Source: Promethearchaeota archaeon
GTDB taxonomy: Archaea; Asgardarchaeota; Lokiarchaeia; Sigyniarchaeales; SOKP01
Direction: 5' to 3'
Assembly (NCBI GenBank): GCA_016839555.1
Contig: JAEOUA010000010.1
Location: 416,001-480,000 of the forward strand
DNA: 64,000 bases
Made by a program: the position numbers and the translations under genes. The notes below the pieces were generated by a model that ran no database searches, was not told the DNA's origin, and saw nothing but the letters and a program-made list of their open reading frames with translations. This document shows positions 1 to 64,000 of the stretch, one piece after another (position 1 is the first letter of the stretch; the number at the start of each line of letters is the position of its first letter).

Positions 1-70
1 TTTTATCATATTCTTTCCGATTTAAATTGTCAGAGATTTTATTTAAGATTTCTAATTGTTTTTCAAACAT
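1..70 (-). CDS. 5' end of a CDS running off the window (MFEKQLEILNKISDNLNRKEYDK...)
   Basis: ATG at 70-68, frame open to the window edge; product unknown. Confidence 0.5.
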   Translation of the reverse strand, partial: MFEKQLEILNKISDNLNRKEYDK

Positions 71-198
71 GATATTAAAATTGGATGAGCGTGTTAAATT
101 TATTATATGTGCCTTTTGTATATAAATTTTTTCAAATGCTCTTTATTAATCGCTTGTAAGAATTTTATAACAAGGAAGAGAATGAAAAAGAGAAGATA

Positions 199-321
199 AG
201 AAGGGTGAATGTCATCCCGTCTTATATAAAAGAATGAGTGAGATAATTAAACTCGGTGAGAGTTTAATAGAGGGCGAAATCCAATGTTTTGACGAGGATA
301 ACAAATTATTTTTTCCCTTCT
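199..321 (-). ncRNA. Candidate structured non-coding RNA (nested stems)
   Basis: Nested inverted repeats 199-205/315-321, 210-221/291-303 and 246-254/260-268 in non-coding DNA; a G-U pair favours the minus strand. Confidence 0.35.
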
Positions 322-549
322 ATGATTTAGATTGGGTTTTCTAAAATATAAAATATGAGATTTCAAGATTTGTTCTTGTGGATAGTACGGAATTCTTTAT
401 CTAATTTCGTTTAAATGTTTACTAACGTTTTTCACATAAGGTCATTCAAAACCCATTAAAAAGAAAAAAATGAAATTAAATTTTATAAAATTGTACATTA
501 AAAATGAGAAATTAAAATAATTGATTAATTAATTGAATAAAAAACACTT

Positions 550-1713
550 TTAAGTCGATAATAAAGTATTGCTTTCTTTAAATTTAGGCATGATTCGCAA
601 TATCTCAGTGGTGATGCCATCGGCCAGACGTGCTAATTGATATTTTAAGGAAAATTTGTTTCCTAAGGTATTATAGATTAATTTCAATAAAAGCCCCACG
701 GAAACTATTGTTATAATTATTATGGGTGTGAAGGTTGGCCAAGTTAAGATATGGGTAAAAAAGAAATAAAAGCTGTAATGAATTAGAAAAATGGAAAACG
801 AATAATACGAAAAATAGAAGAAGAAACGATATTTCTTATCAATATGAATGAAATCTAACTTTTCTATGTTAAAAAGTGTTGGATATAAGAATACTAACGC
901 TCCTACGGCATAGATAACCCATGCAGTATTTCTTCGATGCCAGAGAAAATCTTCAACGACAAGTGGAAGGGGGATAATAAAAGAAGCAATTAACATTAAA
1001 ATTAAGCCCGATATTACTAAGGGGAGCGTAATTTCACTAAAATAATTAACATGAGACATTTCAGGTTCTCGATTAATGTAATTTTCGAATATAATATCTG
1101 CGATTACCGTTCCAATTAAGAAAAACGGAAAATTGGATAAAATTGGAGTTAATTGATATCCGTTATAGAGGAAATAAAAGATCACACTTAAGGGATGCCC
1201 TTGAAGATTTTTGAATTGAACTAAATAAGAATAAAGATAATGATCAATAATAATAATTGCAGCAGCGACCACAATTTTCACAATTTTCTTACATTTTAAT
1301 AAGGGCCATGCAAGTAAAATTGAAGTGGGTAAAGTGAATAAAATAAACCAATTCCAAATTAAACTGAGATTGTTAGAAAGAATCGCATCAACGGTATTAT
1401 AAATGAATCCTACGATAAGAAGGAAAATTGCTCTTAAGATGTAGTTAAGGCGGAGCTTTTCATATGAAAAAGCATCATCAGTTTTAATTCTTTCAATTTT
1501 ATTTCTATAAGATAAGGTAAGACTAATACCTGAGATAAATAAAAATCCGCTTCCACCGATTACGTCAACAAATACTACAATATCATTAAGTAAATAAAAT
1601 GACTCATGCGACATCCACCATTCTGCCAAATGACCAAAAATCATCCACGTTATACATACACCACGAAAGAAATCGAGGCTATTCAATCGCTTTTTCATGA
1701 TAAAAATCTCCAA
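550..1713 (-). CDS. DUF1624 / heparan-alpha-glucosaminide N-acetyltransferase-like membrane protein
   Basis: N-terminal RLNSLDFFRG...MIFGH motif, FLFISG, multiple TM segments. Confidence 0.75.
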   Translation of the reverse strand: MEIFIMKKRLNSLDFFRGVCITWMIFGHLAEWWMSHESFYLLNDIVVFVDVIGGSGFLFISGISLTLSYRNKIERIKTDDAFSYEKLRLNYILRAIFLLIVGFIYNTVDAILSNNLSLIWNWFILFTLPTSILLAWPLLKCKKIVKIVVAAAIIIIDHYLYSYLVQFKNLQGHPLSVIFYFLYNGYQLTPILSNFPFFLIGTVIADIIFENYINREPEMSHVNYFSEITLPLVISGLILMLIASFIIPLPLVVEDFLWHRRNTAWVIYAVGALVFLYPTLFNIEKLDFIHIDKKYRFFFYFSYYSFSIFLIHYSFYFFFTHILTWPTFTPIIIITIVSVGLLLKLIYNTLGNKFSLKYQLARLADGITTEILRIMPKFKESNTLLST

Positions 1714-1745
1714 TGACCAGTTTAATAAAAAAATAATGCAACCTA

Positions 1746-3155
1746 TTAATTTTTTATTTTTTTAATAATCCCCTTAGCTGCAATAATTCCAGACACAGCA
1801 GCAGCAACAATACCTCTTGAAAACCCAGCGCCATCTCCGGCAAAAAATATGTTTTGAACTTGTCTTGACTCTAAATACTCATTAACATCAACTTTTTTCG
1901 CACTACGTTTAAATTCGGGAGCATATATCAGAGTGCTATTATTATTAACTCCGGGGATCACTTTATCTAAATTCGCTAACCCTTCTAATATATCTGTTAC
2001 AAATCTATATGGATAGGCCATAGCAATATCCCCTGGGGTATAATCATTAAGAGTGGGTTGTACTGGATTTCTTTCAATTAACGATTGACGAGACCTATGA
2101 CCTTTTCGTAAATCACCTAATGTCTGTAATAATGGCTTATATCCACCTAAAATTGAAGTCTGTTTTGCTATGGAACGCCCATATTCAGTGGTATCTTCCA
2201 ACGGAGCTGTTAATGTCTGGCGGATTAAAAATGCAAAATTAGAGGTTTCAGACTCGCCATTTATAGAAATTTGATGTCCGTTTACACCAACGATGTGTTC
2301 TTCATAATTTTCTTTAACAACGTAGCCTTCATGATTGACACAAAAAGTTCGAATGAAATCATTATAAGTGGGGGTTATAATATGAAATTTGGGGTCTCTT
2401 TGAACATTTTCACATATATTTTCTAAAATTATTGAAGGAACCTCCACTCTCACTCCTATATCTAAAGGTTCATAAAAAGTATTAAGTCCTAATTGATCAC
2501 ACTGCTGAGCAAGCCATAACATTCCCCAACGTCCAGGTGCAATTAAGAGAAAATCAAATTGTTGCTTCCTATTTTGCTTAAAAATTAGATTTTTTTGCTT
2601 ATCAAATGCGAGAACTTTAGTATCTGGAATTATTTCAACATCAAAATTAGATTCAAGATAATTTACAATAGATTTAATTACTTTTGGCGTATTTTTAGAT
2701 CCTAAAAGGCGTTGTTTAATCGGGATGAATCGTATATCCACAGCTGCGCATTTTCGTTTCAATTCTATCAACTCCTCTCCATTGTTATAGGGATCAAAAA
2801 CATTATTTGGAGCACCATTAGCCACAAAAAAACTATCTATTTCATTAATAATTTGATTTACATCAAGATTCACCTTATTACATAAGGCTTCCAAGTCGCC
2901 CCCAATTTTCTTATGTAAATTAAGGATGCCAGAAGACCATACCCCCGCTCCTCCCACACCACTCATTATCCTACACGGGTCACATTGCGCACATTCATAT
3001 TCTGACTTTTGAGGACAATTTCTGTTTTCAATAGAAGGTCCGGCCTCAAACAATTTAATTTCTACTTTATTGCCTAAGTTCTTTCCAAGTTCATTGGCAG
3101 CAAATAATCCTGCGGATCCCGCACCCACTATACCAATCTTTAGATTCTTTGACAT
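1746..3155 (-). CDS. FAD/NAD(P)-dependent oxidoreductase (uncharacterised family)
   Basis: GAGSAG dinucleotide motif, Cys cluster, RTFC, C-terminal AGDGAG. Confidence 0.85.
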   Translation of the reverse strand: MSKNLKIGIVGAGSAGLFAANELGKNLGNKVEIKLFEAGPSIENRNCPQKSEYECAQCDPCRIMSGVGGAGVWSSGILNLHKKIGGDLEALCNKVNLDVNQIINEIDSFFVANGAPNNVFDPYNNGEELIELKRKCAAVDIRFIPIKQRLLGSKNTPKVIKSIVNYLESNFDVEIIPDTKVLAFDKQKNLIFKQNRKQQFDFLLIAPGRWGMLWLAQQCDQLGLNTFYEPLDIGVRVEVPSIILENICENVQRDPKFHIITPTYNDFIRTFCVNHEGYVVKENYEEHIVGVNGHQISINGESETSNFAFLIRQTLTAPLEDTTEYGRSIAKQTSILGGYKPLLQTLGDLRKGHRSRQSLIERNPVQPTLNDYTPGDIAMAYPYRFVTDILEGLANLDKVIPGVNNNSTLIYAPEFKRSAKKVDVNEYLESRQVQNIFFAGDGAGFSRGIVAAAVSGIIAAKGIIKKIKN

Positions 3156-3218
3156 TTCAACTTTTTAAATATTCTTTTTCATAAATATTTTACATATAAA
3201 AGTATATCAATAAAAAAA

Positions 3219-4190
3219 CTATATTATATGTTTTAATATGTATTCATGAGAAAAGAAATCCTTTTTTTCTATTTTTTTAACTCGATTTTCATTAATTAAT
3301 TCGAGAAGATGCTGATGTATCATTCCTCCGTCCCAAAGATAATACAATTCTTTAATAGGCTCAAAAATTCGTTCCTGTGGAGTTATTATTCGTTGATCTA
3401 TTAATTCTCGAAGCGATTGGGGCTTTTCTTTACTTAAACTATTGATGACTTTTTCTTTATTTTTATCAATTTTTTCTCGTATCCTATTAAAAAAGTTCTC
3501 ATCCTTCTCATTATAGAAATTTCCATGAGCGGGGACTAAAATATAATCATCATTGAGATACAGTTTTTCCAATTTATCGATAGATTTTCTATATTGGAAT
3601 ATATCACTGTTTAAATCTCCATAATATGGATGGCTTCCAATATCTGCTACATATAATATTTTTCTTGCTTTATTATTTTTTGAAGAAATTTTAAATGCAG
3701 TATGACCGGGAGAATGTCCTGGAATATGAATAGATTCTATTAAAAAGGACGCACAATCAAAATTATCCTTTCCAGGAATAAAACTATTTACATATTTACA
3801 TTCTTGAAATTTAATATATTGCTTAATCATCATGCTATATTGTTCTTTTAAATTTAATTTATTAAAACCCACTCTTTCCATTAATTTATCCAAATTGGTT
3901 AAATAATCCATTTCTTGTATAGGACAAAACAACGGGGTGTAAAATTTTTCTTGGTGATAAAATGCATGGGCAGTATGATCTAGATGCCCGTGCGAAAATA
4001 TTAGCATTTTGGATGTTTTAATTCTGGAATAAAGCTCATCTATAGCATCAAAAGGATAATTCGCATCTATTAAAAGGGAGTTTGTTAATCCATTATTTTG
4101 AATCACCAAACTATTAAGTATATTGACTCGGTTTGATTTCTCCTTTACTAAATAAACTCCATTAATTAATTTTTTCCAATTTAATCTCAT
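3219..4190 (-). CDS. MBL-fold metallo-hydrolase
   Basis: SHGHLDH, PGHSPGH, PAHG motifs. Confidence 0.85.
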   Translation of the reverse strand: MRLNWKKLINGVYLVKEKSNRVNILNSLVIQNNGLTNSLLIDANYPFDAIDELYSRIKTSKMLIFSHGHLDHTAHAFYHQEKFYTPLFCPIQEMDYLTNLDKLMERVGFNKLNLKEQYSMMIKQYIKFQECKYVNSFIPGKDNFDCASFLIESIHIPGHSPGHTAFKISSKNNKARKILYVADIGSHPYYGDLNSDIFQYRKSIDKLEKLYLNDDYILVPAHGNFYNEKDENFFNRIREKIDKNKEKVINSLSKEKPQSLRELIDQRIITPQERIFEPIKELYYLWDGGMIHQHLLELINENRVKKIEKKDFFSHEYILKHII

Positions 4191-4289
4191 TATTTATAAA
4201 AATATATTATTAAGAATAAATTTAAATTAAAAAATAGTGTAAAAAACATTAATAAATGTCTAAAAAATAAGCTTTGAAACTTATTTTCA

Positions 4290-4448
4290 TTAATCTATAG
4301 GATACCAATGCTTACAATTTACACACTGTTTAATTCTTTGCCATTTTATTGAACCATTATCTTTAATTGCCATCTTCCGTTTCATCATTCGACCTGAACA
4401 TTTCTCACATATTCCAGAGAACTTTATATTACTTTTTTCAAGAGTCAT
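4290..4448 (-). CDS. Small zinc-ribbon protein, 52 aa (not in ORF track)
   Basis: Manual translation MTLEKSNIKFSGICEKCSGRMMKRKMAIKDNGSIKWQRIKQCVNCKHWYPID*, two CxxC pairs. Confidence 0.75.
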   Translation of the reverse strand: MTLEKSNIKFSGICEKCSGRMMKRKMAIKDNGSIKWQRIKQCVNCKHWYPID

Positions 4449-4803
4449 AATTGTTTTAGATATCCTATCTTATTTTAAGACTAAAAAAAACCCATATATT
4501 AGTAGAATAATAAAAAATATTTTATTTAAATATATGTTTGATAAAAAAAAGGGTGAGTAGTATATCGACATTATTATTAATTAATAGATCTCCCTTAAAG
4601 ATTATTTCTTAATTGAATTTCCTTTTAAAACTATAGTATTAATTAATTATCTTCTCTGAACAGGAAATAAGTAAGATAAAATATATTTATTAATAGTTAT
4701 CACTATTCCTTTACTATCAAATCAAGACATTTCTATTTTATTGATACATACCAAAAAACATTTCACATAAAACAAAAAAAGGTCACAAGAGGAATGCATT
4801 TAT

Positions 4804-5487
4804 ATGGATATAATGAATATTCTTAAAATTATTACAGCTATTATAACCGTTATTCTCGCTTTTATAGTAGGGATTATTGAATTAAAGAAAAATCCAGAAT
4901 ATTGGTTAAATAGATGGTTTGCATTATTTTTTTCAGCAATTTCCTTAGGATTCTTGTTTTATACTATATATCATTTCATATTATTTAATCCTGCCCCTAT
5001 TATTCCTTTAATGATAACTGCCCAAATACTTTATCATTTGGGTTTAGTAAGCGTTTTGATGACCGTTTTTGTGTTAGATTATTCTGAAACGGTAGCAATG
5101 AGTGTAAAATATTTACTCATTATCCTTGTAATTTTTATATTATCAATTTTTGGATATTTTATTTGGATCCCCACCCTGAATATGGAGCGATTCGAACAAG
5201 GAATTGTTGATACGGAAACTCCTTTGGCATGGTATATTTATGTAAGTATCTTTAGAATCGCAATTTTAATTTATATATTATATAAATTTTGGAGTATTTC
5301 AAAAAAATTTGAAGGTGAGGAAAAAACAAGAGTTTTATGGTTCTTTATTGGCTCCATTGTTAATGTTGCAGGCATATTTATGAATATGTTAGGGGGCATA
5401 ATTTCATCATTACTGCTGGAGATTATAGGATTAGCATTATTTAATGTTGGAGCTTTATTAACATTAAAAGGTTTTTTAGTGAAATAG
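4804..5487 (+). CDS. Standalone ~7TM membrane protein (HisKA-7TM-like sensor module)
   Basis: About seven hydrophobic segments, LNRWF motif after TM1; architecture similar to 38355 and 39210. Confidence 0.6.
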   Translation: MDIMNILKIITAIITVILAFIVGIIELKKNPEYWLNRWFALFFSAISLGFLFYTIYHFILFNPAPIIPLMITAQILYHLGLVSVLMTVFVLDYSETVAMSVKYLLIILVIFILSIFGYFIWIPTLNMERFEQGIVDTETPLAWYIYVSIFRIAILIYILYKFWSISKKFEGEEKTRVLWFFIGSIVNVAGIFMNMLGGIISSLLLEIIGLALFNVGALLTLKGFLVK

Positions 5488-5514
5488 AATATTATTCTTT
5501 CTTTTTTATTTCTT

Positions 5515-7455
5515 CTATTTATTTTTTTCAACCAGCCAAATGGGGCTTGCCCATGCCATCTGATCATTGCTCAAAAATATTCTGGGATAATAGAAGCAAA
5601 ATTGTTCATCATTTTTCAGTTTTACGTTATTTATAGTTATTAAATTAAAACTTTCAGTATCTATGTAATTGAGATTATAAATTTTTGAATCAACTACTAT
5701 TTCAGCTATAATATCATTATTTCTAATTATTTCTACCTTTTTAATCAACAATGGACTATAAATTTTAAGAGATAATTTTCTCTTATAATATAAATCGTTA
5801 TTTTCTTTTTGAAGTAAATCGATTATATCGCCCATAAAAAATTTATCAAGCCAAAATTCGAGAATTAATCTAGGACCAGTTGATCCATAACATTTTCGAT
5901 TATTTAGAGCCTTCCATAGTTCTTCTTTATTTAATTTATCTTTATAAGACCAAATTGCCATTATTCCTGAGGGATATAAACCATTATCTATATCAATGGG
6001 CCCTGAAGGATAATATCCAAAGTGATCATCTCCTCCTGCTATGAAACCCAGTTTATATCCATTCTGGAGAGCATCTTTTACATATGAACCTTCCTTTCCT
6101 AATACAGCTCCTCTTTTACGTGCATATTTCCCATATCCAAAAAACTTGTATCTGGGTGGAAGAGGATTTCCTTCTGAATAAGAGTATTCTTGATTTCCCC
6201 AAGTAGAATATATCTCCACTAATTTTTCAAGAGACTGATCGAAATAGTCCCAATTACGATATCCTGGTCTCAAAGCAGTATGATGTCCTATTAAAAGAAT
6301 TTGATCTTTGTAATTTTGAAGATTTTTAATTAGTTTTTGAGTGGAGTTATATTTATTTATATCAGATCGCAAAATTGGGAGCTTGTTATACTTATGATAA
6401 ATACAAATATCACCATAGCCCGAATACCATGTTCCATATTCATACCCAAAAATGGATACAAATGTATCATTTTCATTATATTTCTCGACAAGACTTTTGA
6501 TATCATTAAAATCTTCATTAGTAGTTTCCCAAGCATGGTCATGTTCCGTGGTTGTACCGAAATCCAATCCAGCATTAATTAGATTCTCAAAATATTCATT
6601 GACAGATCTCATCCCATCACTTTTATCAGTATGTGCATGTAGATAACCCCAATAAAGCTTTTGATGTTTATTTTTGTTAGATGAACAGACTATAATATTA
6701 GATTCATAAAGTTCTGAATGATATTCAATTTCTATATAATAAATACCTTCTTTGTCAAATTGAAGATATTTTATCCATTGTATACCTTCGTTACTTTTCA
6801 TAGAATCTAATTCTGTTAAGAAATGTTTTTCATTCGTTTCCGCATTTATTTGAAAAATTCTTATCATAGATGGTTGATGGGGCACCAAATTATAATATTT
6901 ATCTTCAAACCGTAATAAAATTTTAAAAGATTCTCCTAAGCTTACAATAGAAGGACCAATTATTGTAATATGATCAAATTTTTTACTAATTACATTAATA
7001 GTTGGGCTATTTTTAAGAAGTTTTGGTAATTTAGAAGGAGATTTGATCAAAATTTCAATTTTTTTATTTTTTTCAATGATGGACTGGGCTAATGTGTTTT
7101 TAATAGAAAAAGAAATTAATGTATTTCTTGGGATACCTATTGGATCTGTAATAAAATAAGAGATAGAGAGTTCTTTACCCGTTGTTATTATCGGAATCAT
7201 TTCAATTGGAGTCTTTAGGTTTAATTTCGCATACCCATTAGAATTTGGGTCTTCCGTTTGTAGAAAATACCAATCATTTTTATTATTTCTACCTCCTCGA
7301 AATCTAAAAATTAGAATACAATTTTTTGGAATTGAAATACCTAATTTAAAATTTAATTTAATGGAACATAATTCACGAACTTTAACGCTTTTCGGAAATA
7401 TTTGAATATTTTCGATATCATTACTGCTTTGGTTTAAAGATAATTTTTCAACCAT
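5515..7455 (-). CDS. DUF3604 / PHP-like metallohydrolase
   Basis: WGYLHAHTDKSDG, TTTEHD, GYEY, GFIAGGDDH, AWASPIW motifs. Confidence 0.8.
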   Translation of the reverse strand: MVEKLSLNQSSNDIENIQIFPKSVKVRELCSIKLNFKLGISIPKNCILIFRFRGGRNNKNDWYFLQTEDPNSNGYAKLNLKTPIEMIPIITTGKELSISYFITDPIGIPRNTLISFSIKNTLAQSIIEKNKKIEILIKSPSKLPKLLKNSPTINVISKKFDHITIIGPSIVSLGESFKILLRFEDKYYNLVPHQPSMIRIFQINAETNEKHFLTELDSMKSNEGIQWIKYLQFDKEGIYYIEIEYHSELYESNIIVCSSNKNKHQKLYWGYLHAHTDKSDGMRSVNEYFENLINAGLDFGTTTEHDHAWETTNEDFNDIKSLVEKYNENDTFVSIFGYEYGTWYSGYGDICIYHKYNKLPILRSDINKYNSTQKLIKNLQNYKDQILLIGHHTALRPGYRNWDYFDQSLEKLVEIYSTWGNQEYSYSEGNPLPPRYKFFGYGKYARKRGAVLGKEGSYVKDALQNGYKLGFIAGGDDHFGYYPSGPIDIDNGLYPSGIMAIWSYKDKLNKEELWKALNNRKCYGSTGPRLILEFWLDKFFMGDIIDLLQKENNDLYYKRKLSLKIYSPLLIKKVEIIRNNDIIAEIVVDSKIYNLNYIDTESFNLITINNVKLKNDEQFCFYYPRIFLSNDQMAWASPIWLVEKNK

Positions 7456-7550
7456 ACTAATAGGTTAATATTTCATTCGAATAAAAAGCCACTATAATCA
7501 AACTTTTATTAAATTCTAAAAAAAAAGAATAATCCCATAACCTTTGCAAG

Positions 7551-7590
7551 GTAGTCTTCAAATGTCTCATATTTTTACATTTGAGTCATC
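7551..7590 (-). promoter_or_regulatory. Eukaryote-like SECIS element in the 3' UTR of the selenoprotein gene
   Basis: mRNA sense: AUGAC-UCAAAUGU-AAAAAUAUGAG-ACAUUUGA-AGAC; UGAN/NGAN core, perfect 8-bp stem, apical A-run. Confidence 0.8.
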
Positions 7591-8118
7591 CTAAATGGGT
7601 TTAATATTTTTTTCAATCGCATTTATAATTAATTTAATATCAGGTCTATCAGGTTTACTTTCTGGCATATAAATCCACACAATTTCACCAGATTTGTTGA
7701 TTAAAAATTTTGAGGGAATAGCTTGCTTAGATTTTATATTTTTTTCTCCAACTTTATCATAAACATCAACATTAAACATTTGAACAATTTGTGCCCCTTT
7801 GTCCGAAATCTGAGGAAATTGTAAACTATTTTCTTTTTGATACTGTTTTAATTGATTCAAATTATCGGTTGATATTGATATTAGCTTAATTTTATGTTTA
7901 TTAAATTCATCTAAATGATTATTTAAGAGGATTGAATGCTCTTTTCAAGCATGTCACCACACTCCGCGGAAAAAATCTATGAGTAATCCTTTATTATTTT
8001 GAAGAATCTCTGATAAATCTATTTTATTGCCATCACCGTCTGTGATTGAAAATTGAGGTACTTTTTCTCCTACAGAAAGACCTTTATCACCGGCATAATT
8101 GTTTTTATTACTCATCAT
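7591..8118 (-). CDS. Peroxiredoxin-like (AhpC/TSA, thioredoxin-fold) selenoprotein with UxxU motif, ~175 aa
   Basis: ATG at 8118/8115, in frame with track ORF 7591-7860; reads GLSVGEKVPQFSITDGDGNKIDLS...FFRGVW-TGA-HA-TGA-KE; TGAs at 7956-7954 and 7947-7945 sit at the CxxC positions. Confidence 0.88.
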
Positions 8119-8252
8119 TCCATTATCATGTATTTTATTATTTAAATAATTATATAATAATCTAAAATAAATAAAGAATGCCTGATGTGGGCAAATATTG
8201 TGAACTTGGAAAATTATAAAAGTATAAATTTAAATAGAATTGTGATTATAGG

Positions 8253-8277
8253 GATCATAATGATCATAATGATCATA
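8253..8277. repeat. Tandem repeat (GATCATAAT)x~2.8, probable operator
   Basis: GATCATAAT GATCATAAT GATCATA with internal TGATCA palindromes, ending 14 nt before the start of the RHH-like gene. Confidence 0.6.
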
Positions 8278-8291
8278 GGAAAGTAAAAGAA

Positions 8292-8654
8292 ATGAAGGAC
8301 GAGAAAAGAGATAGATTTATTAAGGTAATGTTAACTGAGGGAGAATATAAAGATATTGAGAGATTTTCTCATATTGAATTTATGAATAAGTCAGAATTCA
8401 TACGAGAATCAGTTAAAAAAAGTATATATCAAATTAAAGACGAAATCTTACCACATAAACAGGATAGAATAAAAGATGGGCGAATTAAAAAAGAAATCTT
8501 TAAAGAAGCAAAAATGGCAATTAGTGCTCATGCTAATAATAAATATTTAGAAAAATCGAATAAAGAAGACTTAAAGCTCCATCAAAAAATGATTTATAAG
8601 AGAAAGCAAGAAATAGAAAATGAATTGGAGGAAATTAGAAAATCATTAAAATAA
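8292..8654 (+). CDS. Ribbon-helix-helix (CopG-like) protein with coiled-coil tail
   Basis: FIKVMLTEGEY...MNKSEFIRESV strand-helix-helix pattern. Confidence 0.6.
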   Translation: MKDEKRDRFIKVMLTEGEYKDIERFSHIEFMNKSEFIRESVKKSIYQIKDEILPHKQDRIKDGRIKKEIFKEAKMAISAHANNKYLEKSNKEDLKLHQKMIYKRKQEIENELEEIRKSLK

Positions 8655-9575
8655 TCATTCTTTCTTATACTCCGATTTATTTTTAATTATCGTAATAAAG
8701 ATTGCGATTAAAATTAATCCTGAACCGAGTAAACCTAAGGGAGTCAATATCTCGTCTCCCAAAAAATATCCAAATATTGCAGCAAACACTGGCTCAAGTG
8801 CGAAAATTATTGCCGTTGTTACTGAATCTTGATGCTTTTGACTCCAATTCTGAAATAAGAATGTAAGGGTTGTAACAATTAGGCCCATATAAATCATAAT
8901 CAACCAAAAATCTGATGTAAATGTTATTTGAGAATATTGTTCTTGGAATAGCAATGAAGAGGAGATGCAACATAAAATTATAGTACTAAGCTGGATTATT
9001 GAATAAAGATAAATATTCACGATTTTTACTGCTTTTTCAGTGTAAATAATAAATAAAGCGCAAAATACTGCACATATTAAAACCCAAATATCTCCTAAAA
9101 TAATCCCTTTTTCTCCTTCTAAAAACAAAAATGCTAACCCGATTACAGAAATGAATGCCGCTAACCACACACGTTTCTTAAAGGATTTTTTAAAAAAAAT
9201 TCTTCCTAAAAAGGGGACCATTATCGTACTTAAACCCGTAATGAATCCTGCTTTTCCAGCAGTAGTAGTCTTTAAACCAATAGTTTGTGTCGCTATCGCA
9301 ACAAAATAAATCAATCCAGAAATTATTCCCATCATTATAATTTTTTTATTAAGCTTTTTTAGATAAATAAAATAAGGAGAGAATCCTATTAATGCAATTA
9401 TAAAACGGAGGCTAAGATAGAAAAAGAGCGGCACATCTTTAATCACAGTTTTGGTAATGATAAATGTTGAACCCCAAAACACCGTAGTTAAAATAAGCAA
9501 AAAGAGTGCAATTGGTTTTTTTTTATTTTTTAATAATTCTTTTTCTCTAATTGGTTTTCCTTGGTTAGTTTCCAT
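8655..9575 (-). CDS. DMT/EamA family transporter
   Basis: FWGSTF, GDIW, ALEPVFA motifs; ~10 TM. Confidence 0.9.
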   Translation of the reverse strand: METNQGKPIREKELLKNKKKPIALFLLILTTVFWGSTFIITKTVIKDVPLFFYLSLRFIIALIGFSPYFIYLKKLNKKIIMMGIISGLIYFVAIATQTIGLKTTTAGKAGFITGLSTIMVPFLGRIFFKKSFKKRVWLAAFISVIGLAFLFLEGEKGIILGDIWVLICAVFCALFIIYTEKAVKIVNIYLYSIIQLSTIILCCISSSLLFQEQYSQITFTSDFWLIMIYMGLIVTTLTFLFQNWSQKHQDSVTTAIIFALEPVFAAIFGYFLGDEILTPLGLLGSGLILIAIFITIIKNKSEYKKE

Positions 9576-9693
9576 TTATAAAACAAATAGCATTTTTACT
9601 ATTCAAAAAGTGAATTCTAATAAAAAATATTGCTTTTTATAGGGATAAAAAGAATAAAAAAAAGAGCTTTCTTTAATAATTTAAAAATCTCTT

Positions 9694-10254
9694 CTATTCA
9701 AGTGCTTTTTCTCTTTCAGCAACCCAATGTAATCCAAATCCTCCTGCCGTTAATCCAAGTATTACTTTTGAAGACAATGTAAAAGAAAAAACTAACCACA
9801 AATAGAAGGAGAAATCAAAATATTGGATTATAGTTCTTATGTTATTAAACGGGATAATAATAAAACCATCAATTAAATATCCCTTAACTAGATATGTTTC
9901 AATTAGGTAGATATATTCCCATTGAATAAAAGCAGATACAAGAATAATTATCCCCATTATAAACATATGTTTTGAATAATTATAATCATCCAATTCTTTA
10001 TTTGATGATAGAATAATCGAAAGAAACCCAAAAATCAAGAAACAAATAATTATTATCATAAAAGAAAGCCATAATACAAATAATGTAAGATTATTTAAAT
10101 TAAATACAAAAGTAAAGAATTTCATCGACATACCATTGATATTAACTTCCATGAATGATAACAATGTTAAACTAATCATTTCTATTATAGAAAGGACTAT
10201 TAAGAATATTCCGCCGAAGATTTTTATATATTTAGACACGCTTTCTCTTTTCAT
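9694..10254 (-). CDS. Hypothetical membrane protein (~4 TM)
   Basis: Hydrophobic ORF, no recognised motif. Confidence 0.6.
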   Translation of the reverse strand: MKRESVSKYIKIFGGIFLIVLSIIEMISLTLLSFMEVNINGMSMKFFTFVFNLNNLTLFVLWLSFMIIIICFLIFGFLSIILSSNKELDDYNYSKHMFIMGIIILVSAFIQWEYIYLIETYLVKGYLIDGFIIIPFNNIRTIIQYFDFSFYLWLVFSFTLSSKVILGLTAGGFGLHWVAEREKALE

Positions 10255-10422
10255 TCGAATATATCACTTTATTTTTTTTATATTTTAATTTTAATTTATG
10301 TAATATAAAAACTTTTTGTGAATTTGAAAAAGTGGAAGAATTAATTTTAAAGAAACCTAAAGAATGAGCGAGATAAGGGAATTTAGATAATTTTAATAAA
10401 TATAATCCGTTAGTAAATTAAG

Positions 10423-13278
10423 ATGAATAAAAACGAAAATAAGAATATATTACAAAAAAACGATTTTTATTCTCTTCCAATAGAGGAACTATTGGTTTAT
10501 TTTCATACAGATCCAAACACGGGATTATCAAATGTTCTAGTATCAGCCCATTTTAAGAAATATGGATTTAATGAGCTACCAATAGTGAAGAAAGGGCTGT
10601 GGAGGATATACCTTGCCCCCATCTTTAACTTTTTGATTCTTATTCTTATCATATCTGGGATTGCCCTTATTCTATTAAATTCATTTGGTGAGACCATCAT
10701 AAATTGGGTTGTTGTAATCATTAATTCATTGACCGCTATAATTCAACAATATCGAGCCCAAAAGGCCTTAGATTCCTTAAGAAAAATCTCTGCATTGACA
10801 TCAATAGTAATAAGAAATGGGAAAGAACAAGAAATCCCCTCTAAAGAAATTGTTCCCGGCGATATTGTGTTATTATCTCAAGGATCTAAAATTCCGGCAG
10901 ATGGAAGAATATTAAATTCAACGGAACTTACAATTAATGAGGCACCATTGACGGGAGAAAGTCTTCCTGTCGAAAAAAAAGAATCCATATTAGAGGCCAA
11001 AGATCTGCCGATTCAAAAACAAGAGAATATGTTATTTATGGGAACCTATGTTGATACAGGAAAAGCTAAAATATTAATAGTTAAGACGGGTGAAGACACT
11101 GAGATTGGAAAAATATCAATTTCATTAAATAAAATGGGCTCTATTGAGGAAATACCACTTACTAAAAAGCTTAACAACCTTGCTTATCTTTTCGGATTAG
11201 TAATAATAATTAATATGGCAGTTTTAATTATTTATAAATTAGCCTTGCTAAATCAAGATATTACTAAAGCTTTTACAGATTCAATTATACGCGCTTTAAA
11301 TATCTTACCTATTAATCTCCCACTTCTAGTAACACTCGTTCTTATAACAGGCGTCTTAAATATGGCGCAAAGTGGTGTTATTATTAAAAATCTTTCTGCT
11401 ATTGAATCTTTAGGAAGAATTTCCGTAATATGCTCTGATAAAACGGGAACAATTACAAGAAATGAAATGACAGTCAAAAAATTTTGGGTGAATAATAAGG
11501 AATTTGAAGTTGCGGGCTCCGGGTATGATTCTGAAGGTGAGATTTTAAAAAATGGGATAAAATACACTTTTAATTCTCACACATTTAATATGTTTATTGA
11601 TTCTATGACATTAAATAATAATGCGAAATTAATTTTCGAAGATATAAAGATTCGAACAGATCAAATAAAAACTAAAGCTATTAGAAAAGTGCTTGGATCT
11701 CCTACCGAGGGAGCATTACTTGTATTGACGGAAAAGGCGGGCTTTATAATTTATGATGTCCGAAGAAAATATCAAATCGAGAGAGAATTTCCTTTTGATT
11801 CTGCTCTAAAAAGAATGACTACCATTTGTAGATCTAATGATAAAGAGCAAAAATTATATGCATTTACAAAAGGTGCGCCTGAAATAATATTAAATTTTTC
11901 AACTCATATCGAAATAAATGGACAAAAAGAAATATTAGATAACACATTGAAAAATAATTTGAGAACTATTGTTCAAGACCAAGCGAATAAAGGATATAGA
12001 ACTTTAGCGATAGCTTATCGGGAATTATCTTCCACTCAAAATATTAATAGAGAGATTATAGAAGATAACTTAACTTTTCTAGGATTTGTGTCACTCATCG
12101 ATCCCGCTCGTGTTGGTGTCAAGGAAGCTATTAAAGAATGTAAATCAGCAAGAATAAAAGTAACAATGATAACTGGAGATCATCCTGCAACTGCAAAAAC
12201 AATATCTTCACAATTACATATTTTTAATGAGGGAGATTTAATTGTTGAGGGTAATGAAATTAAAGAATTAAATGGAAATAAGTTAGATAAAGTCTCAGTG
12301 TTTGCTAGAGTACAGCCATCAGATAAAGAGATAATTGTAAGAAAGAATCAAGAACATAATAGAGTAGTCGCTATGACTGGAGATGGGGTAAATGATTCAT
12401 TAGCTTTAAAACTTGCTAATTGTGGGATAGCAATGGGGATAACTGGAACAGATATCGCAAAAGATACTGCTGATATGGTAATTTCGGATGATAACTTTAC
12501 TTCTATAAAGGAAGGAATAGAAATTGGGAGAGGTTTATTTTCAAAAATTAGAAGTATCATTTATTTTTTCATTTGCATTGATATTATGGAGGGATTTATT
12601 TTCTTAGGACTTGAATTCTTTCCTGCGATTGCACTTTTTAGTTCAAATTGGCAGCAACTTTATATCTATGGAATCACCCATTCTTTTCTTTCACTTGCAC
12701 TCGTTATTGATACTCTTCCGAAAGATATTATGAAAGAACCTCCGAGAGATGAGGAGGAACTTTTAAATAAAAATATGTGGAAAATGGTATTACTTCAAGC
12801 TTTTCTGATTGGTGTTTCATTAGTTATTGTTTTACTATTAACTATTACCGGGATTATCCCCTTAAATAAATGGAATTTGGATCCCAATTTAAGTTATATT
12901 AACCCTTTATCTTCAATAGATTCCTTAATTGCTCAAAAAACCAGAACGATGTTCATAACAACGCTTTTTATCGCGGAAATTATTTTTATTTGGAACTTTC
13001 GACGGCCAAATAAATCAATTATTAAAAGCTTAAAAGAAGAATTTTCTATTGTGCTATTTGTAGTATGTACGTTCACGTTTTTGTTCCACTTTTTAGTTAT
13101 TATGTGTTCTCTTAATTTTAATGCCTTTATCAATGAAAAAATAGGATGGAATTTACAACTTAATTTTATGTTTCTCTCATTTTCGGATTGGTTAATTTGC
13201 TTAGGATTTGGATTAGTTGGGGTTATAGGAATAGAATTCTTTAAATTAATCTATAGAAAAAAAGGATTGTTTTTTTGA
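10423..13278 (+). CDS. P-type ATPase, type II-like, atypical membrane site (PINLP)
   Basis: TGES, DKTGT, KGAPE, TGDGVND motifs. Confidence 0.93.
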   Translation: MNKNENKNILQKNDFYSLPIEELLVYFHTDPNTGLSNVLVSAHFKKYGFNELPIVKKGLWRIYLAPIFNFLILILIISGIALILLNSFGETIINWVVVIINSLTAIIQQYRAQKALDSLRKISALTSIVIRNGKEQEIPSKEIVPGDIVLLSQGSKIPADGRILNSTELTINEAPLTGESLPVEKKESILEAKDLPIQKQENMLFMGTYVDTGKAKILIVKTGEDTEIGKISISLNKMGSIEEIPLTKKLNNLAYLFGLVIIINMAVLIIYKLALLNQDITKAFTDSIIRALNILPINLPLLVTLVLITGVLNMAQSGVIIKNLSAIESLGRISVICSDKTGTITRNEMTVKKFWVNNKEFEVAGSGYDSEGEILKNGIKYTFNSHTFNMFIDSMTLNNNAKLIFEDIKIRTDQIKTKAIRKVLGSPTEGALLVLTEKAGFIIYDVRRKYQIEREFPFDSALKRMTTICRSNDKEQKLYAFTKGAPEIILNFSTHIEINGQKEILDNTLKNNLRTIVQDQANKGYRTLAIAYRELSSTQNINREIIEDNLTFLGFVSLIDPARVGVKEAIKECKSARIKVTMITGDHPATAKTISSQLHIFNEGDLIVEGNEIKELNGNKLDKVSVFARVQPSDKEIIVRKNQEHNRVVAMTGDGVNDSLALKLANCGIAMGITGTDIAKDTADMVISDDNFTSIKEGIEIGRGLFSKIRSIIYFFICIDIMEGFIFLGLEFFPAIALFSSNWQQLYIYGITHSFLSLALVIDTLPKDIMKEPPRDEEELLNKNMWKMVLLQAFLIGVSLVIVLLLTITGIIPLNKWNLDPNLSYINPLSSIDSLIAQKTRTMFITTLFIAEIIFIWNFRRPNKSIIKSLKEEFSIVLFVVCTFTFLFHFLVIMCSLNFNAFINEKIGWNLQLNFMFLSFSDWLICLGFGLVGVIGIEFFKLIYRKKGLFF

Positions 13279-13358
13279 TTTTTCTAAAATTTTTTAAAGA
13301 TCAATTTTATTGATCATTTATATAAATATGTTTAAAACAATTTTTTTTTTAAAACATT

Positions 13359-16295
13359 ATGATTGATCATTTGATGGAAAGGGATTTTTATAAATTAAAA
13401 CTATCCGAGGTCTATGACCTCCTTCAAACGGATCCTAACACGGGGTTAAGTGAAGAGGAAGCCAAAACCAGATTAGAAAAATATGGTCCCAATGAACTTC
13501 CGAAAGTAGCTCGAGGTTTTATTAAAATCTATTTATCTCCTCTTTTCAATTGGCTTATAGTTATTTATCTTATAGGAGCTTTAATTTTATTTTTAGCCAG
13601 TCTATTTGGGTATAAAAGTAATTTTGTAATAATTGCGTCAACTTTGGGAATAGTACTTCTGAATTGTCTTGTCGCGATAATTCAACAATACAGGGCAACA
13701 AAAAAGCTGGAGGCGTTAAAAGAATTATCGGCTCCAACTACTAAAGTTATTAGAAATGGAAACAAAAGAGAAATTCCTACTGTAGAAGTAGTTATTGGTG
13801 ATTTATTAGATATAGAACAAGGAGATAAGGTCCCTGCTGATGCAAGAATAGTTTCTGAAAAGAATTTAGAAATAAATGAAGCTTCACTAACAGGTGAGAG
13901 TGAGCCTGCACGAAAGGATGCGACGATTGGTCCTTTAGATAAGGATTTGGATGTTCAGGATCGCGATAATATGGTATTTTACGGAACATATGTCACCAGA
14001 GGAAAATCTAGAGCAGTTGTGGTAAAAATTGGAGCAGCAACCGAAATTGGAAAGATTTCTGAGGGTTTAAAAGCTGCTGGTACAAGTGCAATTCCTATTA
14101 GACAAAAAATGAACTTTTTTGGAAAATGGCTGGGTATCGCTGTGTTAATCTTCTGGTTTATAACCTTAATGATTGTCTGGATTGGAAGTGGCTTTACTCG
14201 TTTTGAAATAGTAAAAAGTCTCAATTCTGCTCTTGATATACTCCCCATTAATATTCCACTTCTTACAACAATAGTTCTATTAACTGGGGTATTGGCAATG
14301 GCGCATCAAGGAGTTATAATTAGAAATCTGGCTTCTGTGGACAGTTTAGGGCGAGTAAGCGTAGTTTGTTCGGATAAAACAGGAACTTTAACCAGAAATC
14401 AGATGGTCGTTCGATATATATGGTCAAATGGTTCCAATTATGAGGTAACAGGGAAGGGCTATAAACCTGACGGGGAGATTATATTAATGGATGATCCAAA
14501 GCATCCTAAGTTTATAAGTCATATTGAAGCATATCCTCATTTAAAATTATTATTGATTTCTGGTTTTTTAAACAATAATTCTGCCTTAATCAAATCGGAG
14601 GTTGAAACTGCCGGAAAGGATGTAAAAATAGTTGAAAAATGGAAAGTAGTCGGATCACCTACAGAAGGAGCGTTAGTAGTGTTATTTCAAAAAATAATGG
14701 GTAATTATCTCTTAGAAGACTATGAATTTATTGAGGAATTTCCTTTCGATTCAGATATAAAAAGAATGACAAAAATCTATAGGAATGGAGAAAAATATTA
14801 TTCGTTTACTAAAGGTGCGAGCGAAATCTTAATCCCTCGCTCCACTCAGATTTATTACAAAGGAAGAGAAACTGTATTTACAGATGAATTAAAAGAAATG
14901 GTTGAGAATAAGATACAAGATTATGCCTCAAAGGGGTATAGAATTTTAAGTCTATGCTATAAAGATTTCTATATGATGCCCTCGGTTTCACAAGAAAATA
15001 GAGATGCATTCGAATCTGATTTAGTATATTTGGGATTTGTAACAATTTCAGATCCTCCACGAGAAGGGGTAAATGAATCAGTAGAACAATGTAAAAATGC
15101 GGGGATTGATGTGGTAATGATTACTGGAGATTCAATAATTACTGGAAGAGCAATAGGAGAGCAAATTTCCATAATCAATGATGATAATGATACAGTCGTG
15201 GAAGGAAAGGATATATCGAATATAAATTCTAATGCGGAATTTAATAAAATCAAAGTATTTGCCCGGGTATCTCCGAAACATAAAGAAGATATCGTTAAAA
15301 AATATAAGGAGCAAAAGCGTGTGGTGGCCATGACTGGAGATGGAGTTAATGATTCGTTAGCACTTAATATGGCAGATAGTGGAATAGCAATGGGCATAAC
15401 CGGTACTGATGTAGCAAAAGAAGCTTCAGATATGGTAATATCAGATGATTCTTTTAATTCTATTGCTATAGGAATCCATCAGGGAAGGGGAATCTTTTCA
15501 AAAATTAGAGCTGTTGTATTTTTTTATATTTGTATTAATTTATTCGAAGGAATTGTCCAATTTATATTAGCAATTATTTTAGATTTACCATATTTTTTAT
15601 CAGATCAATTTTATTTCCAATGGATCTTTCTTTCATTAACTCTTCATGCTCTACTAGGCTTTATTCTGACGTTCGATACAATATCCGATGATGTTATGAA
15701 AGAAAAACCACGTAATTCAGAAGAAATAATTTCGAAAAATATATTATTCCTCTTACTTAGTTTTGGATTATTTCTTACCATTTCGATGCTATTTGTCTAT
15801 TTTCTCAGCTATATTGGAATTTATCCCGTGTTTCAGAGCAATTATGAACTTGGAAGTTTAAATACTTTTTATCTCTCTACTGAAGATTATGTAGCTATGA
15901 TACCGATTCAAGATATTCTTACTTTCCAATTTCCCAAAAGTTTTTCAATGATTTTAACACGTACAAAAACATTAACGATGCTTATGGTGACTTTATATTT
16001 CTGTGAGACTTTTCTTGTTTTTCAAATTCGTCGTCCTAATAAGTCTCTGATCAAAAGTATGAAGGAGGATAGAAATAAATTAATGTTTATCATAACTGGT
16101 TTGCTCTTTATTGTATTCCTCCTTTTAATGTATACTCCAGGAGTTCAAACTACCCTGGCAGCAATTGGAGCGAATTTTATGTTCATGTTTCTCCAACCGT
16201 TAGATTGGATTGTTTGCTTTTTAATCTCGCTTATTTGTATTTTTTTCTTTGAAGTAGTCAAATATATTGCTCGTAAAAAAAGTATTGTATTTTAA
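13359..16295 (+). CDS. P-type ATPase, type II-like, tandem paralog (PINIP)
   Basis: TGES, DKTGT, KGASE, TGDGVND motifs. Confidence 0.93.
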   Translation: MIDHLMERDFYKLKLSEVYDLLQTDPNTGLSEEEAKTRLEKYGPNELPKVARGFIKIYLSPLFNWLIVIYLIGALILFLASLFGYKSNFVIIASTLGIVLLNCLVAIIQQYRATKKLEALKELSAPTTKVIRNGNKREIPTVEVVIGDLLDIEQGDKVPADARIVSEKNLEINEASLTGESEPARKDATIGPLDKDLDVQDRDNMVFYGTYVTRGKSRAVVVKIGAATEIGKISEGLKAAGTSAIPIRQKMNFFGKWLGIAVLIFWFITLMIVWIGSGFTRFEIVKSLNSALDILPINIPLLTTIVLLTGVLAMAHQGVIIRNLASVDSLGRVSVVCSDKTGTLTRNQMVVRYIWSNGSNYEVTGKGYKPDGEIILMDDPKHPKFISHIEAYPHLKLLLISGFLNNNSALIKSEVETAGKDVKIVEKWKVVGSPTEGALVVLFQKIMGNYLLEDYEFIEEFPFDSDIKRMTKIYRNGEKYYSFTKGASEILIPRSTQIYYKGRETVFTDELKEMVENKIQDYASKGYRILSLCYKDFYMMPSVSQENRDAFESDLVYLGFVTISDPPREGVNESVEQCKNAGIDVVMITGDSIITGRAIGEQISIINDDNDTVVEGKDISNINSNAEFNKIKVFARVSPKHKEDIVKKYKEQKRVVAMTGDGVNDSLALNMADSGIAMGITGTDVAKEASDMVISDDSFNSIAIGIHQGRGIFSKIRAVVFFYICINLFEGIVQFILAIILDLPYFLSDQFYFQWIFLSLTLHALLGFILTFDTISDDVMKEKPRNSEEIISKNILFLLLSFGLFLTISMLFVYFLSYIGIYPVFQSNYELGSLNTFYLSTEDYVAMIPIQDILTFQFPKSFSMILTRTKTLTMLMVTLYFCETFLVFQIRRPNKSLIKSMKEDRNKLMFIITGLLFIVFLLLMYTPGVQTTLAAIGANFMFMFLQPLDWIVCFLISLICIFFFEVVKYIARKKSIVF

Positions 16296-16417
16296 TCTAA
16301 TTTTTAGCTTTATTATTATCTTTTTCAATAAATTTCTAATTGTAATTTATTTTTTAACAATAAACTCTTATTTGAATTAATAAAATACTATAAAAATCAG
16401 TATTATTTAGAATAATT

Positions 16418-17749
16418 ATGGCAAAATATAAAGTTTCATTGGTTAAATACGAAAAGCCAGAAGAATCTATCCGAAAAGTTGTTAAATTAATAAAAGGATT
16501 AGATGATGTACCTAAAGATTCTAAAGTATTTATTAAGCCCAATGTTGTATATTGGACTAAAGATTGTGACTTTCCCAAATGGGGAATGATTACCACATCC
16601 AGAGTTGTGAATGATGTGGTAGAATTGTTGAATGAGAAGGGATTTGATGATATCACAATTGCAGAGGGAATAATAAGTCAAGATCCAGATGATAAAGAAA
16701 CTGCGGATGACGCTTTTAAAAACTTGGGGTATTATAAACTGAGAGATGAGTATGGAATAAAAGTCTTTGACGCCTTTCAAAGGCCTTATGAAAAAGTGCA
16801 ATTAACTGAAGAAGTATCCGCGCGAATGAACTCCGATATGGTTAATTCCGATTTTCTTGTTAATTTACCTGTACTTAAAACACATGCGCAATGTAAAGTT
16901 AGCTTAGGAATTAAAAATCTTAAAGGATTAATCAGTATTCCTTCTCGAAAAAAATTTCATAGCAGTGATCCAAAATTCGACCTTCATTATAATGTAGCGC
17001 AATTAGCCAATAAGATACCCCCTTGTTTGACAATCTTAGATGGTATTTATACTATTGAGAGAGGGCCCGCAATGGATGGAAAAGCCCGTAGAAGCGATAT
17101 TTTAGTTGCATCGCGAGACATTTTATCTGTGGATATTGTCGGATCAAAATTACTTGGAATTGATCCCGCAGAAGTTCCATATATAGTTCAAGCAGCAAAA
17201 GATCGGGAGCGAACTCCAAATCTCTCAGATATAGAAGTTATAGGAGAAAAAATAGAGGATTTAGCATCTCATCATGAGTGGGATTATATCTATAAGAAAG
17301 ATGATACTCTTCCATTGCCCTATGAAAGACTGGGTATTTCGGGAATTAAATATCGTAAATATGATGAGTCAATGTGCACTTTCTGCTCATTTTACAATGG
17401 TTTCCTCTTAACAGCAATTATGACTGCTTGGAGGACTAGAGATGGAGAACCTTTTGATAATATTGAAGTATTAACGGGAAAAGAAATGGAACCGAGCAAA
17501 GGAATGAATAAAACAATTCTTTTTGGGCAATGCCAATATGCGAAAAATCGAGATCATCACAATATTAATGAACTTATAGCAATAAAAGGATGTCCACCCA
17601 ATCTGGACGACATCCAGGAAGGGTTAAAGAAAGCTGGCATTAGAGTTCCCTCCTATTTCTTCAAAAATATCGATAAGGCACCATTATTATTTATGCAAAA
17701 ATATCAAGGTAAGCCGGAATTTGAAGAAAAATTTTATCAAATCTCTTAA
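16418..17749 (+). CDS. DUF362 domain protein (probable Fe-S)
   Basis: IKPN, NLPVLKTH, LGIKNLKG motifs; C-terminal CTFC/GQC/GCPP. Confidence 0.85.
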   Translation: MAKYKVSLVKYEKPEESIRKVVKLIKGLDDVPKDSKVFIKPNVVYWTKDCDFPKWGMITTSRVVNDVVELLNEKGFDDITIAEGIISQDPDDKETADDAFKNLGYYKLRDEYGIKVFDAFQRPYEKVQLTEEVSARMNSDMVNSDFLVNLPVLKTHAQCKVSLGIKNLKGLISIPSRKKFHSSDPKFDLHYNVAQLANKIPPCLTILDGIYTIERGPAMDGKARRSDILVASRDILSVDIVGSKLLGIDPAEVPYIVQAAKDRERTPNLSDIEVIGEKIEDLASHHEWDYIYKKDDTLPLPYERLGISGIKYRKYDESMCTFCSFYNGFLLTAIMTAWRTRDGEPFDNIEVLTGKEMEPSKGMNKTILFGQCQYAKNRDHHNINELIAIKGCPPNLDDIQEGLKKAGIRVPSYFFKNIDKAPLLFMQKYQGKPEFEEKFYQIS

Positions 17750-17884
17750 ATTATTGTTTTCTCATGTATTTTTTATTATATTTAAATTATATTAAGTTTA
17801 GCGAAGGTTTTTTCTTAAAGCATTTTTATCTATTTAAATTAGCTAATATTCCTTTAGTAGAAATATAAAAAAAAAGAGTTATTT

Positions 17885-19468
17885 TTAATGGGTTAAAATT
17901 ATTTCTCTTTTTCTAAATGTTAAAATAATGATTATTCCGATTATCAAAGAAGCCATAAAGATATTAGGGAGAAATCCCGGTATTTCTGTTATTGGAGGTG
18001 GAAAATAAACTAATGGAATTAAGCCTTTTGGAAAATATGCTTTAAATATTGTTTTATGATTCAATTTGCCTCCTCCACTATCACCATATTCTGGAAAGCC
18101 CTCAATAAAGAATGCAGCATTAAGATCTCCATCTATCGGGTCTAATTCCTCAAATACATATTCTAATGGAACAGGTTCATTGAAATTATGAGTTTGATTA
18201 GCAACGTAGCTTAATACTAATCGAGTGAAATTTCCAAGAATATGGAGCACTCCTACAACAGAATCTATAAAATCTGCGTCAGATGAATTAAGTGTGGCAT
18301 AGGATACATTAGTATCAGGAAATGGATTATTATTAGAACTATTATAGAGATCATATGTGGGATTTTGATCATATAAAAATTCAAAAGCGGTATTATTTTT
18401 ACTTCCAACCTCTATATCCACTTCTGTTAAACCTGTCTTGTTAGTAGTGGCGCTTAACTCCCCCTCTTTCAAATCTCTAATGCCATAGTCATCTACCGCT
18501 GCGATTATAAATGCTGCTGTTCCTAAACAGAGCATCCAATTATCTAACATATCATATTTCTCTTCTTCTTGTAATTCTGTCCAATTACCTGAGTTATCAT
18601 CATGGAACATTAGTGTATCTACACTTCCTGATTCATATTCTTGGGTGAAAGTTAGGAAACTATTTTTAGTATTAATTTCCAATTTATATTCAAATGATAT
18701 ATAAGTTTGATTTCCAATAAGATCTGAACCGCTAATATAGGAATATGGGTCTGAATAATCCCAACCCTCATCAAATATGGGATCTTTAGAATAATTAATG
18801 CTAGGCACATAAAAAATAATATCTGTGTAATTATAACCCCAAGTATAAATAATAGTATTTTCGATACCCGTTCTATTTAAAGGTATTACAGTAACTTTAG
18901 GATTGGATTTAATTCCCACATCATTTGTCATATTTGGAGAATTTGAACCGAGATAAAAGAAGGGATTTATGTCTTCTCCCTCATCATATTGCCCATTTTC
19001 ATTGCTATCATTAATACCAAACCAAGCACATTGCATAGCCGCAACTGCTATTTCTATACCGTAAATGCTGAAATGCTGCCACCAAAGATGTGCTGGTGAG
19101 GTATAGGTTACATTTTTTCCATCATCATACCCAGTTTTATTCAAAAAAGAAACCATGCCCATCTCAAAACCTCCCTCTTTGATCCAAACTAAATTCCAGG
19201 TATTATTCTCCCAAGAGGTCCAATTTTCAACGTTTTCAGAGTACCATTTTGAGTTGTTAAAAACGGTTACATTCCAATAATTCTCATCAAAAGTGTGACC
19301 ATTAAATAATTCTGCTTGAGTGGGAAAATCATCACCTTGACTGGTTACTAATTCATTTGAATTAGGAAAAAATAAATTAAATCCATTTCCGCCAACAATT
19401 ATGCCATTTAGAAATAATATACTAAAGAAAAAGATTACAAAAAACCTTGATATTTTATAGCTCTTCAT
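17885..19468 (-). CDS. Secreted, probably glycosylated surface protein with C-terminal IPGF-TM-basic sorting signal (Loki-CTERM-like)
   Basis: N-terminal signal, many NxS/T sequons, acidic body, C-terminus EIPGF + TM + RKR. Confidence 0.75.
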   Translation of the reverse strand: MKSYKISRFFVIFFFSILFLNGIIVGGNGFNLFFPNSNELVTSQGDDFPTQAELFNGHTFDENYWNVTVFNNSKWYSENVENWTSWENNTWNLVWIKEGGFEMGMVSFLNKTGYDDGKNVTYTSPAHLWWQHFSIYGIEIAVAAMQCAWFGINDSNENGQYDEGEDINPFFYLGSNSPNMTNDVGIKSNPKVTVIPLNRTGIENTIIYTWGYNYTDIIFYVPSINYSKDPIFDEGWDYSDPYSYISGSDLIGNQTYISFEYKLEINTKNSFLTFTQEYESGSVDTLMFHDDNSGNWTELQEEEKYDMLDNWMLCLGTAAFIIAAVDDYGIRDLKEGELSATTNKTGLTEVDIEVGSKNNTAFEFLYDQNPTYDLYNSSNNNPFPDTNVSYATLNSSDADFIDSVVGVLHILGNFTRLVLSYVANQTHNFNEPVPLEYVFEELDPIDGDLNAAFFIEGFPEYGDSGGGKLNHKTIFKAYFPKGLIPLVYFPPPITEIPGFLPNIFMASLIIGIIIILTFRKREIILTH

Positions 19469-19841
19469 ATTGACCTGTTATTTGTAATTAATAGAGATAT
19501 CTTAAAATTTCAATATCTCTTATATTTATCAATTAGATATCTCTTATTAAATATTTTATCTTCTATGCAAACTTCTAAAATTTAGAAATTAAATTGATAA
19601 AAATATTTTTATTCTATAAATCAAATTTATACAAAACCAGTTTGAATTCATAGTAAATATAGAAAAAAAATAATTTCATGATAAAGTACGGGAGAGAAAA
19701 AGATAAATAGAAAACACTTATAAACAATCATTTTTATTATCTGTCTTTACTTGTTATTTATCATTATCTTAATATAGGTTAATTTTTCTGAAATTTTTAA
19801 TAAATAAATTTTAATCAATTCTTAAATTATTTGATTTTATA

Positions 19842-21212
19842 TTGAAAATAACATTTATAGGCGCAGGTTCTCTAGTTTTTGGAAAAAACTTGCTTACAGA
19901 TCTCCTTTTATTTCCAGCACTCCAAGAAGACACTATATTATGTCTAGAAGATATTCATGCCGAGAGATTAGATTTAATGTTTCGGTACATAAAAAATTTC
20001 AAGGAAGATTATTTCGACGACAAAGATATAATAATTGAAAAAACTACAAATCAAAGGGAAGCTATTGAGGACGCGAAATATGTGATTAATTCTATACATG
20101 TTGGTGGACTTGAAGCGTTTAAATTAGATGTCGAAATTCCTTTTAAATACGGAGTTACTCAGACCGTAGGAGATACTATCGGTCCTGGTGGTGTTTTCCG
20201 CTTCCTACGCGCGACAAGCACCTTAAAATCAATTCTGCAAGACATGCAAGAAATCGGACACAATGCCAATAACAACGGGGTAAAACCTTTACTCTTAAAC
20301 TACGCCAATCCAATGGCCATGAACACTTGGTTTTGCAACTCGCTCGTTCCAGATTCTACGGTTGGTCTATGTCACGGAGTTCAAGGAACAGCGAGATTAC
20401 TACAGAATTGGTGTGGTTTAAAACATGAAGAATTTAGTTTTTTCTGCGCAGGTATTAATCACATGGCTTGGTTCCTTGAAGTATGGTATAAAGATTCAGG
20501 AGATCCGAATGCAAAATGGCAGGATGCCTACCCTTTGATTTATAAAACTCTTGAAGAAGATCCAAAGAGAGGGAAATCTGAAAAAGTACGCATAGATATG
20601 ATGAAAGCAGCCGGTGGATATTTCATGACAGAGTCATCCCGACATCTAAGCGAGTATGTACCTTATTATCGTAAAATTCCTGATTTTCTAGAAAAATTTC
20701 AAGGGGATATTTCGGGTTTACTAGGGCAAGCTGATGATTATTTAATGCAAGTTAAGTTGCAAGGCAGATTCGAGAAACGTTTAATAAGAGCAATGAAGCG
20801 CCCAAAACTTCCCTATAAGAAAGCACCTACAGGAGAATATGCTCCATTCATCATTAATGCCATGGAAACGAACGTACCGTTTCGATTTAATGGAAATGTA
20901 ATTAACAAAGAGAGAAGTTTAATTACTAATCTTCCTAATGGATGTTGCGTTGAAGTTCCTGTTTTTGCCGATAACCATGGATTACATCCTCAAGGAGGAA
21001 TTACCCTACCAACCATATGTCAAGCGTTGTGTACTTCAAATATCATGGTACAAAAAGCGGCAGTTGAAGGCGTCCTCGAAATGAATCGAGAGAAGATTTA
21101 TCACGCAATATTACTCGATCCTAATACAGCTAGTGTGTGTTCAACAACACAAATCAGTGAAATGGTTGAAGAAATGTTCGAAGCCGAAGCAAAATGGATT
21201 CCTAAATTCTAA
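19842..21212 (+). CDS. Family 4 glycoside hydrolase (NAD-dependent alpha-galactosidase-like)
   Basis: KITFIGAGS, DTIGPGG, NYANPM, GLCH, GINH motifs. Confidence 0.92.
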   Translation: MKITFIGAGSLVFGKNLLTDLLLFPALQEDTILCLEDIHAERLDLMFRYIKNFKEDYFDDKDIIIEKTTNQREAIEDAKYVINSIHVGGLEAFKLDVEIPFKYGVTQTVGDTIGPGGVFRFLRATSTLKSILQDMQEIGHNANNNGVKPLLLNYANPMAMNTWFCNSLVPDSTVGLCHGVQGTARLLQNWCGLKHEEFSFFCAGINHMAWFLEVWYKDSGDPNAKWQDAYPLIYKTLEEDPKRGKSEKVRIDMMKAAGGYFMTESSRHLSEYVPYYRKIPDFLEKFQGDISGLLGQADDYLMQVKLQGRFEKRLIRAMKRPKLPYKKAPTGEYAPFIINAMETNVPFRFNGNVINKERSLITNLPNGCCVEVPVFADNHGLHPQGGITLPTICQALCTSNIMVQKAAVEGVLEMNREKIYHAILLDPNTASVCSTTQISEMVEEMFEAEAKWIPKF

Positions 21213-21324
21213 ATAATAGAAAAATGTGGTTTTAATGTCTAAAAGAAAAATTTATCTTGAAGGGAAAGGAATAAATTTCTTCTGAAATTAAGGGCGAGAA
21301 GAAAAAAGAAGTGATAATAACAAT

Positions 21325-22878
21325 ATGGAAGAGAAAAACAAAAAGGACAATTTAAAGATATCAATATCACAAATTCTTGGAGATGGTATTTTAAATACTG
21401 ATGTAAGGAATAGGTTAGTAAAGCGAAATCAGTTTTTGAAAAGGGAACCTGAAAGCGAACCACTTCCTCAATTTTCTGAAATTGAAAATTTATTACCTCA
21501 ACCTATTTGGGACGGTCATCAAGATGTTTTAGATTGTTATTGGAAAACGTGGGAAATTGGTTTTTCAAATTTAAAGAAACCTCAACAAAATAGTGGTTTT
21601 ATTACAAATTTTATTGATACAGCGTTCAATACTGATATTTTCATGTGGGACTCTGTCTTTATTGTAATGTTTGGCCGTTATGGATCTCGAGTATTTAATT
21701 TTCAAAAGACTCTTGATAATTTTTACTCGCATCAACATCCTGACGGATATATCTGTCGACAAATCAGACGATCTGATGGAGCAGAACGCCACACAAAATT
21801 TGAAGTAAGCAGTACAGGACCTAATATCCTCCCATGGGCGGAATGGGAATATTATTTACATTCAGGTAATTTAGAACGTTTAACTGAAGTTTTTTATCCT
21901 CTTTTGGCATATTATCAATGGTTTCGAAGGTGGCGAAGTTGGCAAAATGGCACCTATTTCTCATCAGGATGGGGTTGTGGAATGGATAATCAACCTCGAC
22001 TTCCTGTGAATAATAGAGATAGATTTTGGTTGCATGGTCATATGTCTTGGATTGACACGACCTTACAGCAAATTTTTTCAGGTTCAATCTTAATCAAGAT
22101 GGCAGATATTATAGATGAGCGAAAAAAGGTTAAAGATATCGAGATTGAAATCAGGGAATTAAGCACCTTTGTAAATAATAATATGTGGGACGAAACGAGC
22201 TCCTATTATTTTGATCGCTTTAAGGATGGTTCTTTATCAGATGTTAAAACAATTGGTGCCTATTAGGCATTACTAGCAGACATTATTCCAAAAGAGAGAA
22301 TCTCTGCATTTATTGAACATCTCAAGAACCCAAATGAATTTAATCGCCCACACAGAATTCCATCATTATCTGCAGATCATAAATCATATTATCCTAAAGG
22401 TGCTTATTGGCTAGGTGGCGTATGGGCTCCTACAAACTACATGGTGTTGAAAGGTTTAAATTTGATTGGAGAGGATACATTGGCACATGAAATTGCTCTT
22501 AATCACTTAGAAAATGTCGTTCATGTCTATAAGGACACTCAGACTGTTTGGGAAAATTATGCCCCAGAAAGTAAAGAGCCCGGTAGTACTGCTAAAGATG
22601 ACTTTGTAGGTTGGACAGGGTTAGTGCCTATCAGTGTTTTATTCGAAAATGTATTTGGTATTCGCCCAAATGTACCTAAAAATCAATTAATTTGGGATGT
22701 CCGCCTTCTGGAAAGACATGGCATTAAACAATATCCTTTTGGCAGTGAAAATTTATTGGATTTAGAATGTAAAGCTCGAAAAGATCCATTTGAAGAAGTC
22801 GAGATCAACGCAACCTCTAATCAACCAGTTTCATTATTAGTTAGATGGGCGGGCGGAGAAAAGACAATAAATTTTTGA
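21325..22878 (+). pseudogene. MGH1/GH63-like (alpha/alpha)6 glycoside hydrolase interrupted by one in-frame TAG (22264-22266)
   Basis: The two track ORFs share a frame; FMWDS, GMDNQPR, YWLGGVWAP, WENYAPE motifs; junction reads KTIGAY*ALLAD. Confidence 0.8.
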
Positions 22879-22954
22879 TTTAAATGATGGATTGGAAGTA
22901 TAAACTTTCTCAGTAAAAAAATTAAAAAGAATGAAATAAGAATTATCTTAATAA

Positions 22955-23815
22955 TTATTCAAATAATTCCTTAAATTTAGGCAAACATTCCCTATATCCA
23001 TCTTCATATGTACCATTTAATGGGTGGTAAACACTCTCCAAACTTACAACCCCTTGATAATTATCTCGTTTTAAAGCTTTTGCGATAGGCTCGAGATAAG
23101 GCGCAACATCGCCCATTCCAAGTGGGCAGAAATTAACTGTAGCTCTTGAAATATTCGCAACACAGTCTTTAAGATGAATATGTCCAATATAATCTTTTAT
23201 TTCTTCATATGCATCTGGATAAGGAATTTCTGTGCAATACATGGTATTTGGAATATCCCAAATAATTTTCATGTAGTCAGTTCCCAAATCATCAATCATT
23301 TTCTTTCCAAGCCAACCGGAAGTGATCATTGCATTATTCCCTGTTTCAACCGCTATAATAATATCCTCATCTTCTGCAAGCTTTGCAACCGGTTTCATAA
23401 GTTCAATGAATGAATCCCATGCTCCACTACTTACAACCCATTTTTCTGCACCATATCCACCAAAGATTATCATCTCTTTTCGACCACTCATGATTCTTAC
23501 AATTGGGCAATCTAAATCCTTAGCAATTTTAATATTTCGTTTTAATGAATCGAAATGTTTTTGATAAACTGGATCACCTACTTTTGTAGATTTGACAGGG
23601 ATACCACCAAATATATGCCTGCTAAGGCATGATAAATTTATGTTATATTGAAAAAGTAAATCCTCAACTTTCTTATATTCTTCATCAGTATGATCCCCAA
23701 TTTCCTTATCCCAAAAGAATTGAAGCTCAGCATATTCCATTCCAGTTTCATTCATTACTTTGAAAGCATATTCAAGATCTCTGCTAATTCCATCTGTAAT
23801 AACGCCATGTTTCAT
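22955..23815 (-). CDS. Sugar phosphate isomerase/epimerase (xylose-isomerase-like TIM barrel)
   Basis: AVET, WDIPN, HIHLKD, VSLE metal ligands. Confidence 0.85.
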   Translation of the reverse strand: MKHGVITDGISRDLEYAFKVMNETGMEYAELQFFWDKEIGDHTDEEYKKVEDLLFQYNINLSCLSRHIFGGIPVKSTKVGDPVYQKHFDSLKRNIKIAKDLDCPIVRIMSGRKEMIIFGGYGAEKWVVSSGAWDSFIELMKPVAKLAEDEDIIIAVETGNNAMITSGWLGKKMIDDLGTDYMKIIWDIPNTMYCTEIPYPDAYEEIKDYIGHIHLKDCVANISRATVNFCPLGMGDVAPYLEPIAKALKRDNYQGVVSLESVYHPLNGTYEDGYRECLPKFKELFE

Positions 23816-23821
23816 CTCTAT

Positions 23822-24724
23822 CTACTCCTCCACTTTTCCTTTGACTTCTATTCCCGCTATTTGTTCAAGAAGCTTCACAATTGACCAATTATCACCTTCT
23901 GGAAATAAAGAAAAACCCGCTCGGAACAATTCATAAGCAGCAGCAGTAGTGCTCATCATTACCCCATTATCTTTTGCCATTTTCATGGAAATACCTAAGT
24001 CTTTATACATGGTTCCGATATGACTACCTGTCTTCTCAAACTTTCTTTCCATGATTAATTTTGCACAATTTTTAAAAAGATTACTAGAAACACTGCTTGT
24101 ACTAAAGACTTTGTATAATACCTCAGCTGGTACACCCGATTTTACACCAAGAACTAGAGATTCAAATATTGCTGTAAAGCTTGAACCGATTAATGCTTGA
24201 AGTGAAGCTTTTGCGGTTTGCCCCATTCCAATTTTATCCCCAATATAGTGGATGTCTTTAGCCACAGCTTCAAAAACTGGTTTACAATCCTCAAAAACTT
24301 CTTTTTTAGCTACTGTCATGAAGGTTAAAGTCCCATTCTCAGCACCGGATTTACCGCCACTGACAGGCGTATCAACAAGATTAATACCCTTACTAAGGAT
24401 TGGTTCTTCAAGCTCAATCACTTCAGGTGGATTAATTGTTGCGGATACAACAATAGTAGATCCTTCCTTCATGCCCACAAGCAATCCATCTTTTCCAAAG
24501 ACCACTTCTTTCACTTGGGCGCCATTAAGAACCATAATAAATACGATGTTTGATTTTTCACCAACTTCTCTGCAACTTGCAGCAGGTTTACCTCCTAATT
24601 TAGATAACATCTCAAGACGATCTGCTTTAAGATCATATCCTGTGAGTTCAAATCCGTTTTTAATGAGATTTTTGGCCATTCCGATACCCATATTGCCAAG
24701 ACCAATTATACCAACTTTTTTCAT
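23822..24724 (-). CDS. NAD(P)-dependent beta-hydroxyacid dehydrogenase (3-hydroxyisobutyrate / sugar-acid dehydrogenase family)
   Basis: GIIGLGNMG, DTPVSGG, catalytic K, KDLG. Confidence 0.9.
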   Translation of the reverse strand: MKKVGIIGLGNMGIGMAKNLIKNGFELTGYDLKADRLEMLSKLGGKPAASCREVGEKSNIVFIMVLNGAQVKEVVFGKDGLLVGMKEGSTIVVSATINPPEVIELEEPILSKGINLVDTPVSGGKSGAENGTLTFMTVAKKEVFEDCKPVFEAVAKDIHYIGDKIGMGQTAKASLQALIGSSFTAIFESLVLGVKSGVPAEVLYKVFSTSSVSSNLFKNCAKLIMERKFEKTGSHIGTMYKDLGISMKMAKDNGVMMSTTAAAYELFRAGFSLFPEGDNWSIVKLLEQIAGIEVKGKVEE

Positions 24725-24851
24725 AAAATCACGCTAAAATTGTTATTGAGATATAAATTTTTCAGTTGAATTAAATTTAAGCATTTTGAAGTCAGTTAAG
24801 AAGTTAAAAATATAAATTTTTTATTGATAAAAAATTACATCTGAAATAATA

Positions 24852-26012
24852 ATGAATAAGTTTAAAAGGAAATTAATGAACCTCGGTCTTAAATATGTAA
24901 AACCAAGGATCCATGATAAAAAGGTTCAACACATAATTAAGGACTACAATCTGCCAGATCCTCTAATTTTCCAAAATGGAGAGAAAGTCATTGATAAAAA
25001 ACAATGGATCGAGAAGAGAAGGGCAGAAATCTTACACTTATTTAAAGAAAATGTATATGGAAAAATCCCAACTGAAGCGGTTGAAACCAATTATAATATT
25101 ATAAATGAAGATAAAAAAGCACTAAATGGATTTGCTACAAGAAAGGCAATCAAAATAACTTTTAGGCGTGGTAGACGACAGATTGATGCCAAATTGCAAA
25201 TATATGTACCAAATAATGTAGATAGGCCTGTCCCTGCTTTTGTAGGCCTACCAAATTGGTGGCTTGGTTACAAGAGAAGTCTTTGGCCATTCAAGCATGT
25301 TATCCAAAGGGGATATGCACTCGCAACAGCAAGATTTGGGGATTTTGATCCTAATAGTGATAATTTTAAAAATGGTGTTCATCCTTTGTTTTACAAAGAA
25401 GGACAAACTCGACCATTAGAAAATGAATGGGGTACTATTGGAGCATGGTCTTGGGGGCTAATAGAACTCATGAATTATTTTGAATCGGATTCTGATATTG
25501 ATCAGAACCGTATAGCCGTGTTAGGGCACTCTCGAATGGGAAAGGCCGCTTTATGGGCTGGTGTTAATGATGAACGTTTCTCAATTGTCATATCAAATAA
25601 TTCGGGCTGTTGTGGAGCTGCGTTATTTCGTAGAAAAATTGGAGAGACGATTAAAATGATTAATGAATGTTTTCCACATTGGTTATGTTTTAATTTTAAG
25701 AAATATAATAATAGAGAATTTAATCTTCCTGTAGATCAGCACATACTTATAGCTTTGGTTGCACCTCGACCCGTTTATATTGCTAGCGGACAAGACGACA
25801 TTTGGGCTGATCCTATAGGGGAATTTCTTTCTGCAAAGCATGCAGATCCTGTATATAAATTGCTCGGAACTACAGGATTGGGTACTGATAAAATGCCTAA
25901 AATTAATGAGCCTATAATGAGTACGATTGGTTATCATATTCGGCAAGGAGGACATAAATTATCCTTATATGATTGGCATAGATATATGGATTTTGCTGAT
26001 TTGTATCTTTAA
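24852..26012 (+). CDS. CE15 glucuronoyl esterase-like alpha/beta hydrolase
   Basis: GHSRMGK nucleophile motif, SGCCGAA, LPVDQH, APRP, WADP. Confidence 0.85.
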   Translation: MNKFKRKLMNLGLKYVKPRIHDKKVQHIIKDYNLPDPLIFQNGEKVIDKKQWIEKRRAEILHLFKENVYGKIPTEAVETNYNIINEDKKALNGFATRKAIKITFRRGRRQIDAKLQIYVPNNVDRPVPAFVGLPNWWLGYKRSLWPFKHVIQRGYALATARFGDFDPNSDNFKNGVHPLFYKEGQTRPLENEWGTIGAWSWGLIELMNYFESDSDIDQNRIAVLGHSRMGKAALWAGVNDERFSIVISNNSGCCGAALFRRKIGETIKMINECFPHWLCFNFKKYNNREFNLPVDQHILIALVAPRPVYIASGQDDIWADPIGEFLSAKHADPVYKLLGTTGLGTDKMPKINEPIMSTIGYHIRQGGHKLSLYDWHRYMDFADLYL

Positions 26013-26604
26013 TGCGCATCTAATTGGAAAAAGATTTTCTGGGAATTTTACGTCCTACCTTCTGGGTGTCAATTTTTTCATTCATTTTATTTTTATTTCA
26101 CCTGTTTACCGCATTTTACCATAAATTTACTCTATTTTCTTATTTTTCTTTGCCCTACTATTTTTTCGGTTTTCATCTATAAAAATATTAAATTTTAGTT
26201 TGATTTTTTCTTATATTTTCGTATTTTACTCAAAATCAAAATCTACATTTGAAGAATAAAGGTATAATTCCGATAAGCTTCAATAATAAATTCAACTACA
26301 GTATCATTAATTCTTTTGAATTATAAATTATAATTTTAAGTTAACTTTCTCTCCTTGATATTCTATCGTAGCCCCAATTCTACCTGATGGTGAAATTCCA
26401 AAACCATTCTGTTCATTCACCAAAATTATATTTGATAGTTTTGACATCTTAAATCAGAACTCTTTTCTTTTTTTCTAAACTAATAGTCTTAAATAATACT
26501 CTTAAAATATTATTAAATTTTTGGTTATATAATCATAGATCTAATTAGAAATAATTTTTTATTAAAAAAAGGAAAAAGAATAAAATAACATAAATATTTA
26601 AGAA

Positions 26605-27419
26605 TTGATTACAATGTCTAAAAGAAAGAATAACAGTAGGCAAGAAAGAGATAGTACAATCCATAAAGTTCCATTTAGTCAAAAGGCTTATTATGGAATT
26701 TCAATGGCAGGATTTACATTTATAGGGAGTATGATTGATGGGGCAATGTTAAAATTATATACCGATTTTATATTATTTCCCGCTCTTTTGTTTGGAATCG
26801 TGCAATTATTATTTTCAATTATAAATGCCATTAATGATCCGATAATAGGATATTTTTCAGATCGAACTACACCTGTTGAAGGGAAAGGAAAACGAAAGAT
26901 ATGGTTATTTAGAGCCATTCCTCTAGTGGCTATTGGATATTTTTTAATGATTTTCATGAATCCCGACGTTCCTCACATGGCAATCTTTATTTTTTTACTT
27001 ATTGGCCTAGTTCTTCATGACACTGGACATGCCATGAATAGTATTAATAGAGGAGCCCTTATGATTACGGTCACGGATGATGATATTGAGAGAGCTTCAT
27101 TTGCAACAATAAGCTTAGTATTCCAAACAATTTTAGGTATTATTTCTTACCTGTTAATATTGCTATTTGTTATAGGAACTACTCCTTTATGGGTTCTCTA
27201 TATCTTGTTTACTATTGTGGGAGTTATTGGTATGGGAGTTGCATTTTTAGGTGTGAGTGGGATAAAAGAACCTTCCAAATTATACTACGGACAAACATTT
27301 CCTAAATTTAAACAATTAATAAAGGAAGTTTTTAAATCGAAATCATTTATTTTTTCATCATTCTTCAATTTGTAGTGGGTGCCGTTACCTCGACAGTTAT
27401 AACCTTTCAGGTTTTTTAA
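26605..27419 (+). pseudogene. Truncated and frameshifted MFS (GPH-family) sugar transporter
   Basis: INDPIIGYFSDR motif; only about half the TMs; frameshift at T-run 27350-27355; shifted frame continues FIILQFVVGAVTSTVITFQVF* to 27419. Confidence 0.75.
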
Positions 27420-27426
27420 CGCTCAG

Positions 27427-28476
27427 ATGATTAGCATGTTTCAAAAAAATCCTTCTTTTTTCATAAAAATCCTTCAAGATCCTCGTATTCTTGAAAAAAT
27501 TGTGGGAGGATCGTTTAAAAAAGCTACTAGCCTTCATAAAAAATTTAATTATGATATGTTTATGGCTCTTCCTGGTGTTCCAATGATTTGTTCATTCGAA
27601 AAAATAATGCAAGATTTCACTATTGAAGAAAATAATAAAGTGATAAGAGGACCAGATGGGAGACTTGTATGGCGTACCAGCCCTGATGGAGCACATACAA
27701 GACATGGATTTATGCAATCTCCTGAAGATTGGGAGAAATATATGGAATTTGATGCTGATCATCGTGGAAATTATGCCTTAGTAAAAAGCACAGTTAAAGC
27801 GTGTAAGGAAATGTCAATTTGTCCTTTTTTTTTCCTATTTGGATCTGGCTTCTTTGAAGAATTATGTGGCATGTTTGGATTTGAAACATTATTCAAGCTA
27901 TTAATAAAGGATAAGAACTTCATTAAAAAAGCTGTTAAAGAAATGAGCGAATATACCATCTCAGTAGGAGAGAAAATTATTGAAGAAGGGGGCGAATATG
28001 TATATATGAGCAATGATTTAGGACTTAAAGGAACAAGTATCATTTCACCTCGCATGTTCAGAGAACTCTTCAAACCAAGTATCAAGAAGTTCTGCAATAA
28101 AATACATAACTGTGGGGGCAAGGTATTGATGCATTCTTGTGGGTATGTGATGAACCTGCTTCCAGATTTTGTTGAGATGGGAATTGATGCCCTCCATCCA
28201 ATAGAAAAGGCTGCGGGAAATGATATAGTAGATATAAAGAAAAAATATGGAAAAGACTTAACATTAATAGGAAATGTTCCCATTCCTCTATTAAGTCATG
28301 GAACTCCAGAAGAAGTCACTGAATACGTGAAATATCTGTTAGAAAATGTGTCTAAAGAGGGGGGGCATATTTTTTCTTCATCACATTCCATAACCAAATG
28401 GTGCAAGTTAGAAAACTTTTTAGCCTACAGCAAGGCAGTTAATGATTTTGGAACATATCCCATCAAAATTAGTTAA
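27427..28476 (+). CDS. Uroporphyrinogen decarboxylase (URO-D/MtaA) family protein, possibly missing its N-terminus
   Basis: NDLG...ISPRMFRE, MHSCG, LIGNV, GGHIFSSSH motifs. Confidence 0.8.
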   Translation: MISMFQKNPSFFIKILQDPRILEKIVGGSFKKATSLHKKFNYDMFMALPGVPMICSFEKIMQDFTIEENNKVIRGPDGRLVWRTSPDGAHTRHGFMQSPEDWEKYMEFDADHRGNYALVKSTVKACKEMSICPFFFLFGSGFFEELCGMFGFETLFKLLIKDKNFIKKAVKEMSEYTISVGEKIIEEGGEYVYMSNDLGLKGTSIISPRMFRELFKPSIKKFCNKIHNCGGKVLMHSCGYVMNLLPDFVEMGIDALHPIEKAAGNDIVDIKKKYGKDLTLIGNVPIPLLSHGTPEEVTEYVKYLLENVSKEGGHIFSSSHSITKWCKLENFLAYSKAVNDFGTYPIKIS

Positions 28477-28821
28477 AAAAAAGGATAAATATTTCCCATA
28501 AAACAAATTATTTTTTATCATTCATTTTCTTGATTTTATAAGATAATTTTAGAAATTCATTAAAAAATCATTAACTTCTGGTTTTTTCTTTAGGAATGCA
28601 AAAAGACTCGATCTTTTCTAATTAAAGGAGTTAAATGAAAATTATACTAAATACATAAATCCAATCCCCGCCTAATTATTACTTTAAATGATTTTTAAAT
28701 GAAAAACCCTTACTTAACAAAATAGTTATAATTAACAAGATGTCTGGTTAATTGGACAAAAATTAGACAATCACGAAAGATAGCTTCGTCAGTTTTGAAT
28801 TAGTAAGGTAAAATAAAAACA

Positions 28822-30147
28822 TTATTTAAAATTAGGTAAATATTTTTTTTGTACTCCCTTCATCTCATTAAATATTGCTTCAGCCATTTCAAAACTGCCA
28901 CAATTCACATCAATTGCTAAACAATCAATTGCTAGTTGCTTCGATTCTTGCAATATAGCCTCAACACATAAATCTTGAATAGAAGCTTCTATACGTAAGA
29001 TTGCCGCAATATTTTTAGGAATGTTCCCCAATTTTACTCCATGAACCCCCTCCTTATTTACAGTTCCGGAACATTCGATTACAAGATCTTGAGGAAGGTT
29101 GTCGATAATCCCATTATTGGGTATATTAACAGCAATTTCATAAGAATTACTATCTTTTATTATAGCTTCGATTATGGGGATTGCTCTCTCTCCAGATGGT
29201 TCTTTCAATAACATACCTTTTTTAGGATATCTTCCTTTCTTTAATCTTTTATGATACCTCTTGAATCGATCAGTACCCCCTTTATTGGCTTGTTCCATCA
29301 TTGTAATCCAGTCTGTTAAATCTTGTTGTGTAGTATATTGAGATCCTATCTGTAAATATTCACAAATATGATTATCGCCGACATAAGGAAACCATCCAAA
29401 CATTTTATATATCTCAAATGTAAGATCAGCAAAATGAAATCTATCCCACTTATCTTTAAAATACTCCATACATTTTATATTAAATTCAGGGATTAAATCA
29501 ACACCGGATTTTAAATCTTTTAATCCAAGTAAAAAGGCAAAATGATTAAGTCCTCCAGTAATTAGCTGCATCTCATTTAAATCTCTATTCAACATAGCTT
29601 GTATGTGATGCGAAGTTAAAAGTCCTATTTGGTGGCAAAGGCCAAGCATTTTCAATTTAGGAACCTCTCTTTTCAACGCAAGACATATACGTGATACAGG
29701 ATTTGAATAATTTATAAAGAAAGCATCAGGACATATTCTTTGAACATCTTTAGCTATCTTGACAATTTCTGGAATTTGACGGGCACTATGGAAGAATCCT
29801 CCCGCACCACCATTTTCACCCATTCTTTCAGTAGTCCCATGTTTTCTTGGGATTGTATTATCTTGCCAACGTAATTCAAATCGATCTCCATGTTCTGTAG
29901 AATTAATAATAAAATCTGCTCCTTTTAAAGCTTTTTCTCTATTTGTTGTAGATTCTATCGTAAATTTATTTCCAATTTTCTTATTATCTTCTGATACAAC
30001 CTCGTACACCATCTGTAATTTATTTTCGTCTGTATCGACGAGCGTAATTGTAGAACCATCCAAAATCTCACTTCGGTTCAAGTCAATGAAGGTGGGTGGG
30101 CCAAAAGCAGGGCTCCCTGCTCCAATTAAAACAATTTTTATATCCAT
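28822..30147 (-). CDS. Family 4 glycoside hydrolase
   Basis: IGAGS, ENGGAGG, NYSNP, GLCH, GLNH motifs. Confidence 0.9.
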   Translation of the reverse strand: MDIKIVLIGAGSPAFGPPTFIDLNRSEILDGSTITLVDTDENKLQMVYEVVSEDNKKIGNKFTIESTTNREKALKGADFIINSTEHGDRFELRWQDNTIPRKHGTTERMGENGGAGGFFHSARQIPEIVKIAKDVQRICPDAFFINYSNPVSRICLALKREVPKLKMLGLCHQIGLLTSHHIQAMLNRDLNEMQLITGGLNHFAFLLGLKDLKSGVDLIPEFNIKCMEYFKDKWDRFHFADLTFEIYKMFGWFPYVGDNHICEYLQIGSQYTTQQDLTDWITMMEQANKGGTDRFKRYHKRLKKGRYPKKGMLLKEPSGERAIPIIEAIIKDSNSYEIAVNIPNNGIIDNLPQDLVIECSGTVNKEGVHGVKLGNIPKNIAAILRIEASIQDLCVEAILQESKQLAIDCLAIDVNCGSFEMAEAIFNEMKGVQKKYLPNFK

Positions 30148-30348
30148 TATATATCTTCAAATGAGAATAGAAAAATAAAATTCCTTAATTCTATTAAAAT
30201 GAAAAAAATAGTATCTAAAAACCTCTAAAAAATATAATTTATTTAATCTAATAACTCTCATAAATGTATCTTTATTTTATAACCGATTGATAAATAAGCA
30301 ATCAAATTATGATGAAAATGAATAATAGAAAGAGATAAGGTTAAAATT

Positions 30349-30864
30349 ATGTCGATAAAGAAAGGAGATGTGATAAAAGTAGCATATACCTTATGGGATG
30401 GAGAAGGGAGATTACTTAGCTCTAGCGATGAGAGAGAAGAAAAACAGATAAAAATCCACATAGGAAGAGGTCAAGTTATACCAGAATTTGAACAAGCTCT
30501 CATTGGCATGGAAAAGGGAGAAGAAAAAGAATTTGTTTTACAACCAAACGAAGCTTACGGAGAATTTAATCCATTATTAGTTGAAAAAATTCCCAGAGAT
30601 AAATTATCAAATAAAGATGATGTGGATATGAAAATAGGAAACAAAGTGGAAGTGATCGCTCCTAATGGAATGTCCTCTATGGGCTGGATAAGATTAATTG
30701 AGGATGATTTTATTATTGTCGATATGAATCCACCTTTAGCGGGAAGGATTCTAAAATTTAAAGTAAGAATAATTGATACTAATTTGGAGCCAGAACCGAC
30801 CATCAATCCTTTTCTTTTTGGCATGAGCTGTGGAGATTCATGCGATCATGACCAAAATCATTAA
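30349..30864 (+). CDS. slyD: FKBP-type peptidyl-prolyl isomerase (SlyD-like)
   Basis: G..QVIPEFE, PNEAYG, DMNPPLAG motifs; short Cys/His tail. Confidence 0.85.
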   Translation: MSIKKGDVIKVAYTLWDGEGRLLSSSDEREEKQIKIHIGRGQVIPEFEQALIGMEKGEEKEFVLQPNEAYGEFNPLLVEKIPRDKLSNKDDVDMKIGNKVEVIAPNGMSSMGWIRLIEDDFIIVDMNPPLAGRILKFKVRIIDTNLEPEPTINPFLFGMSCGDSCDHDQNH

Positions 30865-30925
30865 ATTAAAGAAAAAGACTAATTAAATATTAATAAGATT
30901 TATAATATTAAAAATTTCAATTTAT

Positions 30926-31726
30926 TCATTTAAATCCTTGTAAAAACGAATCAACATTCTTACCCAGCACATCATGGTTATATCCGCCTTCCATTAGAGC
31001 AAATCTCCGTCCCTTACATAATTTTTCTGAATATTTCTTCATCAATTCTCCTAAATGAGTGTAGTCCTCCGGATATAATAAACCACCCCAATCATCTATT
31101 CCCTGATCGAATCCCGCTGATGCGGCGAAAATATCAATATCTTTAAGATTATTCATATAAGTTTCTACTTCTTCAATATATTGTTGATTAGTAGAGGCAT
31201 CAGGATTCAATATCTCAACTTTAAACCTATCTTTTCGATTTGCAAGAATGTTAATATTTCCATTTCAAGAGATTATATGAAAGATATAATCTTCCCCTGT
31301 GTGCAAATCGAAATCCAATATGAACGCAGATTTGATCTTATTTTCAGAAAATAGTCTTAAGAGACTGATACTCATATTGTTAAAGAAGCAAAACCCCCAA
31401 CAAGAATTGGCAGAGGCATGGTGTCCTGGAGGTCTTATTAAAGCAAATGTTGGATTTCCTTCATATGCCTCTTCAGCAGCCAAGATGGCACCTCCAGCAG
31501 CTAAAGAAGCCATTTCAAATAAGAGATCTCTTCTTTTTATATAATTATAATGACTTTCTGTATGCGCTCTGAGAATATTTTCTTTTGAAGCGGGTTCTGG
31601 AGTAATTATTTCATATTCGGGGTTTTTAGAGAGTACATTCATTATGCTTTGAATCCTTCCGCTTGATGCGGCAGGGTCCATTGCATAGTCAGAAGTATAA
31701 AATTTTTCATGAAAAACAATTTTCAT
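30926..31726 (-). CDS. Histone deacetylase family protein, two exons (31726-31294 and 31263-30926), 256 aa after splicing
   Basis: RPPGHHA, GFCFFNN, DFDLHTG^DG, SAGFD, MEGGY motifs; both track ORFs are in the same frame, separated by a 30-nt insertion. Confidence 0.9.
31264..31293 (-). other. Candidate bulge-helix-bulge intron in an mRNA (30 nt)
   Basis: CA-CAGG-GG^A-AGAUUAUAU-CUUUC-AUAUAAUCU-CUUG-AA^A-UG; removal gives CAC ACA GGG GAT GGA = HTGDG. Confidence 0.82.
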
Positions 31727-31815
31727 CTATAGTCACTAATTTCTTTTATATATGGGTTCTAAAAATATTTTAGGAATTTTCTAATTATTTTTATGGTTAA
31801 TTATAATTTTAAATT

Positions 31816-33039
31816 TTAAAATTTCATGACTTCAATGGGAAAATGTTCCTTTAATTTTTTCAATATCTCATTTATATGGTGTTGGTTTCGAGTTTCAATC
31901 TCTAAAATTACTTCTGCTTGTTTATACTCTAATTCTAATTTTTCTCGTTCATGAATAATTGAAATAATATTTCCTTTTTCTTCCGCAATCACTCTTAAAA
32001 CATTCAATAATGCTCCAGGAACATCTGAAACTTTAGTTTTAAATTTTAATAATCTTCCCGCTTTTATTAAGCCTTTTTTAATAATTCGATTTAAAAGATT
32101 GGGGGTTAAATTTCCACCGGAAATAATAACTGCTACATTTTTATTTGTAATATTCAATTTCTTACTCAATAATGCCGCAAGTCCCGCAGCGCCCGCACCT
32201 TCCACATATATTTTAGACCGCTCTAATAATAATAAAATAGCATTAGCCACTTCTTCATCTGACACTAAGAGAATATCATCTACATATTCTTTAATCATCT
32301 CTAGAGTCATATCTCCTGGTTTTTTCACAGCTATTCCATCGCAAATAGTATCCTTCATTTCTAATGGTTTTAAGTCTTTACCTTTAAAAGCTTCAAACAT
32401 AAAAGGAGCTTTATCAGATTGAACTCCTATTATTTTAATATTTGAATTTAATTTTTTACAATAAGAACTAATTCCACTAATCAATCCCCCTCCTCCTATT
32501 GGACAGAGAATATATTCGATTTCTGGAAATTGTTCTAAAACTTCTAAGCCAATAGTTGCTTGTCCTTTTATAATATTCATGTCATTAAACGCATGAATGA
32601 AGATGAGATCCTCCTCATTTTTGATTTCAAGTGCTTTTTGGTAAGCATCATCATAAGTCATGCCATGTTCTACAACTTTCCCTTTATCATTGTAATTTTT
32701 AATCGCTTCGATTTTAACGATTGGTGAATTTTCAGGAACAACAATTGTAGAATTTATATCAAATAATTTTGCTGCCAAAGCTACCGCTTGTCCGTGATTT
32801 CCCGCAGATGCTGTAATGACTCCCTTTTTTCTCTCCGTTTCTGGGAGGTTTGAAATTTTATTATAGGCCCCTCTTATTTTAAACGATCCTGTTCTCTGAA
32901 AATTTTCTAATTTTAGAAAAACTTGGTTGTTTGTCAATACAGAAAAGGTATGGCTTCTTTCTAATGGGGTATAATGGATAATTCCAGTCAAATTTTTTCT
33001 TATAGTCTCAATTTCTTCAATATAATCCTTTTCACTCAT
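31816..33039 (-). CDS. ilvA: Threonine ammonia-lyase with C-terminal ACT domain
   Basis: KLENFQRTGSFKIRGA PLP motif, SAGNH, PIGGGGL. Confidence 0.93.
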   Translation of the reverse strand: MSEKDYIEEIETIRKNLTGIIHYTPLERSHTFSVLTNNQVFLKLENFQRTGSFKIRGAYNKISNLPETERKKGVITASAGNHGQAVALAAKLFDINSTIVVPENSPIVKIEAIKNYNDKGKVVEHGMTYDDAYQKALEIKNEEDLIFIHAFNDMNIIKGQATIGLEVLEQFPEIEYILCPIGGGGLISGISSYCKKLNSNIKIIGVQSDKAPFMFEAFKGKDLKPLEMKDTICDGIAVKKPGDMTLEMIKEYVDDILLVSDEEVANAILLLLERSKIYVEGAGAAGLAALLSKKLNITNKNVAVIISGGNLTPNLLNRIIKKGLIKAGRLLKFKTKVSDVPGALLNVLRVIAEEKGNIISIIHEREKLELEYKQAEVILEIETRNQHHINEILKKLKEHFPIEVMKF

Positions 33040-33160
33040 CTTTTTTTATCTATTCAAAATATTAGTTTTGAAAACATCTATACAAATTATAATAATAGAA
33101 AGTAAGTAATAAAAAAATAGATTTTAGAGTTTTAATAATTATATTTCGATATGAATAACC

Positions 33161-33745
33161 TTATAGAGGTTTAGCAAGAATCGCTTTTACCCGTAGTTTA
33201 TCAAATTCACTTGTAGGAGCAGGCTTTATCAAGCAAACAGTATCGGCCCCCCTCCCTGTACCTCCTATACATAGAATATCCCTATCAAGGTCGGAAATTA
33301 AACCTCCATCCACCGCCATTGAAGCGATCTCGATACAAACTTTAACACCTTGACTAAATTGTGCACGTAAAAATTGCGCAAGGAGTTCAATAAAGCCCCA
33401 TTGGTTAAAATTCTTTCTTATCCCTCGTTCAATGCCACCCATTGAATGGGTTCCAGTTATTATTTTAAGTCCCTTGCTTTTTAATATTTCTAATTTATCT
33501 TCGGGAAGCTCTTGTCTCTTCTTAGAGCCCATAAAATAATATGAATGGGTAACAGTAATAATATTATAGTTTTCAAGATTGAATAATTCTGCTGCTTTTT
33601 CTGCTGTAGTCCCTGTTGTACTTGCTATAACTATATCGTTTATATTAAATTTATCCGCGTATTCTTTCGCAATCGCTAATGTTTGATCTGTATTATGAGG
33701 GCCTCCTCTCTCAAAATATGTAACTTCACATTTTAAATCTGCCAT
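33161..33745 (-). CDS. Pyruvate kinase C-terminal-like alpha/beta domain protein (conserved archaeal family)
   Basis: YFE..G..NT, VIASTTG.TA, QGVKVCIEI, GGTGRGADT. Confidence 0.8.
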   Translation of the reverse strand: MADLKCEVTYFERGGPHNTDQTLAIAKEYADKFNINDIVIASTTGTTAEKAAELFNLENYNIITVTHSYYFMGSKKRQELPEDKLEILKSKGLKIITGTHSMGGIERGIRKNFNQWGFIELLAQFLRAQFSQGVKVCIEIASMAVDGGLISDLDRDILCIGGTGRGADTVCLIKPAPTSEFDKLRVKAILAKPL

Positions 33746-34057
33746 AAGGAATTCACTAATCTGTTTTATTTTCTTGTGAATAAACTAGTCTTTTGTAATT
33801 AAATAATTTTTATGAGTCCTAAACTTAATTATTTTAAATAATAAAAATAATATTTCAATAGAATTAATTTTGGTGAACAACAAATCCTAAATCTCATAAA
33901 TTTCATCTCTATCATGATTGGGGGTGATTTTCATAGAATATATACTCATCATATCTTAATCTGTGGGAATCTTTAATTTTTAGACCTAAGATATAAATAT
34001 AGTGTTTAAATTCTACTATTAACCAAATATATTATTTAAAAATATTTAATTCGGATT

Positions 34058-34723
34058 ATGAAATATAGGAACAGAAAAGAAGCAGGAGAAAAATTAGCAG
34101 ATGATTTAAAAAAGCATCCAAAATTAATGACCAACTCTGTTATTATGGCAATACCTCGTGGAGGAGTTCCAGTGGCATACGCAATTTCAGAAATAACAAA
34201 AATACCCTTTTATTTAGCTATTACAAAAAAATTATCACATCCTAGTAATCCTGAAGTTGCGATCGGCGCTATAGCGGCTGATGGCTCTTATGAAATTAAT
34301 CAAGGGATGCAATTTTATGGAATAAATAGTAATTTAATTGAAGATATTAAACAAAAAGCAATGGAAAAAGTTAAGAGTAGACTAGATAAATATACCAACG
34401 GACATGAACCTATTGTTTTAGGAAAAAAGGTGATAGTTGTCGATGACGGTATAGCAACTGGATATACAGCATTAGTTACTGGAAAATACGTGAAAAATAA
34501 GGGCGCAAAACACACAGTTCTTGCAATTCCCGTTTGTCCACAAAATAGTATAAACCGAGTCAAAAAAGTTTATGATGAATTAATTTGTCCATTAAAGATA
34601 GATTCTTATGCGTTTGCTGTCAGCGCATATTATGAAGATTTTCATCAAAATACAGATAAAGAATTATACGATTATCTTGAAAAAGCAAAGCGTGAAAAAT
34701 TATTATATAAAGACCTTGATTAG
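34058..34723 (+). CDS. Phosphoribosyltransferase family protein
   Basis: AIPRGGVPV and VVDDGIATG PRPP motif. Confidence 0.9.
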   Translation: MKYRNRKEAGEKLADDLKKHPKLMTNSVIMAIPRGGVPVAYAISEITKIPFYLAITKKLSHPSNPEVAIGAIAADGSYEINQGMQFYGINSNLIEDIKQKAMEKVKSRLDKYTNGHEPIVLGKKVIVVDDGIATGYTALVTGKYVKNKGAKHTVLAIPVCPQNSINRVKKVYDELICPLKIDSYAFAVSAYYEDFHQNTDKELYDYLEKAKREKLLYKDLD

Positions 34724-34741
34724 CTAAAGTTCATAAGTTTC

Positions 34742-35053
34742 TTATATTATCTTAAAATTAATACTCTCTTCTGATAATTGTTTTTTCTTACGAATATCAT
34801 ATTGTATCATCTTTTTTGCAGCTTCAGGGTCCTTCTTTTCTAAATATTTGAGCTGTAATTCTCTAATTGTGGAACTGGAAACTTTATACAGTTCTTCAGC
34901 AACTTTATCAGCAACTTGTTTAGCAACCTCTTCAGACGCCCCGGCAGCCTTACATGCTTCAAAGATTCGTTCCTTTTTGAATTTCTCAATTTTTCCATCT
35001 TTCTTTACAACTTGTAAATCAACCATTTTCTTTTTATTTCCCCTCACAACCAA
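34742..35053 (-). CDS. Standalone ATP-cone domain protein
   Basis: VVKKDGKIEKF...I..AC..AG...SSSTIRE pattern; true start may be the downstream Met. Confidence 0.8.
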   Translation of the reverse strand: MVVRGNKKKMVDLQVVKKDGKIEKFKKERIFEACKAAGASEEVAKQVADKVAEELYKVSSSTIRELQLKYLEKKDPEAAKKMIQYDIRKKKQLSEESINFKII

Positions 35054-35294
35054 AATATAAGAGATTTCAATAAAATTGAAATTTAGTGATAAAAATTTTA
35101 TACTAAATTAATAACCTTTTTGTAATATTTAAATATAATTTTTAAAAATTATATTCTTTAATTTATTAATTCTTCTTGTTCCTTTGAAGGGAATTAATAG
35201 AAAAAAAGAAAATTAAGAAGAGTTAATTTAAACCGATAAGATCCTCTATAAAGAGAGTAAATCCAATTAAGGAGATTATATATCAGTAATAATT

Positions 35295-35582
35295 TTACTC
35301 TTCTGGTGGAGCTAAGACGATTTCTATAGAAGAAACATTGTTAGTTGTACCATCATCACCCTCTAATTTCTCAGTATCTATTCGAATATCTTGATATGTG
35401 GTTCCCTTCAAGAAGCGATTTTTCAAAATTTCACAAACATCGACCGCATGAGAAATTGCTCTACCACGGGCTTTGACCACAACATCTTCACCTTTATTAA
35501 GTATCATCATAGCTGCCATTACGTAATTCATAGTAGGGCGGCGTCCGATATAAACCGCGTTTTCATCCTTATTTTTCGACAT
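35295..35582 (-). CDS. albA: DNA/RNA-binding protein Alba
   Basis: YIGRRPTMNYV, KARGRAISHAVDV, VSSIEIVL. Confidence 0.95.
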   Translation of the reverse strand: MSKNKDENAVYIGRRPTMNYVMAAMMILNKGEDVVVKARGRAISHAVDVCEILKNRFLKGTTYQDIRIDTEKLEGDDGTTNNVSSIEIVLAPPEE

Positions 35583-35840
35583 TTTATTTTTCTCTGTGTT
35601 TTATTTTCTATTCATTTAAAGTTCGGGTATTATATATATAAATAATTCAAATTTTTTTTTATTTTTAATTGATTTTCCAAAAATAAAGTTAAAGTTAAAA
35701 ATTTAATAAAGAGTTCTTTTAAAGAATATGATAAGTCTTTTTATAATAATATTTCTTGAGAAAAACGAGAATAATTCTTTATTTGGAGGTTTTTGAAAGA
35801 TCTTTCCCTTTTTACCTTTGAAGATTTGAAAATACAATAT

Positions 35841-36359
35841 TCAATTAGATTTGTTTTTAGCCTTTTTAGCTAATTCTAAAACTTTTTTAGGAAAAGTTAA
35901 AGTAGGATCTATTTCTAATGCTTTATTACAAGCTTTAATCGCCTTATTGTAATGTTTTTGATTATAATAAGCAGAACCTAAATTTGTTAAAGCATCCGTA
36001 TCTTTTGGATTTAATTCAAGTGCTTTTTGAGCCGCGCTAATTGATTTATCAAATTCATTCATATCAATATAGACAGTGCTTAATTCACTATAAGAGACTG
36101 CTAATTTTGGATTTATTTCTATCGCTCTTGTTAAAGCTTTAATTGCATTAGGGTAATCTTCTAATTCATAGTATATATACCCTAAATTATGCCAAGTAAT
36201 CGCATCTTGGGAGAAAATGTCAAGAACTTTTTTATAGGTTTCTATAGCTTTCGAAAATTGTTTATTCTTATAATATGCATATCCTAAATTAATCCATGCA
36301 TTAATATCTTTAGGATTATTATTTAGGATTTGTTTATAAGCTTTAATTTCATCATTCAT
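35841..36359 (-). CDS. Tetratricopeptide repeat protein
   Basis: Four 34-aa AW.NLG..Y...A...P repeats. Confidence 0.9.
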   Translation of the reverse strand: MNDEIKAYKQILNNNPKDINAWINLGYAYYKNKQFSKAIETYKKVLDIFSQDAITWHNLGYIYYELEDYPNAIKALTRAIEINPKLAVSYSELSTVYIDMNEFDKSISAAQKALELNPKDTDALTNLGSAYYNQKHYNKAIKACNKALEIDPTLTFPKKVLELAKKAKNKSN

Positions 36360-36755
36360 TAGTCATTAAATCAAATTTAAGGGGTTATAAATATATTATT
36401 TATACTATTTTTTGATAAAAAATATTAAATAGAAAGATTATTATACCAAATTCTTCGATTTAATCTGTTTTAATTTTTAATAATGAAAGTTTTAAATAGG
36501 TATCCATCGAATTAAAAAATAAGAAGAATTAAATAAAACTTTAGAACCAAGATCTGATTCTATATTTTATTTAATACTTCTTAAATTCTTTCCAACTTGA
36601 ATTCATTAGGAAGTATAGGATACATTCAAAATTTAGACCGATCTTCCTATGCTTCCTTTCTAACTTTTTATGAAACATTTATTATAAATTTATTGTATAA
36701 CAGAGCATATTATGAGGATTTTATTTTCTTATATGAGTTTGTTTTATTGATCTCT

Positions 36756-37538
36756 TTAAAATAATTTCATAAAAGAGAGAAATCGTGTTAAATCATCAAT
36801 ATTTATAGCTTTTTGGCCATTTTCTGATAATTTTTGCCATATATAAAACATAGTTTCTAAATATTGTCGATATTTTTTTGTTAAATTCTCTCCATAATAA
36901 GAATATTTACCCGTATGAGAGCGAAATAAATCGGCAATATTATTCTTCCAACTTTTGTACGCTTTGGTCTCTGAATCTCCCCAAACCGCTTTTTTTCCAG
37001 AAATTTGTTCAAAAATAAATGATTCTAAATTCATGTCTTGTACGTCTTTTGGATTTATTAGAGCTGCTTTTGAGTCAAATTGTTCAAAAATCTCTATAAT
37101 ACTCGTATAATCTAACTCATCTCCAGTATTACTTAAAAATACCGGATTGCTCGTAGAATCAAGCATAATAATAAAATCAAAACAATCTAAATCCATTTCA
37201 TTTGTGATATCACTCATATATTTCGCGAAAAAAATAATCGCACTTTCATTTTTAGTGAGATATAAATTGTTTTCATAATACTTGTTGAATTGATAAATAG
37301 AAATCGAATTAAATTCTTTAATCTTATCGATATAGCTTATATCCTTTTGATTTTTGATTTCATAGGTTATTACAGATTCTTCTTCATTTTCTTTTTTCTC
37401 ATCGTCTAAAATTATCAAATTATATGGCAAATCTTTTTTTAGCGTTAATTTTATGAAATTCTTAAGAAACACCTTAACATCTTTCCAATTTGATTTCCTT
37501 GTTAGAGCTATAATTTCTTTCGGTAACGATGTGCTCAT
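36756..37538 (-). CDS. Hypothetical protein
   Basis: 260-aa ORF, no recognised motif. Confidence 0.6.
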   Translation of the reverse strand: MSTSLPKEIIALTRKSNWKDVKVFLKNFIKLTLKKDLPYNLIILDDEKKENEEESVITYEIKNQKDISYIDKIKEFNSISIYQFNKYYENNLYLTKNESAIIFFAKYMSDITNEMDLDCFDFIIMLDSTSNPVFLSNTGDELDYTSIIEIFEQFDSKAALINPKDVQDMNLESFIFEQISGKKAVWGDSETKAYKSWKNNIADLFRSHTGKYSYYGENLTKKYRQYLETMFYIWQKLSENGQKAINIDDLTRFLSFMKLF

Positions 37539-37790
37539 ATAAAAAATTAATAGTTTAATACAATTAAAAATCTAAGCATTACTCATTAATGATTTTAATT
37601 CCATATGAATATCATCAAAAAGTAGTATATAATAAAAAAAAGATTTGATGTGAAATTTAAGTCTTAAAGTCTTCTAACTTTAATGATAATTCCACTTCTT
37701 GAGTTAAAATTCCTAGTTCATAAAAAAAGAGGTTAAATTATCTACTAAGGTAAAATTCTTTCTTTACAAACGTATATTTTTGGTTCTTAC

Positions 37791-38057
37791 TTAGTAAAAG
37801 TATCCACCAGATTGAGAACTTCTTCCGGCTTTTTCGATAACTTCTACATTTGCGGCTTGAGGCCCTTTTTCGCCATCAACGACTTCAAATTTTACTTTGT
37901 CGCCTTCATAGAGGGTTTTAAACTCATCATCTTTACCTTCTATGGCACTATAATGAACAAAGATATCATTTTCTTTGGATTCTTTGTCCTCAGTACCCTC
38001 AGGCATGATAAAGCCATAGCCTTTACGATTGTTAAACCACTTTATAGTTCCTTCCAT
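37791..38057 (-). CDS. Cold-shock domain protein
   Basis: GTIKWFN..KGYGFI (RNP1), DIFVHYS (RNP2), KGPQAANV. Confidence 0.95.
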
Positions 38058-38221
38058 CTTACTAAAACCTAACTTACTTCTGACTTTTTATTTCTTATTT
38101 TGTATGTAATTCATATAATTTTTTGCCATATCCAAAATTAACAACACATTTCTTCAACGGCATTTAATATAGTCAATAAGAATTATTAAACTTTATTCAT
38201 TTAATTATGAAAAATCAAATC

Positions 38222-38241
38222 TACTCGACACAAATCGAGTA
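38222..38241. promoter_or_regulatory. Palindrome TACTCGA-N6-TCGAGTA upstream of the cold-shock gene
   Basis: Perfect 7-bp arms, GC-rich for this intergenic DNA. Confidence 0.4.
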
Positions 38242-38354
38242 AAGACCAACTCTCATTAGAAAAAAATTGGAAATATTCAATTTTGAGTTTGATATGATAT
38301 TATAAGAAGTAAAAAAGAAATTTTATGTAAAAATAAAGCATAACAATATCTTTA

Positions 38355-39089
38355 TTATTTTAATAGTTTCTGTTTAATTTTTGGAGGCATAATAAACCCA
38401 AGATAATATAAAAAAGCACTAATAATCAATAATATTCTGGTAATTGGCAAAGTTATAAGGTTTAAGGGGATGGAGGTATCTAACATAGCTCCTATAACCC
38501 ATGAGATCACGGCGATCATTAAAAATTTACCTTTTAATTTAACTATTCTATCGTCTGTCATTATAGAAATTCGTGCAAAAACCATTCCTGTTATCAACAC
38601 AGTTAAAATAATAAGAAGGAGATATCCCAAAATAAATGTTTTATACTCTATATCAATATGGACCATCACATTCTCAGCACTAAACACACCGATTAATGAG
38701 GGATTTACGAATAGAAGAATAAAAAATATAATCTCAAATAAGATTCCAATAATAATATAGATTAAAAGAATTTGCTTTTGGTTTTTAGGACTTATCAAAT
38801 CAGTAAACCCAACTAGCCAACATAAGATACTTATAGGGACAAAAATATTTCCAATTATAACATAAATTTCAAGAGATAATCCTTCTCCAAGGATGATATT
38901 CCATAAAAAACTAAGCCCACTAGGGATCCATGGTTCACTTATTCCAATCAAAGCCAATCCGATAAAAAGGAAAGTCCGCTCTTTTAATTTAATATAATTT
39001 AAAATAATGATTAATCCAATTACTATTGTTATACTAACATATATTAAACTGGATATTCCATTAACATAATCAATTGGTTTTAGTGTCAT
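38355..39089 (-). CDS. ~7TM membrane protein, tandem paralog A
   Basis: Hydrophobic; highly similar to the adjacent gene (SEPWIPS, VMVHIDIEYKTF). Confidence 0.75.
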   Translation of the reverse strand: MTLKPIDYVNGISSLIYVSITIVIGLIIILNYIKLKERTFLFIGLALIGISEPWIPSGLSFLWNIILGEGLSLEIYVIIGNIFVPISILCWLVGFTDLISPKNQKQILLIYIIIGILFEIIFFILLFVNPSLIGVFSAENVMVHIDIEYKTFILGYLLLIILTVLITGMVFARISIMTDDRIVKLKGKFLMIAVISWVIGAMLDTSIPLNLITLPITRILLIISAFLYYLGFIMPPKIKQKLLK

Positions 39090-39209
39090 ATTTACTTTAT
39101 ATATTAATAATAAAATTATAATTTTTATTATTATCTCATAATTTTAAATTTCTTAATATTAAATAAACTATTCTGATTTTGGAAAAAAAAAGAGATTAAA
39201 AAGATTTTA

Positions 39210-39944
39210 TTATTTTAACAGCATCTTTTTAATTCTTGGAGGCATAATAAAAGCCAAATAATATAAAAACGCACTCAAAGCTAATAATATTCTTGTTAAT
39301 GGTAGTGTTATGATATTTAGGGGAATAGCAGTATCTAATAGAGCCCCTACACTCCATATTATAGGCGCCCCCAATAAAAATATTCCTTTTAATTTAATTT
39401 CTGGATCTGAGGTCTTTAAAGATTTTCGACCAAATATGATTCCTGTTATCAAAATGGTCAAAACCACAAATAAAAGATAGCCAAGAAGAAATGTTTTATA
39501 TTCAATATCTATATGGACCATCACACTTTCAGCACTAAACACACCGATTAATGAGGGATTTACGATAAGGAGACTCAAAAATACTACTTCGAATGCTAAT
39601 CCAACAATGATATATATTGTTCTAATTACATTAGTTTTTTCTGGATAAACCAAATTGGTAAAACCAATTAACCAGAATAAAAGAGTAAGAGGAATAAAAA
39701 CATTTCCAATTATAACATAGCTCTCAAAAGATATTCCTGCCCCTGTTATTAAATTCCATATGAAACTTAGGCTACTAGGGATCCATGGTTCACTTAATCC
39801 CATAATACCAATTCCGATAAATAGAAAATTCTTATCTTTTAACTTAAAATACTTTAAAAGAATTACTAATCCAACTATGATGGTGATAAAACCGTATATT
39901 AAACTGGAAATTCCATTTACAAAATCAATTGGTTTTAAAGTTAT
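39210..39944 (-). CDS. ~7TM membrane protein, tandem paralog B, apparent ATA start
   Basis: Frame extends to ATA ACT TTA AAA CCA ATT GAT (paralog starts MTLKPID); same 735-nt length; GAGGTG Shine-Dalgarno upstream. Confidence 0.75.
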   Translation of the reverse strand: MTLKPIDFVNGISSLIYGFITIIVGLVILLKYFKLKDKNFLFIGIGIMGLSEPWIPSSLSFIWNLITGAGISFESYVIIGNVFIPLTLLFWLIGFTNLVYPEKTNVIRTIYIIVGLAFEVVFLSLLIVNPSLIGVFSAESVMVHIDIEYKTFLLGYLLFVVLTILITGIIFGRKSLKTSDPEIKLKGIFLLGAPIIWSVGALLDTAIPLNIITLPLTRILLALSAFLYYLAFIMPPRIKKMLLK

Positions 39945-40063
39945 TTAAAATACACCTCGTCATTAGATACTATTAAATCTATAGTCTATTTAATATATTT
40001 AAATCTTAACTTATCTAAGTCAAGAAAAAATTACCAATCTTTTAAGAAATAGAAAAAGAAAAA

Positions 40064-42460
40064 TTAGTATTCCGTGCGTGCGATAATCTCATCTTGGGCA
40101 GCTTTACTCAACTCAGTAAAATAAACTGTGTATCCGGCTATTCTCACGACTAATCCCTGATAATTATCGGGATTTTCTTGGGCATCACAGAGAATTTTTT
40201 TTCCAACCACATTAAATTGAACTTGATATCCTCCTTTTGGTTCAAAGAAGGTCCTAATAAGGGGTAAGAATATATCCTTCGTCATAGATTTTGGATGGAA
40301 GGCAAGTATTAAGGAATTCCCATTAGTCATCAATTCATTGTCTAGCTTTTTCACCGAATTACATATTGCGGTTGGTCCATTCTTATCTCTTTCATGAGTG
40401 GGGCCCACTCCATTTGATAAGGGATCTCGTGCTTTCCTGCCGTCTGCTGAGGCACCTGTTAATGTTCCAAAAGCTAGATGCAGGGAAGTAGAATAGATGC
40501 CTGGGTTGAATTTACCTCCTCTGAAATTATTATATTTAGCAATTTCTTCACAAAATAATTTGTTGATATCCACAGCAATCTCATCTACATAGTCGTTGTC
40601 GTTTCCGTATTTAGGCACTTTATTAATAAAAATTTCTCTCCAGACGGATCCCTCTTTGCCATTATAACTCCGTCGATAATTTTTCTTAAGCATCTCAACT
40701 AAATCATCAAGCGATAATTGTTGCTCTTCAAATACCATTTTTTTAATAACAGCGAGACTGTCGGCACACGTAGCTAAGCCAATTAATTGAGGTCCTGTAA
40801 AATTATAAATTGCACCTCCACGAGTTACATCAAGGCCTTTCTTTAGACAATCATTTGTGGTAGCCGATAAAAATGGTTGAGGATTCAATTCTGCGATTGC
40901 TTTATCCATAGCATTCATATTAGAAACCATATATTTGATGAAGTGTTTCACTTGATCGGAAAATGTTTCCCAGAGTTGTTGATATGACGTGATGGGCTCT
41001 TTATATTCAAGTCCGTATTTTTTCCTGGTTGCCATATCCACTCCATTGGTTAAAGTCAACTCTAAGCACTTCACTATGTTTAATTGATTAGAATTGGTAG
41101 ACCCAAATGATTTATATGGATGTTGTGGTTCCACACATCCTACAGGAGCGTACTCCCTGGCGTCTTCTAAGGTAAATCCTCGATTCATCAATCCTGATAT
41201 CATAACTTGATCATTAAACAATGCGATGCTTGTTCCCACTTTTAAAGATTCCACTATTTTAATGAGAAATCTTTCGGGAGTTTTATCGGAAATCCGGATT
41301 GAAAAAGATGGTTGGACTGTTTGCACATCTGTATAGGCATCTAATATGAGATAAGATAATTCATTTGTGGCGTCTTTTCCTTCCTTTGTAAGACCACCAA
41401 TTGTTAGGTTTTCTGCAAGTGGAGGTCCTTCTCCGGCATTTACCGCTAATGAAAAAACATAATTATAGATACTTGTTAATTTTATAAAAAAGCATTTTAG
41501 TAGAAAATCTACTTCTTTTTCGTTTAATTTTTCCTCTGCTATATCATTTAAATAATATGCATAAAGATCTTGATCTAACCGCCCGACACTTATCGCAAAT
41601 CCACCATCTTCTAATCCACAAATCAATTGATTGAAATATATGAGTTGGAGGGCTTGTCTGAACGATTCTGGGGGTTTCTCTGAAATATATTGGCAAATAT
41701 CGGCAATCTCTAATAATTCATTTTTTCTCAGATAATTCGTTTCTTTTGATGCCATTTGGGATGCCAATGAAGAAAATCTTTTAATAAAATCTCTAGCAGC
41801 ATTTAAAAGGATAAGCACTGATTCATAAAAGAGAGCTTTGTCAGCATCACCTTTATTATCACTTTCAGTCAATTTTTCTTGAGCTTTTTTTAATAAACCT
41901 TTTATTCCATATTTTAAAAGATTATGATGCCCTGGAAAAAAATGACCTATTCCATTAGTTAATTGAACGTCTACTGTAAATACAATCCTTTCCATAAGAT
42001 CGCGCTCCGTTTCATTCAGATATTTCAAATATCTGCTACGAACCGTATCTTCTTCATTCATCCAATAGGGAATCACCTCATCTTTTAAATATTGTATTTC
42101 TTCTTCTGTAATAAGAATTTTTTGAACGGGGCGATTATTATAAGTGTCAATATCTTGATTTATAGCATCGGTTCGAACTTCGGGGTATAAAGGTGTGCCC
42201 ACTAATTTAGTTGTACGATTTCCTACGATATATTCATCTGGCCATATTTTAATTGTCATATTAGACAAATAATACTCCATCGCTTTTGCAAAACGTATTA
42301 TTGGAGATTCTCCCTTTGTCGTTTTATAAGATTCTGTAAATAATTGTGCCCTTTCGATACAAATTTCGTGTGATGCATTTAAAACTTGATTCTTCATCCT
42401 ATTTATACGATCATCGTAATATGAATCATCAATCTCTTCAATTTGCATTTTTTCTACCAA
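40064..42460 (-). CDS. Glycyl radical enzyme (PFL-like, single-Cys type)
   Basis: GCVEP Cys loop and C-terminal VRIAGY glycyl-radical motif. Confidence 0.92.
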   Translation of the reverse strand: MVEKMQIEEIDDSYYDDRINRMKNQVLNASHEICIERAQLFTESYKTTKGESPIIRFAKAMEYYLSNMTIKIWPDEYIVGNRTTKLVGTPLYPEVRTDAINQDIDTYNNRPVQKILITEEEIQYLKDEVIPYWMNEEDTVRSRYLKYLNETERDLMERIVFTVDVQLTNGIGHFFPGHHNLLKYGIKGLLKKAQEKLTESDNKGDADKALFYESVLILLNAARDFIKRFSSLASQMASKETNYLRKNELLEIADICQYISEKPPESFRQALQLIYFNQLICGLEDGGFAISVGRLDQDLYAYYLNDIAEEKLNEKEVDFLLKCFFIKLTSIYNYVFSLAVNAGEGPPLAENLTIGGLTKEGKDATNELSYLILDAYTDVQTVQPSFSIRISDKTPERFLIKIVESLKVGTSIALFNDQVMISGLMNRGFTLEDAREYAPVGCVEPQHPYKSFGSTNSNQLNIVKCLELTLTNGVDMATRKKYGLEYKEPITSYQQLWETFSDQVKHFIKYMVSNMNAMDKAIAELNPQPFLSATTNDCLKKGLDVTRGGAIYNFTGPQLIGLATCADSLAVIKKMVFEEQQLSLDDLVEMLKKNYRRSYNGKEGSVWREIFINKVPKYGNDNDYVDEIAVDINKLFCEEIAKYNNFRGGKFNPGIYSTSLHLAFGTLTGASADGRKARDPLSNGVGPTHERDKNGPTAICNSVKKLDNELMTNGNSLILAFHPKSMTKDIFLPLIRTFFEPKGGYQVQFNVVGKKILCDAQENPDNYQGLVVRIAGYTVYFTELSKAAQDEIIARTEY

Positions 42461-42656
42461 GAGTTAGTTAATTTTTAATAAAAATAGAAAAGAATTCTAA
42501 TTTATATTATATACATTTTATTATTTCAATATATCTATAAATCTTTAGAAATTTAAGAATAGTTAAAAAAGTATATATATTATAAAAAAATTAAAAAAAA
42601 TGTTAAAAATAGATTATAAAATTATATTAGCTATAAATAAATAAAAAATATTTTTC

Positions 42657-43865
42657 TCACATTCGTGTAATTGGAAAGCCCCGTCTTGCTTGTTGATTGT
42701 GCAAAGTTTTTTTCCTAATTTCTTTATTAATTAACCCTTCAATTTTACAAAGATACTCATATTCATCTTTTAAACATAACGTAATAGCCACACCGTGTTT
42801 ATTCATCCTTGATGTACGTCCAATTCGATGGACATACACTTCTGGGTATTTCGGCAAATCATAATTGAAAATATGAGATATCCCTTCAATATCAAAACCT
42901 CTTGCAGCTACATCAGTTGCTATTAATAAATCAATTTTATTATCCCTGAAATTCTGTAGAATTCTTTCTCTTTGGTGTTGAGATAAATCTCCTGAAAGAT
43001 ACCCTATTCGATATGGCAATTTATCAGATTTAAGCCTATTAAATAACCAATTTCCTGTTTTTTTCGTGTTTATAAAAATTAAAGCACTCTCTGGCCTTTC
43101 TTTTTGAAGGATTTTCCGAAAATAATTATATTTCTGTTTATAGTGATCGATTAGATAATAAAATTGAAGAGTATTCTCAACCGATAAATCATCTTTACTT
43201 AAATTTAGATATTCAAATTTATCATTAGTATATTTTTTAATGATATCTTTGAGTTCATATTCTAATGTTGCGGAAAAAAGTAGAAATTGATAATTACTGT
43301 GAATTTGGTTTAGGATGTACGTAATATCTGGTAAAAAGCCCATATCTAAAAGTCGATCAGCCTCATCTAAAACAAGAAACTTTAATTGATCTAATTTTAA
43401 ATGCCCTCTTTTATAAATATCTATTAATCTTCCTGGAGTGCCGATAATTATATCTAATCCTTTACTTAATTTGCTGACTTGTTTATTAATAGAGACTCCT
43501 CCGTAAATTGGATATGAGCGCACTTTATAATGTCCCAAATCCTTTATAAATCTATGGACTTGTTTGGCTAATTCCCTCACGGGAACAATAATTAGGCATT
43601 CATTTTTAGTATGCTTTAATTTTTCAATAATAGGTATTAAATAAGCATAAGTTTTACCAGTACCAGTTTTTGCTTGAGCCATAATATTCTTCCCTTGTAA
43701 AATTAAAGGAATAGCCTTTATTTGAACTGGTGTGGGTTTTATAATTTCTAAATTTTCTAAAGCTTCAACATTTTTATCGCTAATATTAAAATTGTCAAAA
43801 GTAAATTTTGTCATGTTATTTTCATTTAAAAGTTCTTTTTCTGTTAATTTGGTTAAAATAAGCAA
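42657..43865 (-). CDS. DEAD-box RNA helicase
   Basis: AKTGTGKT, DEAD, SAT, HRIGRTSR; true start probably the downstream Met. Confidence 0.95.
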   Translation of the reverse strand: MLILTKLTEKELLNENNMTKFTFDNFNISDKNVEALENLEIIKPTPVQIKAIPLILQGKNIMAQAKTGTGKTYAYLIPIIEKLKHTKNECLIIVPVRELAKQVHRFIKDLGHYKVRSYPIYGGVSINKQVSKLSKGLDIIIGTPGRLIDIYKRGHLKLDQLKFLVLDEADRLLDMGFLPDITYILNQIHSNYQFLLFSATLEYELKDIIKKYTNDKFEYLNLSKDDLSVENTLQFYYLIDHYKQKYNYFRKILQKERPESALIFINTKKTGNWLFNRLKSDKLPYRIGYLSGDLSQHQRERILQNFRDNKIDLLIATDVAARGFDIEGISHIFNYDLPKYPEVYVHRIGRTSRMNKHGVAITLCLKDEYEYLCKIEGLINKEIRKKTLHNQQARRGFPITRM

Positions 43866-44089
43866 CTTATAAGAAAAAGTAATTTTTTCCTTTTGATTAA
43901 ATTTCTCTCGTCTTTTAATTCTCTTATTTTAACTTTTTATTTTCATATATTTTGTTCTTATTATATAAAAAACTTTAAAACTATTAAATTTTGACAAATT
44001 TTTATTTCATTTGAAATACATCCATATGATGAGAATAAATTAAATTTCTTATATAGTATAATACTTTAAGAGTTGTTAAAGAACCAATT

Positions 44090-45535
44090 ATGAGTGAAAA
44101 TTACCAAAAATGGATTGAAAATAATAGAGATTTTTTAATAGAGATTTCCGATAAAATTTGGGAATTTGCTGAAACAGGATTTCAAGAATTTAAATCATCA
44201 AAGCTCTTGGCAGATACTTTAGAAGATTATGATTTCAAAGTCTTTAGAGGAGTGGCGGAAATGCCCACAGCTTTTTATGCTACGTATGGAAATGGAAAAC
44301 CCGTCATTGCAATATTAGGTGAATATGATGCTCTTCCTGGTTTAAGCCAGGTCGCCGAACCAATAAGAAACCCAATTATACAAGATGCTCCTGGACATGG
44401 ATGCGGACATAATTTATTAGGGGTTGGTTCATTAGGTGCAGTAATAGCTGTAAAACAAGCTTTAGATGATGGCATAGCTAATGGCACAATACGATATTAT
44501 GGATGTCCAGCAGAGGAGATATTTAATGCAAAGGGTTATATGGTAAAACATGGATTATTTGAGGATGTCGATATTTCTCTAACCTGGCACCCCAGCTTTT
44601 TAAACATGATTAATCTAATGTCCACATTGGCAATGAATTCTGTTGTTTTTAGATTCCATGGGCAAACGGCTCATGCTGCTGCTGACCCCCAGAATGGGCG
44701 AAGTGCTTTAGACGCTGTAGAGCTTATGGATATTGGTGCGAATTACTTAAGAGAACATATTATCCCAGATGCACGATTACATTACGTTATCACAAATGGT
44801 GGAAAAGCACCTAATATTGTACCTGATGAGGCTGAAGTATGGTACTTTGTAAGAGCCCCAGAACGTCATCAAGTAGACCATCTTTATGAACGTTTAATAA
44901 AGATTGGAAAAGGAGCGGAATTAATGACCGAGACTCAAATGGAGATTGACTTTCTAAGTGCTAGCTATAATACTAAATTTAATAGTGTAGTACAAGAAGT
45001 GGTTTATTTAAATTTAAAAAAAGTTGGACCTCCTAATTTTAAGAGTAAAGAAAAACAATTTGCAAAAGAACTAAGCAAGACTCTTTCCGAAAATTCTATA
45101 GAGGGATATCTTAGATTTGTTCCTTCTGAATATATGGATTTAGCAAAAGCAGTTTTAAGTCAACCTCTTAATAAAATCATAGTTCCTCCGATAGGAGAGG
45201 GAGCCGTGGAACCAGGTTCGACTGATGTTGCTGATGTATCGTGGGTAACGCCATTAGCAGAATTCAATACAGCATGTGAGGTAATAGGTTCACCGGGCCA
45301 TTCATGGCAGAATGTAGCAACGGGAGGAATGGAAATTGGACATAAAGGGATGCTTGCCGCAGCAAGAGTTTTAGCTTTATCGGCCTTAGATTTTATGAGA
45401 AATCCCGACTTAGTTGAGAAAGCTTGGAGGCAATTTGAAAAAGATCATCAAGACAAAAAATATTCCTTTCCATTTCCGAAAGATCAAAAACCCTTATTTA
45501 ATAAGCTTAAAGAAGTGAATTATATGTTAGAATAA
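44090..45535 (+). CDS. M20 amidohydrolase, p-aminobenzoyl-glutamate hydrolase subunit B-like
   Basis: GEYDALPGL, GHGCGHN, GCPAEE, WHP, GSTDV motifs. Confidence 0.9.
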   Translation: MSENYQKWIENNRDFLIEISDKIWEFAETGFQEFKSSKLLADTLEDYDFKVFRGVAEMPTAFYATYGNGKPVIAILGEYDALPGLSQVAEPIRNPIIQDAPGHGCGHNLLGVGSLGAVIAVKQALDDGIANGTIRYYGCPAEEIFNAKGYMVKHGLFEDVDISLTWHPSFLNMINLMSTLAMNSVVFRFHGQTAHAAADPQNGRSALDAVELMDIGANYLREHIIPDARLHYVITNGGKAPNIVPDEAEVWYFVRAPERHQVDHLYERLIKIGKGAELMTETQMEIDFLSASYNTKFNSVVQEVVYLNLKKVGPPNFKSKEKQFAKELSKTLSENSIEGYLRFVPSEYMDLAKAVLSQPLNKIIVPPIGEGAVEPGSTDVADVSWVTPLAEFNTACEVIGSPGHSWQNVATGGMEIGHKGMLAAARVLALSALDFMRNPDLVEKAWRQFEKDHQDKKYSFPFPKDQKPLFNKLKEVNYMLE

Positions 45536-45688
45536 TCAATACAGTTTAATGTTAAGCGAAATTTATTTAGATAAATTTAGCATAAATTATTTTTAGTCGA
45601 ACTATTCTTTTTCATTTTTAAATTTAATAGAAATCAGAATATTTCTATTTATAATTTTAATATGATATTAATTTAATTTTATTAGATT

Positions 45689-46270
45689 TTAATAAATCTT
45701 TTGAATAATATCCTCTCTAGATCGTTTAGGAACATGCATCATTCCTTTTTCATCTTTCCAATATTTAAAAGAGTCCTTAAAAGGTTCAACTATGGATATT
45801 TCATTGGGAAGTCCTAAGCTTATCACATGAGAGATTTTATAGTGGTTAGGGATTTTAAAGAGCTCTCTTATTTTAATCTTATCAATGGAACCCATCCAAC
45901 AAGCTCCTAAACCAAAGTTAGTGGCCCCTAATAAGATATTTTCAACCGCCGCACCTATATCATATTGAGCATTTTTTTTTATTTTTATATTATTAAGAAC
46001 AATTATATAAGCCTTAGGTCTCTCCCCTTCTTTTGGTGTTCTTTGATCTCTTGGTAAATGTGCTGCCCATTTTAATAAAGGAAATAATTTCTTTCTCATT
46101 TCACTCTTTTGCACTATTATATACTCTAGGCTTTGTATGTTTGCTGCTGCAGGTGCCAGCCTAGCATAGTCTATTAATTTTTTTAATATATCCAGTGAAA
46201 TTGGCTCATTTTTGAATCTACGAATAGTCCTTCTTTCATAAATGATTTTTTCAAACTCGATTTTAATCAC
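45689..46270 (-). CDS. Nitroreductase family protein
   Basis: RRTIRRF, AP.A.N.Q, GLGACWMG. Confidence 0.9.
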   Translation of the reverse strand: MIKIEFEKIIYERRTIRRFKNEPISLDILKKLIDYARLAPAAANIQSLEYIIVQKSEMRKKLFPLLKWAAHLPRDQRTPKEGERPKAYIIVLNNIKIKKNAQYDIGAAVENILLGATNFGLGACWMGSIDKIKIRELFKIPNHYKISHVISLGLPNEISIVEPFKDSFKYWKDEKGMMHVPKRSREDIIQKIY

Positions 46271-46333
46271 TTTTTTTAGTAATATCTAGTATAATTACAT
46301 TTAAAAAATAAGTATTTTTAAAGTTTGGATAAA

Positions 46334-46437
46334 TGGGAAAGGGGGGATATATTCTCTCAGGAATAGGTTTTCAGAGATTTGAACCCCCGATCTCTTGGTT
46401 CCGAACCAAGAATCATACCAAGCTAGACTACCTTCCC
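46334..46437 (-). tRNA. tRNA-Pro(CGG) with T-loop intron
   Basis: Acceptor GGGAAGG/CTTTCCC-A, anticodon arm CTTGG-TTCGGAA-CCAAG, T-stem GGGGG/CCCCC; 74 nt after intron removal; CCA not encoded. Confidence 0.92.
46349..46378 (-). other. 30-nt BHB tRNA intron at position 58/59
   Basis: GGGG-GUUC-AA^A-UCUC...GAGA-GAAU-AU^A-UCCC; removal restores the UUCAAAU T-loop. Confidence 0.88.
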
Positions 46438-46568
46438 AAAAATACTCATGATGTTAAAAAAAAATGATAAATAAAATGTAATAGGAATTATATTGAATAA
46501 AAGTTAAAAAAATGTTAAAAGTTTTTTTTGAAGTGGCTATTAAATTATTTTTAATAAAAGAGATACTT

Positions 46569-46850
46569 TTAATCTTTAATTTTTTCTAATAACGAAATTA
46601 TCCGATAAACGTTTGTTCTAATATGGAAAGGAATATTCGGATCTTGGGAGAGATCATCGACCAAATAAATAATATTACTTGCGATAATCCCTGGGCTCTC
46701 ATCTTCATTGTGAAGTTCATCTATTCCTCTTTGTGCTTTTCTTTTAATGTTTCTTGGAACTGCTCGGTCTTTGATCATCGCATTTAATAATTTCTCAACG
46801 TTTACAAATGTTTTTTCTATTTCTTCCGTAAATCCCTTTTCCCTTGACAT
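46569..46850 (-). CDS. UPF0147 family protein
   Basis: D.AVPRNIKR, DDLSQDPNIPFHIRT motif. Confidence 0.9.
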   Translation of the reverse strand: MSREKGFTEEIEKTFVNVEKLLNAMIKDRAVPRNIKRKAQRGIDELHNEDESPGIIASNIIYLVDDLSQDPNIPFHIRTNVYRIISLLEKIKD

Positions 46851-46992
46851 AGTAATCTCCCTAAAAATAATCTTATTAATACACTATTAAATTAATTAAA
46901 AGTCTGCTTAAGCAAATATTTTATTTTTTAAATTTTTTTTGTTTTTTGGCAATTAAAATACAAAAATACAAGATTTTAAAAAGATTCTGAAA

Positions 46993-49905
46993 TTAAAAGA
47001 TACCAAATTCTCGAATAGTTTTTTTAAGAGAAGGAATGGTCTCCTTATATTGATTCAATTGATTTTTATATTCAGAGAAAATATTCTCAAAATTTGCTGC
47101 ATTCTCATCAATTATTCGGACGAAATTATAGGCAATACTTTGAATACTTTCGAAAATTTTATCATATTGTTTAGCCGATTCTTTTAATTTTGGTGGGGCT
47201 TGTTTACGCTTTTTTCTAATTAAATTTCGGACTCTTCCTCGTGGGATTCTTATTCTTTCAATGAAATCATCACAATCTGCTAAGAAATTATATGCTTGTT
47301 CTTTATTTTGAGCTTGCAGCTTAGTTTCAATAATCTCTGTTCGCCAAGTATTTATTCGTCCTTTCGCATAAGTATCAAAATTTAATGAGATTGAATCAAT
47401 TCCTTCTTGAACAAGAAATCTTAAAAAATCAGGGTAATCGCTGGGTGCTTGTCCACATATTCCAACTTTTTTACCATATTCATGCGCTATTTTTATAAGT
47501 TGAGAAATTGAGCGTTTCAGCGCTTCGCTATTTGCATTATAGCCGAATTGGTCTGCAAGTGGGATAAGTTTTTCATTATCTCTTCCAACCCCATAGGTCA
47601 GTTGAGTTAAATCATTGGACCCTATAGAAAATCCATCAAAATACTCACAAAATAGGTCAGCGCATATTATATTTGAGGGGATCTCTGCCATACAAAATAT
47701 TTTTAATCCATTTTCACCTCTGACTAATCCCTCGGATTTCATTATGTTTATGATTCTTTCAGCTTCTTGGGGAGATCTAGTGAATGGCAGCATTGGAATA
47801 ATATTGTTTAATCCCCACTCTCTTGCCTTTTTAATTGCTTTTAATTCTAAAATAAAGGCATCTTGAAATTCTTCATGAACATATCGAGAACATCCTCGAA
47901 ATCCCATCATTGGATTAGCTTCAGTGCCTTCATATATCCATCCTCCTAGTAGATTTGCATATTCATTAGTTTTAAAATCAGATAATCTTACAATACAGGG
48001 GGCTATTGAGCCATCCGGAAGTTCTTTCCATACTCCTGCGGCAATAGTAGCGATGCCTTCAGCTAATTTTTCTATATAAAATTCTTCTTTGTCATCATAA
48101 TGAAATGTTATTTCTTCTATTTTATTTAAAGTTTCTTTTAACTTCCTAATTTCTTTATTGAAGGGATCATTTGCGTGTAATTCACTTTTTTTTATTCGTT
48201 CAATCTCTTTTCTCCGTTCTAAAAGAATTTCATGTCTTACTAATAATCTATCGTAATTAATTAAAGCACTTGGATGAATTTGTATCTCATCATTTATAAT
48301 AAATTCAAGTCTAGCTAATCCAGTACCATCAGGATATTTTCCAGCAGAAAGAGCTCCTTTTGGAATTCCTAAATTAACTAAAACTTGAGTTTTGGTGCTG
48401 GGAAGTTGAGAAAATTCAATAGTATCAAAATCATATTCCACTTCCTTAGCCCATATTCTCGCTTCTCCTTCGCTACAGTCAATTGTTAGACTTTCTAAAT
48501 TTTGATCGCGCTGTTTCTCTTTAAGTGTTTCCACTATATTATCGGCACCTACAATTCCTGCAATATTTAGTTCTCGGGAAACAATAGCAGCATGACACGT
48601 GGGTCCTCCCCTTTCAGTAATAACTCCACCTAAATTTTGCATATAAGATGTCCAATCGGGATTGGTTTCTTCTGTAACGAGAATGTCTCCATCCTTTAAT
48701 AAATGAGCTTCATTAATTGATTCAATAATTTTTAATTTTCCATACCCAATTCTTCGTCCTATAGCTGTCCCAGTATTTTTTATTAGTAAATTTTTTTGCT
48801 TTAATTCTTCTGGATCTTCTATAAGATAAAATATCTCTTCTTTATCTCCTTTTTGACTATGCACCGTCTCTGGTCTCGCTTGAACAATATATATTTTATC
48901 CCCTGCTAATGCCCATTCGATATCCATCCGTTTTCCATAATGTTCTCTTATTTTTTTAGCATATTCTGCCAATTTTAATACTTGTTCATCATTTAAACAA
49001 AATTCTCTCTCTTTGTTCTCTGGTACAGAAACAGTAATAGTACCTCCTTTTTCTTCATCAAACTTCATCATTTTGAGCTTTTTAGTTAATGTTCTATTGA
49101 TGATTCTCATTTGCCCTGGACTATGCTTGAAAACTATGAATTCATCTCCTTTTTCCACTCCTTGAACTATTAATTCTCCTAAACCCCAAGTACCTCTTAT
49201 TATAATAACATTTGGATTTCCAGAATCCGGATCTTCTGTAAACATTACCCCAGAAGCCTTTACCCCTTCTCTTCCACCTGCCATCTCTTGAACTCCAACA
49301 CTTAATTTCACCGAAAAATGATCAAATCCCGCTCTCTCTCTATAAAGTGTTGCTCGTGTGGTAAAAACGGATGCCATATCTTTTAAAATATAATCCACGA
49401 TTTCCTGTTCTCCACTAATATTAAGGTGAGTATCTTGCTGTCCAGCAAAGGATGCATCTGGCAGATCTTCTGCGGTTGCAGAACTTCTCACAGCAAATGT
49501 AGTATCGTTTCCAATTCGCGATATTATTTTTCTATATGCATCAATTATCTCATCCTTTATTGAATCAGGCATTTTCGCCTGCTCAATGTGGGTTCTAATA
49601 TTAGCACAAATTTTGTCTACAGTGCTAATTGATTTAATATCTTCTTTTTGTATTTCTTCAGAAATATTATCTATTTGGTGTTTTATATATTTTTTTAAAG
49701 TAACTAATTGTCCATTATATAATATATCATTACTGTCCAATATATAATCAAAAGCTTTTGCTGTTACTGCAAAGCCGAGCGGTACTGGAATTCCAAATGA
49801 TAATAACTCGCCTAATGATGCATTTTTTCCCCCAACGATACTCACATCTGAAGATCTCACATCATCGAAGAACTTAATATAATGATAATTATTCCTTGTT
49901 GCCAT
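46993..49905 (-). CDS. ppsA: Phosphoenolpyruvate synthase
   Basis: VGGKNASLGE, AVRSSATAEDLPDASFAGQQDT, TCHAAIVSRE phospho-His, GSNDLTQ. Confidence 0.95.
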   Translation of the reverse strand: MATRNNYHYIKFFDDVRSSDVSIVGGKNASLGELLSFGIPVPLGFAVTAKAFDYILDSNDILYNGQLVTLKKYIKHQIDNISEEIQKEDIKSISTVDKICANIRTHIEQAKMPDSIKDEIIDAYRKIISRIGNDTTFAVRSSATAEDLPDASFAGQQDTHLNISGEQEIVDYILKDMASVFTTRATLYRERAGFDHFSVKLSVGVQEMAGGREGVKASGVMFTEDPDSGNPNVIIIRGTWGLGELIVQGVEKGDEFIVFKHSPGQMRIINRTLTKKLKMMKFDEEKGGTITVSVPENKEREFCLNDEQVLKLAEYAKKIREHYGKRMDIEWALAGDKIYIVQARPETVHSQKGDKEEIFYLIEDPEELKQKNLLIKNTGTAIGRRIGYGKLKIIESINEAHLLKDGDILVTEETNPDWTSYMQNLGGVITERGGPTCHAAIVSRELNIAGIVGADNIVETLKEKQRDQNLESLTIDCSEGEARIWAKEVEYDFDTIEFSQLPSTKTQVLVNLGIPKGALSAGKYPDGTGLARLEFIINDEIQIHPSALINYDRLLVRHEILLERRKEIERIKKSELHANDPFNKEIRKLKETLNKIEEITFHYDDKEEFYIEKLAEGIATIAAGVWKELPDGSIAPCIVRLSDFKTNEYANLLGGWIYEGTEANPMMGFRGCSRYVHEEFQDAFILELKAIKKAREWGLNNIIPMLPFTRSPQEAERIINIMKSEGLVRGENGLKIFCMAEIPSNIICADLFCEYFDGFSIGSNDLTQLTYGVGRDNEKLIPLADQFGYNANSEALKRSISQLIKIAHEYGKKVGICGQAPSDYPDFLRFLVQEGIDSISLNFDTYAKGRINTWRTEIIETKLQAQNKEQAYNFLADCDDFIERIRIPRGRVRNLIRKKRKQAPPKLKESAKQYDKIFESIQSIAYNFVRIIDENAANFENIFSEYKNQLNQYKETIPSLKKTIREFGIF

Positions 49906-49993
49906 CTTTTATCAATCCCTTCTCTAGATACTGATTAACTACTATAGAAATAAAATTAACTTATATACTAATAAATTATGATTAAATAAAAAA

Positions 49994-52441
49994 TTAGTCT
50001 GTTTTTATAATTAGAGTTTGGGTTTTAGATTCTTTAAAGAATAATAAGATGATTAATCTTTTACTACCTTCATCATAATTCCAATTATTCCTTTCATTTC
50101 CTTCTTTTAATTCAGAACCATTTTCAAGTTGAATAGAAAGCGGTTTTTTTTCAGAATAGAGCAAAATTTTATTCAATTTTCCTTTTAAATCTTCTATACT
50201 TAATTTCAATGTTTTATTATCTGCTCTTATAGTTGGAAATTGTTTTTTTGAACAAGGGATAAATTTATCAGTGCATCCTATTAATGCCATACCATTTGAG
50301 AGAATTGGATTGAATATATAATATTTATATTCGTATTTCTTAAGATTTCCTATCTGTATTTTTTGGGTTTTTGTGATTTTTAATATTTTATCTTCAAAAT
50401 AATCATAGAGAATATAGGCATCCTGTTCAAAGCCCAATTCTTGAGGCGTAATAAAAGTCTCCTTCACACGCCTTGGCCAGATATTGGATATAAGCACAAA
50501 TCTCCAAATGATTCCTTCTCGATTTATATAAGTATCGCAAATATAATATTTCCTATGCTTTTTGAACATAAAATCATTAGCAGTAAGAGGTTTATCGGGT
50601 TTAAAAAGAAGACCATCATCCCTACAAGTTTTATTTAATAGAGGCCAATTCACATTTTCTTTTTTATCACCAGGAGCAACCAGTCCCGCATTTAAATTTT
50701 GATAGAGACATTTAAAAATAGGATGCTTTTCTCCAAATGGACGAATGAAAGAATCTTCCATCGAGCGTGAACGAAATACATCAGGATGGGAATTAAGGCC
50801 TATAGCATGAATTAAAATATTCGATTGAGTAGAATGGACATATCTATAGGTGAGCGGCCATCTATGATTATAATCTCCGGAACACCTTGTTATTGTAATA
50901 TTCGGATGTTTAATACTATATAAAAGTATAGCAGGTGTTTGCATGCAGTAAAACACGTTGACTCCATTTTCATTTGCAGCCATAGCCATACTATTTAACC
51001 ATTTCTCCATAGTAGTTATATCTTCTCGCAATTGGGGAACGCTATCTATCTGATTTTTCATCCAATCTTGCTCATATACTACTATTCCACTCTCTTTCGC
51101 ATGACGCATTAACCAATTCCAAAAATCTTTCTCCAAGGGGCAGGCATGATTTTTATAAGTTATAAAATTATATTCTTCTAAATAAGGAGATCGAGAATCC
51201 CAGCGTCTATTATGAGCTGTGATGGGTTTTTGAAAACGTCTCTCATAAAAAGTTTTCAAATCAGTTGAGAATCTTTCGGGATCTGTTTCCCACCTAAGCG
51301 TATTACCATATAAACCCCCTCCCATTAATCTTACTATGGGACGAAATATGGTGGTAAAAGCTTTATTGGTATGCTTTAGATACCACCATGAATCAAAATT
51401 ATAATATCGAATAGGGATGTTATGTTCTTCAAAATATTCTTTTATTGCGACTAAAGTTTCTTCATAATTCATCCCTTTCTCTGTTTTATAATAGTAATAT
51501 GCCCCGTTATCGTTCCAAAAGCCTAAATGCGATGAAACTATTTCGGAATATAAACTTTTTCTACTTGAATTGTGGTACTTTAATAGAAGATCCCCTAATT
51601 TTTCCATAGGTTTATTGATTCCTTGACTAAAATATAAAACAAATTTTTGTGAATAATTTTTCGGGATCTCTTTTATTTCCCCTTGAATCCCACAATTAAT
51701 TCGTGCATTCTTCTCCTCAGAAATTGCTGCATTCAAAAACTTATCTAAAGGAGAAATGATTACACAGTTCAAATTATCATCATAAAGCAATACAGGCGCC
51801 GAAGTAGCCTTTATTTTTCGCGATGGAAGGCAAAAAATAGCGTGTCTATAGGTAAATGTCTTTTTATTCGGACTTTTATTTAAAAAGGACGGAAATCCTG
51901 ATATTAAATGCTTGTAATTCCCGGTCGCTGTATTTCGTAATCCATCTGGGAAGTTTAATTCGAATATTACATAATTTTTATCAAAAAATTGTTTTATGGC
52001 ACTTATAATATTAATATTTTCATCTTCTATAGAATATTCGATAATTATTTTTTTAAATTTTCCTAATATATCTTCAGATTCTTGTTCATTTATTTTATTC
52101 AATTTCAATAATTTCGTTTTTCTGCCCAAACCTTTAATATTTGAAAAGATTTGACCATTATGATGGAGTTTAAGCGCTCCTTTTATGATTTTTCTATCTT
52201 TTCCAAATGAAATCTCAAAACTCCCGTTTTCTTTATTAATATTTAATTTTGGGCGATTTATTTGCTCCGGAATATCTTCTCCCACTTTTTTCTTAAAATC
52301 TCTTGATTTGTATTTATAACTAGCATTAATTAGGGGAGAAACAAAAATTTTAAAAATCCATGGAAGAAATAAATATGTTCCTATACAAAGTAACACAAAT
52401 CCTAGGACAATTGCTAATAATATTTTTACTATAAGCATCAT
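49994..52441 (-). CDS. Membrane-anchored putative glycoside hydrolase (TIM-barrel, family unassigned)
   Basis: N-terminal TM; W.DNGAYYYY, FDSWWY, YEQDW, RCSGDY motifs reminiscent of clan GH-D enzymes. Confidence 0.55.
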   Translation of the reverse strand: MMLIVKILLAIVLGFVLLCIGTYLFLPWIFKIFVSPLINASYKYKSRDFKKKVGEDIPEQINRPKLNINKENGSFEISFGKDRKIIKGALKLHHNGQIFSNIKGLGRKTKLLKLNKINEQESEDILGKFKKIIIEYSIEDENINIISAIKQFFDKNYVIFELNFPDGLRNTATGNYKHLISGFPSFLNKSPNKKTFTYRHAIFCLPSRKIKATSAPVLLYDDNLNCVIISPLDKFLNAAISEEKNARINCGIQGEIKEIPKNYSQKFVLYFSQGINKPMEKLGDLLLKYHNSSRKSLYSEIVSSHLGFWNDNGAYYYYKTEKGMNYEETLVAIKEYFEEHNIPIRYYNFDSWWYLKHTNKAFTTIFRPIVRLMGGGLYGNTLRWETDPERFSTDLKTFYERRFQKPITAHNRRWDSRSPYLEEYNFITYKNHACPLEKDFWNWLMRHAKESGIVVYEQDWMKNQIDSVPQLREDITTMEKWLNSMAMAANENGVNVFYCMQTPAILLYSIKHPNITITRCSGDYNHRWPLTYRYVHSTQSNILIHAIGLNSHPDVFRSRSMEDSFIRPFGEKHPIFKCLYQNLNAGLVAPGDKKENVNWPLLNKTCRDDGLLFKPDKPLTANDFMFKKHRKYYICDTYINREGIIWRFVLISNIWPRRVKETFITPQELGFEQDAYILYDYFEDKILKITKTQKIQIGNLKKYEYKYYIFNPILSNGMALIGCTDKFIPCSKKQFPTIRADNKTLKLSIEDLKGKLNKILLYSEKKPLSIQLENGSELKEGNERNNWNYDEGSKRLIILLFFKESKTQTLIIKTD

Positions 52442-52666
52442 TTTTTTAATACCACAAAATTATTTTTTTTGCGATAGTTTTTAATTTTTCCTCATTAAAA
52501 AATACTAAACAAAAGAGAAGATCTTATTTTTAAAAACTATTTTTTTATAACAGAAATTATATTTTTTTCATATTAAAAAGAAGAAAATTAAATAAACTCA
52601 AATTAGCATTAGAATAAAATGAAAAATTTAAATACAAAATTAAAAGAAGAGAGAAAAAAAGTTTTA

Positions 52667-53365
52667 TTAAGTGGGTTGCTCTTTTTGTGCTTTTTTAAAT
52701 ATTTCATCTAGTTTTTTGCGATCTTCCTCGCTCATTTGACTCATTGCTTCTATATTTTGCCTCATTAAGTCCATCATAACATTTCTCGAAATAATTTGAT
52801 GTAAAACAGGCAGAGCTATTCGAATTCTTGTAAGTTCATAATTCATCCTTTTTGCCGTCTCTCGCATTTCCTTTAATTCTTCCTTGGTCATGCCCTCTTC
52901 TCCGATTCCAGGACAATCTAAATCAACAATTTTAAAATTTTTTCCGTCAAATTCTAAAGGATATGTTCTGCAACTTAAAGGGCGATTTTCATACACTAAA
53001 CATTTTTTTTGCTCTTTATTATATAATGGACATTTTTCGTTTAATAGCTCCTCTAGAGGTGTTTTCTGGAGTGCCTTAGTGGGATCTTGATTTATTTGAT
53101 CTTGTTCTTTATCTTTAGAGGATAAAGGTTTTAAAATTAAATCCATCGAACCACTTGGTTGTGCATATATCTCCAAATAGGGTAAAAAATTTGCGAGCAC
53201 TTCATTTCTCGCCCACATTTCTAAGTCCCATAAAGTGATGGGGATTGGCCCTCGCTCAAGACAGCATGCATCACATCGAGTACATTTGAAGGTAAACTTT
53301 TTTCTTTTTTTCTCTTGAGATTCTTCCTCATTCTCATTTTTTGAATCATTTTCGGTTTCTGACAT
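52667..53365 (-). CDS. YkgJ family cysteine-cluster protein
   Basis: FKCTRCDACC, CPLY, CLVYENRPLSCRTYP, CPG. Confidence 0.88.
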   Translation of the reverse strand: MSETENDSKNENEEESQEKKRKKFTFKCTRCDACCLERGPIPITLWDLEMWARNEVLANFLPYLEIYAQPSGSMDLILKPLSSKDKEQDQINQDPTKALQKTPLEELLNEKCPLYNKEQKKCLVYENRPLSCRTYPLEFDGKNFKIVDLDCPGIGEEGMTKEELKEMRETAKRMNYELTRIRIALPVLHQIISRNVMMDLMRQNIEAMSQMSEEDRKKLDEIFKKAQKEQPT

Positions 53366-53577
53366 TTTTGAGTTTCCTCTTTTGTTAAATATTCTAATTT
53401 GATTAGCTTATCTCATACCTTTTAATTAATTATATAAAAAAAATTTTTTCCCAATTTTTCTAAATTATTGGAAATTATTGATAAGACTTCTTATATAATA
53501 CAAGAAAATTCTTAAAGAATGAGATGTATTCTTTCTTAGATTAATTATTAGAAAGATAATTAAATATTCTTATAACA

Positions 53578-54660
53578 ATGTCATTTGAAAAGGATTTTAA
53601 TCTATTGAAGAAGCTCACTGAAATTCAGAGCTGTAGCGGCAATGAAAAAAGCATTAGAGAATTCATTGAAGATAATATAAAAGATAAATGCGATAAAATC
53701 GAAACTGATTCTTTAGGTAATTTAATTTGTTATTATAATCGTCCCTCTGAAACTGAGAAAAAATCATTTAAAATTCTATTAGATTCACATATTGACGAAA
53801 TAGGCTTTATTGTCAGAATGATTAATGAGAAAGGATTTATACGATTTTCTAATGTTGGTGGACAAAACCCACGGATTCTTCCTGGACAAAAAGTTACTAT
53901 TCATTCCACATCAGGAGAGGATATCATCGGAATAATTGGAGAAAAACCAATTCATCTACTTGAGAGAAAAGAGAGGGAAAAAACGACTAAATTAGAAGAT
54001 CTCTTTATTGATGTGGGGATGAGTGATTCTAATGAAGTAAAGAAATACATTTCCGTGGGAGATTATATCACTTTAAAACAAGAATGTACAGCATTTAAAG
54101 GTAATAAAAGACTTTTTTCAAAAGCGTTTGATGATAGAGCAGGCTGCTTTGTTCTTATAAAGTTAATAAATGAATTATATGAATTGAAAGAAAAATTGCA
54201 TGGGGAATTGATATTCCAGTTTGCTGCTCAAGAAGAGATCGGTGTAAGAGGCGCTACAGTAGGATCTTATAGAATCACCCCAGATATAGGAATTGCTATA
54301 GAAGTCACACATGCAATTGACTTTCCAGGAGTAAATAAAGATAAATTTTATGAGTGTAATCTTGGATCTGGTGTTTCTATTTCTGTTGGACCGAATCTTT
54401 ATCCAAAATTAACAAAATCACTAATTGAAACTGCAAAAGAGGAGAATATCCCTTTTATATTAGAAGCAGAACCAAGACCAACTTCCACAGATGCAAGAGC
54501 TATTCAAATGACAAAATCAGGAATACCTTGTGCATTAGTATCAGTACCTCTTCGCTATATGCATACAAATATTGAAACTATTGAGTATCAAGACCTTATT
54601 TATTGCGTGCAATTGCTTAAATCATTCTTATTAAAAAATATAAAAGAGTTGATATTATAA
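53578..54660 (+). CDS. M42 family aminopeptidase
   Basis: SHIDEIG, AFDDRAG, QEEIG.RGA, RYMHT. Confidence 0.92.
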   Translation: MSFEKDFNLLKKLTEIQSCSGNEKSIREFIEDNIKDKCDKIETDSLGNLICYYNRPSETEKKSFKILLDSHIDEIGFIVRMINEKGFIRFSNVGGQNPRILPGQKVTIHSTSGEDIIGIIGEKPIHLLERKEREKTTKLEDLFIDVGMSDSNEVKKYISVGDYITLKQECTAFKGNKRLFSKAFDDRAGCFVLIKLINELYELKEKLHGELIFQFAAQEEIGVRGATVGSYRITPDIGIAIEVTHAIDFPGVNKDKFYECNLGSGVSISVGPNLYPKLTKSLIETAKEENIPFILEAEPRPTSTDARAIQMTKSGIPCALVSVPLRYMHTNIETIEYQDLIYCVQLLKSFLLKNIKELIL

Positions 54661-54774
54661 AAATAATTAATTTACAATTTTCTAAAGTTAATTTCTTTTA
54701 ATTAAAAAAAAAATATAAAAAATTTAAAAAAATTGGATTATTTTAATTTTTATTTGAAATTTTTCTAATTATTT

Positions 54775-55014
54775 CTAGATAACCCATACAAGTAAGGCCC
54801 CAATTGTAGTGATTAGCGAAATAATCAACCCTACGACCCCAGGTCCTTTAGAATCATCACTAGCAATACCAACAATCGAGAAAACTATTCCAACTCCACC
54901 TAAAATAAGCCCTAAATATAACCAGACACTCAATATATTAAGCCAAATCATTATATTAAAAAAAAGTCCAAAAAGACCACAGAGAAGTCCTAATGTTCCC
55001 CAAAATTTACCCAT
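54775..55014 (-). CDS. Small 3-TM membrane protein, paralog 1
   Basis: MGKFWGTLGLLC...SIVGIASD; AGGTGA SD upstream. Confidence 0.7.
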   Translation of the reverse strand: MGKFWGTLGLLCGLFGLFFNIMIWLNILSVWLYLGLILGGVGIVFSIVGIASDDSKGPGVVGLIISLITTIGALLVWVI

Positions 55015-55275
55015 TTATTTCACCTTTTTATAATGTTTTTTATTTGTTCAAAATAGAATATTAAAATATATAAAAATTATTATTTTTTTTAATTATAAAA
55101 CTCTATTTTGTGTTAGATCTTAAAGTTTATATTATTTTCATGAATTAATATATTTTTCTCTCTTTTTATCTTTATGAAAAATTAAAAATATTTTATGTTA
55201 TTTTTGAGAGATTATAGGATTCTTTAGTAAAAAAATGAAGAAAAAAAAATTAAAATAAAAGAAAGGAATAAAATT

Positions 55276-55554
55276 TTAAAACCATGAGGTTACTTCACTT
55301 TTAATTTTACTAATAAATGGTATAGCAATATAAGCAGCAATAGCGATGATAAGACCTATGATTGAAAAAATTAATCCTACGACTGCTACACCCGGGGAAC
55401 TATCAGATGCAATCCCCACAATCGAAAAAATTAAACCACATGCAGCGGCAATCAAACCCCAAATTGGACTTAGTATCGCAAACCATGCCATAATACTTAA
55501 GACGATTCCAAAAAGTGCACAGAGTAGCCCAAGTGTACCCCAAGCTTTTCCCAA
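55276..55554 (-). CDS. Small 3-TM membrane protein, paralog 2 (TTG start)
   Basis: MGKAWGTLGLLC...SIVGIASD; AGGTGA SD upstream. Confidence 0.7.
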   Translation of the reverse strand: MGKAWGTLGLLCALFGIVLSIMAWFAILSPIWGLIAAACGLIFSIVGIASDSSPGVAVVGLIFSIIGLIIAIAAYIAIPFISKIKSEVTSWF

Positions 55555-55874
55555 ACGATTTCACCTATTGTTTCTTATTTATTTTTTTTTTATTAAAAAA
55601 TAAAACTATATGTTCTTTTTAAATATTGTGTTTTTAAGAGATTTATGTTGCTTTTCTCTTTCAATTTATAATTTACGGCTTTATAATCTAAAATAACACT
55701 CTATAAAGAGAAATTAAAGGAATAGTGGGAAAATTGATTATCTTTGAGCTTTCTTTTTAAATATATAATCTTGGAGAAAATCTTATTAATAATATATTTT
55801 TACCATAGTAAATTTATAATGAAAAAAAAAAGAAACTATAATAAAAATAGGAGAAATAGAACAAGGTTAAAAAG

Positions 55875-56963
55875 ATGAATGATTTATATCAAGATCAAAT
55901 AAACCGACAAAGGATTAAAAAAATTCTCAAGAATTTTTTATTTTGGGGAGAATTTTCTGCAAATATGATTTTGATATTCGGCATTGGGTTTTTCTTGTCT
56001 TCAGATCTTTCATTTCTAAGCATCTTTTTAACTATAATTCTCATTCCAATTACCATAACCTTGGATTTTGTCTTAATTCATTTATTTTCAAAAAGAAATA
56101 CTCTAAATATTAAGAAAAAATTACTAATCTGGTCTTATTTTACCTTAAATTTATTATTTAGCTTTACTATAGGAATTACTATTCCATTAATGGAATCCAT
56201 TTCTCGAATGAACTATGCCCTTTTTATGTTTCCAATGCTCTTTCTATTAAACTACATACTTCTGAGAAAATTAAATTTTTATATGGAAAACCAGTTAGAT
56301 AAAAAGGAGTTTTCTAAAAATGGAAAAATTAACCGTCCGATTATTGAATTCGAAGGAAAAAATTATACATTTTCTCTATATTCCTTAGGTTTATTGGCAT
56401 TAGGAGCCCCTCTACTTGCGCTCGCAATATACTTTTTTTTTGATTGGAATATTAATTACTGGCTCCATGAAATTGTCGTTAAGCAAACAACATTTCTCTT
56501 AAATTACTTTTTTGATATGGGAGTTTCTAATAGCTATGTCCCTATTGGAAAATTTCATTGGAATTTTAACATTCCAGGGAAAGGATCTATTTATTTTGAA
56601 ACCTTTTGTACTGGAGTTCAGGCGATCTGTATTTTTGCGGGGATTATTGTATTTACACCCCATAGTAAAGATCCTTACACAAATAGAGATATAATCTGGA
56701 GGAAAACGAAATCTTTGATTATTTCCTCTGCCATTTTTTATATAGTGAACATTTTTCGTATGGTAATTCAAATTTATCTTTACTATATAGGATATGCTTG
56801 GTCCGACATTCATTATTCTATAAGTGCCGCAAGCAGTTTTATTGCAGCGATAATTGTTCTTTTAATGCACAAATGGATACCAGAATTTATTATAAGCTTG
56901 ATATGGACTTATACTTTAATTAAGAAAAAGATTAAAAAAAATAAGAAGATTGAAAAGAAGTAA
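55875..56963 (+). CDS. Archaeosortase/exosortase family protein with extra N-terminal membrane domain
   Basis: Cys-Arg-His triad pattern FETFCTG...VNIFR...DIH in a multi-TM protein. Confidence 0.8.
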   Translation: MNDLYQDQINRQRIKKILKNFLFWGEFSANMILIFGIGFFLSSDLSFLSIFLTIILIPITITLDFVLIHLFSKRNTLNIKKKLLIWSYFTLNLLFSFTIGITIPLMESISRMNYALFMFPMLFLLNYILLRKLNFYMENQLDKKEFSKNGKINRPIIEFEGKNYTFSLYSLGLLALGAPLLALAIYFFFDWNINYWLHEIVVKQTTFLLNYFFDMGVSNSYVPIGKFHWNFNIPGKGSIYFETFCTGVQAICIFAGIIVFTPHSKDPYTNRDIIWRKTKSLIISSAIFYIVNIFRMVIQIYLYYIGYAWSDIHYSISAASSFIAAIIVLLMHKWIPEFIISLIWTYTLIKKKIKKNKKIEKK

Positions 56964-57016
56964 AGGTCTATTTTATTATAAAATAAATCAATTTTAAACT
57001 AAAAGATCTTCTAAAA

Positions 57017-59056
57017 ATGACGAAGGAATATTCAAAAGAAGAATTAAATGGATTTCCCTTTATGAATAATACTCTTCCTCTCGAAAAAAGGGTGGAAGAT
57101 TTATTAAATAGACTTACTTTAAACGAAAAATTTAAATTATTAACTGGAAGGCATCGATGGGAAACAAGTCCGATAAAAAGATTAGGAATTAGACCCTTTT
57201 TAATGACAGACGGTCCGAATGGAGTAGCCCCTCATAGTTCAAATGGAAAACAAGCTACCTATTTTCCAGTCGGTATTTGTAGAGCTTCCACTTGGAATAG
57301 ATCACTCTGTTATGAATTTGGTAAAGCGATTGCAGCAGAGGTTAGAGAGATAGGAGCTCATATGATCTTAGGTCCTGGAGTGAATATAATTAGAACACCA
57401 ATGTGTGGAAGGAATTTTGAATACCAAACTGAAGATCCTTATTTAAATAAAGAATTAGCAGTGGAATTTATCAAAGGAGTGCAGAGCGAAAGAATTGCTG
57501 CATGTATTAAACATTATATCTGTAATAATCAAGAAACAAACCGATATTCTTATAGTGCTGAAGTTTCTAAAAGAGCTCTCAAGGAAATATATTATCCGGC
57601 ATTTAAAGCGGCAATTAAAGAAGCAAATGTTTTGTCCGTTATGGGAGCGTACAATAAAATAAATGGCATATATGCTTGTGAGCATGAAGAATTAATAAAG
57701 CAGGAAATGATAAATAAATGGGGATTTGAAGGATTTGTCGTATCAGATTGGAATGCTACACAATTTATAAAAAACCCAGAGAATGCTTTAAATGCTCTTT
57801 TAACGCTGGAGATGCCAAGGGCAAAAATTTATAAAAGAAAAGATTTAGAAGAAACGTTTTTAAAAGAAAAATTTTCGATAGAAACTTTAAACGAAAATAT
57901 AAGAAGATTATTACGAGTTATGTTTTATGTTGGATTGTTTGACAAACAAGAAAATCTTCCTAAAGGAAGTCGAAATACTGAAGTTCATCAGAGACTTTCA
58001 CGTAAGATGGCAGAGGAAGGAATAATTCTTTTAAAAAATGAAAATAACCTATTACCCTTAAACAAAGCAAAATTAAAAAAAATAGCAATAATAGGACCAA
58101 ACGCGGATAGAAAATTGGCGGAAGGTGGAGGTTCCTCAAGTGTACGACCACCTTATGAAATTACCCCTTATCAAGGAATTAAAGAAAAATGTGGAGCTAA
58201 TATAGATGTTATTAACACTGTTTCTGAAGCTGATGTGGTCTTTTTAGTTATGGGACTTAATCATGAGCCTGGAAACGATTGCGAAAATGCGGATCGAATT
58301 TCTTTTGAACTACCTTCAGACCAAATTGATTTGATTAATAATACCCTTGAAGTTAATTCAAATACCATCATAATCTTAATAAATGGCAGTCCAATCTCCA
58401 TGAAAGGTTGGATTAAAAAAGCTCCAGTAATTGTAGAAGCATGGTATCCCGGGTTAGAAGGAGGACGAGCATTAGCAGATATCATTTTTGGAACCGTCAA
58501 TCCCTCAGGAAAATTGCCAATAACCTTTCCGAAAGAGCTTTCAGATTCTCCGGCTCATATTTCTCAAAAATCTTATCCCGGAACTGAAGATAGGAAGGTT
58601 TTCTATGAGGAGGATATTTTTGTGGGATATCGATATTTTGATACTAAAAATATAGATCCTCTGTTTCCCTTTGGATTTGGTTTATCATATACCTCCTTTA
58701 ATTATGAAAACATTCAATTAGACAAAAAATATCTTTCTGGAAATGATGTGCTAACCATTAAGATGGATATAATCAATACTGGAAATCGAGAAGGCGCTGA
58801 TATTATCCAATTATATATCCAAGATATAGAATCAGGCTTAAAAAGACCAGTAAAGGAGTTAAAAGAATTTTCTAAAGTTAATTTGAAACCTAACCAAAAA
58901 AAAATAATATCATTCAAGATTGATAGAAATGATTTGGCTTTTTATAATCAAGATACTAATACTTGGACTATAGAGGATGGAAATTTCAATATCTTATTGT
59001 CAAAATCATCAAGAGATATTTGGCTTAAAGGAGATATTGAATATGAACAAAAATAA
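57017..59056 (+). CDS. GH3 beta-glucosidase
   Basis: TDGPNG, GRNFEY, CIKHY, VVSDW nucleophile, FPFGFGLSY, Fn3-like tail. Confidence 0.93.
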   Translation: MTKEYSKEELNGFPFMNNTLPLEKRVEDLLNRLTLNEKFKLLTGRHRWETSPIKRLGIRPFLMTDGPNGVAPHSSNGKQATYFPVGICRASTWNRSLCYEFGKAIAAEVREIGAHMILGPGVNIIRTPMCGRNFEYQTEDPYLNKELAVEFIKGVQSERIAACIKHYICNNQETNRYSYSAEVSKRALKEIYYPAFKAAIKEANVLSVMGAYNKINGIYACEHEELIKQEMINKWGFEGFVVSDWNATQFIKNPENALNALLTLEMPRAKIYKRKDLEETFLKEKFSIETLNENIRRLLRVMFYVGLFDKQENLPKGSRNTEVHQRLSRKMAEEGIILLKNENNLLPLNKAKLKKIAIIGPNADRKLAEGGGSSSVRPPYEITPYQGIKEKCGANIDVINTVSEADVVFLVMGLNHEPGNDCENADRISFELPSDQIDLINNTLEVNSNTIIILINGSPISMKGWIKKAPVIVEAWYPGLEGGRALADIIFGTVNPSGKLPITFPKELSDSPAHISQKSYPGTEDRKVFYEEDIFVGYRYFDTKNIDPLFPFGFGLSYTSFNYENIQLDKKYLSGNDVLTIKMDIINTGNREGADIIQLYIQDIESGLKRPVKELKEFSKVNLKPNQKKIISFKIDRNDLAFYNQDTNTWTIEDGNFNILLSKSSRDIWLKGDIEYEQK

Positions 59057-59118
59057 ATATATTAATAAAAAATTAAAAAAAAAATAGTATTTTAAATTTA
59101 ATAGATAGTTAAATTTTT

Positions 59119-59820
59119 TTAAGGTGTTCCGGTTGTAGTGGTTTTTGGAGTTGTTGTTCTTTTTGGAAGGGGTGCAGCTCCTTGAATTGAAATAACAAGT
59201 AAGAGGATTGATATTAATACTACGACAAGTGCCGGGATGCTAATCAAATAGAATCCAAAAGAAGGTAGTGTTTTTGTGGTTAATAAGAAAAATGATAAGC
59301 TGTTATAATTTAGTAGAAAAACTTGGAATATCAAATAAAGATTTTCTACTCCATCAACTAAACGTCCCCTAAAAATAAAATATTCGATAAGTGCAAAAAT
59401 AATCGCCGCCCCTCCTAATATGAGATAAATAATCGGGATAATGATTGATTTATTCTTTAAGAATCCTAGAAATTCTACTTTATCTTTTAATAACTCTAAA
59501 AGACCAAAAATGGCAATTACTGCTCCCAATATTAATATTATAATTGATAAAACACTAAAAGATCCAGGAACTATTCCCGAAAAAAGTGAAGTATACAAAG
59601 TAGAACCAAGTAATGGAATATCTTGATACGCTATCGCAACTATCTTACTAAATAAAGGATTAAATGTTATATCTATTTTTGAAAATATCACATCTATCGT
59701 AGCCATGCTAAATGGTATTAATGTTCCAATTACTGCTAATCCTCCGGCGATTATTAGAAATATTCCGATATATTCAATAAATATATCTAAAACTTTTTTT
59801 AGAGAATCTTTTAAACTCAT
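59119..59820 (-). CDS. Hypothetical membrane protein with Thr-rich tail
   Basis: About four hydrophobic segments; C-terminus KRTTTPKTTTTGTP. Confidence 0.6.
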   Translation of the reverse strand: MSLKDSLKKVLDIFIEYIGIFLIIAGGLAVIGTLIPFSMATIDVIFSKIDITFNPLFSKIVAIAYQDIPLLGSTLYTSLFSGIVPGSFSVLSIIILILGAVIAIFGLLELLKDKVEFLGFLKNKSIIIPIIYLILGGAAIIFALIEYFIFRGRLVDGVENLYLIFQVFLLNYNSLSFFLLTTKTLPSFGFYLISIPALVVVLISILLLVISIQGAAPLPKRTTTPKTTTTGTP

Positions 59821-60139
59821 TTTTTTTCACCATTAAATTTATAAATGATTTCAATTACAAATAATATTTTAATTATATTTAAACTTTATTATTATAACTT
59901 CAAAATTCATTTCAATTTAAAATTGGGTTAAAATCTAACAAATACTTTATCTAATAAATTCTTATAGGAAATTCTAATGTTTAGATTGGATAAAATTTTT
60001 TTTTCTATATATTTATATATCAAAATAAGACAAAGCTAATAATACTTGGATAAATGATTTGAATATTTTGAACTAAATAAGAACAGTACTTATTAATTTT
60101 ATTTAAATTAAAAAATTATATTTTTATACTAATATAAAA

Positions 60140-60949
60140 ATGATTATAGAGAAAACAATCAAATTAATAGAAGAATTTTATCAAAATCAAGGTATATCAG
60201 AGCCAAAAGTTAGTAAGGTAGTAATAGGCTTAGGATATACGGGTGTGGAACTACTTACTGAATCTTATGGACCAATTTTAGGAGTCGCCCATACACTGCC
60301 AGAAGTCATTAAAAAAGATGAATGCAGTAAGATTAACTTTCCTGGAAAATTAACAGAAAAAAATCTCTATGAGCTATTACATTGGGGGCAAAAAGCTCCA
60401 AGTTTAAATAAAATAATTGGGATAGCAACTATTAATGCAGCTTCACAAGATATAATAAATGTCTATAATCCATATAGATCTCTCAAAGAAGGTTTATTGG
60501 AGTATTTGGATATAAAATCTGATACAAAAATAATTTTTATCGGATTAATTAAACCTATGATACGTCAAATGGCGCAAAAAACAAATAATATAATTATTAT
60601 AGAAAAAGAATTACCTTTTAATCAAATTTTTAACCAATTTAAGACCAAAAGAAAAGTGAATGAATTAAAAAAGAATGAGAAAAAATGTGATATATTATTT
60701 TGTACGGGAACGACATTAATTAATGATACTTTAGAAAAAATATTAAATCTATTCAGTAGTCATACAAACTTTATTGGAATAATTGGTCCGACGGTAAGTA
60801 TGATTCCGGATGTTTTATTTGAGTCTGGTGTGGATCTCGTAGGAGGGATGAATATTAAAAATTCCCAAGAGACATTAAAAATACTCCAAGAAGCGGGAGG
60901 GACTAGATTTTTTAAAATTTATGGAAAGAAATACAATTTTATAAAATAG
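60140..60949 (+). CDS. DUF364 Rossmann-like (putative metal-binding) protein
   Basis: IGLGYTGV, IG.ATINA, TGTTLINDTL, IGPT motifs. Confidence 0.8.
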   Translation: MIIEKTIKLIEEFYQNQGISEPKVSKVVIGLGYTGVELLTESYGPILGVAHTLPEVIKKDECSKINFPGKLTEKNLYELLHWGQKAPSLNKIIGIATINAASQDIINVYNPYRSLKEGLLEYLDIKSDTKIIFIGLIKPMIRQMAQKTNNIIIIEKELPFNQIFNQFKTKRKVNELKKNEKKCDILFCTGTTLINDTLEKILNLFSSHTNFIGIIGPTVSMIPDVLFESGVDLVGGMNIKNSQETLKILQEAGGTRFFKIYGKKYNFIK

Positions 60950-61197
60950 TAATTAAATTATTAATTTTTATACTGAACCGGAAATCTTAATTTTATTTTC
61001 TCTAATAGTTATAAAAATTATAAGATACAAAATAATACGTTTTACAAAAAAAATACCATTACTAAATCAATTAATTATTTCAAAAACTTTAAAACAAATT
61101 CAAAACCATCAAAATGCTTATATATTACTTAAAAATAAATATATAATTAGTTTTTAACAAAAATTTATTATAAACATAAAAAAATGGTTATAAAGAA

Positions 61198-62691
61198 ATG
61201 CGAACTTATTTTCAAAAAATAAAAATTCCATTAATATTGATTCTTATCTCAGTAATCTTAATGATTTTCTCGGGAGTCGCAAATTACTTTAACTTTTATA
61301 ATTCTGGACCTTTTAATATTTGTCTTTTTGGCGCAATAATCTTTGCTGGATTGTTTTTCGTTGCAATTTTTATAATCTTATATATCTATTTCCATGATTA
61401 TGTATTTACAATCAAATCATCATCAACAATAAAAGGAAAAATCAAAACAATTCTTCGAAATATTTGTATATTTATCTTCGCTTTAGTTATCTCTCTGACC
61501 ACATTATTAGGAGTTATGCTTTCTTATTATTATACGCGTCCTGCACCCTCTTTCGAAAGCCCCCCATTTGTATACTTAAATACATGGACTGCAATTCCAA
61601 GTGGAGATCAAATAGAGAAACATCATAAATCCAATACGGAATTACTTTATTATAACAACAGTTTTTGGATGGTCTATCAAAATAGTAAATGGCATCTAGA
61701 GGATAAAAACGGTGAGCTCGTGGTCGCTTGGTCTCCGAATGCATTAGAAGGAACATGGATCACTGTCGCAAAAATAAAAGCACCTGGATATGATGTACGA
61801 GATCCACTGCTTACTGTCATCAATGATACTATGTTTCTGTATTTTCTGCCTAATTTTGAGTTTGACCCTGAACCAGAGGTGACTTATTGGTGTAAATCTA
61901 AGGATGGGATTCGCTGGACGATACCCCGATTAGTAACAATCAATGTTTCATATTCAGATGATTCTTGGGGTACCGAATGGCAATGGTGTTTTGGCAGAAC
62001 AGAGCCTATCACAAATGATAATAAAACTTGGTATGTCATGGCCTCAGGAAAGAAAGCAATGATAAGAGCTCAGACTATTTTATTAAAAACTAATGATGGT
62101 ATTTATTGGGAAGAAGTATCAGTGGTTCATGATGCTTTGTATTATGAACATTATCAAGGATCAGAAGCTTGTATCGAATTTCTTCCTAATGGAGAGTTGA
62201 TTTCAACGATACGAATAGCTTCGATGAGTTCGTGGACAGGTTACATCTTTGGAACACCTCATGCTGGTACAAGTATCGCAAAATCATATGATAATTTAAC
62301 TAAATGGTCATATGGTGCTGATTTTCAAACTAGACTGGATGGTGCTCGATTATTCACAATTAATAATAGAACATTTGCGGTAGGTAGAAATCATTTAGGA
62401 CCTGGCTTGGTTGGGAATCATCTTGGGAGAAAGCGTACTGCAGTCTACGAAGTAAAACCAAATCGATTGATTCATTTATTTGATCTGCCAAGCAACGGAG
62501 ACACAGCATATACGGGCGTTTGTGTAGTAAATGGCATTGTGTATGTAAGCTATTATACTAATCCGATTCAGCATGATCTTCCATGGATTATAGGACTGGC
62601 ATTTTTTTCTGAATCGGAGATAAGAATAGCAGCATTTAGTGCTGTAGGTTTATTATATTATGCAAATACGAAAGGTGGGTTGATTGGCTGA
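61198..62691 (+). CDS. Membrane-anchored sialidase/BNR-like beta-propeller protein
   Basis: Three N-terminal TMs; Asp-box-like SKDGIRW, TNDGIYW; GDTAY...YVSYY. Confidence 0.6.
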   Translation: MRTYFQKIKIPLILILISVILMIFSGVANYFNFYNSGPFNICLFGAIIFAGLFFVAIFIILYIYFHDYVFTIKSSSTIKGKIKTILRNICIFIFALVISLTTLLGVMLSYYYTRPAPSFESPPFVYLNTWTAIPSGDQIEKHHKSNTELLYYNNSFWMVYQNSKWHLEDKNGELVVAWSPNALEGTWITVAKIKAPGYDVRDPLLTVINDTMFLYFLPNFEFDPEPEVTYWCKSKDGIRWTIPRLVTINVSYSDDSWGTEWQWCFGRTEPITNDNKTWYVMASGKKAMIRAQTILLKTNDGIYWEEVSVVHDALYYEHYQGSEACIEFLPNGELISTIRIASMSSWTGYIFGTPHAGTSIAKSYDNLTKWSYGADFQTRLDGARLFTINNRTFAVGRNHLGPGLVGNHLGRKRTAVYEVKPNRLIHLFDLPSNGDTAYTGVCVVNGIVYVSYYTNPIQHDLPWIIGLAFFSESEIRIAAFSAVGLLYYANTKGGLIG

Positions 62692-62815
62692 AGAAGAAAG
62701 AGATAGAGAACTAAGCAAAACTCGACAATTCATAATTGAACTTATCATCATGTTAATTGTTGGGTTTTTAGTGATTTTTCCATTTTCATTATATGTATAT
62801 CATTTCTTTATATAA
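62684..62815 (+). CDS. Small single-TM protein, 43 aa (not in ORF track)
   Basis: TTG start overlapping the upstream stop; MAEEERDRELSKTRQFIIELIIMLIVGFLVIFPFSLYVYHFFI*. Confidence 0.55.
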   Translation: MAEEERDRELSKTRQFIIELIIMLIVGFLVIFPFSLYVYHFFI

Positions 62816-62833
62816 TACGGAGGAGATATTCAA

Positions 62834-62974
62834 ATGGGAAGAAAAGAACTATGGGAATCAATTAAAGAGAATAAATGGACGATTTGGAAATATTTCAGAG
62901 CGATTTATTGGATAGCAATATTCACTATATCTGTAGTGTTTATACTCATACTTGTAGTCACACTTTTTATCTAA
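62834..62974 (+). CDS. Small single-TM protein, 46 aa (not in ORF track)
   Basis: GGAGG SD; MGRKELWESIKENKWTIWKYFRAIYWIAIFTISVVFILILVVTLFI*. Confidence 0.6.
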   Translation: MGRKELWESIKENKWTIWKYFRAIYWIAIFTISVVFILILVVTLFI

Positions 62975-63067
62975 TTAATTAAATCCTTTTTTTTTATCGT
63001 TCTTTTTAATAAAAAATTTTTTAATATCAAATCAATTTTTAACGAATATTAAATTAAATAAGTAGGT

Positions 63068-64000
63068 ATGAAAGATTTGAAAAATAACTATATAATTGCT
63101 TATGATTTAGGAACAACTGGAAATAAAGCAGCTTTATATGATTTAGAATTAAATTTAATTTGTAGTACGACCGGGGATTATTCTCTTTATTATCCTAAAA
63201 AAGGATGGGCGGAACAAAACCCAGAAGATTTTTGGAATTCCATGATTAAAACCACTAAAGAAATCTTGAATACTTCAAATATTGAGCCAGAGAGCATTCA
63301 AGCAATTATTTGCGATTGTCAAATGAATTCAACCATTCCAATTGATGGAGATGGAAATCCCTTAATGAATTGTATTAGTTGGCTTGATACAAGAGCAGCA
63401 GAAATAACCAATGAGTTTAGAAAGGGGCTAATAAAAATTTCTGGTTTTGGTCTTAGAAATTTATTCATGTTTCTAAAAATTACTGGAGGTGCGCCTGGTA
63501 CAAATGGGAAAGATCCAATTTCTCATATTCTATGGTTAAAGAAAGAAAGACCCGAAATTTATAAAAATACTTTCAAATTTCTTAGCGTTAAGGATTTTAT
63601 TATTTATAGATGTACTGATGCTGCCGTCACCTCACGTGATTTAGGAAATACAAGTTGGTTAATGAATACCCATCCAGATATATATACTTGGTCTGATAAA
63701 ATCTTAGATAAATTAGATATCGATAAGGATAAACTGCCTGAGATAAGGCTATCTACAGAAGTTGCTGGAAAATTAAATAAAGATGCCGCTAATAATTTGG
63801 GGCTGCCTCAGAATTTACCGGTCTATGTAGGTTCTGGAGATATCGCTGCCGCAGCAATCGGTTCGGGAGCTGTAATTGAAAATCAAATCCAAATATGTCT
63901 AGGTACTGCTGACTGGATAGGTGCACACACATCAAAGAGAAAAAAAGATTTACTTCATTATACAGGTTCCATTTGTTCTGCGAAAGAAGATTTTTTATGC
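63068..64000 (+). CDS. FGGY-family carbohydrate kinase (xylulokinase-like), runs off the window
   Basis: MKDLKNNYIIAYDLGTTGNKAALYD, GWAEQNPEDFW, WLDTRA, GSGD. Confidence 0.9.
   Translation, partial: MKDLKNNYIIAYDLGTTGNKAALYDLELNLICSTTGDYSLYYPKKGWAEQNPEDFWNSMIKTTKEILNTSNIEPESIQAIICDCQMNSTIPIDGDGNPLMNCISWLDTRAAEITNEFRKGLIKISGFGLRNLFMFLKITGGAPGTNGKDPISHILWLKKERPEIYKNTFKFLSVKDFIIYRCTDAAVTSRDLGNTSWLMNTHPDIYTWSDKILDKLDIDKDKLPEIRLSTEVAGKLNKDAANNLGLPQNLPVYVGSGDIAAAAIGSGAVIENQIQICLGTADWIGAHTSKRKKDLLHYTGSICSAKEDFLC

Follow-up and report, generated by a model that had tools for sequence, protein, structure and literature searches.

The gene located at positions 7591..8118 of the minus strand of the window (the whole stretch of 64,000 nucleotides that was analysed) is, with high confidence, a Lokiarchaeial selenoprotein gene. 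It can be assigned to the Asgard PrxL family (Prx-like thiol:disulfide oxidoreductase) and, within this family, to the double-Sec UxxU form, "PrxL.1-type", in which both UGA codons are predicted to be read as selenocysteine (Sec). The gene comprises 175 codons and a TAG stop. It is a clean example of how standard gene callers truncate Asgard selenoproteins, and its predicted product belongs to the small number of UxxU (putative diselenide) proteins that occur naturally.

The reading frame and its homologues

Between the ATG at position 8118 and the TAG at 7591-7593, the minus-strand frame contains two internal in-frame stops, and both are TGA. They correspond to codon 55 (7954..7956), the first Sec of the redox box, and codon 58 (7945..7947), the second one. 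The context FFRGVW-TGA-HA-TGA-KEH becomes FFRGVW-U-HA-U-KEH on read-through. When translation table 11 is applied, the frame is cut into a 54-aa ORF (7954-8118) and an 89-aa ORF started with TTG (7591-7860). The read-through protein matches the Pfam AhpC-TSA family (PF00578; residues 16-148, E 2e-25) and the Redoxin family (PF08534; E 8e-20), and both matches run across the two TGAs. The earlier note on this DNA had described the 89-aa ORF as only the C-terminal piece of an AhpC/TSA-like redoxin, whose larger frame opens at ATG 8118, holds exactly two TGA codons and is truncated by standard callers; the translation, the table 11 calls and the Pfam matches bear out this description in full.

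A homologue scan that covered one genome per prokaryotic species gave 77 loci, almost all of them in Asgard MAGs. These are Promethearchaeota/Lokiarchaeia and a few genomes labelled as Thor-, Hod-, Hermod- or Odinarchaeota. Re-translation of the loci with TGA kept visible yielded 81 genes. All of them have TGA at the first redox position; at the second, 20 genes have TGA and the other 61 a Cys codon. Such a pattern at the second position is, at the sequence level, the classical signature of a Sec/Cys pair. In the family alignment, conservation is even across both TGAs. The full-length homologues deposited in the database show W at the redox sites, and the remainder are C-terminal fragments (89-113 aa). 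One protein, P0002, was checked on the DNA and translates only if TGA is read as W.

One of the loci (L076, DATKTW010000172.1) is binned as 'Candidatus Nanopelagicaceae bacterium' (Actinomycetota) and holds a typical Lokiarchaeial UxxC PrxL gene with a lokiSECIS. On the tree, this gene nests among Promethearchaeota genes; thus, mis-binning of an Asgard contig is the most likely explanation.

In other systems, the insertion of Sec at UGA codons that lie close together is inefficient, and this might favour another reading of the frame, in which Sec is inserted efficiently at the first UGA, while translation often stops at the second or places Cys or Trp there by misreading. The result would be a mixture of products, or mainly a single-Sec or truncated one. 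The high proportion of Cys codons at the second position points in the same direction, as it implies that Cys is functional there. However, 20 genes keep the second-site TGA. They are spread over several clades, in one of which all 10 genes are UxxU, and this argues that the codon is productively read. In addition, one SECIS is known to serve two UGAs located two codons apart in selenoprotein L (SelL) (Mariotti et al. 2016, PMC4989117). Partial insertion at the second codon therefore seems unlikely, and the reading of both UGAs as Sec is preferred.

The SECIS element and the Sec-decoding machinery

A lokiSECIS (type I, eukaryote-like) is located at 7555..7589 of the minus strand and begins 1 nt after the PrxL stop. 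It consists of AUGA (7586-7589), a 5' stem of nine positions (7577-7585) lying opposite the 3' stem (7557-7565), an 11-nt apical loop AAAAAUAUGAG (7566-7576) and GA (7555-7556), all on the same strand as the gene. The conserved flanks stretch the element to 7549-7595 and thereby into the stop codon. Pairing is possible at eight of the nine stem positions; the window has C-A as the first pair, adjacent to the core, and approximately half of the homologues are likewise unpaired at this position. The lokiSECIS has been described as having AUGA ahead of a stem of 9 bp, an apical loop of 11 nt that opens with five adenines and closes with AG, and GA following the stem (Mariotti et al. 2016, PMC4989117); all of these sequence features are present in the window element. 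A single match to the corresponding pattern ATGA-N9-AAAAA-N4-AG-N9-GA was found in the 64-kb window, where 0.02 matches would be expected by chance.

The same geometry is shared by 58 of the 81 PrxL genes, in which the element is found about 5-20 nt from the stop codon. The window SECIS and the 57 others align gaplessly. Across these 58 sequences, no variation is seen in the AUGA, in the A's of the loop, in its final G or in the A of the 3' GA, and the G of the 3' GA is kept in at least 90% of the rows. Compensatory changes can be noted in eight of the nine stem pairs, and the covariation score was matched by none of 500 shuffles and by no slid register. Since the rows were chosen with at least seven pairs, the pairing figure of 90% is biased, whereas the covariation is unbiased. 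With R1, a covariance model built from PrxL SECIS elements that include the window sequence itself, the window element scores 61.1 bits. A search against Rfam at gathering thresholds found no SECIS in the window, which is to be expected because the lokiSECIS is reported to escape the existing SECIS tools (Mariotti et al. 2016, PMC4989117). When the 145-nt 3' region is folded globally, its MFE does not surpass that of shuffled sequences (z 0.07). Thus, the signal of the element lies in its motif and covariation and not in its stability.

Oligo-T tracts act as transcription terminators in archaea. A run of nine T at 7518..7526 of the minus strand, 28 nt downstream of the SECIS, is likely such a terminator and would close a monocistronic PrxL mRNA. 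Just downstream, on the same strand, the window contains a 646-aa ORF (5515-7455) with a weak match to DUF3604 and an HxH...D motif resembling a metal site; no link between this ORF and PrxL was seen in other loci.

The genome to which the window belongs (G000) is a MAG of 3.74 Mb in 12 contigs, with 92% completeness and 6% contamination. Its SepSecS gene scores 494 bits, and its SelD gene, which contains one internal TGA, scores 185 bits. The PSTK-like and EFSec-like genes lie below their curated cutoffs (160 bits against 290 and 237 bits against 242, respectively), as does the tRNA-Sec candidate (45.3 bits against 47). The latter is located on the minus strand of contig C5 at approximately 402243-402362 (L001:1500-1619), directly beside SepSecS, with the EFSec-like gene about 5.5 kb away; the arrangement is the same as in Loki. 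A 30-nt insert (L001:1573-1602) interrupts the D-arm of this tRNA in the 5' strand of the D-stem, which explains the low score and also why ARAGORN found no tRNA-Sec. After removal of the insert, the 90-nt RNA folds (MFE) as an archaeal 9/4 tRNA-Sec cloverleaf. Its acceptor stem has 9 bp and its T-stem 4 bp; the D-stem of 7 bp closes a 4-nt loop, the variable arm is long, the anticodon is UCA and the discriminator base is G. The tRNA-Sec of Loki, described in 2016, has a 31-nt intron in the T-loop; in contrast, the insert found here is in the D-stem. By its gene content, the host would be a Sec-decoding organism, with the full machinery encoded.

Besides the window SECIS, the search of the genome with R1 gave four matches. 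Three of them are located just downstream of tandem HdrA-VhuD (MvhD) pairs, in which HdrA contains 2-3 TGAs and VhuD contains two. Each pair has a single lokiSECIS after VhuD (C10:212449-212495, minus strand; C12:203628-203674 and C12:252530-252576, plus strand), as has been published for Lokiarchaeota. The fourth, weaker match (C9:63229-63276, plus strand; 31.7 bits, E 0.011) has no selenoprotein identified upstream of it in a quick ORF screen. A second selenoprotein with AhpC/TSA-Redoxin similarity is encoded on the minus strand of contig C7 (265613-266059; L016:1501-1935). It contains one TGA in the motif H-U-PY-C and is 21% identical to the window PrxL. R1, being a type I SECIS model, gave no match behind this paralogue or behind SelD. 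The SECIS of the C7 paralogue, if present, would consequently be of another form; for SPS genes, a type II-like SECIS distinct from this one has been reported (Mariotti et al. 2016, PMC4989117). Global reassignment of TGA (code 4 or 25) can be ruled out, since TGA ends 295 of the 2320 long ORFs in the genome (13%), and 8 of 46 in the window.

The earlier note had further proposed that both TGAs encode Sec, that a SECIS lies downstream, and that two nonsense mutations at these very codons are implausible; as checks, it had named Cys or TGA at both sites in homologues and the Sec machinery in the genome. All of this agrees with the results: the two codons occupy CxxC positions and recur as TGA in the homologues, a single covarying lokiSECIS follows the stop, and tRNA-Sec, PSTK-like, SepSecS, EFSec-like and SelD genes are all found in this genome.

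The two short ORFs obtained with table 11 would also be expected from a decayed gene, i.e., an ordinary CxxC redoxin hit by two nonsense mutations, from which only the 54-aa and/or 89-aa fragments are made. This explanation is scarcely credible, because TGA recurs at these two codons in many independent Asgard genomes, the frame contains no other stop, conservation is even across the TGAs, and the gene is followed by a conserved and covarying SECIS. Equally hard to accept is an assembly or sequencing artefact, or a strain polymorphism, concealing true TGC/TGT codons: the sequence does come from a MAG with some contamination, but it is very unlikely that the same error (C/T to A) was made twice, at a distance of three codons and exactly at the redox residues. 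The nearest relatives in other assemblies share the TGA of position 1 and, for the most part, that of position 2, and the SECIS would otherwise be without purpose. An assembly error would thus be excluded by conservation only. The double-Sec reading is therefore retained below.

The fold, the active site and the second redox position

The AlphaFold model, for which 42 family members were aligned, shows a thioredoxin-type fold with a mean pLDDT of 88.7. In this model, U55 lies immediately before the helix 56-67, and U58 is in the first turn of the same helix. The nearest solved structures are those of BCP/PrxQ, AhpE and ResA (TM 0.8-0.9, up to 0.90). U55 and U58 align with the first and second Cys of the CxxC of Bacillus ResA; in a thioredoxin box of this type, these are the attacking and the resolving Cys, respectively. 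In the alignment with the A. pernix BCP, U58 falls on the Cys of S-x-x-C, which is the peroxidatic Cys, and U55 falls on the Ser/Thr position. R51 occupies the place of the motif Pro, and the nearly invariant Q132 that of the catalytic Arg; the active-site motif of peroxiredoxins is P-x-x-x-T/S-x-x-C, together with this Arg. The assignment to canonical peroxiredoxins was therefore rejected: Pro is replaced with R51, Thr/Ser with U55 and Arg with Q132, and the Cys position alone is retained, as U58.

Another feature of the protein is the motif AIPSKF, whose Pro (P135) is invariant; it corresponds to the thioredoxin-type cis-Pro motif. Given this motif and the replacement of the Prx hallmark residues, the product is probably a ResA/TlpA-like oxidoreductase or a Sec-based peroxide/disulfide reductase and not a classical peroxiredoxin. 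The resemblance to CxxC oxidoreductases agrees with the published name "Prx-like thiol:disulfide oxidoreductase". There is no Cys residue in the translation outside the redox box. No N-terminal hydrophobic segment is found, and so the single-domain product is probably cytoplasmic.

The following mechanism can be proposed. Sec-tRNA(Sec) with EFSec would decode both UGAs as selenocysteine, and the one SECIS, located about 365 nt downstream of the UGAs, would direct both insertions. In the mature protein, U55 would serve as the attacking selenolate, and U58 would resolve the intermediate with the formation of an intramolecular diselenide, which an upstream reductant would then re-reduce. In the literature, experimental evidence of selenium incorporation or expression was found for no Asgard PrxL, the window gene included.

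The distribution of Sec and Cys at the second position was analysed on a quick maximum-likelihood tree of the 81 genes, in which the two redox residues were masked and support was estimated by SH-aLRT only. The window PrxL belongs to a long-branched sub-clade of five genes, four UxxU and one UxxC (SH-aLRT 100). This sub-clade is separate from the main group of 76 genes, and the identity with main-group genes is 37-46% (alignment A3). On this tree, the UxxU state requires at least five changes, and the ten genes mentioned above form an entirely UxxU clade. Seven loci (L018, L020, L038, L056, L059, L060 and L063) hold two PrxL genes each, one UxxC and one UxxU. In six of these loci, the two genes are 0.7-0.8 kb apart on the same strand, and in several of them each gene has its own SECIS.

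Possibly, the attacking position is fixed as Sec, and the resolving position has been switched between Cys and Sec at least five times, so that the choice between diselenide and selenenylsulfide chemistry has been repeatedly selected as a tunable property. The sub-clade of the window gene would then be an independent origin of UxxU and not orthologous to the other UxxU clades. We put this forward tentatively, at slightly less than an even chance. The number of switches, the placement of the sub-clade and the paired copies are descriptive results, and a careful tree is needed to make them firm.

Comparison with known systems

Two PrxL genes have been described in Lokiarchaeota: PrxL.2, with one Sec at the first position of the redox box, and PrxL.1, in which both Cys are replaced with Sec. 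The latter contains no other Cys, and a diselenide like that of SelL has been proposed for it (Mariotti et al. 2016, PMC4989117). Prx-like selenoproteins have been found in 43% of the Sec-utilising Asgard genomes (Huang et al. 2024, PMC11227280). The 175 residues encoded in the window match by eye the sequence Lokiarchaeia_GCA_016839555_U_2, which has X at both sites, in the supplementary file 79 FASTA of the same work, where the C7 paralogue is listed as Lokiarchaeia_GCA_016839555_U (Huang et al. 2024, PMC11227280). Thus, the family, its double-Sec form, the type of SECIS and the individual sequence are already published, a point missed in the earlier note, and the gene adds nothing as a discovery. 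Its value is that of a validated positive control accompanied by a small comparative data set (81 genes and 58 SECIS elements), which documents Sec/Cys toggling at the second redox position.

When the window gene is compared with the PrxL.1 of Loki and with Asgard PrxL in general, the same family, the UxxU box, the absence of Cys outside it and the type I lokiSECIS near the stop can be noted. Nothing essential differs; the window protein belongs to the five-gene sub-clade.

SelL of aquatic metazoans is similar in that it is a Prx-like protein of the thioredoxin fold with a UxxU motif and a single SECIS; as cited by Mariotti et al. (2016, PMC4989117), it has been reported to form a diselenide. 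However, SelL is eukaryotic, whereas the window protein is archaeal (Lokiarchaeial). With the NCBIfam model SelL_rel_redox (NF040769), the latter scores 54 bits against a cutoff of 120, over residues 19-117 only. SelL can therefore be considered an analogue from the same superfamily, and the window protein is not a member of that family.

BCP/PrxQ and AhpE (2cx3, 3hjp and 1xxu) are the best structural matches, with a TM of up to 0.90 and the same overall fold; however, the window PrxL has a CxxC-type box and a cis-Pro motif instead of the Pro, Thr/Ser and Arg of peroxiredoxins. The G-x-W-C-x-x-C box of ResA/TlpA/StoA aligns with the window protein residue for residue (TM ~0.85). Those proteins are bacterial, membrane-anchored or extracytoplasmic, and use Cys, whereas the PrxL of the window has neither signal nor anchor and is predicted to carry Sec in place of both Cys.

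What the first reader, a model, noticed from the sequence alone, without database searches (positions are those of the whole stretch)
31255..31305. Bulge-helix-bulge intron inside a protein-coding gene, splitting the active-site motif of a histone deacetylase
Seen: the HDAC gene is broken by a 30-nt insertion containing an in-frame TGA. In mRNA sense it folds as outer pair CA/UG, central 4-bp helix CAGG/CUUG, 3-nt bulges GGA and AAA on opposite strands, and a perfect 9-bp inner stem AGAUUAUAU/AUAUAAUCU with a CUUUC loop. Cutting after the second base of each bulge, the rule for archaeal splicing endonuclease, removes 31293-31264 and joins G^AT. This gives DFDLHTGDGNIN, so the Asp codon of the HDAC DxDxHxGDG motif exists only after splicing. 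Established: EndA/RtcB splice BHB introns from tRNA and rRNA, and mRNA cases are rare, the classic one being crenarchaeal cbf5. Eukaryotic HAC1/XBP1 splicing also uses tRNA-ligase chemistry. Inference: this Asgard-like archaeon splices an mRNA with tRNA machinery, making deacetylase expression splicing-dependent and possibly regulated. Other 'split genes' in such genomes may hide similar introns. I cannot check whether this case is already published. The outer helix is short (2 bp plus imperfect extension).
Basis: partly seen in the sequence, partly recalled or inferred. Interest (0 to 1): 0.95.

Follow-up and report, generated by a model that had tools for sequence, protein, structure and literature searches.

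The report
tRNA-type mini-intron splitting Asgard deacetylase gene
A 30-base insert shaped like an archaeal tRNA intron breaks the active-site codons of a deacetylase gene in a Loki-type Asgard archaeon, and comparison with relatives shows that the mRNA almost certainly has to be cut and re-joined by the tRNA-splicing enzymes, which papers report for the coding sequence of only one other archaeal gene (cbf5).

Summary
On the minus strand, a 256-codon HDAC-family gene (30926-31726) carries a 30-nt insert (31293-31264) with an in-frame TGA. [quoted passage not shown] Cutting after the second base of each bulge joins G^AT and restores HTGDGN, a motif contiguous in 173 of 175 database homologs.

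No RNA data could be obtained, so the support is comparative:
- 14 distinct alleles carry inserts of 28, 29, 30, 31, 32 or 33 nt at exactly this codon phase.
- All 14 keep the BHB geometry, although the inner stems differ in sequence (11 of 15 pairs show compensatory changes).
- Every complete gene gives a 255-257-aa ORF only after the predicted excision.
- Both exons are under purifying selection (dN/dS 0.04-0.19).

The genome encodes an alpha/beta pair of EndA paralogs, RtcB and Archease. ARAGORN calls introns in 17 of 28 tRNA genes. I confirmed four more BHB mini-introns in other protein genes of this genome.

Most orthologs in the family lack the intron, so it has been repeatedly lost or gained. 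Regulation of the deacetylase by splicing is untested.

This scan has noted similar introns before, in other genes of this genome and in other Asgard genomes. I found no publication describing them.

The parts
31294..31726 (-). Exon 1 of the HDAC-family gene. It runs from ATG 31726-31724 to the first base (G) of the split Asp codon and encodes residues 1-144 plus one base.
   Evidence: ORF list and translation. Pfam PF00850 match, E 3.6e-26 for this part alone. Alignment A1.
31264..31293 (-). 30-nt BHB mini-intron (20% G+C) carrying an in-frame TGA at 31267-31265.
   Evidence: Sequence. It appears as a 10-column insert against 256-aa homologs. The same-site inserts in 13 other alleles keep the BHB geometry.
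30926..31263 (-). Exon 2. It starts with AT of the Asp codon, encodes GNINIL...QGFK, and ends with the stop at 30928-30926.
   Evidence: Translation. Pfam PF00850 C-terminal part. Purifying selection on exon 2 in intron-bearing alleles.
31296..31299 (-). Central 4-bp helix H, 5' strand CAGG (exon 1). It pairs with CUUG at 31269-31266 (intron).
   Evidence: Compensatory changes at two of its four pairs in alignment A2.
31266..31269 (-). Central helix H, 3' strand CUUG (inside the intron).
31293..31295 (-). 5' bulge GGA. The predicted cut is between 31294 and 31293.
   Evidence: The BHB rule (cut after the second bulge base) coincides with the junction that homology requires.
31263..31265 (-). 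3' bulge AAA. The predicted cut is between 31264 and 31263.
   Evidence: Same as for the 5' bulge. The bulge is A(A/U)^A in all 14 alleles.
31270..31292 (-). Intron hairpin h': a 9-bp stem (31292-31284 with 31278-31270) and the 5-nt loop CUUUC (31283-31279).
   Evidence: Eight of its nine pairs show changes on both sides in A2.
31300..31301 (-). Outer exon-exon helix h, 5' strand CA. It pairs with UG at 31262-31261, giving only 2 bp.
   Evidence: The helix is paired 2/2 in all 14 alleles, and one allele (L017) has A-U replaced by G-C.

Best explanation
The insert is a bulge-helix-bulge intron in a pre-mRNA. The gene is transcribed with the 30 nt included. The RNA around the HTG|DGN codons folds into helix / 3-nt bulge / 4-bp helix / 3-nt bulge / helix. 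The archaeal splicing endonuclease EndA, here probably an alpha-beta heterotetramer, cuts after the second base of each bulge. RtcB, helped by Archease, joins the exons and probably circularises the 30-nt intron. Only the spliced mRNA encodes the 256-aa deacetylase with an intact DxDxHxGDG active-site loop. Unspliced mRNA stops after 153 residues and lacks the SAGFD and EGGY catalytic elements.

Shown here: the anatomy, its conservation and covariation, selection on both exons, and the presence of the enzymes.

Inferred: cleavage by EndA, ligation by RtcB, and the circular intron.
For: 1. Anatomy and junction. Excision gives HTGDGN and 256 aa, the length of about 97% of the listed homologs. 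The motif H.GDG is contiguous in 173 of 175 fetched homologs.

2. Fourteen distinct alleles from genomes and metagenomes carry inserts of 28-33 nt at the same phase, G^AY. In all 14, h is 2/2 bp, H is 4/4 (9 alleles) or 3/4 (5 alleles), and the bulges are NG^N and A(A/U)^A. Thirteen inner parts fold as plain hairpins and the two type F alleles as a hairpin with a 1-nt bulge.

3. Covariation on an ungapped 5-sequence alignment. 97.3% of cells are paired, against 32-43% when partners are slid. Eleven of 15 pairs show changes on both sides. None of 500 shuffles reaches the observed score.

4. The 28, 29, 31 and 32-nt alleles shift the frame. Every complete gene nevertheless yields a 255-257-aa ORF after the predicted excision.

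5. dN/dS is 0.04-0.19 in both exons between intron-bearing alleles, with synonymous sites near saturation. These genes have therefore functioned for a long time with the intron in place.

6. Machinery:
- Two EndA paralogs, each with N- and C-terminal domains. One is closest to chains 3p1z_B, 3ajv_B and 2zyz_B. I recall these as catalytic subunits of crenarchaeal heterotetrameric EndAs (from memory, not checked).
- RtcB at 563 bits.
- Archease.
- 17 of the 28 tRNA genes called by ARAGORN have introns.

7. Four more BHB mini-introns of 30-32 nt split conserved motifs in porB, AMP phosphorylase, argG and top6B of the same genome.

8. Precedent. The cbf5 intron of Crenarchaeota is cut by a heteromeric EndA and also lies between the first and second letter of a catalytic Asp codon (PMC2738675).
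Against: - No transcript evidence was obtained.
- The outer helix h has only 2 bp. The MFE fold prefers an alternative pairing of the 3' bulge and is not more stable than shuffled sequence (z -0.95).
- BHB-like shapes are not enriched over their mirror image genome-wide, so the structure alone proves nothing.
- Five alleles have one mismatch in the central helix, which means a relaxed motif that needs a broad-specificity enzyme.
- The alpha/beta assignment of the two EndA paralogs rests on sequence inspection and nearest PDB chains only.
Confidence: 0.88

Rival explanations
1. The gene is a pseudogene. A small palindromic insertion, such as a MITE-like element or a replication slip, inactivated it, and the BHB likeness is coincidental.
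For: There is an in-frame TGA and the active-site loop is split. Hairpins and BHB-like shapes are frequent in this AT-rich genome. Decayed HDAC 3' remnants do exist in some relatives.
Against: - Both exons are intact and under purifying selection in all intron-bearing alleles.
- The same site is occupied in 14 alleles, with covarying structure.
- The genome holds only this one match to the query deacetylase, so inactivation would remove it.
- The insert has no other copy in the genome and no target-site duplication.
- The chance of a strict BHB at the required position is about 2e-5.
Confidence: 0.03
2. The insert stays in the mRNA and the ribosome deals with it, by TGA read-through or recoding, programmed frameshifting, or translational bypassing over the hairpin as in phage T4 gene 60.
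For: A stop codon next to a stable hairpin resembles a bypass or recoding signal. The type B alleles (P0010, P0028) have no stop and are annotated as 266-aa proteins.
Against: - Insert lengths of 28, 29, 30, 31, 32 and 33 nt would each need a different recoding event.
- A hop from the Gly codon to the next GGN would skip the Asp-Gly of the invariant GDG, whereas every allele preserves the split codon G...AY.
- Read-through would put 10 unrelated residues into the loop after the metal-binding D-x-H residues, and what is conserved is base pairing rather than peptide sequence.
Confidence: 0.03
3. The insert is removed from the RNA, but not by EndA and RtcB. Another RNase that recognises the hairpin, or self-cleavage followed by some ligase, does the job.
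For: The outer helix is minimal and some alleles have an imperfect central helix. No enzymology has been done.
Against: - The two conserved 3-nt bulges, 4 bp apart on opposite strands, with the junction exactly after the second bulge base in all 14 alleles, are the specific signature of EndA substrates (PMC2738675).
- The insert is far too small for a group I or group II ribozyme.
- EndA, RtcB and Archease are all present, and the many tRNA introns imply that they are in use.
Confidence: 0.04
4. The gene is expressed as two separate polypeptides, an N-terminal 153-aa part and a C-terminal part from the TTG at 31210, which assemble into an active split enzyme.
For: ORFs of 153 aa and 94 aa are called on either side of the insert.
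Against: - The C-terminal ORF would lack GNINILANRKDRFKVEIL, and the GDG loop would never be formed.
- The stop-free type B alleles are not split at all.
- The frameshifting alleles place the downstream start differently in each case.
- No such split form appears among 175 homologs.
Confidence: 0.02

Closest known systems
BHB intron in the cbf5 (aCBF5 pseudouridine synthase) pre-mRNA of Crenarchaeota (Desulfurococcales, Sulfolobales; Watanabe 2002; Yokobori 2009, PMC2738675)
   Same: - It is a short intron inside a coding sequence with a BHB-like fold, often relaxed.
- It is cut after the second bulge base by a heteromeric EndA.
- It lies between the first and second letter of a catalytic Asp codon.
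- It is present or absent among close relatives, implying lineage-specific loss.
   Different: The gene (an HDAC-family deacetylase) and the phylum (Loki-type Asgard) are different. Here there are six unrelated intron sequence types, with six lengths, at one site. The intron is one of several in protein genes of the same genome. The cbf5 case has cDNA and in vitro proof, which this one lacks.
Archaeal tRNA and rRNA BHB introns (hBHBh' motif; Marck and Grosjean 2003)
   Same: The geometry is the same: two 3-nt bulges, a 4-bp helix and an intron hairpin. The size range is the same, since tRNA introns in this genome are 8-43 nt. The presumed enzymes are the same.
   Different: The exon half of the motif is made of codons (Thr-Gly-Asp-Gly) instead of a tRNA anticodon arm. 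The outer helix is only 2 bp, without a tRNA body to help recognition.
BHB intron in the 5' UTR of HVO_1309 mRNA, Haloferax volcanii (PMC7714728)
   Same: It is an mRNA processed by EndA at a BHB site. It was found as a circular RNA and confirmed in vitro.
   Different: That intron lies in the untranslated leader and does not interrupt a reading frame.
HAC1 / XBP1 unconventional mRNA splicing in eukaryotes (Ire1 plus tRNA ligase or RtcB)
   Same: It is non-spliceosomal excision of a short segment from a coding mRNA, it changes the protein made, and the exons are joined by tRNA-ligase chemistry (RtcB in animals).
   Different: The cut sites there are two 7-nt hairpin loops recognised by the stress sensor Ire1, not a BHB cut by EndA. 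That system is regulated, and nothing here shows regulation.

Membership tests
Archaeal BHB intron (EndA substrate) | [quoted passage not shown] | tested here: met
   The window has GGA / CAGG:CUUG / AAA. The same layout holds in all 14 alleles, with H at 4/4 bp in 9 and 3/4 bp in 5.
Archaeal BHB intron (EndA substrate) | Flanking helices h (exon-exon) and h' (intron) | tested here: met
   h' is 9 perfect bp, with 8 of 9 pairs covarying. h is only 2 bp but is paired in 14 of 14 alleles, with one A-U to G-C swap. This is the weak point: the motif is at the relaxed end.
Archaeal BHB intron (EndA substrate) | Cuts after the second base of each bulge give a functional joined product | tested here: met
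   The predicted junction G^AT restores HTGDGN and the 256-aa length. The same rule restores a 255-257-aa ORF in every complete allele, including the frameshifting ones.
Archaeal BHB intron (EndA substrate) | Cleavage by EndA and ligation by RtcB, with a circular intron, shown on RNA | not testable with these tools
   No RNA run could be listed. The genes for EndA (two paralogs), RtcB and Archease are present.
cbf5-type pre-mRNA intron | Lies inside a coding sequence whose frame or conserved motif exists only after removal | tested here: met
cbf5-type pre-mRNA intron | Orthologs with and without the intron at the identical site | tested here: met
   In the family, the gene was found in 104 of 135 genomes. 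About 97 are uninterrupted, and G000, G266, G226 (two copies), G173, G166 and G146 are interrupted at this site.
cbf5-type pre-mRNA intron | Host has a heteromeric, broad-specificity EndA | tested here: inconclusive
   There are two paralogs of 198 and 208 aa. One keeps a Y..H..K pattern and is closest to chains 3p1z_B, 3ajv_B and 2zyz_B. I recall these as crenarchaeal catalytic subunits (from memory, not checked). The other appears to lack the His. Subunit composition and specificity loops were not analysed.
Histone deacetylase / acetoin-utilisation (PF00850) family | Pfam domain match and catalytic motifs (GHH, DxDxH..GDG, SAGFD, EGGY) | tested here: met
   PF00850 matches at E 9.9e-34. The motifs RPPGHHA, DFDLHTG|DG, SAGFD and EGGYNH are visible in the translation and invariant in A1. 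The substrate (histone, Alba or other) is unknown.
HAC1/XBP1-type regulated splicing | Twin hairpins with 7-nt loops cut by Ire1 under stress | tested here: not met
   The structure is a BHB, not twin 7-nt loops. Ire1 was not searched for. The likeness is in ligation chemistry only.

The most novel reading that the evidence does not exclude
The HDAC intron is one member of a lineage-wide population of EndA-spliced mini-introns in Asgard protein genes, and these behave as mobile or re-inserting elements. Three observations point this way:
- Six unrelated sequence types occupy one codon phase.
- Within a type the intron is better conserved than the exons (30/30 against 86.6% CDS identity, and 29/31 against 69%).
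- Intron-bearing alleles sit next to intron-less sisters in the gene tree.

If this is right, tRNA-type introns spread between alleles and target conserved, glycine-rich active-site codons. Protein expression in the closest prokaryotic relatives of eukaryotes would then routinely depend on mRNA splicing by the tRNA machinery.
Probability: 0.3. Interest if true: 0.9.

Novelty: new member of a known kind. Interest (0 to 1): 0.8.

Why it matters
Papers available to me document splicing of an archaeal coding sequence by the tRNA endonuclease only for cbf5 in Crenarchaeota, plus one 5' UTR in Haloferax (PMC2738675, PMC7714728).

- A second, well-supported gene in Asgard archaea, together with at least four more in the same genome, suggests that protein-gene introns of this type are not a curiosity of one gene.
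- It bears on how intron-tolerant the archaeal ancestor of eukaryotes was, and on the ancestry of RtcB-dependent mRNA splicing.
- It has a practical consequence. Gene callers split such genes (here into 153 aa and 94 aa) or read the intron through as a false 10-residue insertion (P0010 and P0028 in public databases), so Asgard proteomes and "missing" or "broken" genes are mis-scored.
- The system is directly testable with a synthetic RNA of about 80 nt and three recombinant proteins.

Tried and rejected
- **RNA evidence.** No RNA holder was listed for the gene, so read laying could not be used.
- **Spliced-form proteins in the 5.8-billion-protein collection.** None was found. The best hit to the window's protein is 85-88% identical. 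The best 256-aa hit to the stop-free intron allele P0010 is 85% identical. No transcript-derived copy was therefore seen.
- **Genome-wide structure-only BHB scans.**
  - Counts equal those of the mirror-image control: 2374 against 2383, and for stems of at least 8 bp 357 against 320.
  - Adding an ORF-fusion filter gave 63 hits against 66-79 in length-shifted and mirror controls, because gene boundaries in operons mimic fusions.
  - This approach therefore cannot count mRNA introns. It recovered only HDAC and AMP phosphorylase among the true cases.
- **Fold energy.** It is not significant.
- **Further copies of the intron in the genome.** blastn-short found none, which argues against a repeated mobile element.
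- **Careful ML tree.** It did not finish in the time allowed, so only the quick tree is reported. It does not resolve single gain against multiple gains.
- **First dN/dS pass.** Exon-1 values for pairs with indels (A and C types) are inflated by my ungapped comparison. I rely on the equal-length pairs.
- **TGA read as W.** This was used only to obtain a search query, not as a hypothesis.

Full report
**What is there.** On the minus strand, an ORF starts at ATG 31726 and reads through the HDAC-family motifs to ...ILDFDLHTG. It then reads EDYIFHIIS and stops at TGA 31267-31265. The same frame continues NGNINILANR... to the stop at 30928-30926. Pfam assigns both halves to PF00850: E 9.9e-34 for the read-through, and 3.6e-26 and 5.1e-07 for the halves.

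In mRNA sense the region is CA-CAGG-GGA-AGAUUAUAU-CUUUC-AUAUAAUCU-CUUG-AAA-UG. The elements are:
- a 2-bp exon-exon helix;
- a 4-bp helix between exon 1 and the intron's 3' part;
- a 9-bp intron hairpin;
- two 3-nt bulges on opposite strands.

I first checked the handedness of this arrangement against the canonical tRNA case: anticodon stem, then 4 bp, then a bulge holding the 37/38 cut. In both, each strand reads central helix, bulge, flanking helix in the 5' to 3' direction, so it is the canonical layout and not its mirror image. Cutting after the second base of each bulge removes 31293-31264 (30 nt) and joins G^AT, giving CAC ACA GGG GAT GGA AAT = HTGDGN.

**Agreement with homologs.**
- The read-through protein finds thousands of homologs, almost all from Asgard MAGs named Promethearchaeota, Lokiarchaeota, Thor-, Hod-, Hermod- or Odinarchaeota, and nearly all are 256 aa.
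- In alignment A1 the window has exactly 10 extra columns between G-D and G-N. Removing the intron gives 256 aa.
- Among 175 fetched homologs, 173 have H.GDG contiguous.
- The two exceptions, P0010 and P0028 (266 aa), carry a stop-free 30-nt insert at the same place. Gene callers translated it as FISSRNET(I/E)N.

**Comparative test.** I searched with a degenerate pattern for the flanking codons separated by 12-42 nt.
- It hit 4 of 400 genomes of the phylum, all in the window's own family.
- It hit 9 metagenome contigs.
- A protein search of the family then added two alleles that the pattern had missed (G166 and G146).

Together these give 14 distinct alleles in six sequence types (A-F), with lengths of 28, 29, 30, 31, 32 and 33 nt.

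Taking the cut sites from the protein junction alone, every allele shows the following:
- h is paired 2/2;
- H is paired 4/4 (9 alleles) or 3/4 (5 alleles);
- the 5' bulge is NG^N and the 3' bulge is A(A/U)^A;
- the inner part folds as a hairpin (in the two type F alleles with a 1-nt bulge), although the stem sequences are unrelated between types.

On the ungapped alignment of the five distinct 30-nt alleles (A2), 97.3% of cells are standard pairs. The figure is 32-43% when the 3' partners are slid by 1-3 columns. Eleven of 15 pairs show changes on both sides, including two in the central helix and one (A-U to G-C) in the outer exon helix. None of 500 shuffles reaches the observed score. This alignment was not fitted to the structure.

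**The genes are alive.**
- After the predicted excision, every complete allele gives a 255-257-aa ORF. This includes the 28, 29, 31 and 32-nt alleles, in which the insert shifts the frame.
- Between intron-bearing alleles, dN/dS is 0.04-0.19 in both exons while synonymous sites approach saturation. One example is the two 29-nt alleles, with omega 0.07 in each exon.
- A pseudogene would not keep exon 2 open and constrained in a frame that only excision can reach.
- Recoding explanations fail because six different lengths would need six different ribosomal tricks. In addition, all alleles preserve the split Asp codon G...AY, which only RNA excision uses.

**Machinery.**
- The genome (3.74 Mb, 12 contigs, 92% complete) has two EndA paralogs with both Pfam domains.
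- The 198-aa paralog keeps a Y..H..K pattern. It is closest to chains 3p1z_B, 3ajv_B and 2zyz_B, which I recall as catalytic subunits of crenarchaeal heterotetrameric enzymes (from memory).
- The 208-aa paralog appears to lack the histidine, as a structural beta subunit would.
- A 2026 preprint reports two EndA paralogs in 44 of 60 Asgard genomes. Heteromeric EndA is the type that cuts relaxed motifs and the cbf5 pre-mRNA (PMC2738675, PMC5829648).
- RtcB (563 bits) and Archease are present.
- ARAGORN finds introns of 8-43 nt in 17 of the 28 tRNA genes it can call.

**Not alone in this genome.** Earlier notes of this scan listed other candidate mRNA introns. I located four of them by their protein motifs and read the DNA.

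| Gene | Place in G000 | Length | Features |
|---|---|---|---|
| porB | C6:79408-79438 | 31 nt | H UCCA/UGGA, 9-bp stem, 7-bp outer helix |
| AMP phosphorylase | C12:205678-205708 | 31 nt | restores DKHSTGGVPGNK |
| argG | C12:324996-325025 | 30 nt | splits the Asp codon of YSGGLDTS as G^AC |
| top6B | C5:511956-511987 | 32 nt | relaxed motif |

All four have the same architecture as the HDAC intron. None of the five introns has a second copy in the genome.

**Distribution and history.**
- In the window's family the gene was found in 104 of 135 genomes. About 97 are uninterrupted.
- The five other genomes of the window's genus in which the gene was found all lack the intron. The closest relative among them is G275, at 88% aa identity.
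- In a quick ML tree the intron-bearing alleles are scattered, several as well-supported sisters of intron-less ones. This requires either repeated precise loss, as argued for cbf5, or repeated gain.

One pattern is unexplained. Within a type, the intron is more conserved than the exons:

| Pair | CDS identity | Third-position identity | Intron identity |
|---|---|---|---|
| window vs L011 | 86.6% | 68.8% | 30/30 |
| window vs G166 | 69% | not computed | 29/31 |
| L018 vs L050 | 88.6% | 74% | 29/29 |

Between types, the inner stems share nothing. This fits either strong sequence-level constraint or lateral spread and re-insertion at one site. I could not decide between the two.

**Caveats.**
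- There is no RNA evidence. No RNA run was listed, and no spliced-form protein is in the large collection.
- The fold is not thermodynamically unusual (z -0.95). The MFE fold pairs the 3' bulge elsewhere.
- BHB-like shapes are no commoner than their mirror images in this AT-rich genome. My ORF-fusion screen was swamped by gene boundaries.
- The case therefore rests on position, covariation and selection. It does not rest on structure statistics.
- Regulation of the deacetylase by splicing, and any link to the Alba gene 3.6 kb away (35295-35582), are speculation.

**Comparison with what is known.** The mechanism proposed is that of the cbf5 pre-mRNA intron. It shares the intron phase (between letters 1 and 2 of a catalytic Asp codon, PMC2738675) and the presence/absence polymorphism. 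A 2020 study still called cbf5 the only such case besides a 5'-UTR intron in Haloferax (PMC7714728). My searches of the held library found nothing on protein-gene BHB introns in Asgard archaea, but subscription journals are not covered. Other agents of this scan have reported similar introns in other genes of this genome and in other Asgard genomes, some with RNA-derived contigs. I did not check those RNA claims.

**Verdict.** This is a real and very probably spliced BHB intron. It is a new member (new gene, new phylum) of a known but extremely sparsely documented kind.

Noticed in passing
L003:2260-3060 (P0010) and L004:2095-2895 (P0028): Public databases hold 266-aa 'histone deacetylase' proteins in which a stop-free 30-nt BHB intron has been translated as a false 10-residue insertion (FISSRNETIN / FISSRNETEN) in the active-site loop.
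   Followed up: yes
G000 C6:79408-79438, C12:205678-205708, C12:324996-325025, C5:511956-511987: Four further BHB mini-introns (31, 31, 30 and 32 nt) split conserved motifs of porB, AMP phosphorylase, argG and top6B in the same genome. Three have 9-bp stems, 5-6-nt loops and 3-nt bulges. The top6B intron is a relaxed form with a 6-bp stem.
   Followed up: partly
window 31264-31293 vs L011:3954-3983, L049:645-675; L018 vs L050: Within a sequence type the intron is better conserved than the exons around it (30/30 against 86.6% CDS identity; 29/31 against 69%). The six types at this one site share no stem sequence. Possible explanations are constraint on the intron sequence or lateral spread.
   Followed up: partly
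L053 (G180:C34), L054 (G263:C65), L056:302-604 (G226:C15): Decayed copies of the 3' part of the HDAC gene lie 1.5-3 kb downstream of the intact gene in three relatives. In G180 and G263 they start at about residue 112-140, carry stop codons, and begin near the intron site. The G226 copy covers residues 156-256.
   Followed up: partly
L052:194-930 (G214:C191): The HDAC ortholog of G214 changes frame at residues 99/100 (IRP|PGHH) without any insert. This is a frameshift or an assembly error, not an intron.
   Followed up: no
whole genome G000: ARAGORN calls only 28 tRNA genes in a 92%-complete genome, and 17 of them have introns. Many tRNA genes are probably missed because of multiple or non-canonical introns.
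   Followed up: no
window 35295-35582 (-): An Alba chromatin-protein gene (PF01918, E 2.4e-18) lies 3.6 kb upstream of the deacetylase gene, separated from it by unrelated genes. No operon link is visible.
   Followed up: partly
G226:C15 and G226:C155; G266:C271: One MAG (G226) carries two intron-bearing HDAC copies of different types (32 nt and 33 nt). The 33-nt intron and its flanking motif region are identical to those in G266. This points to a mixed bin or a recent transfer.
   Followed up: no
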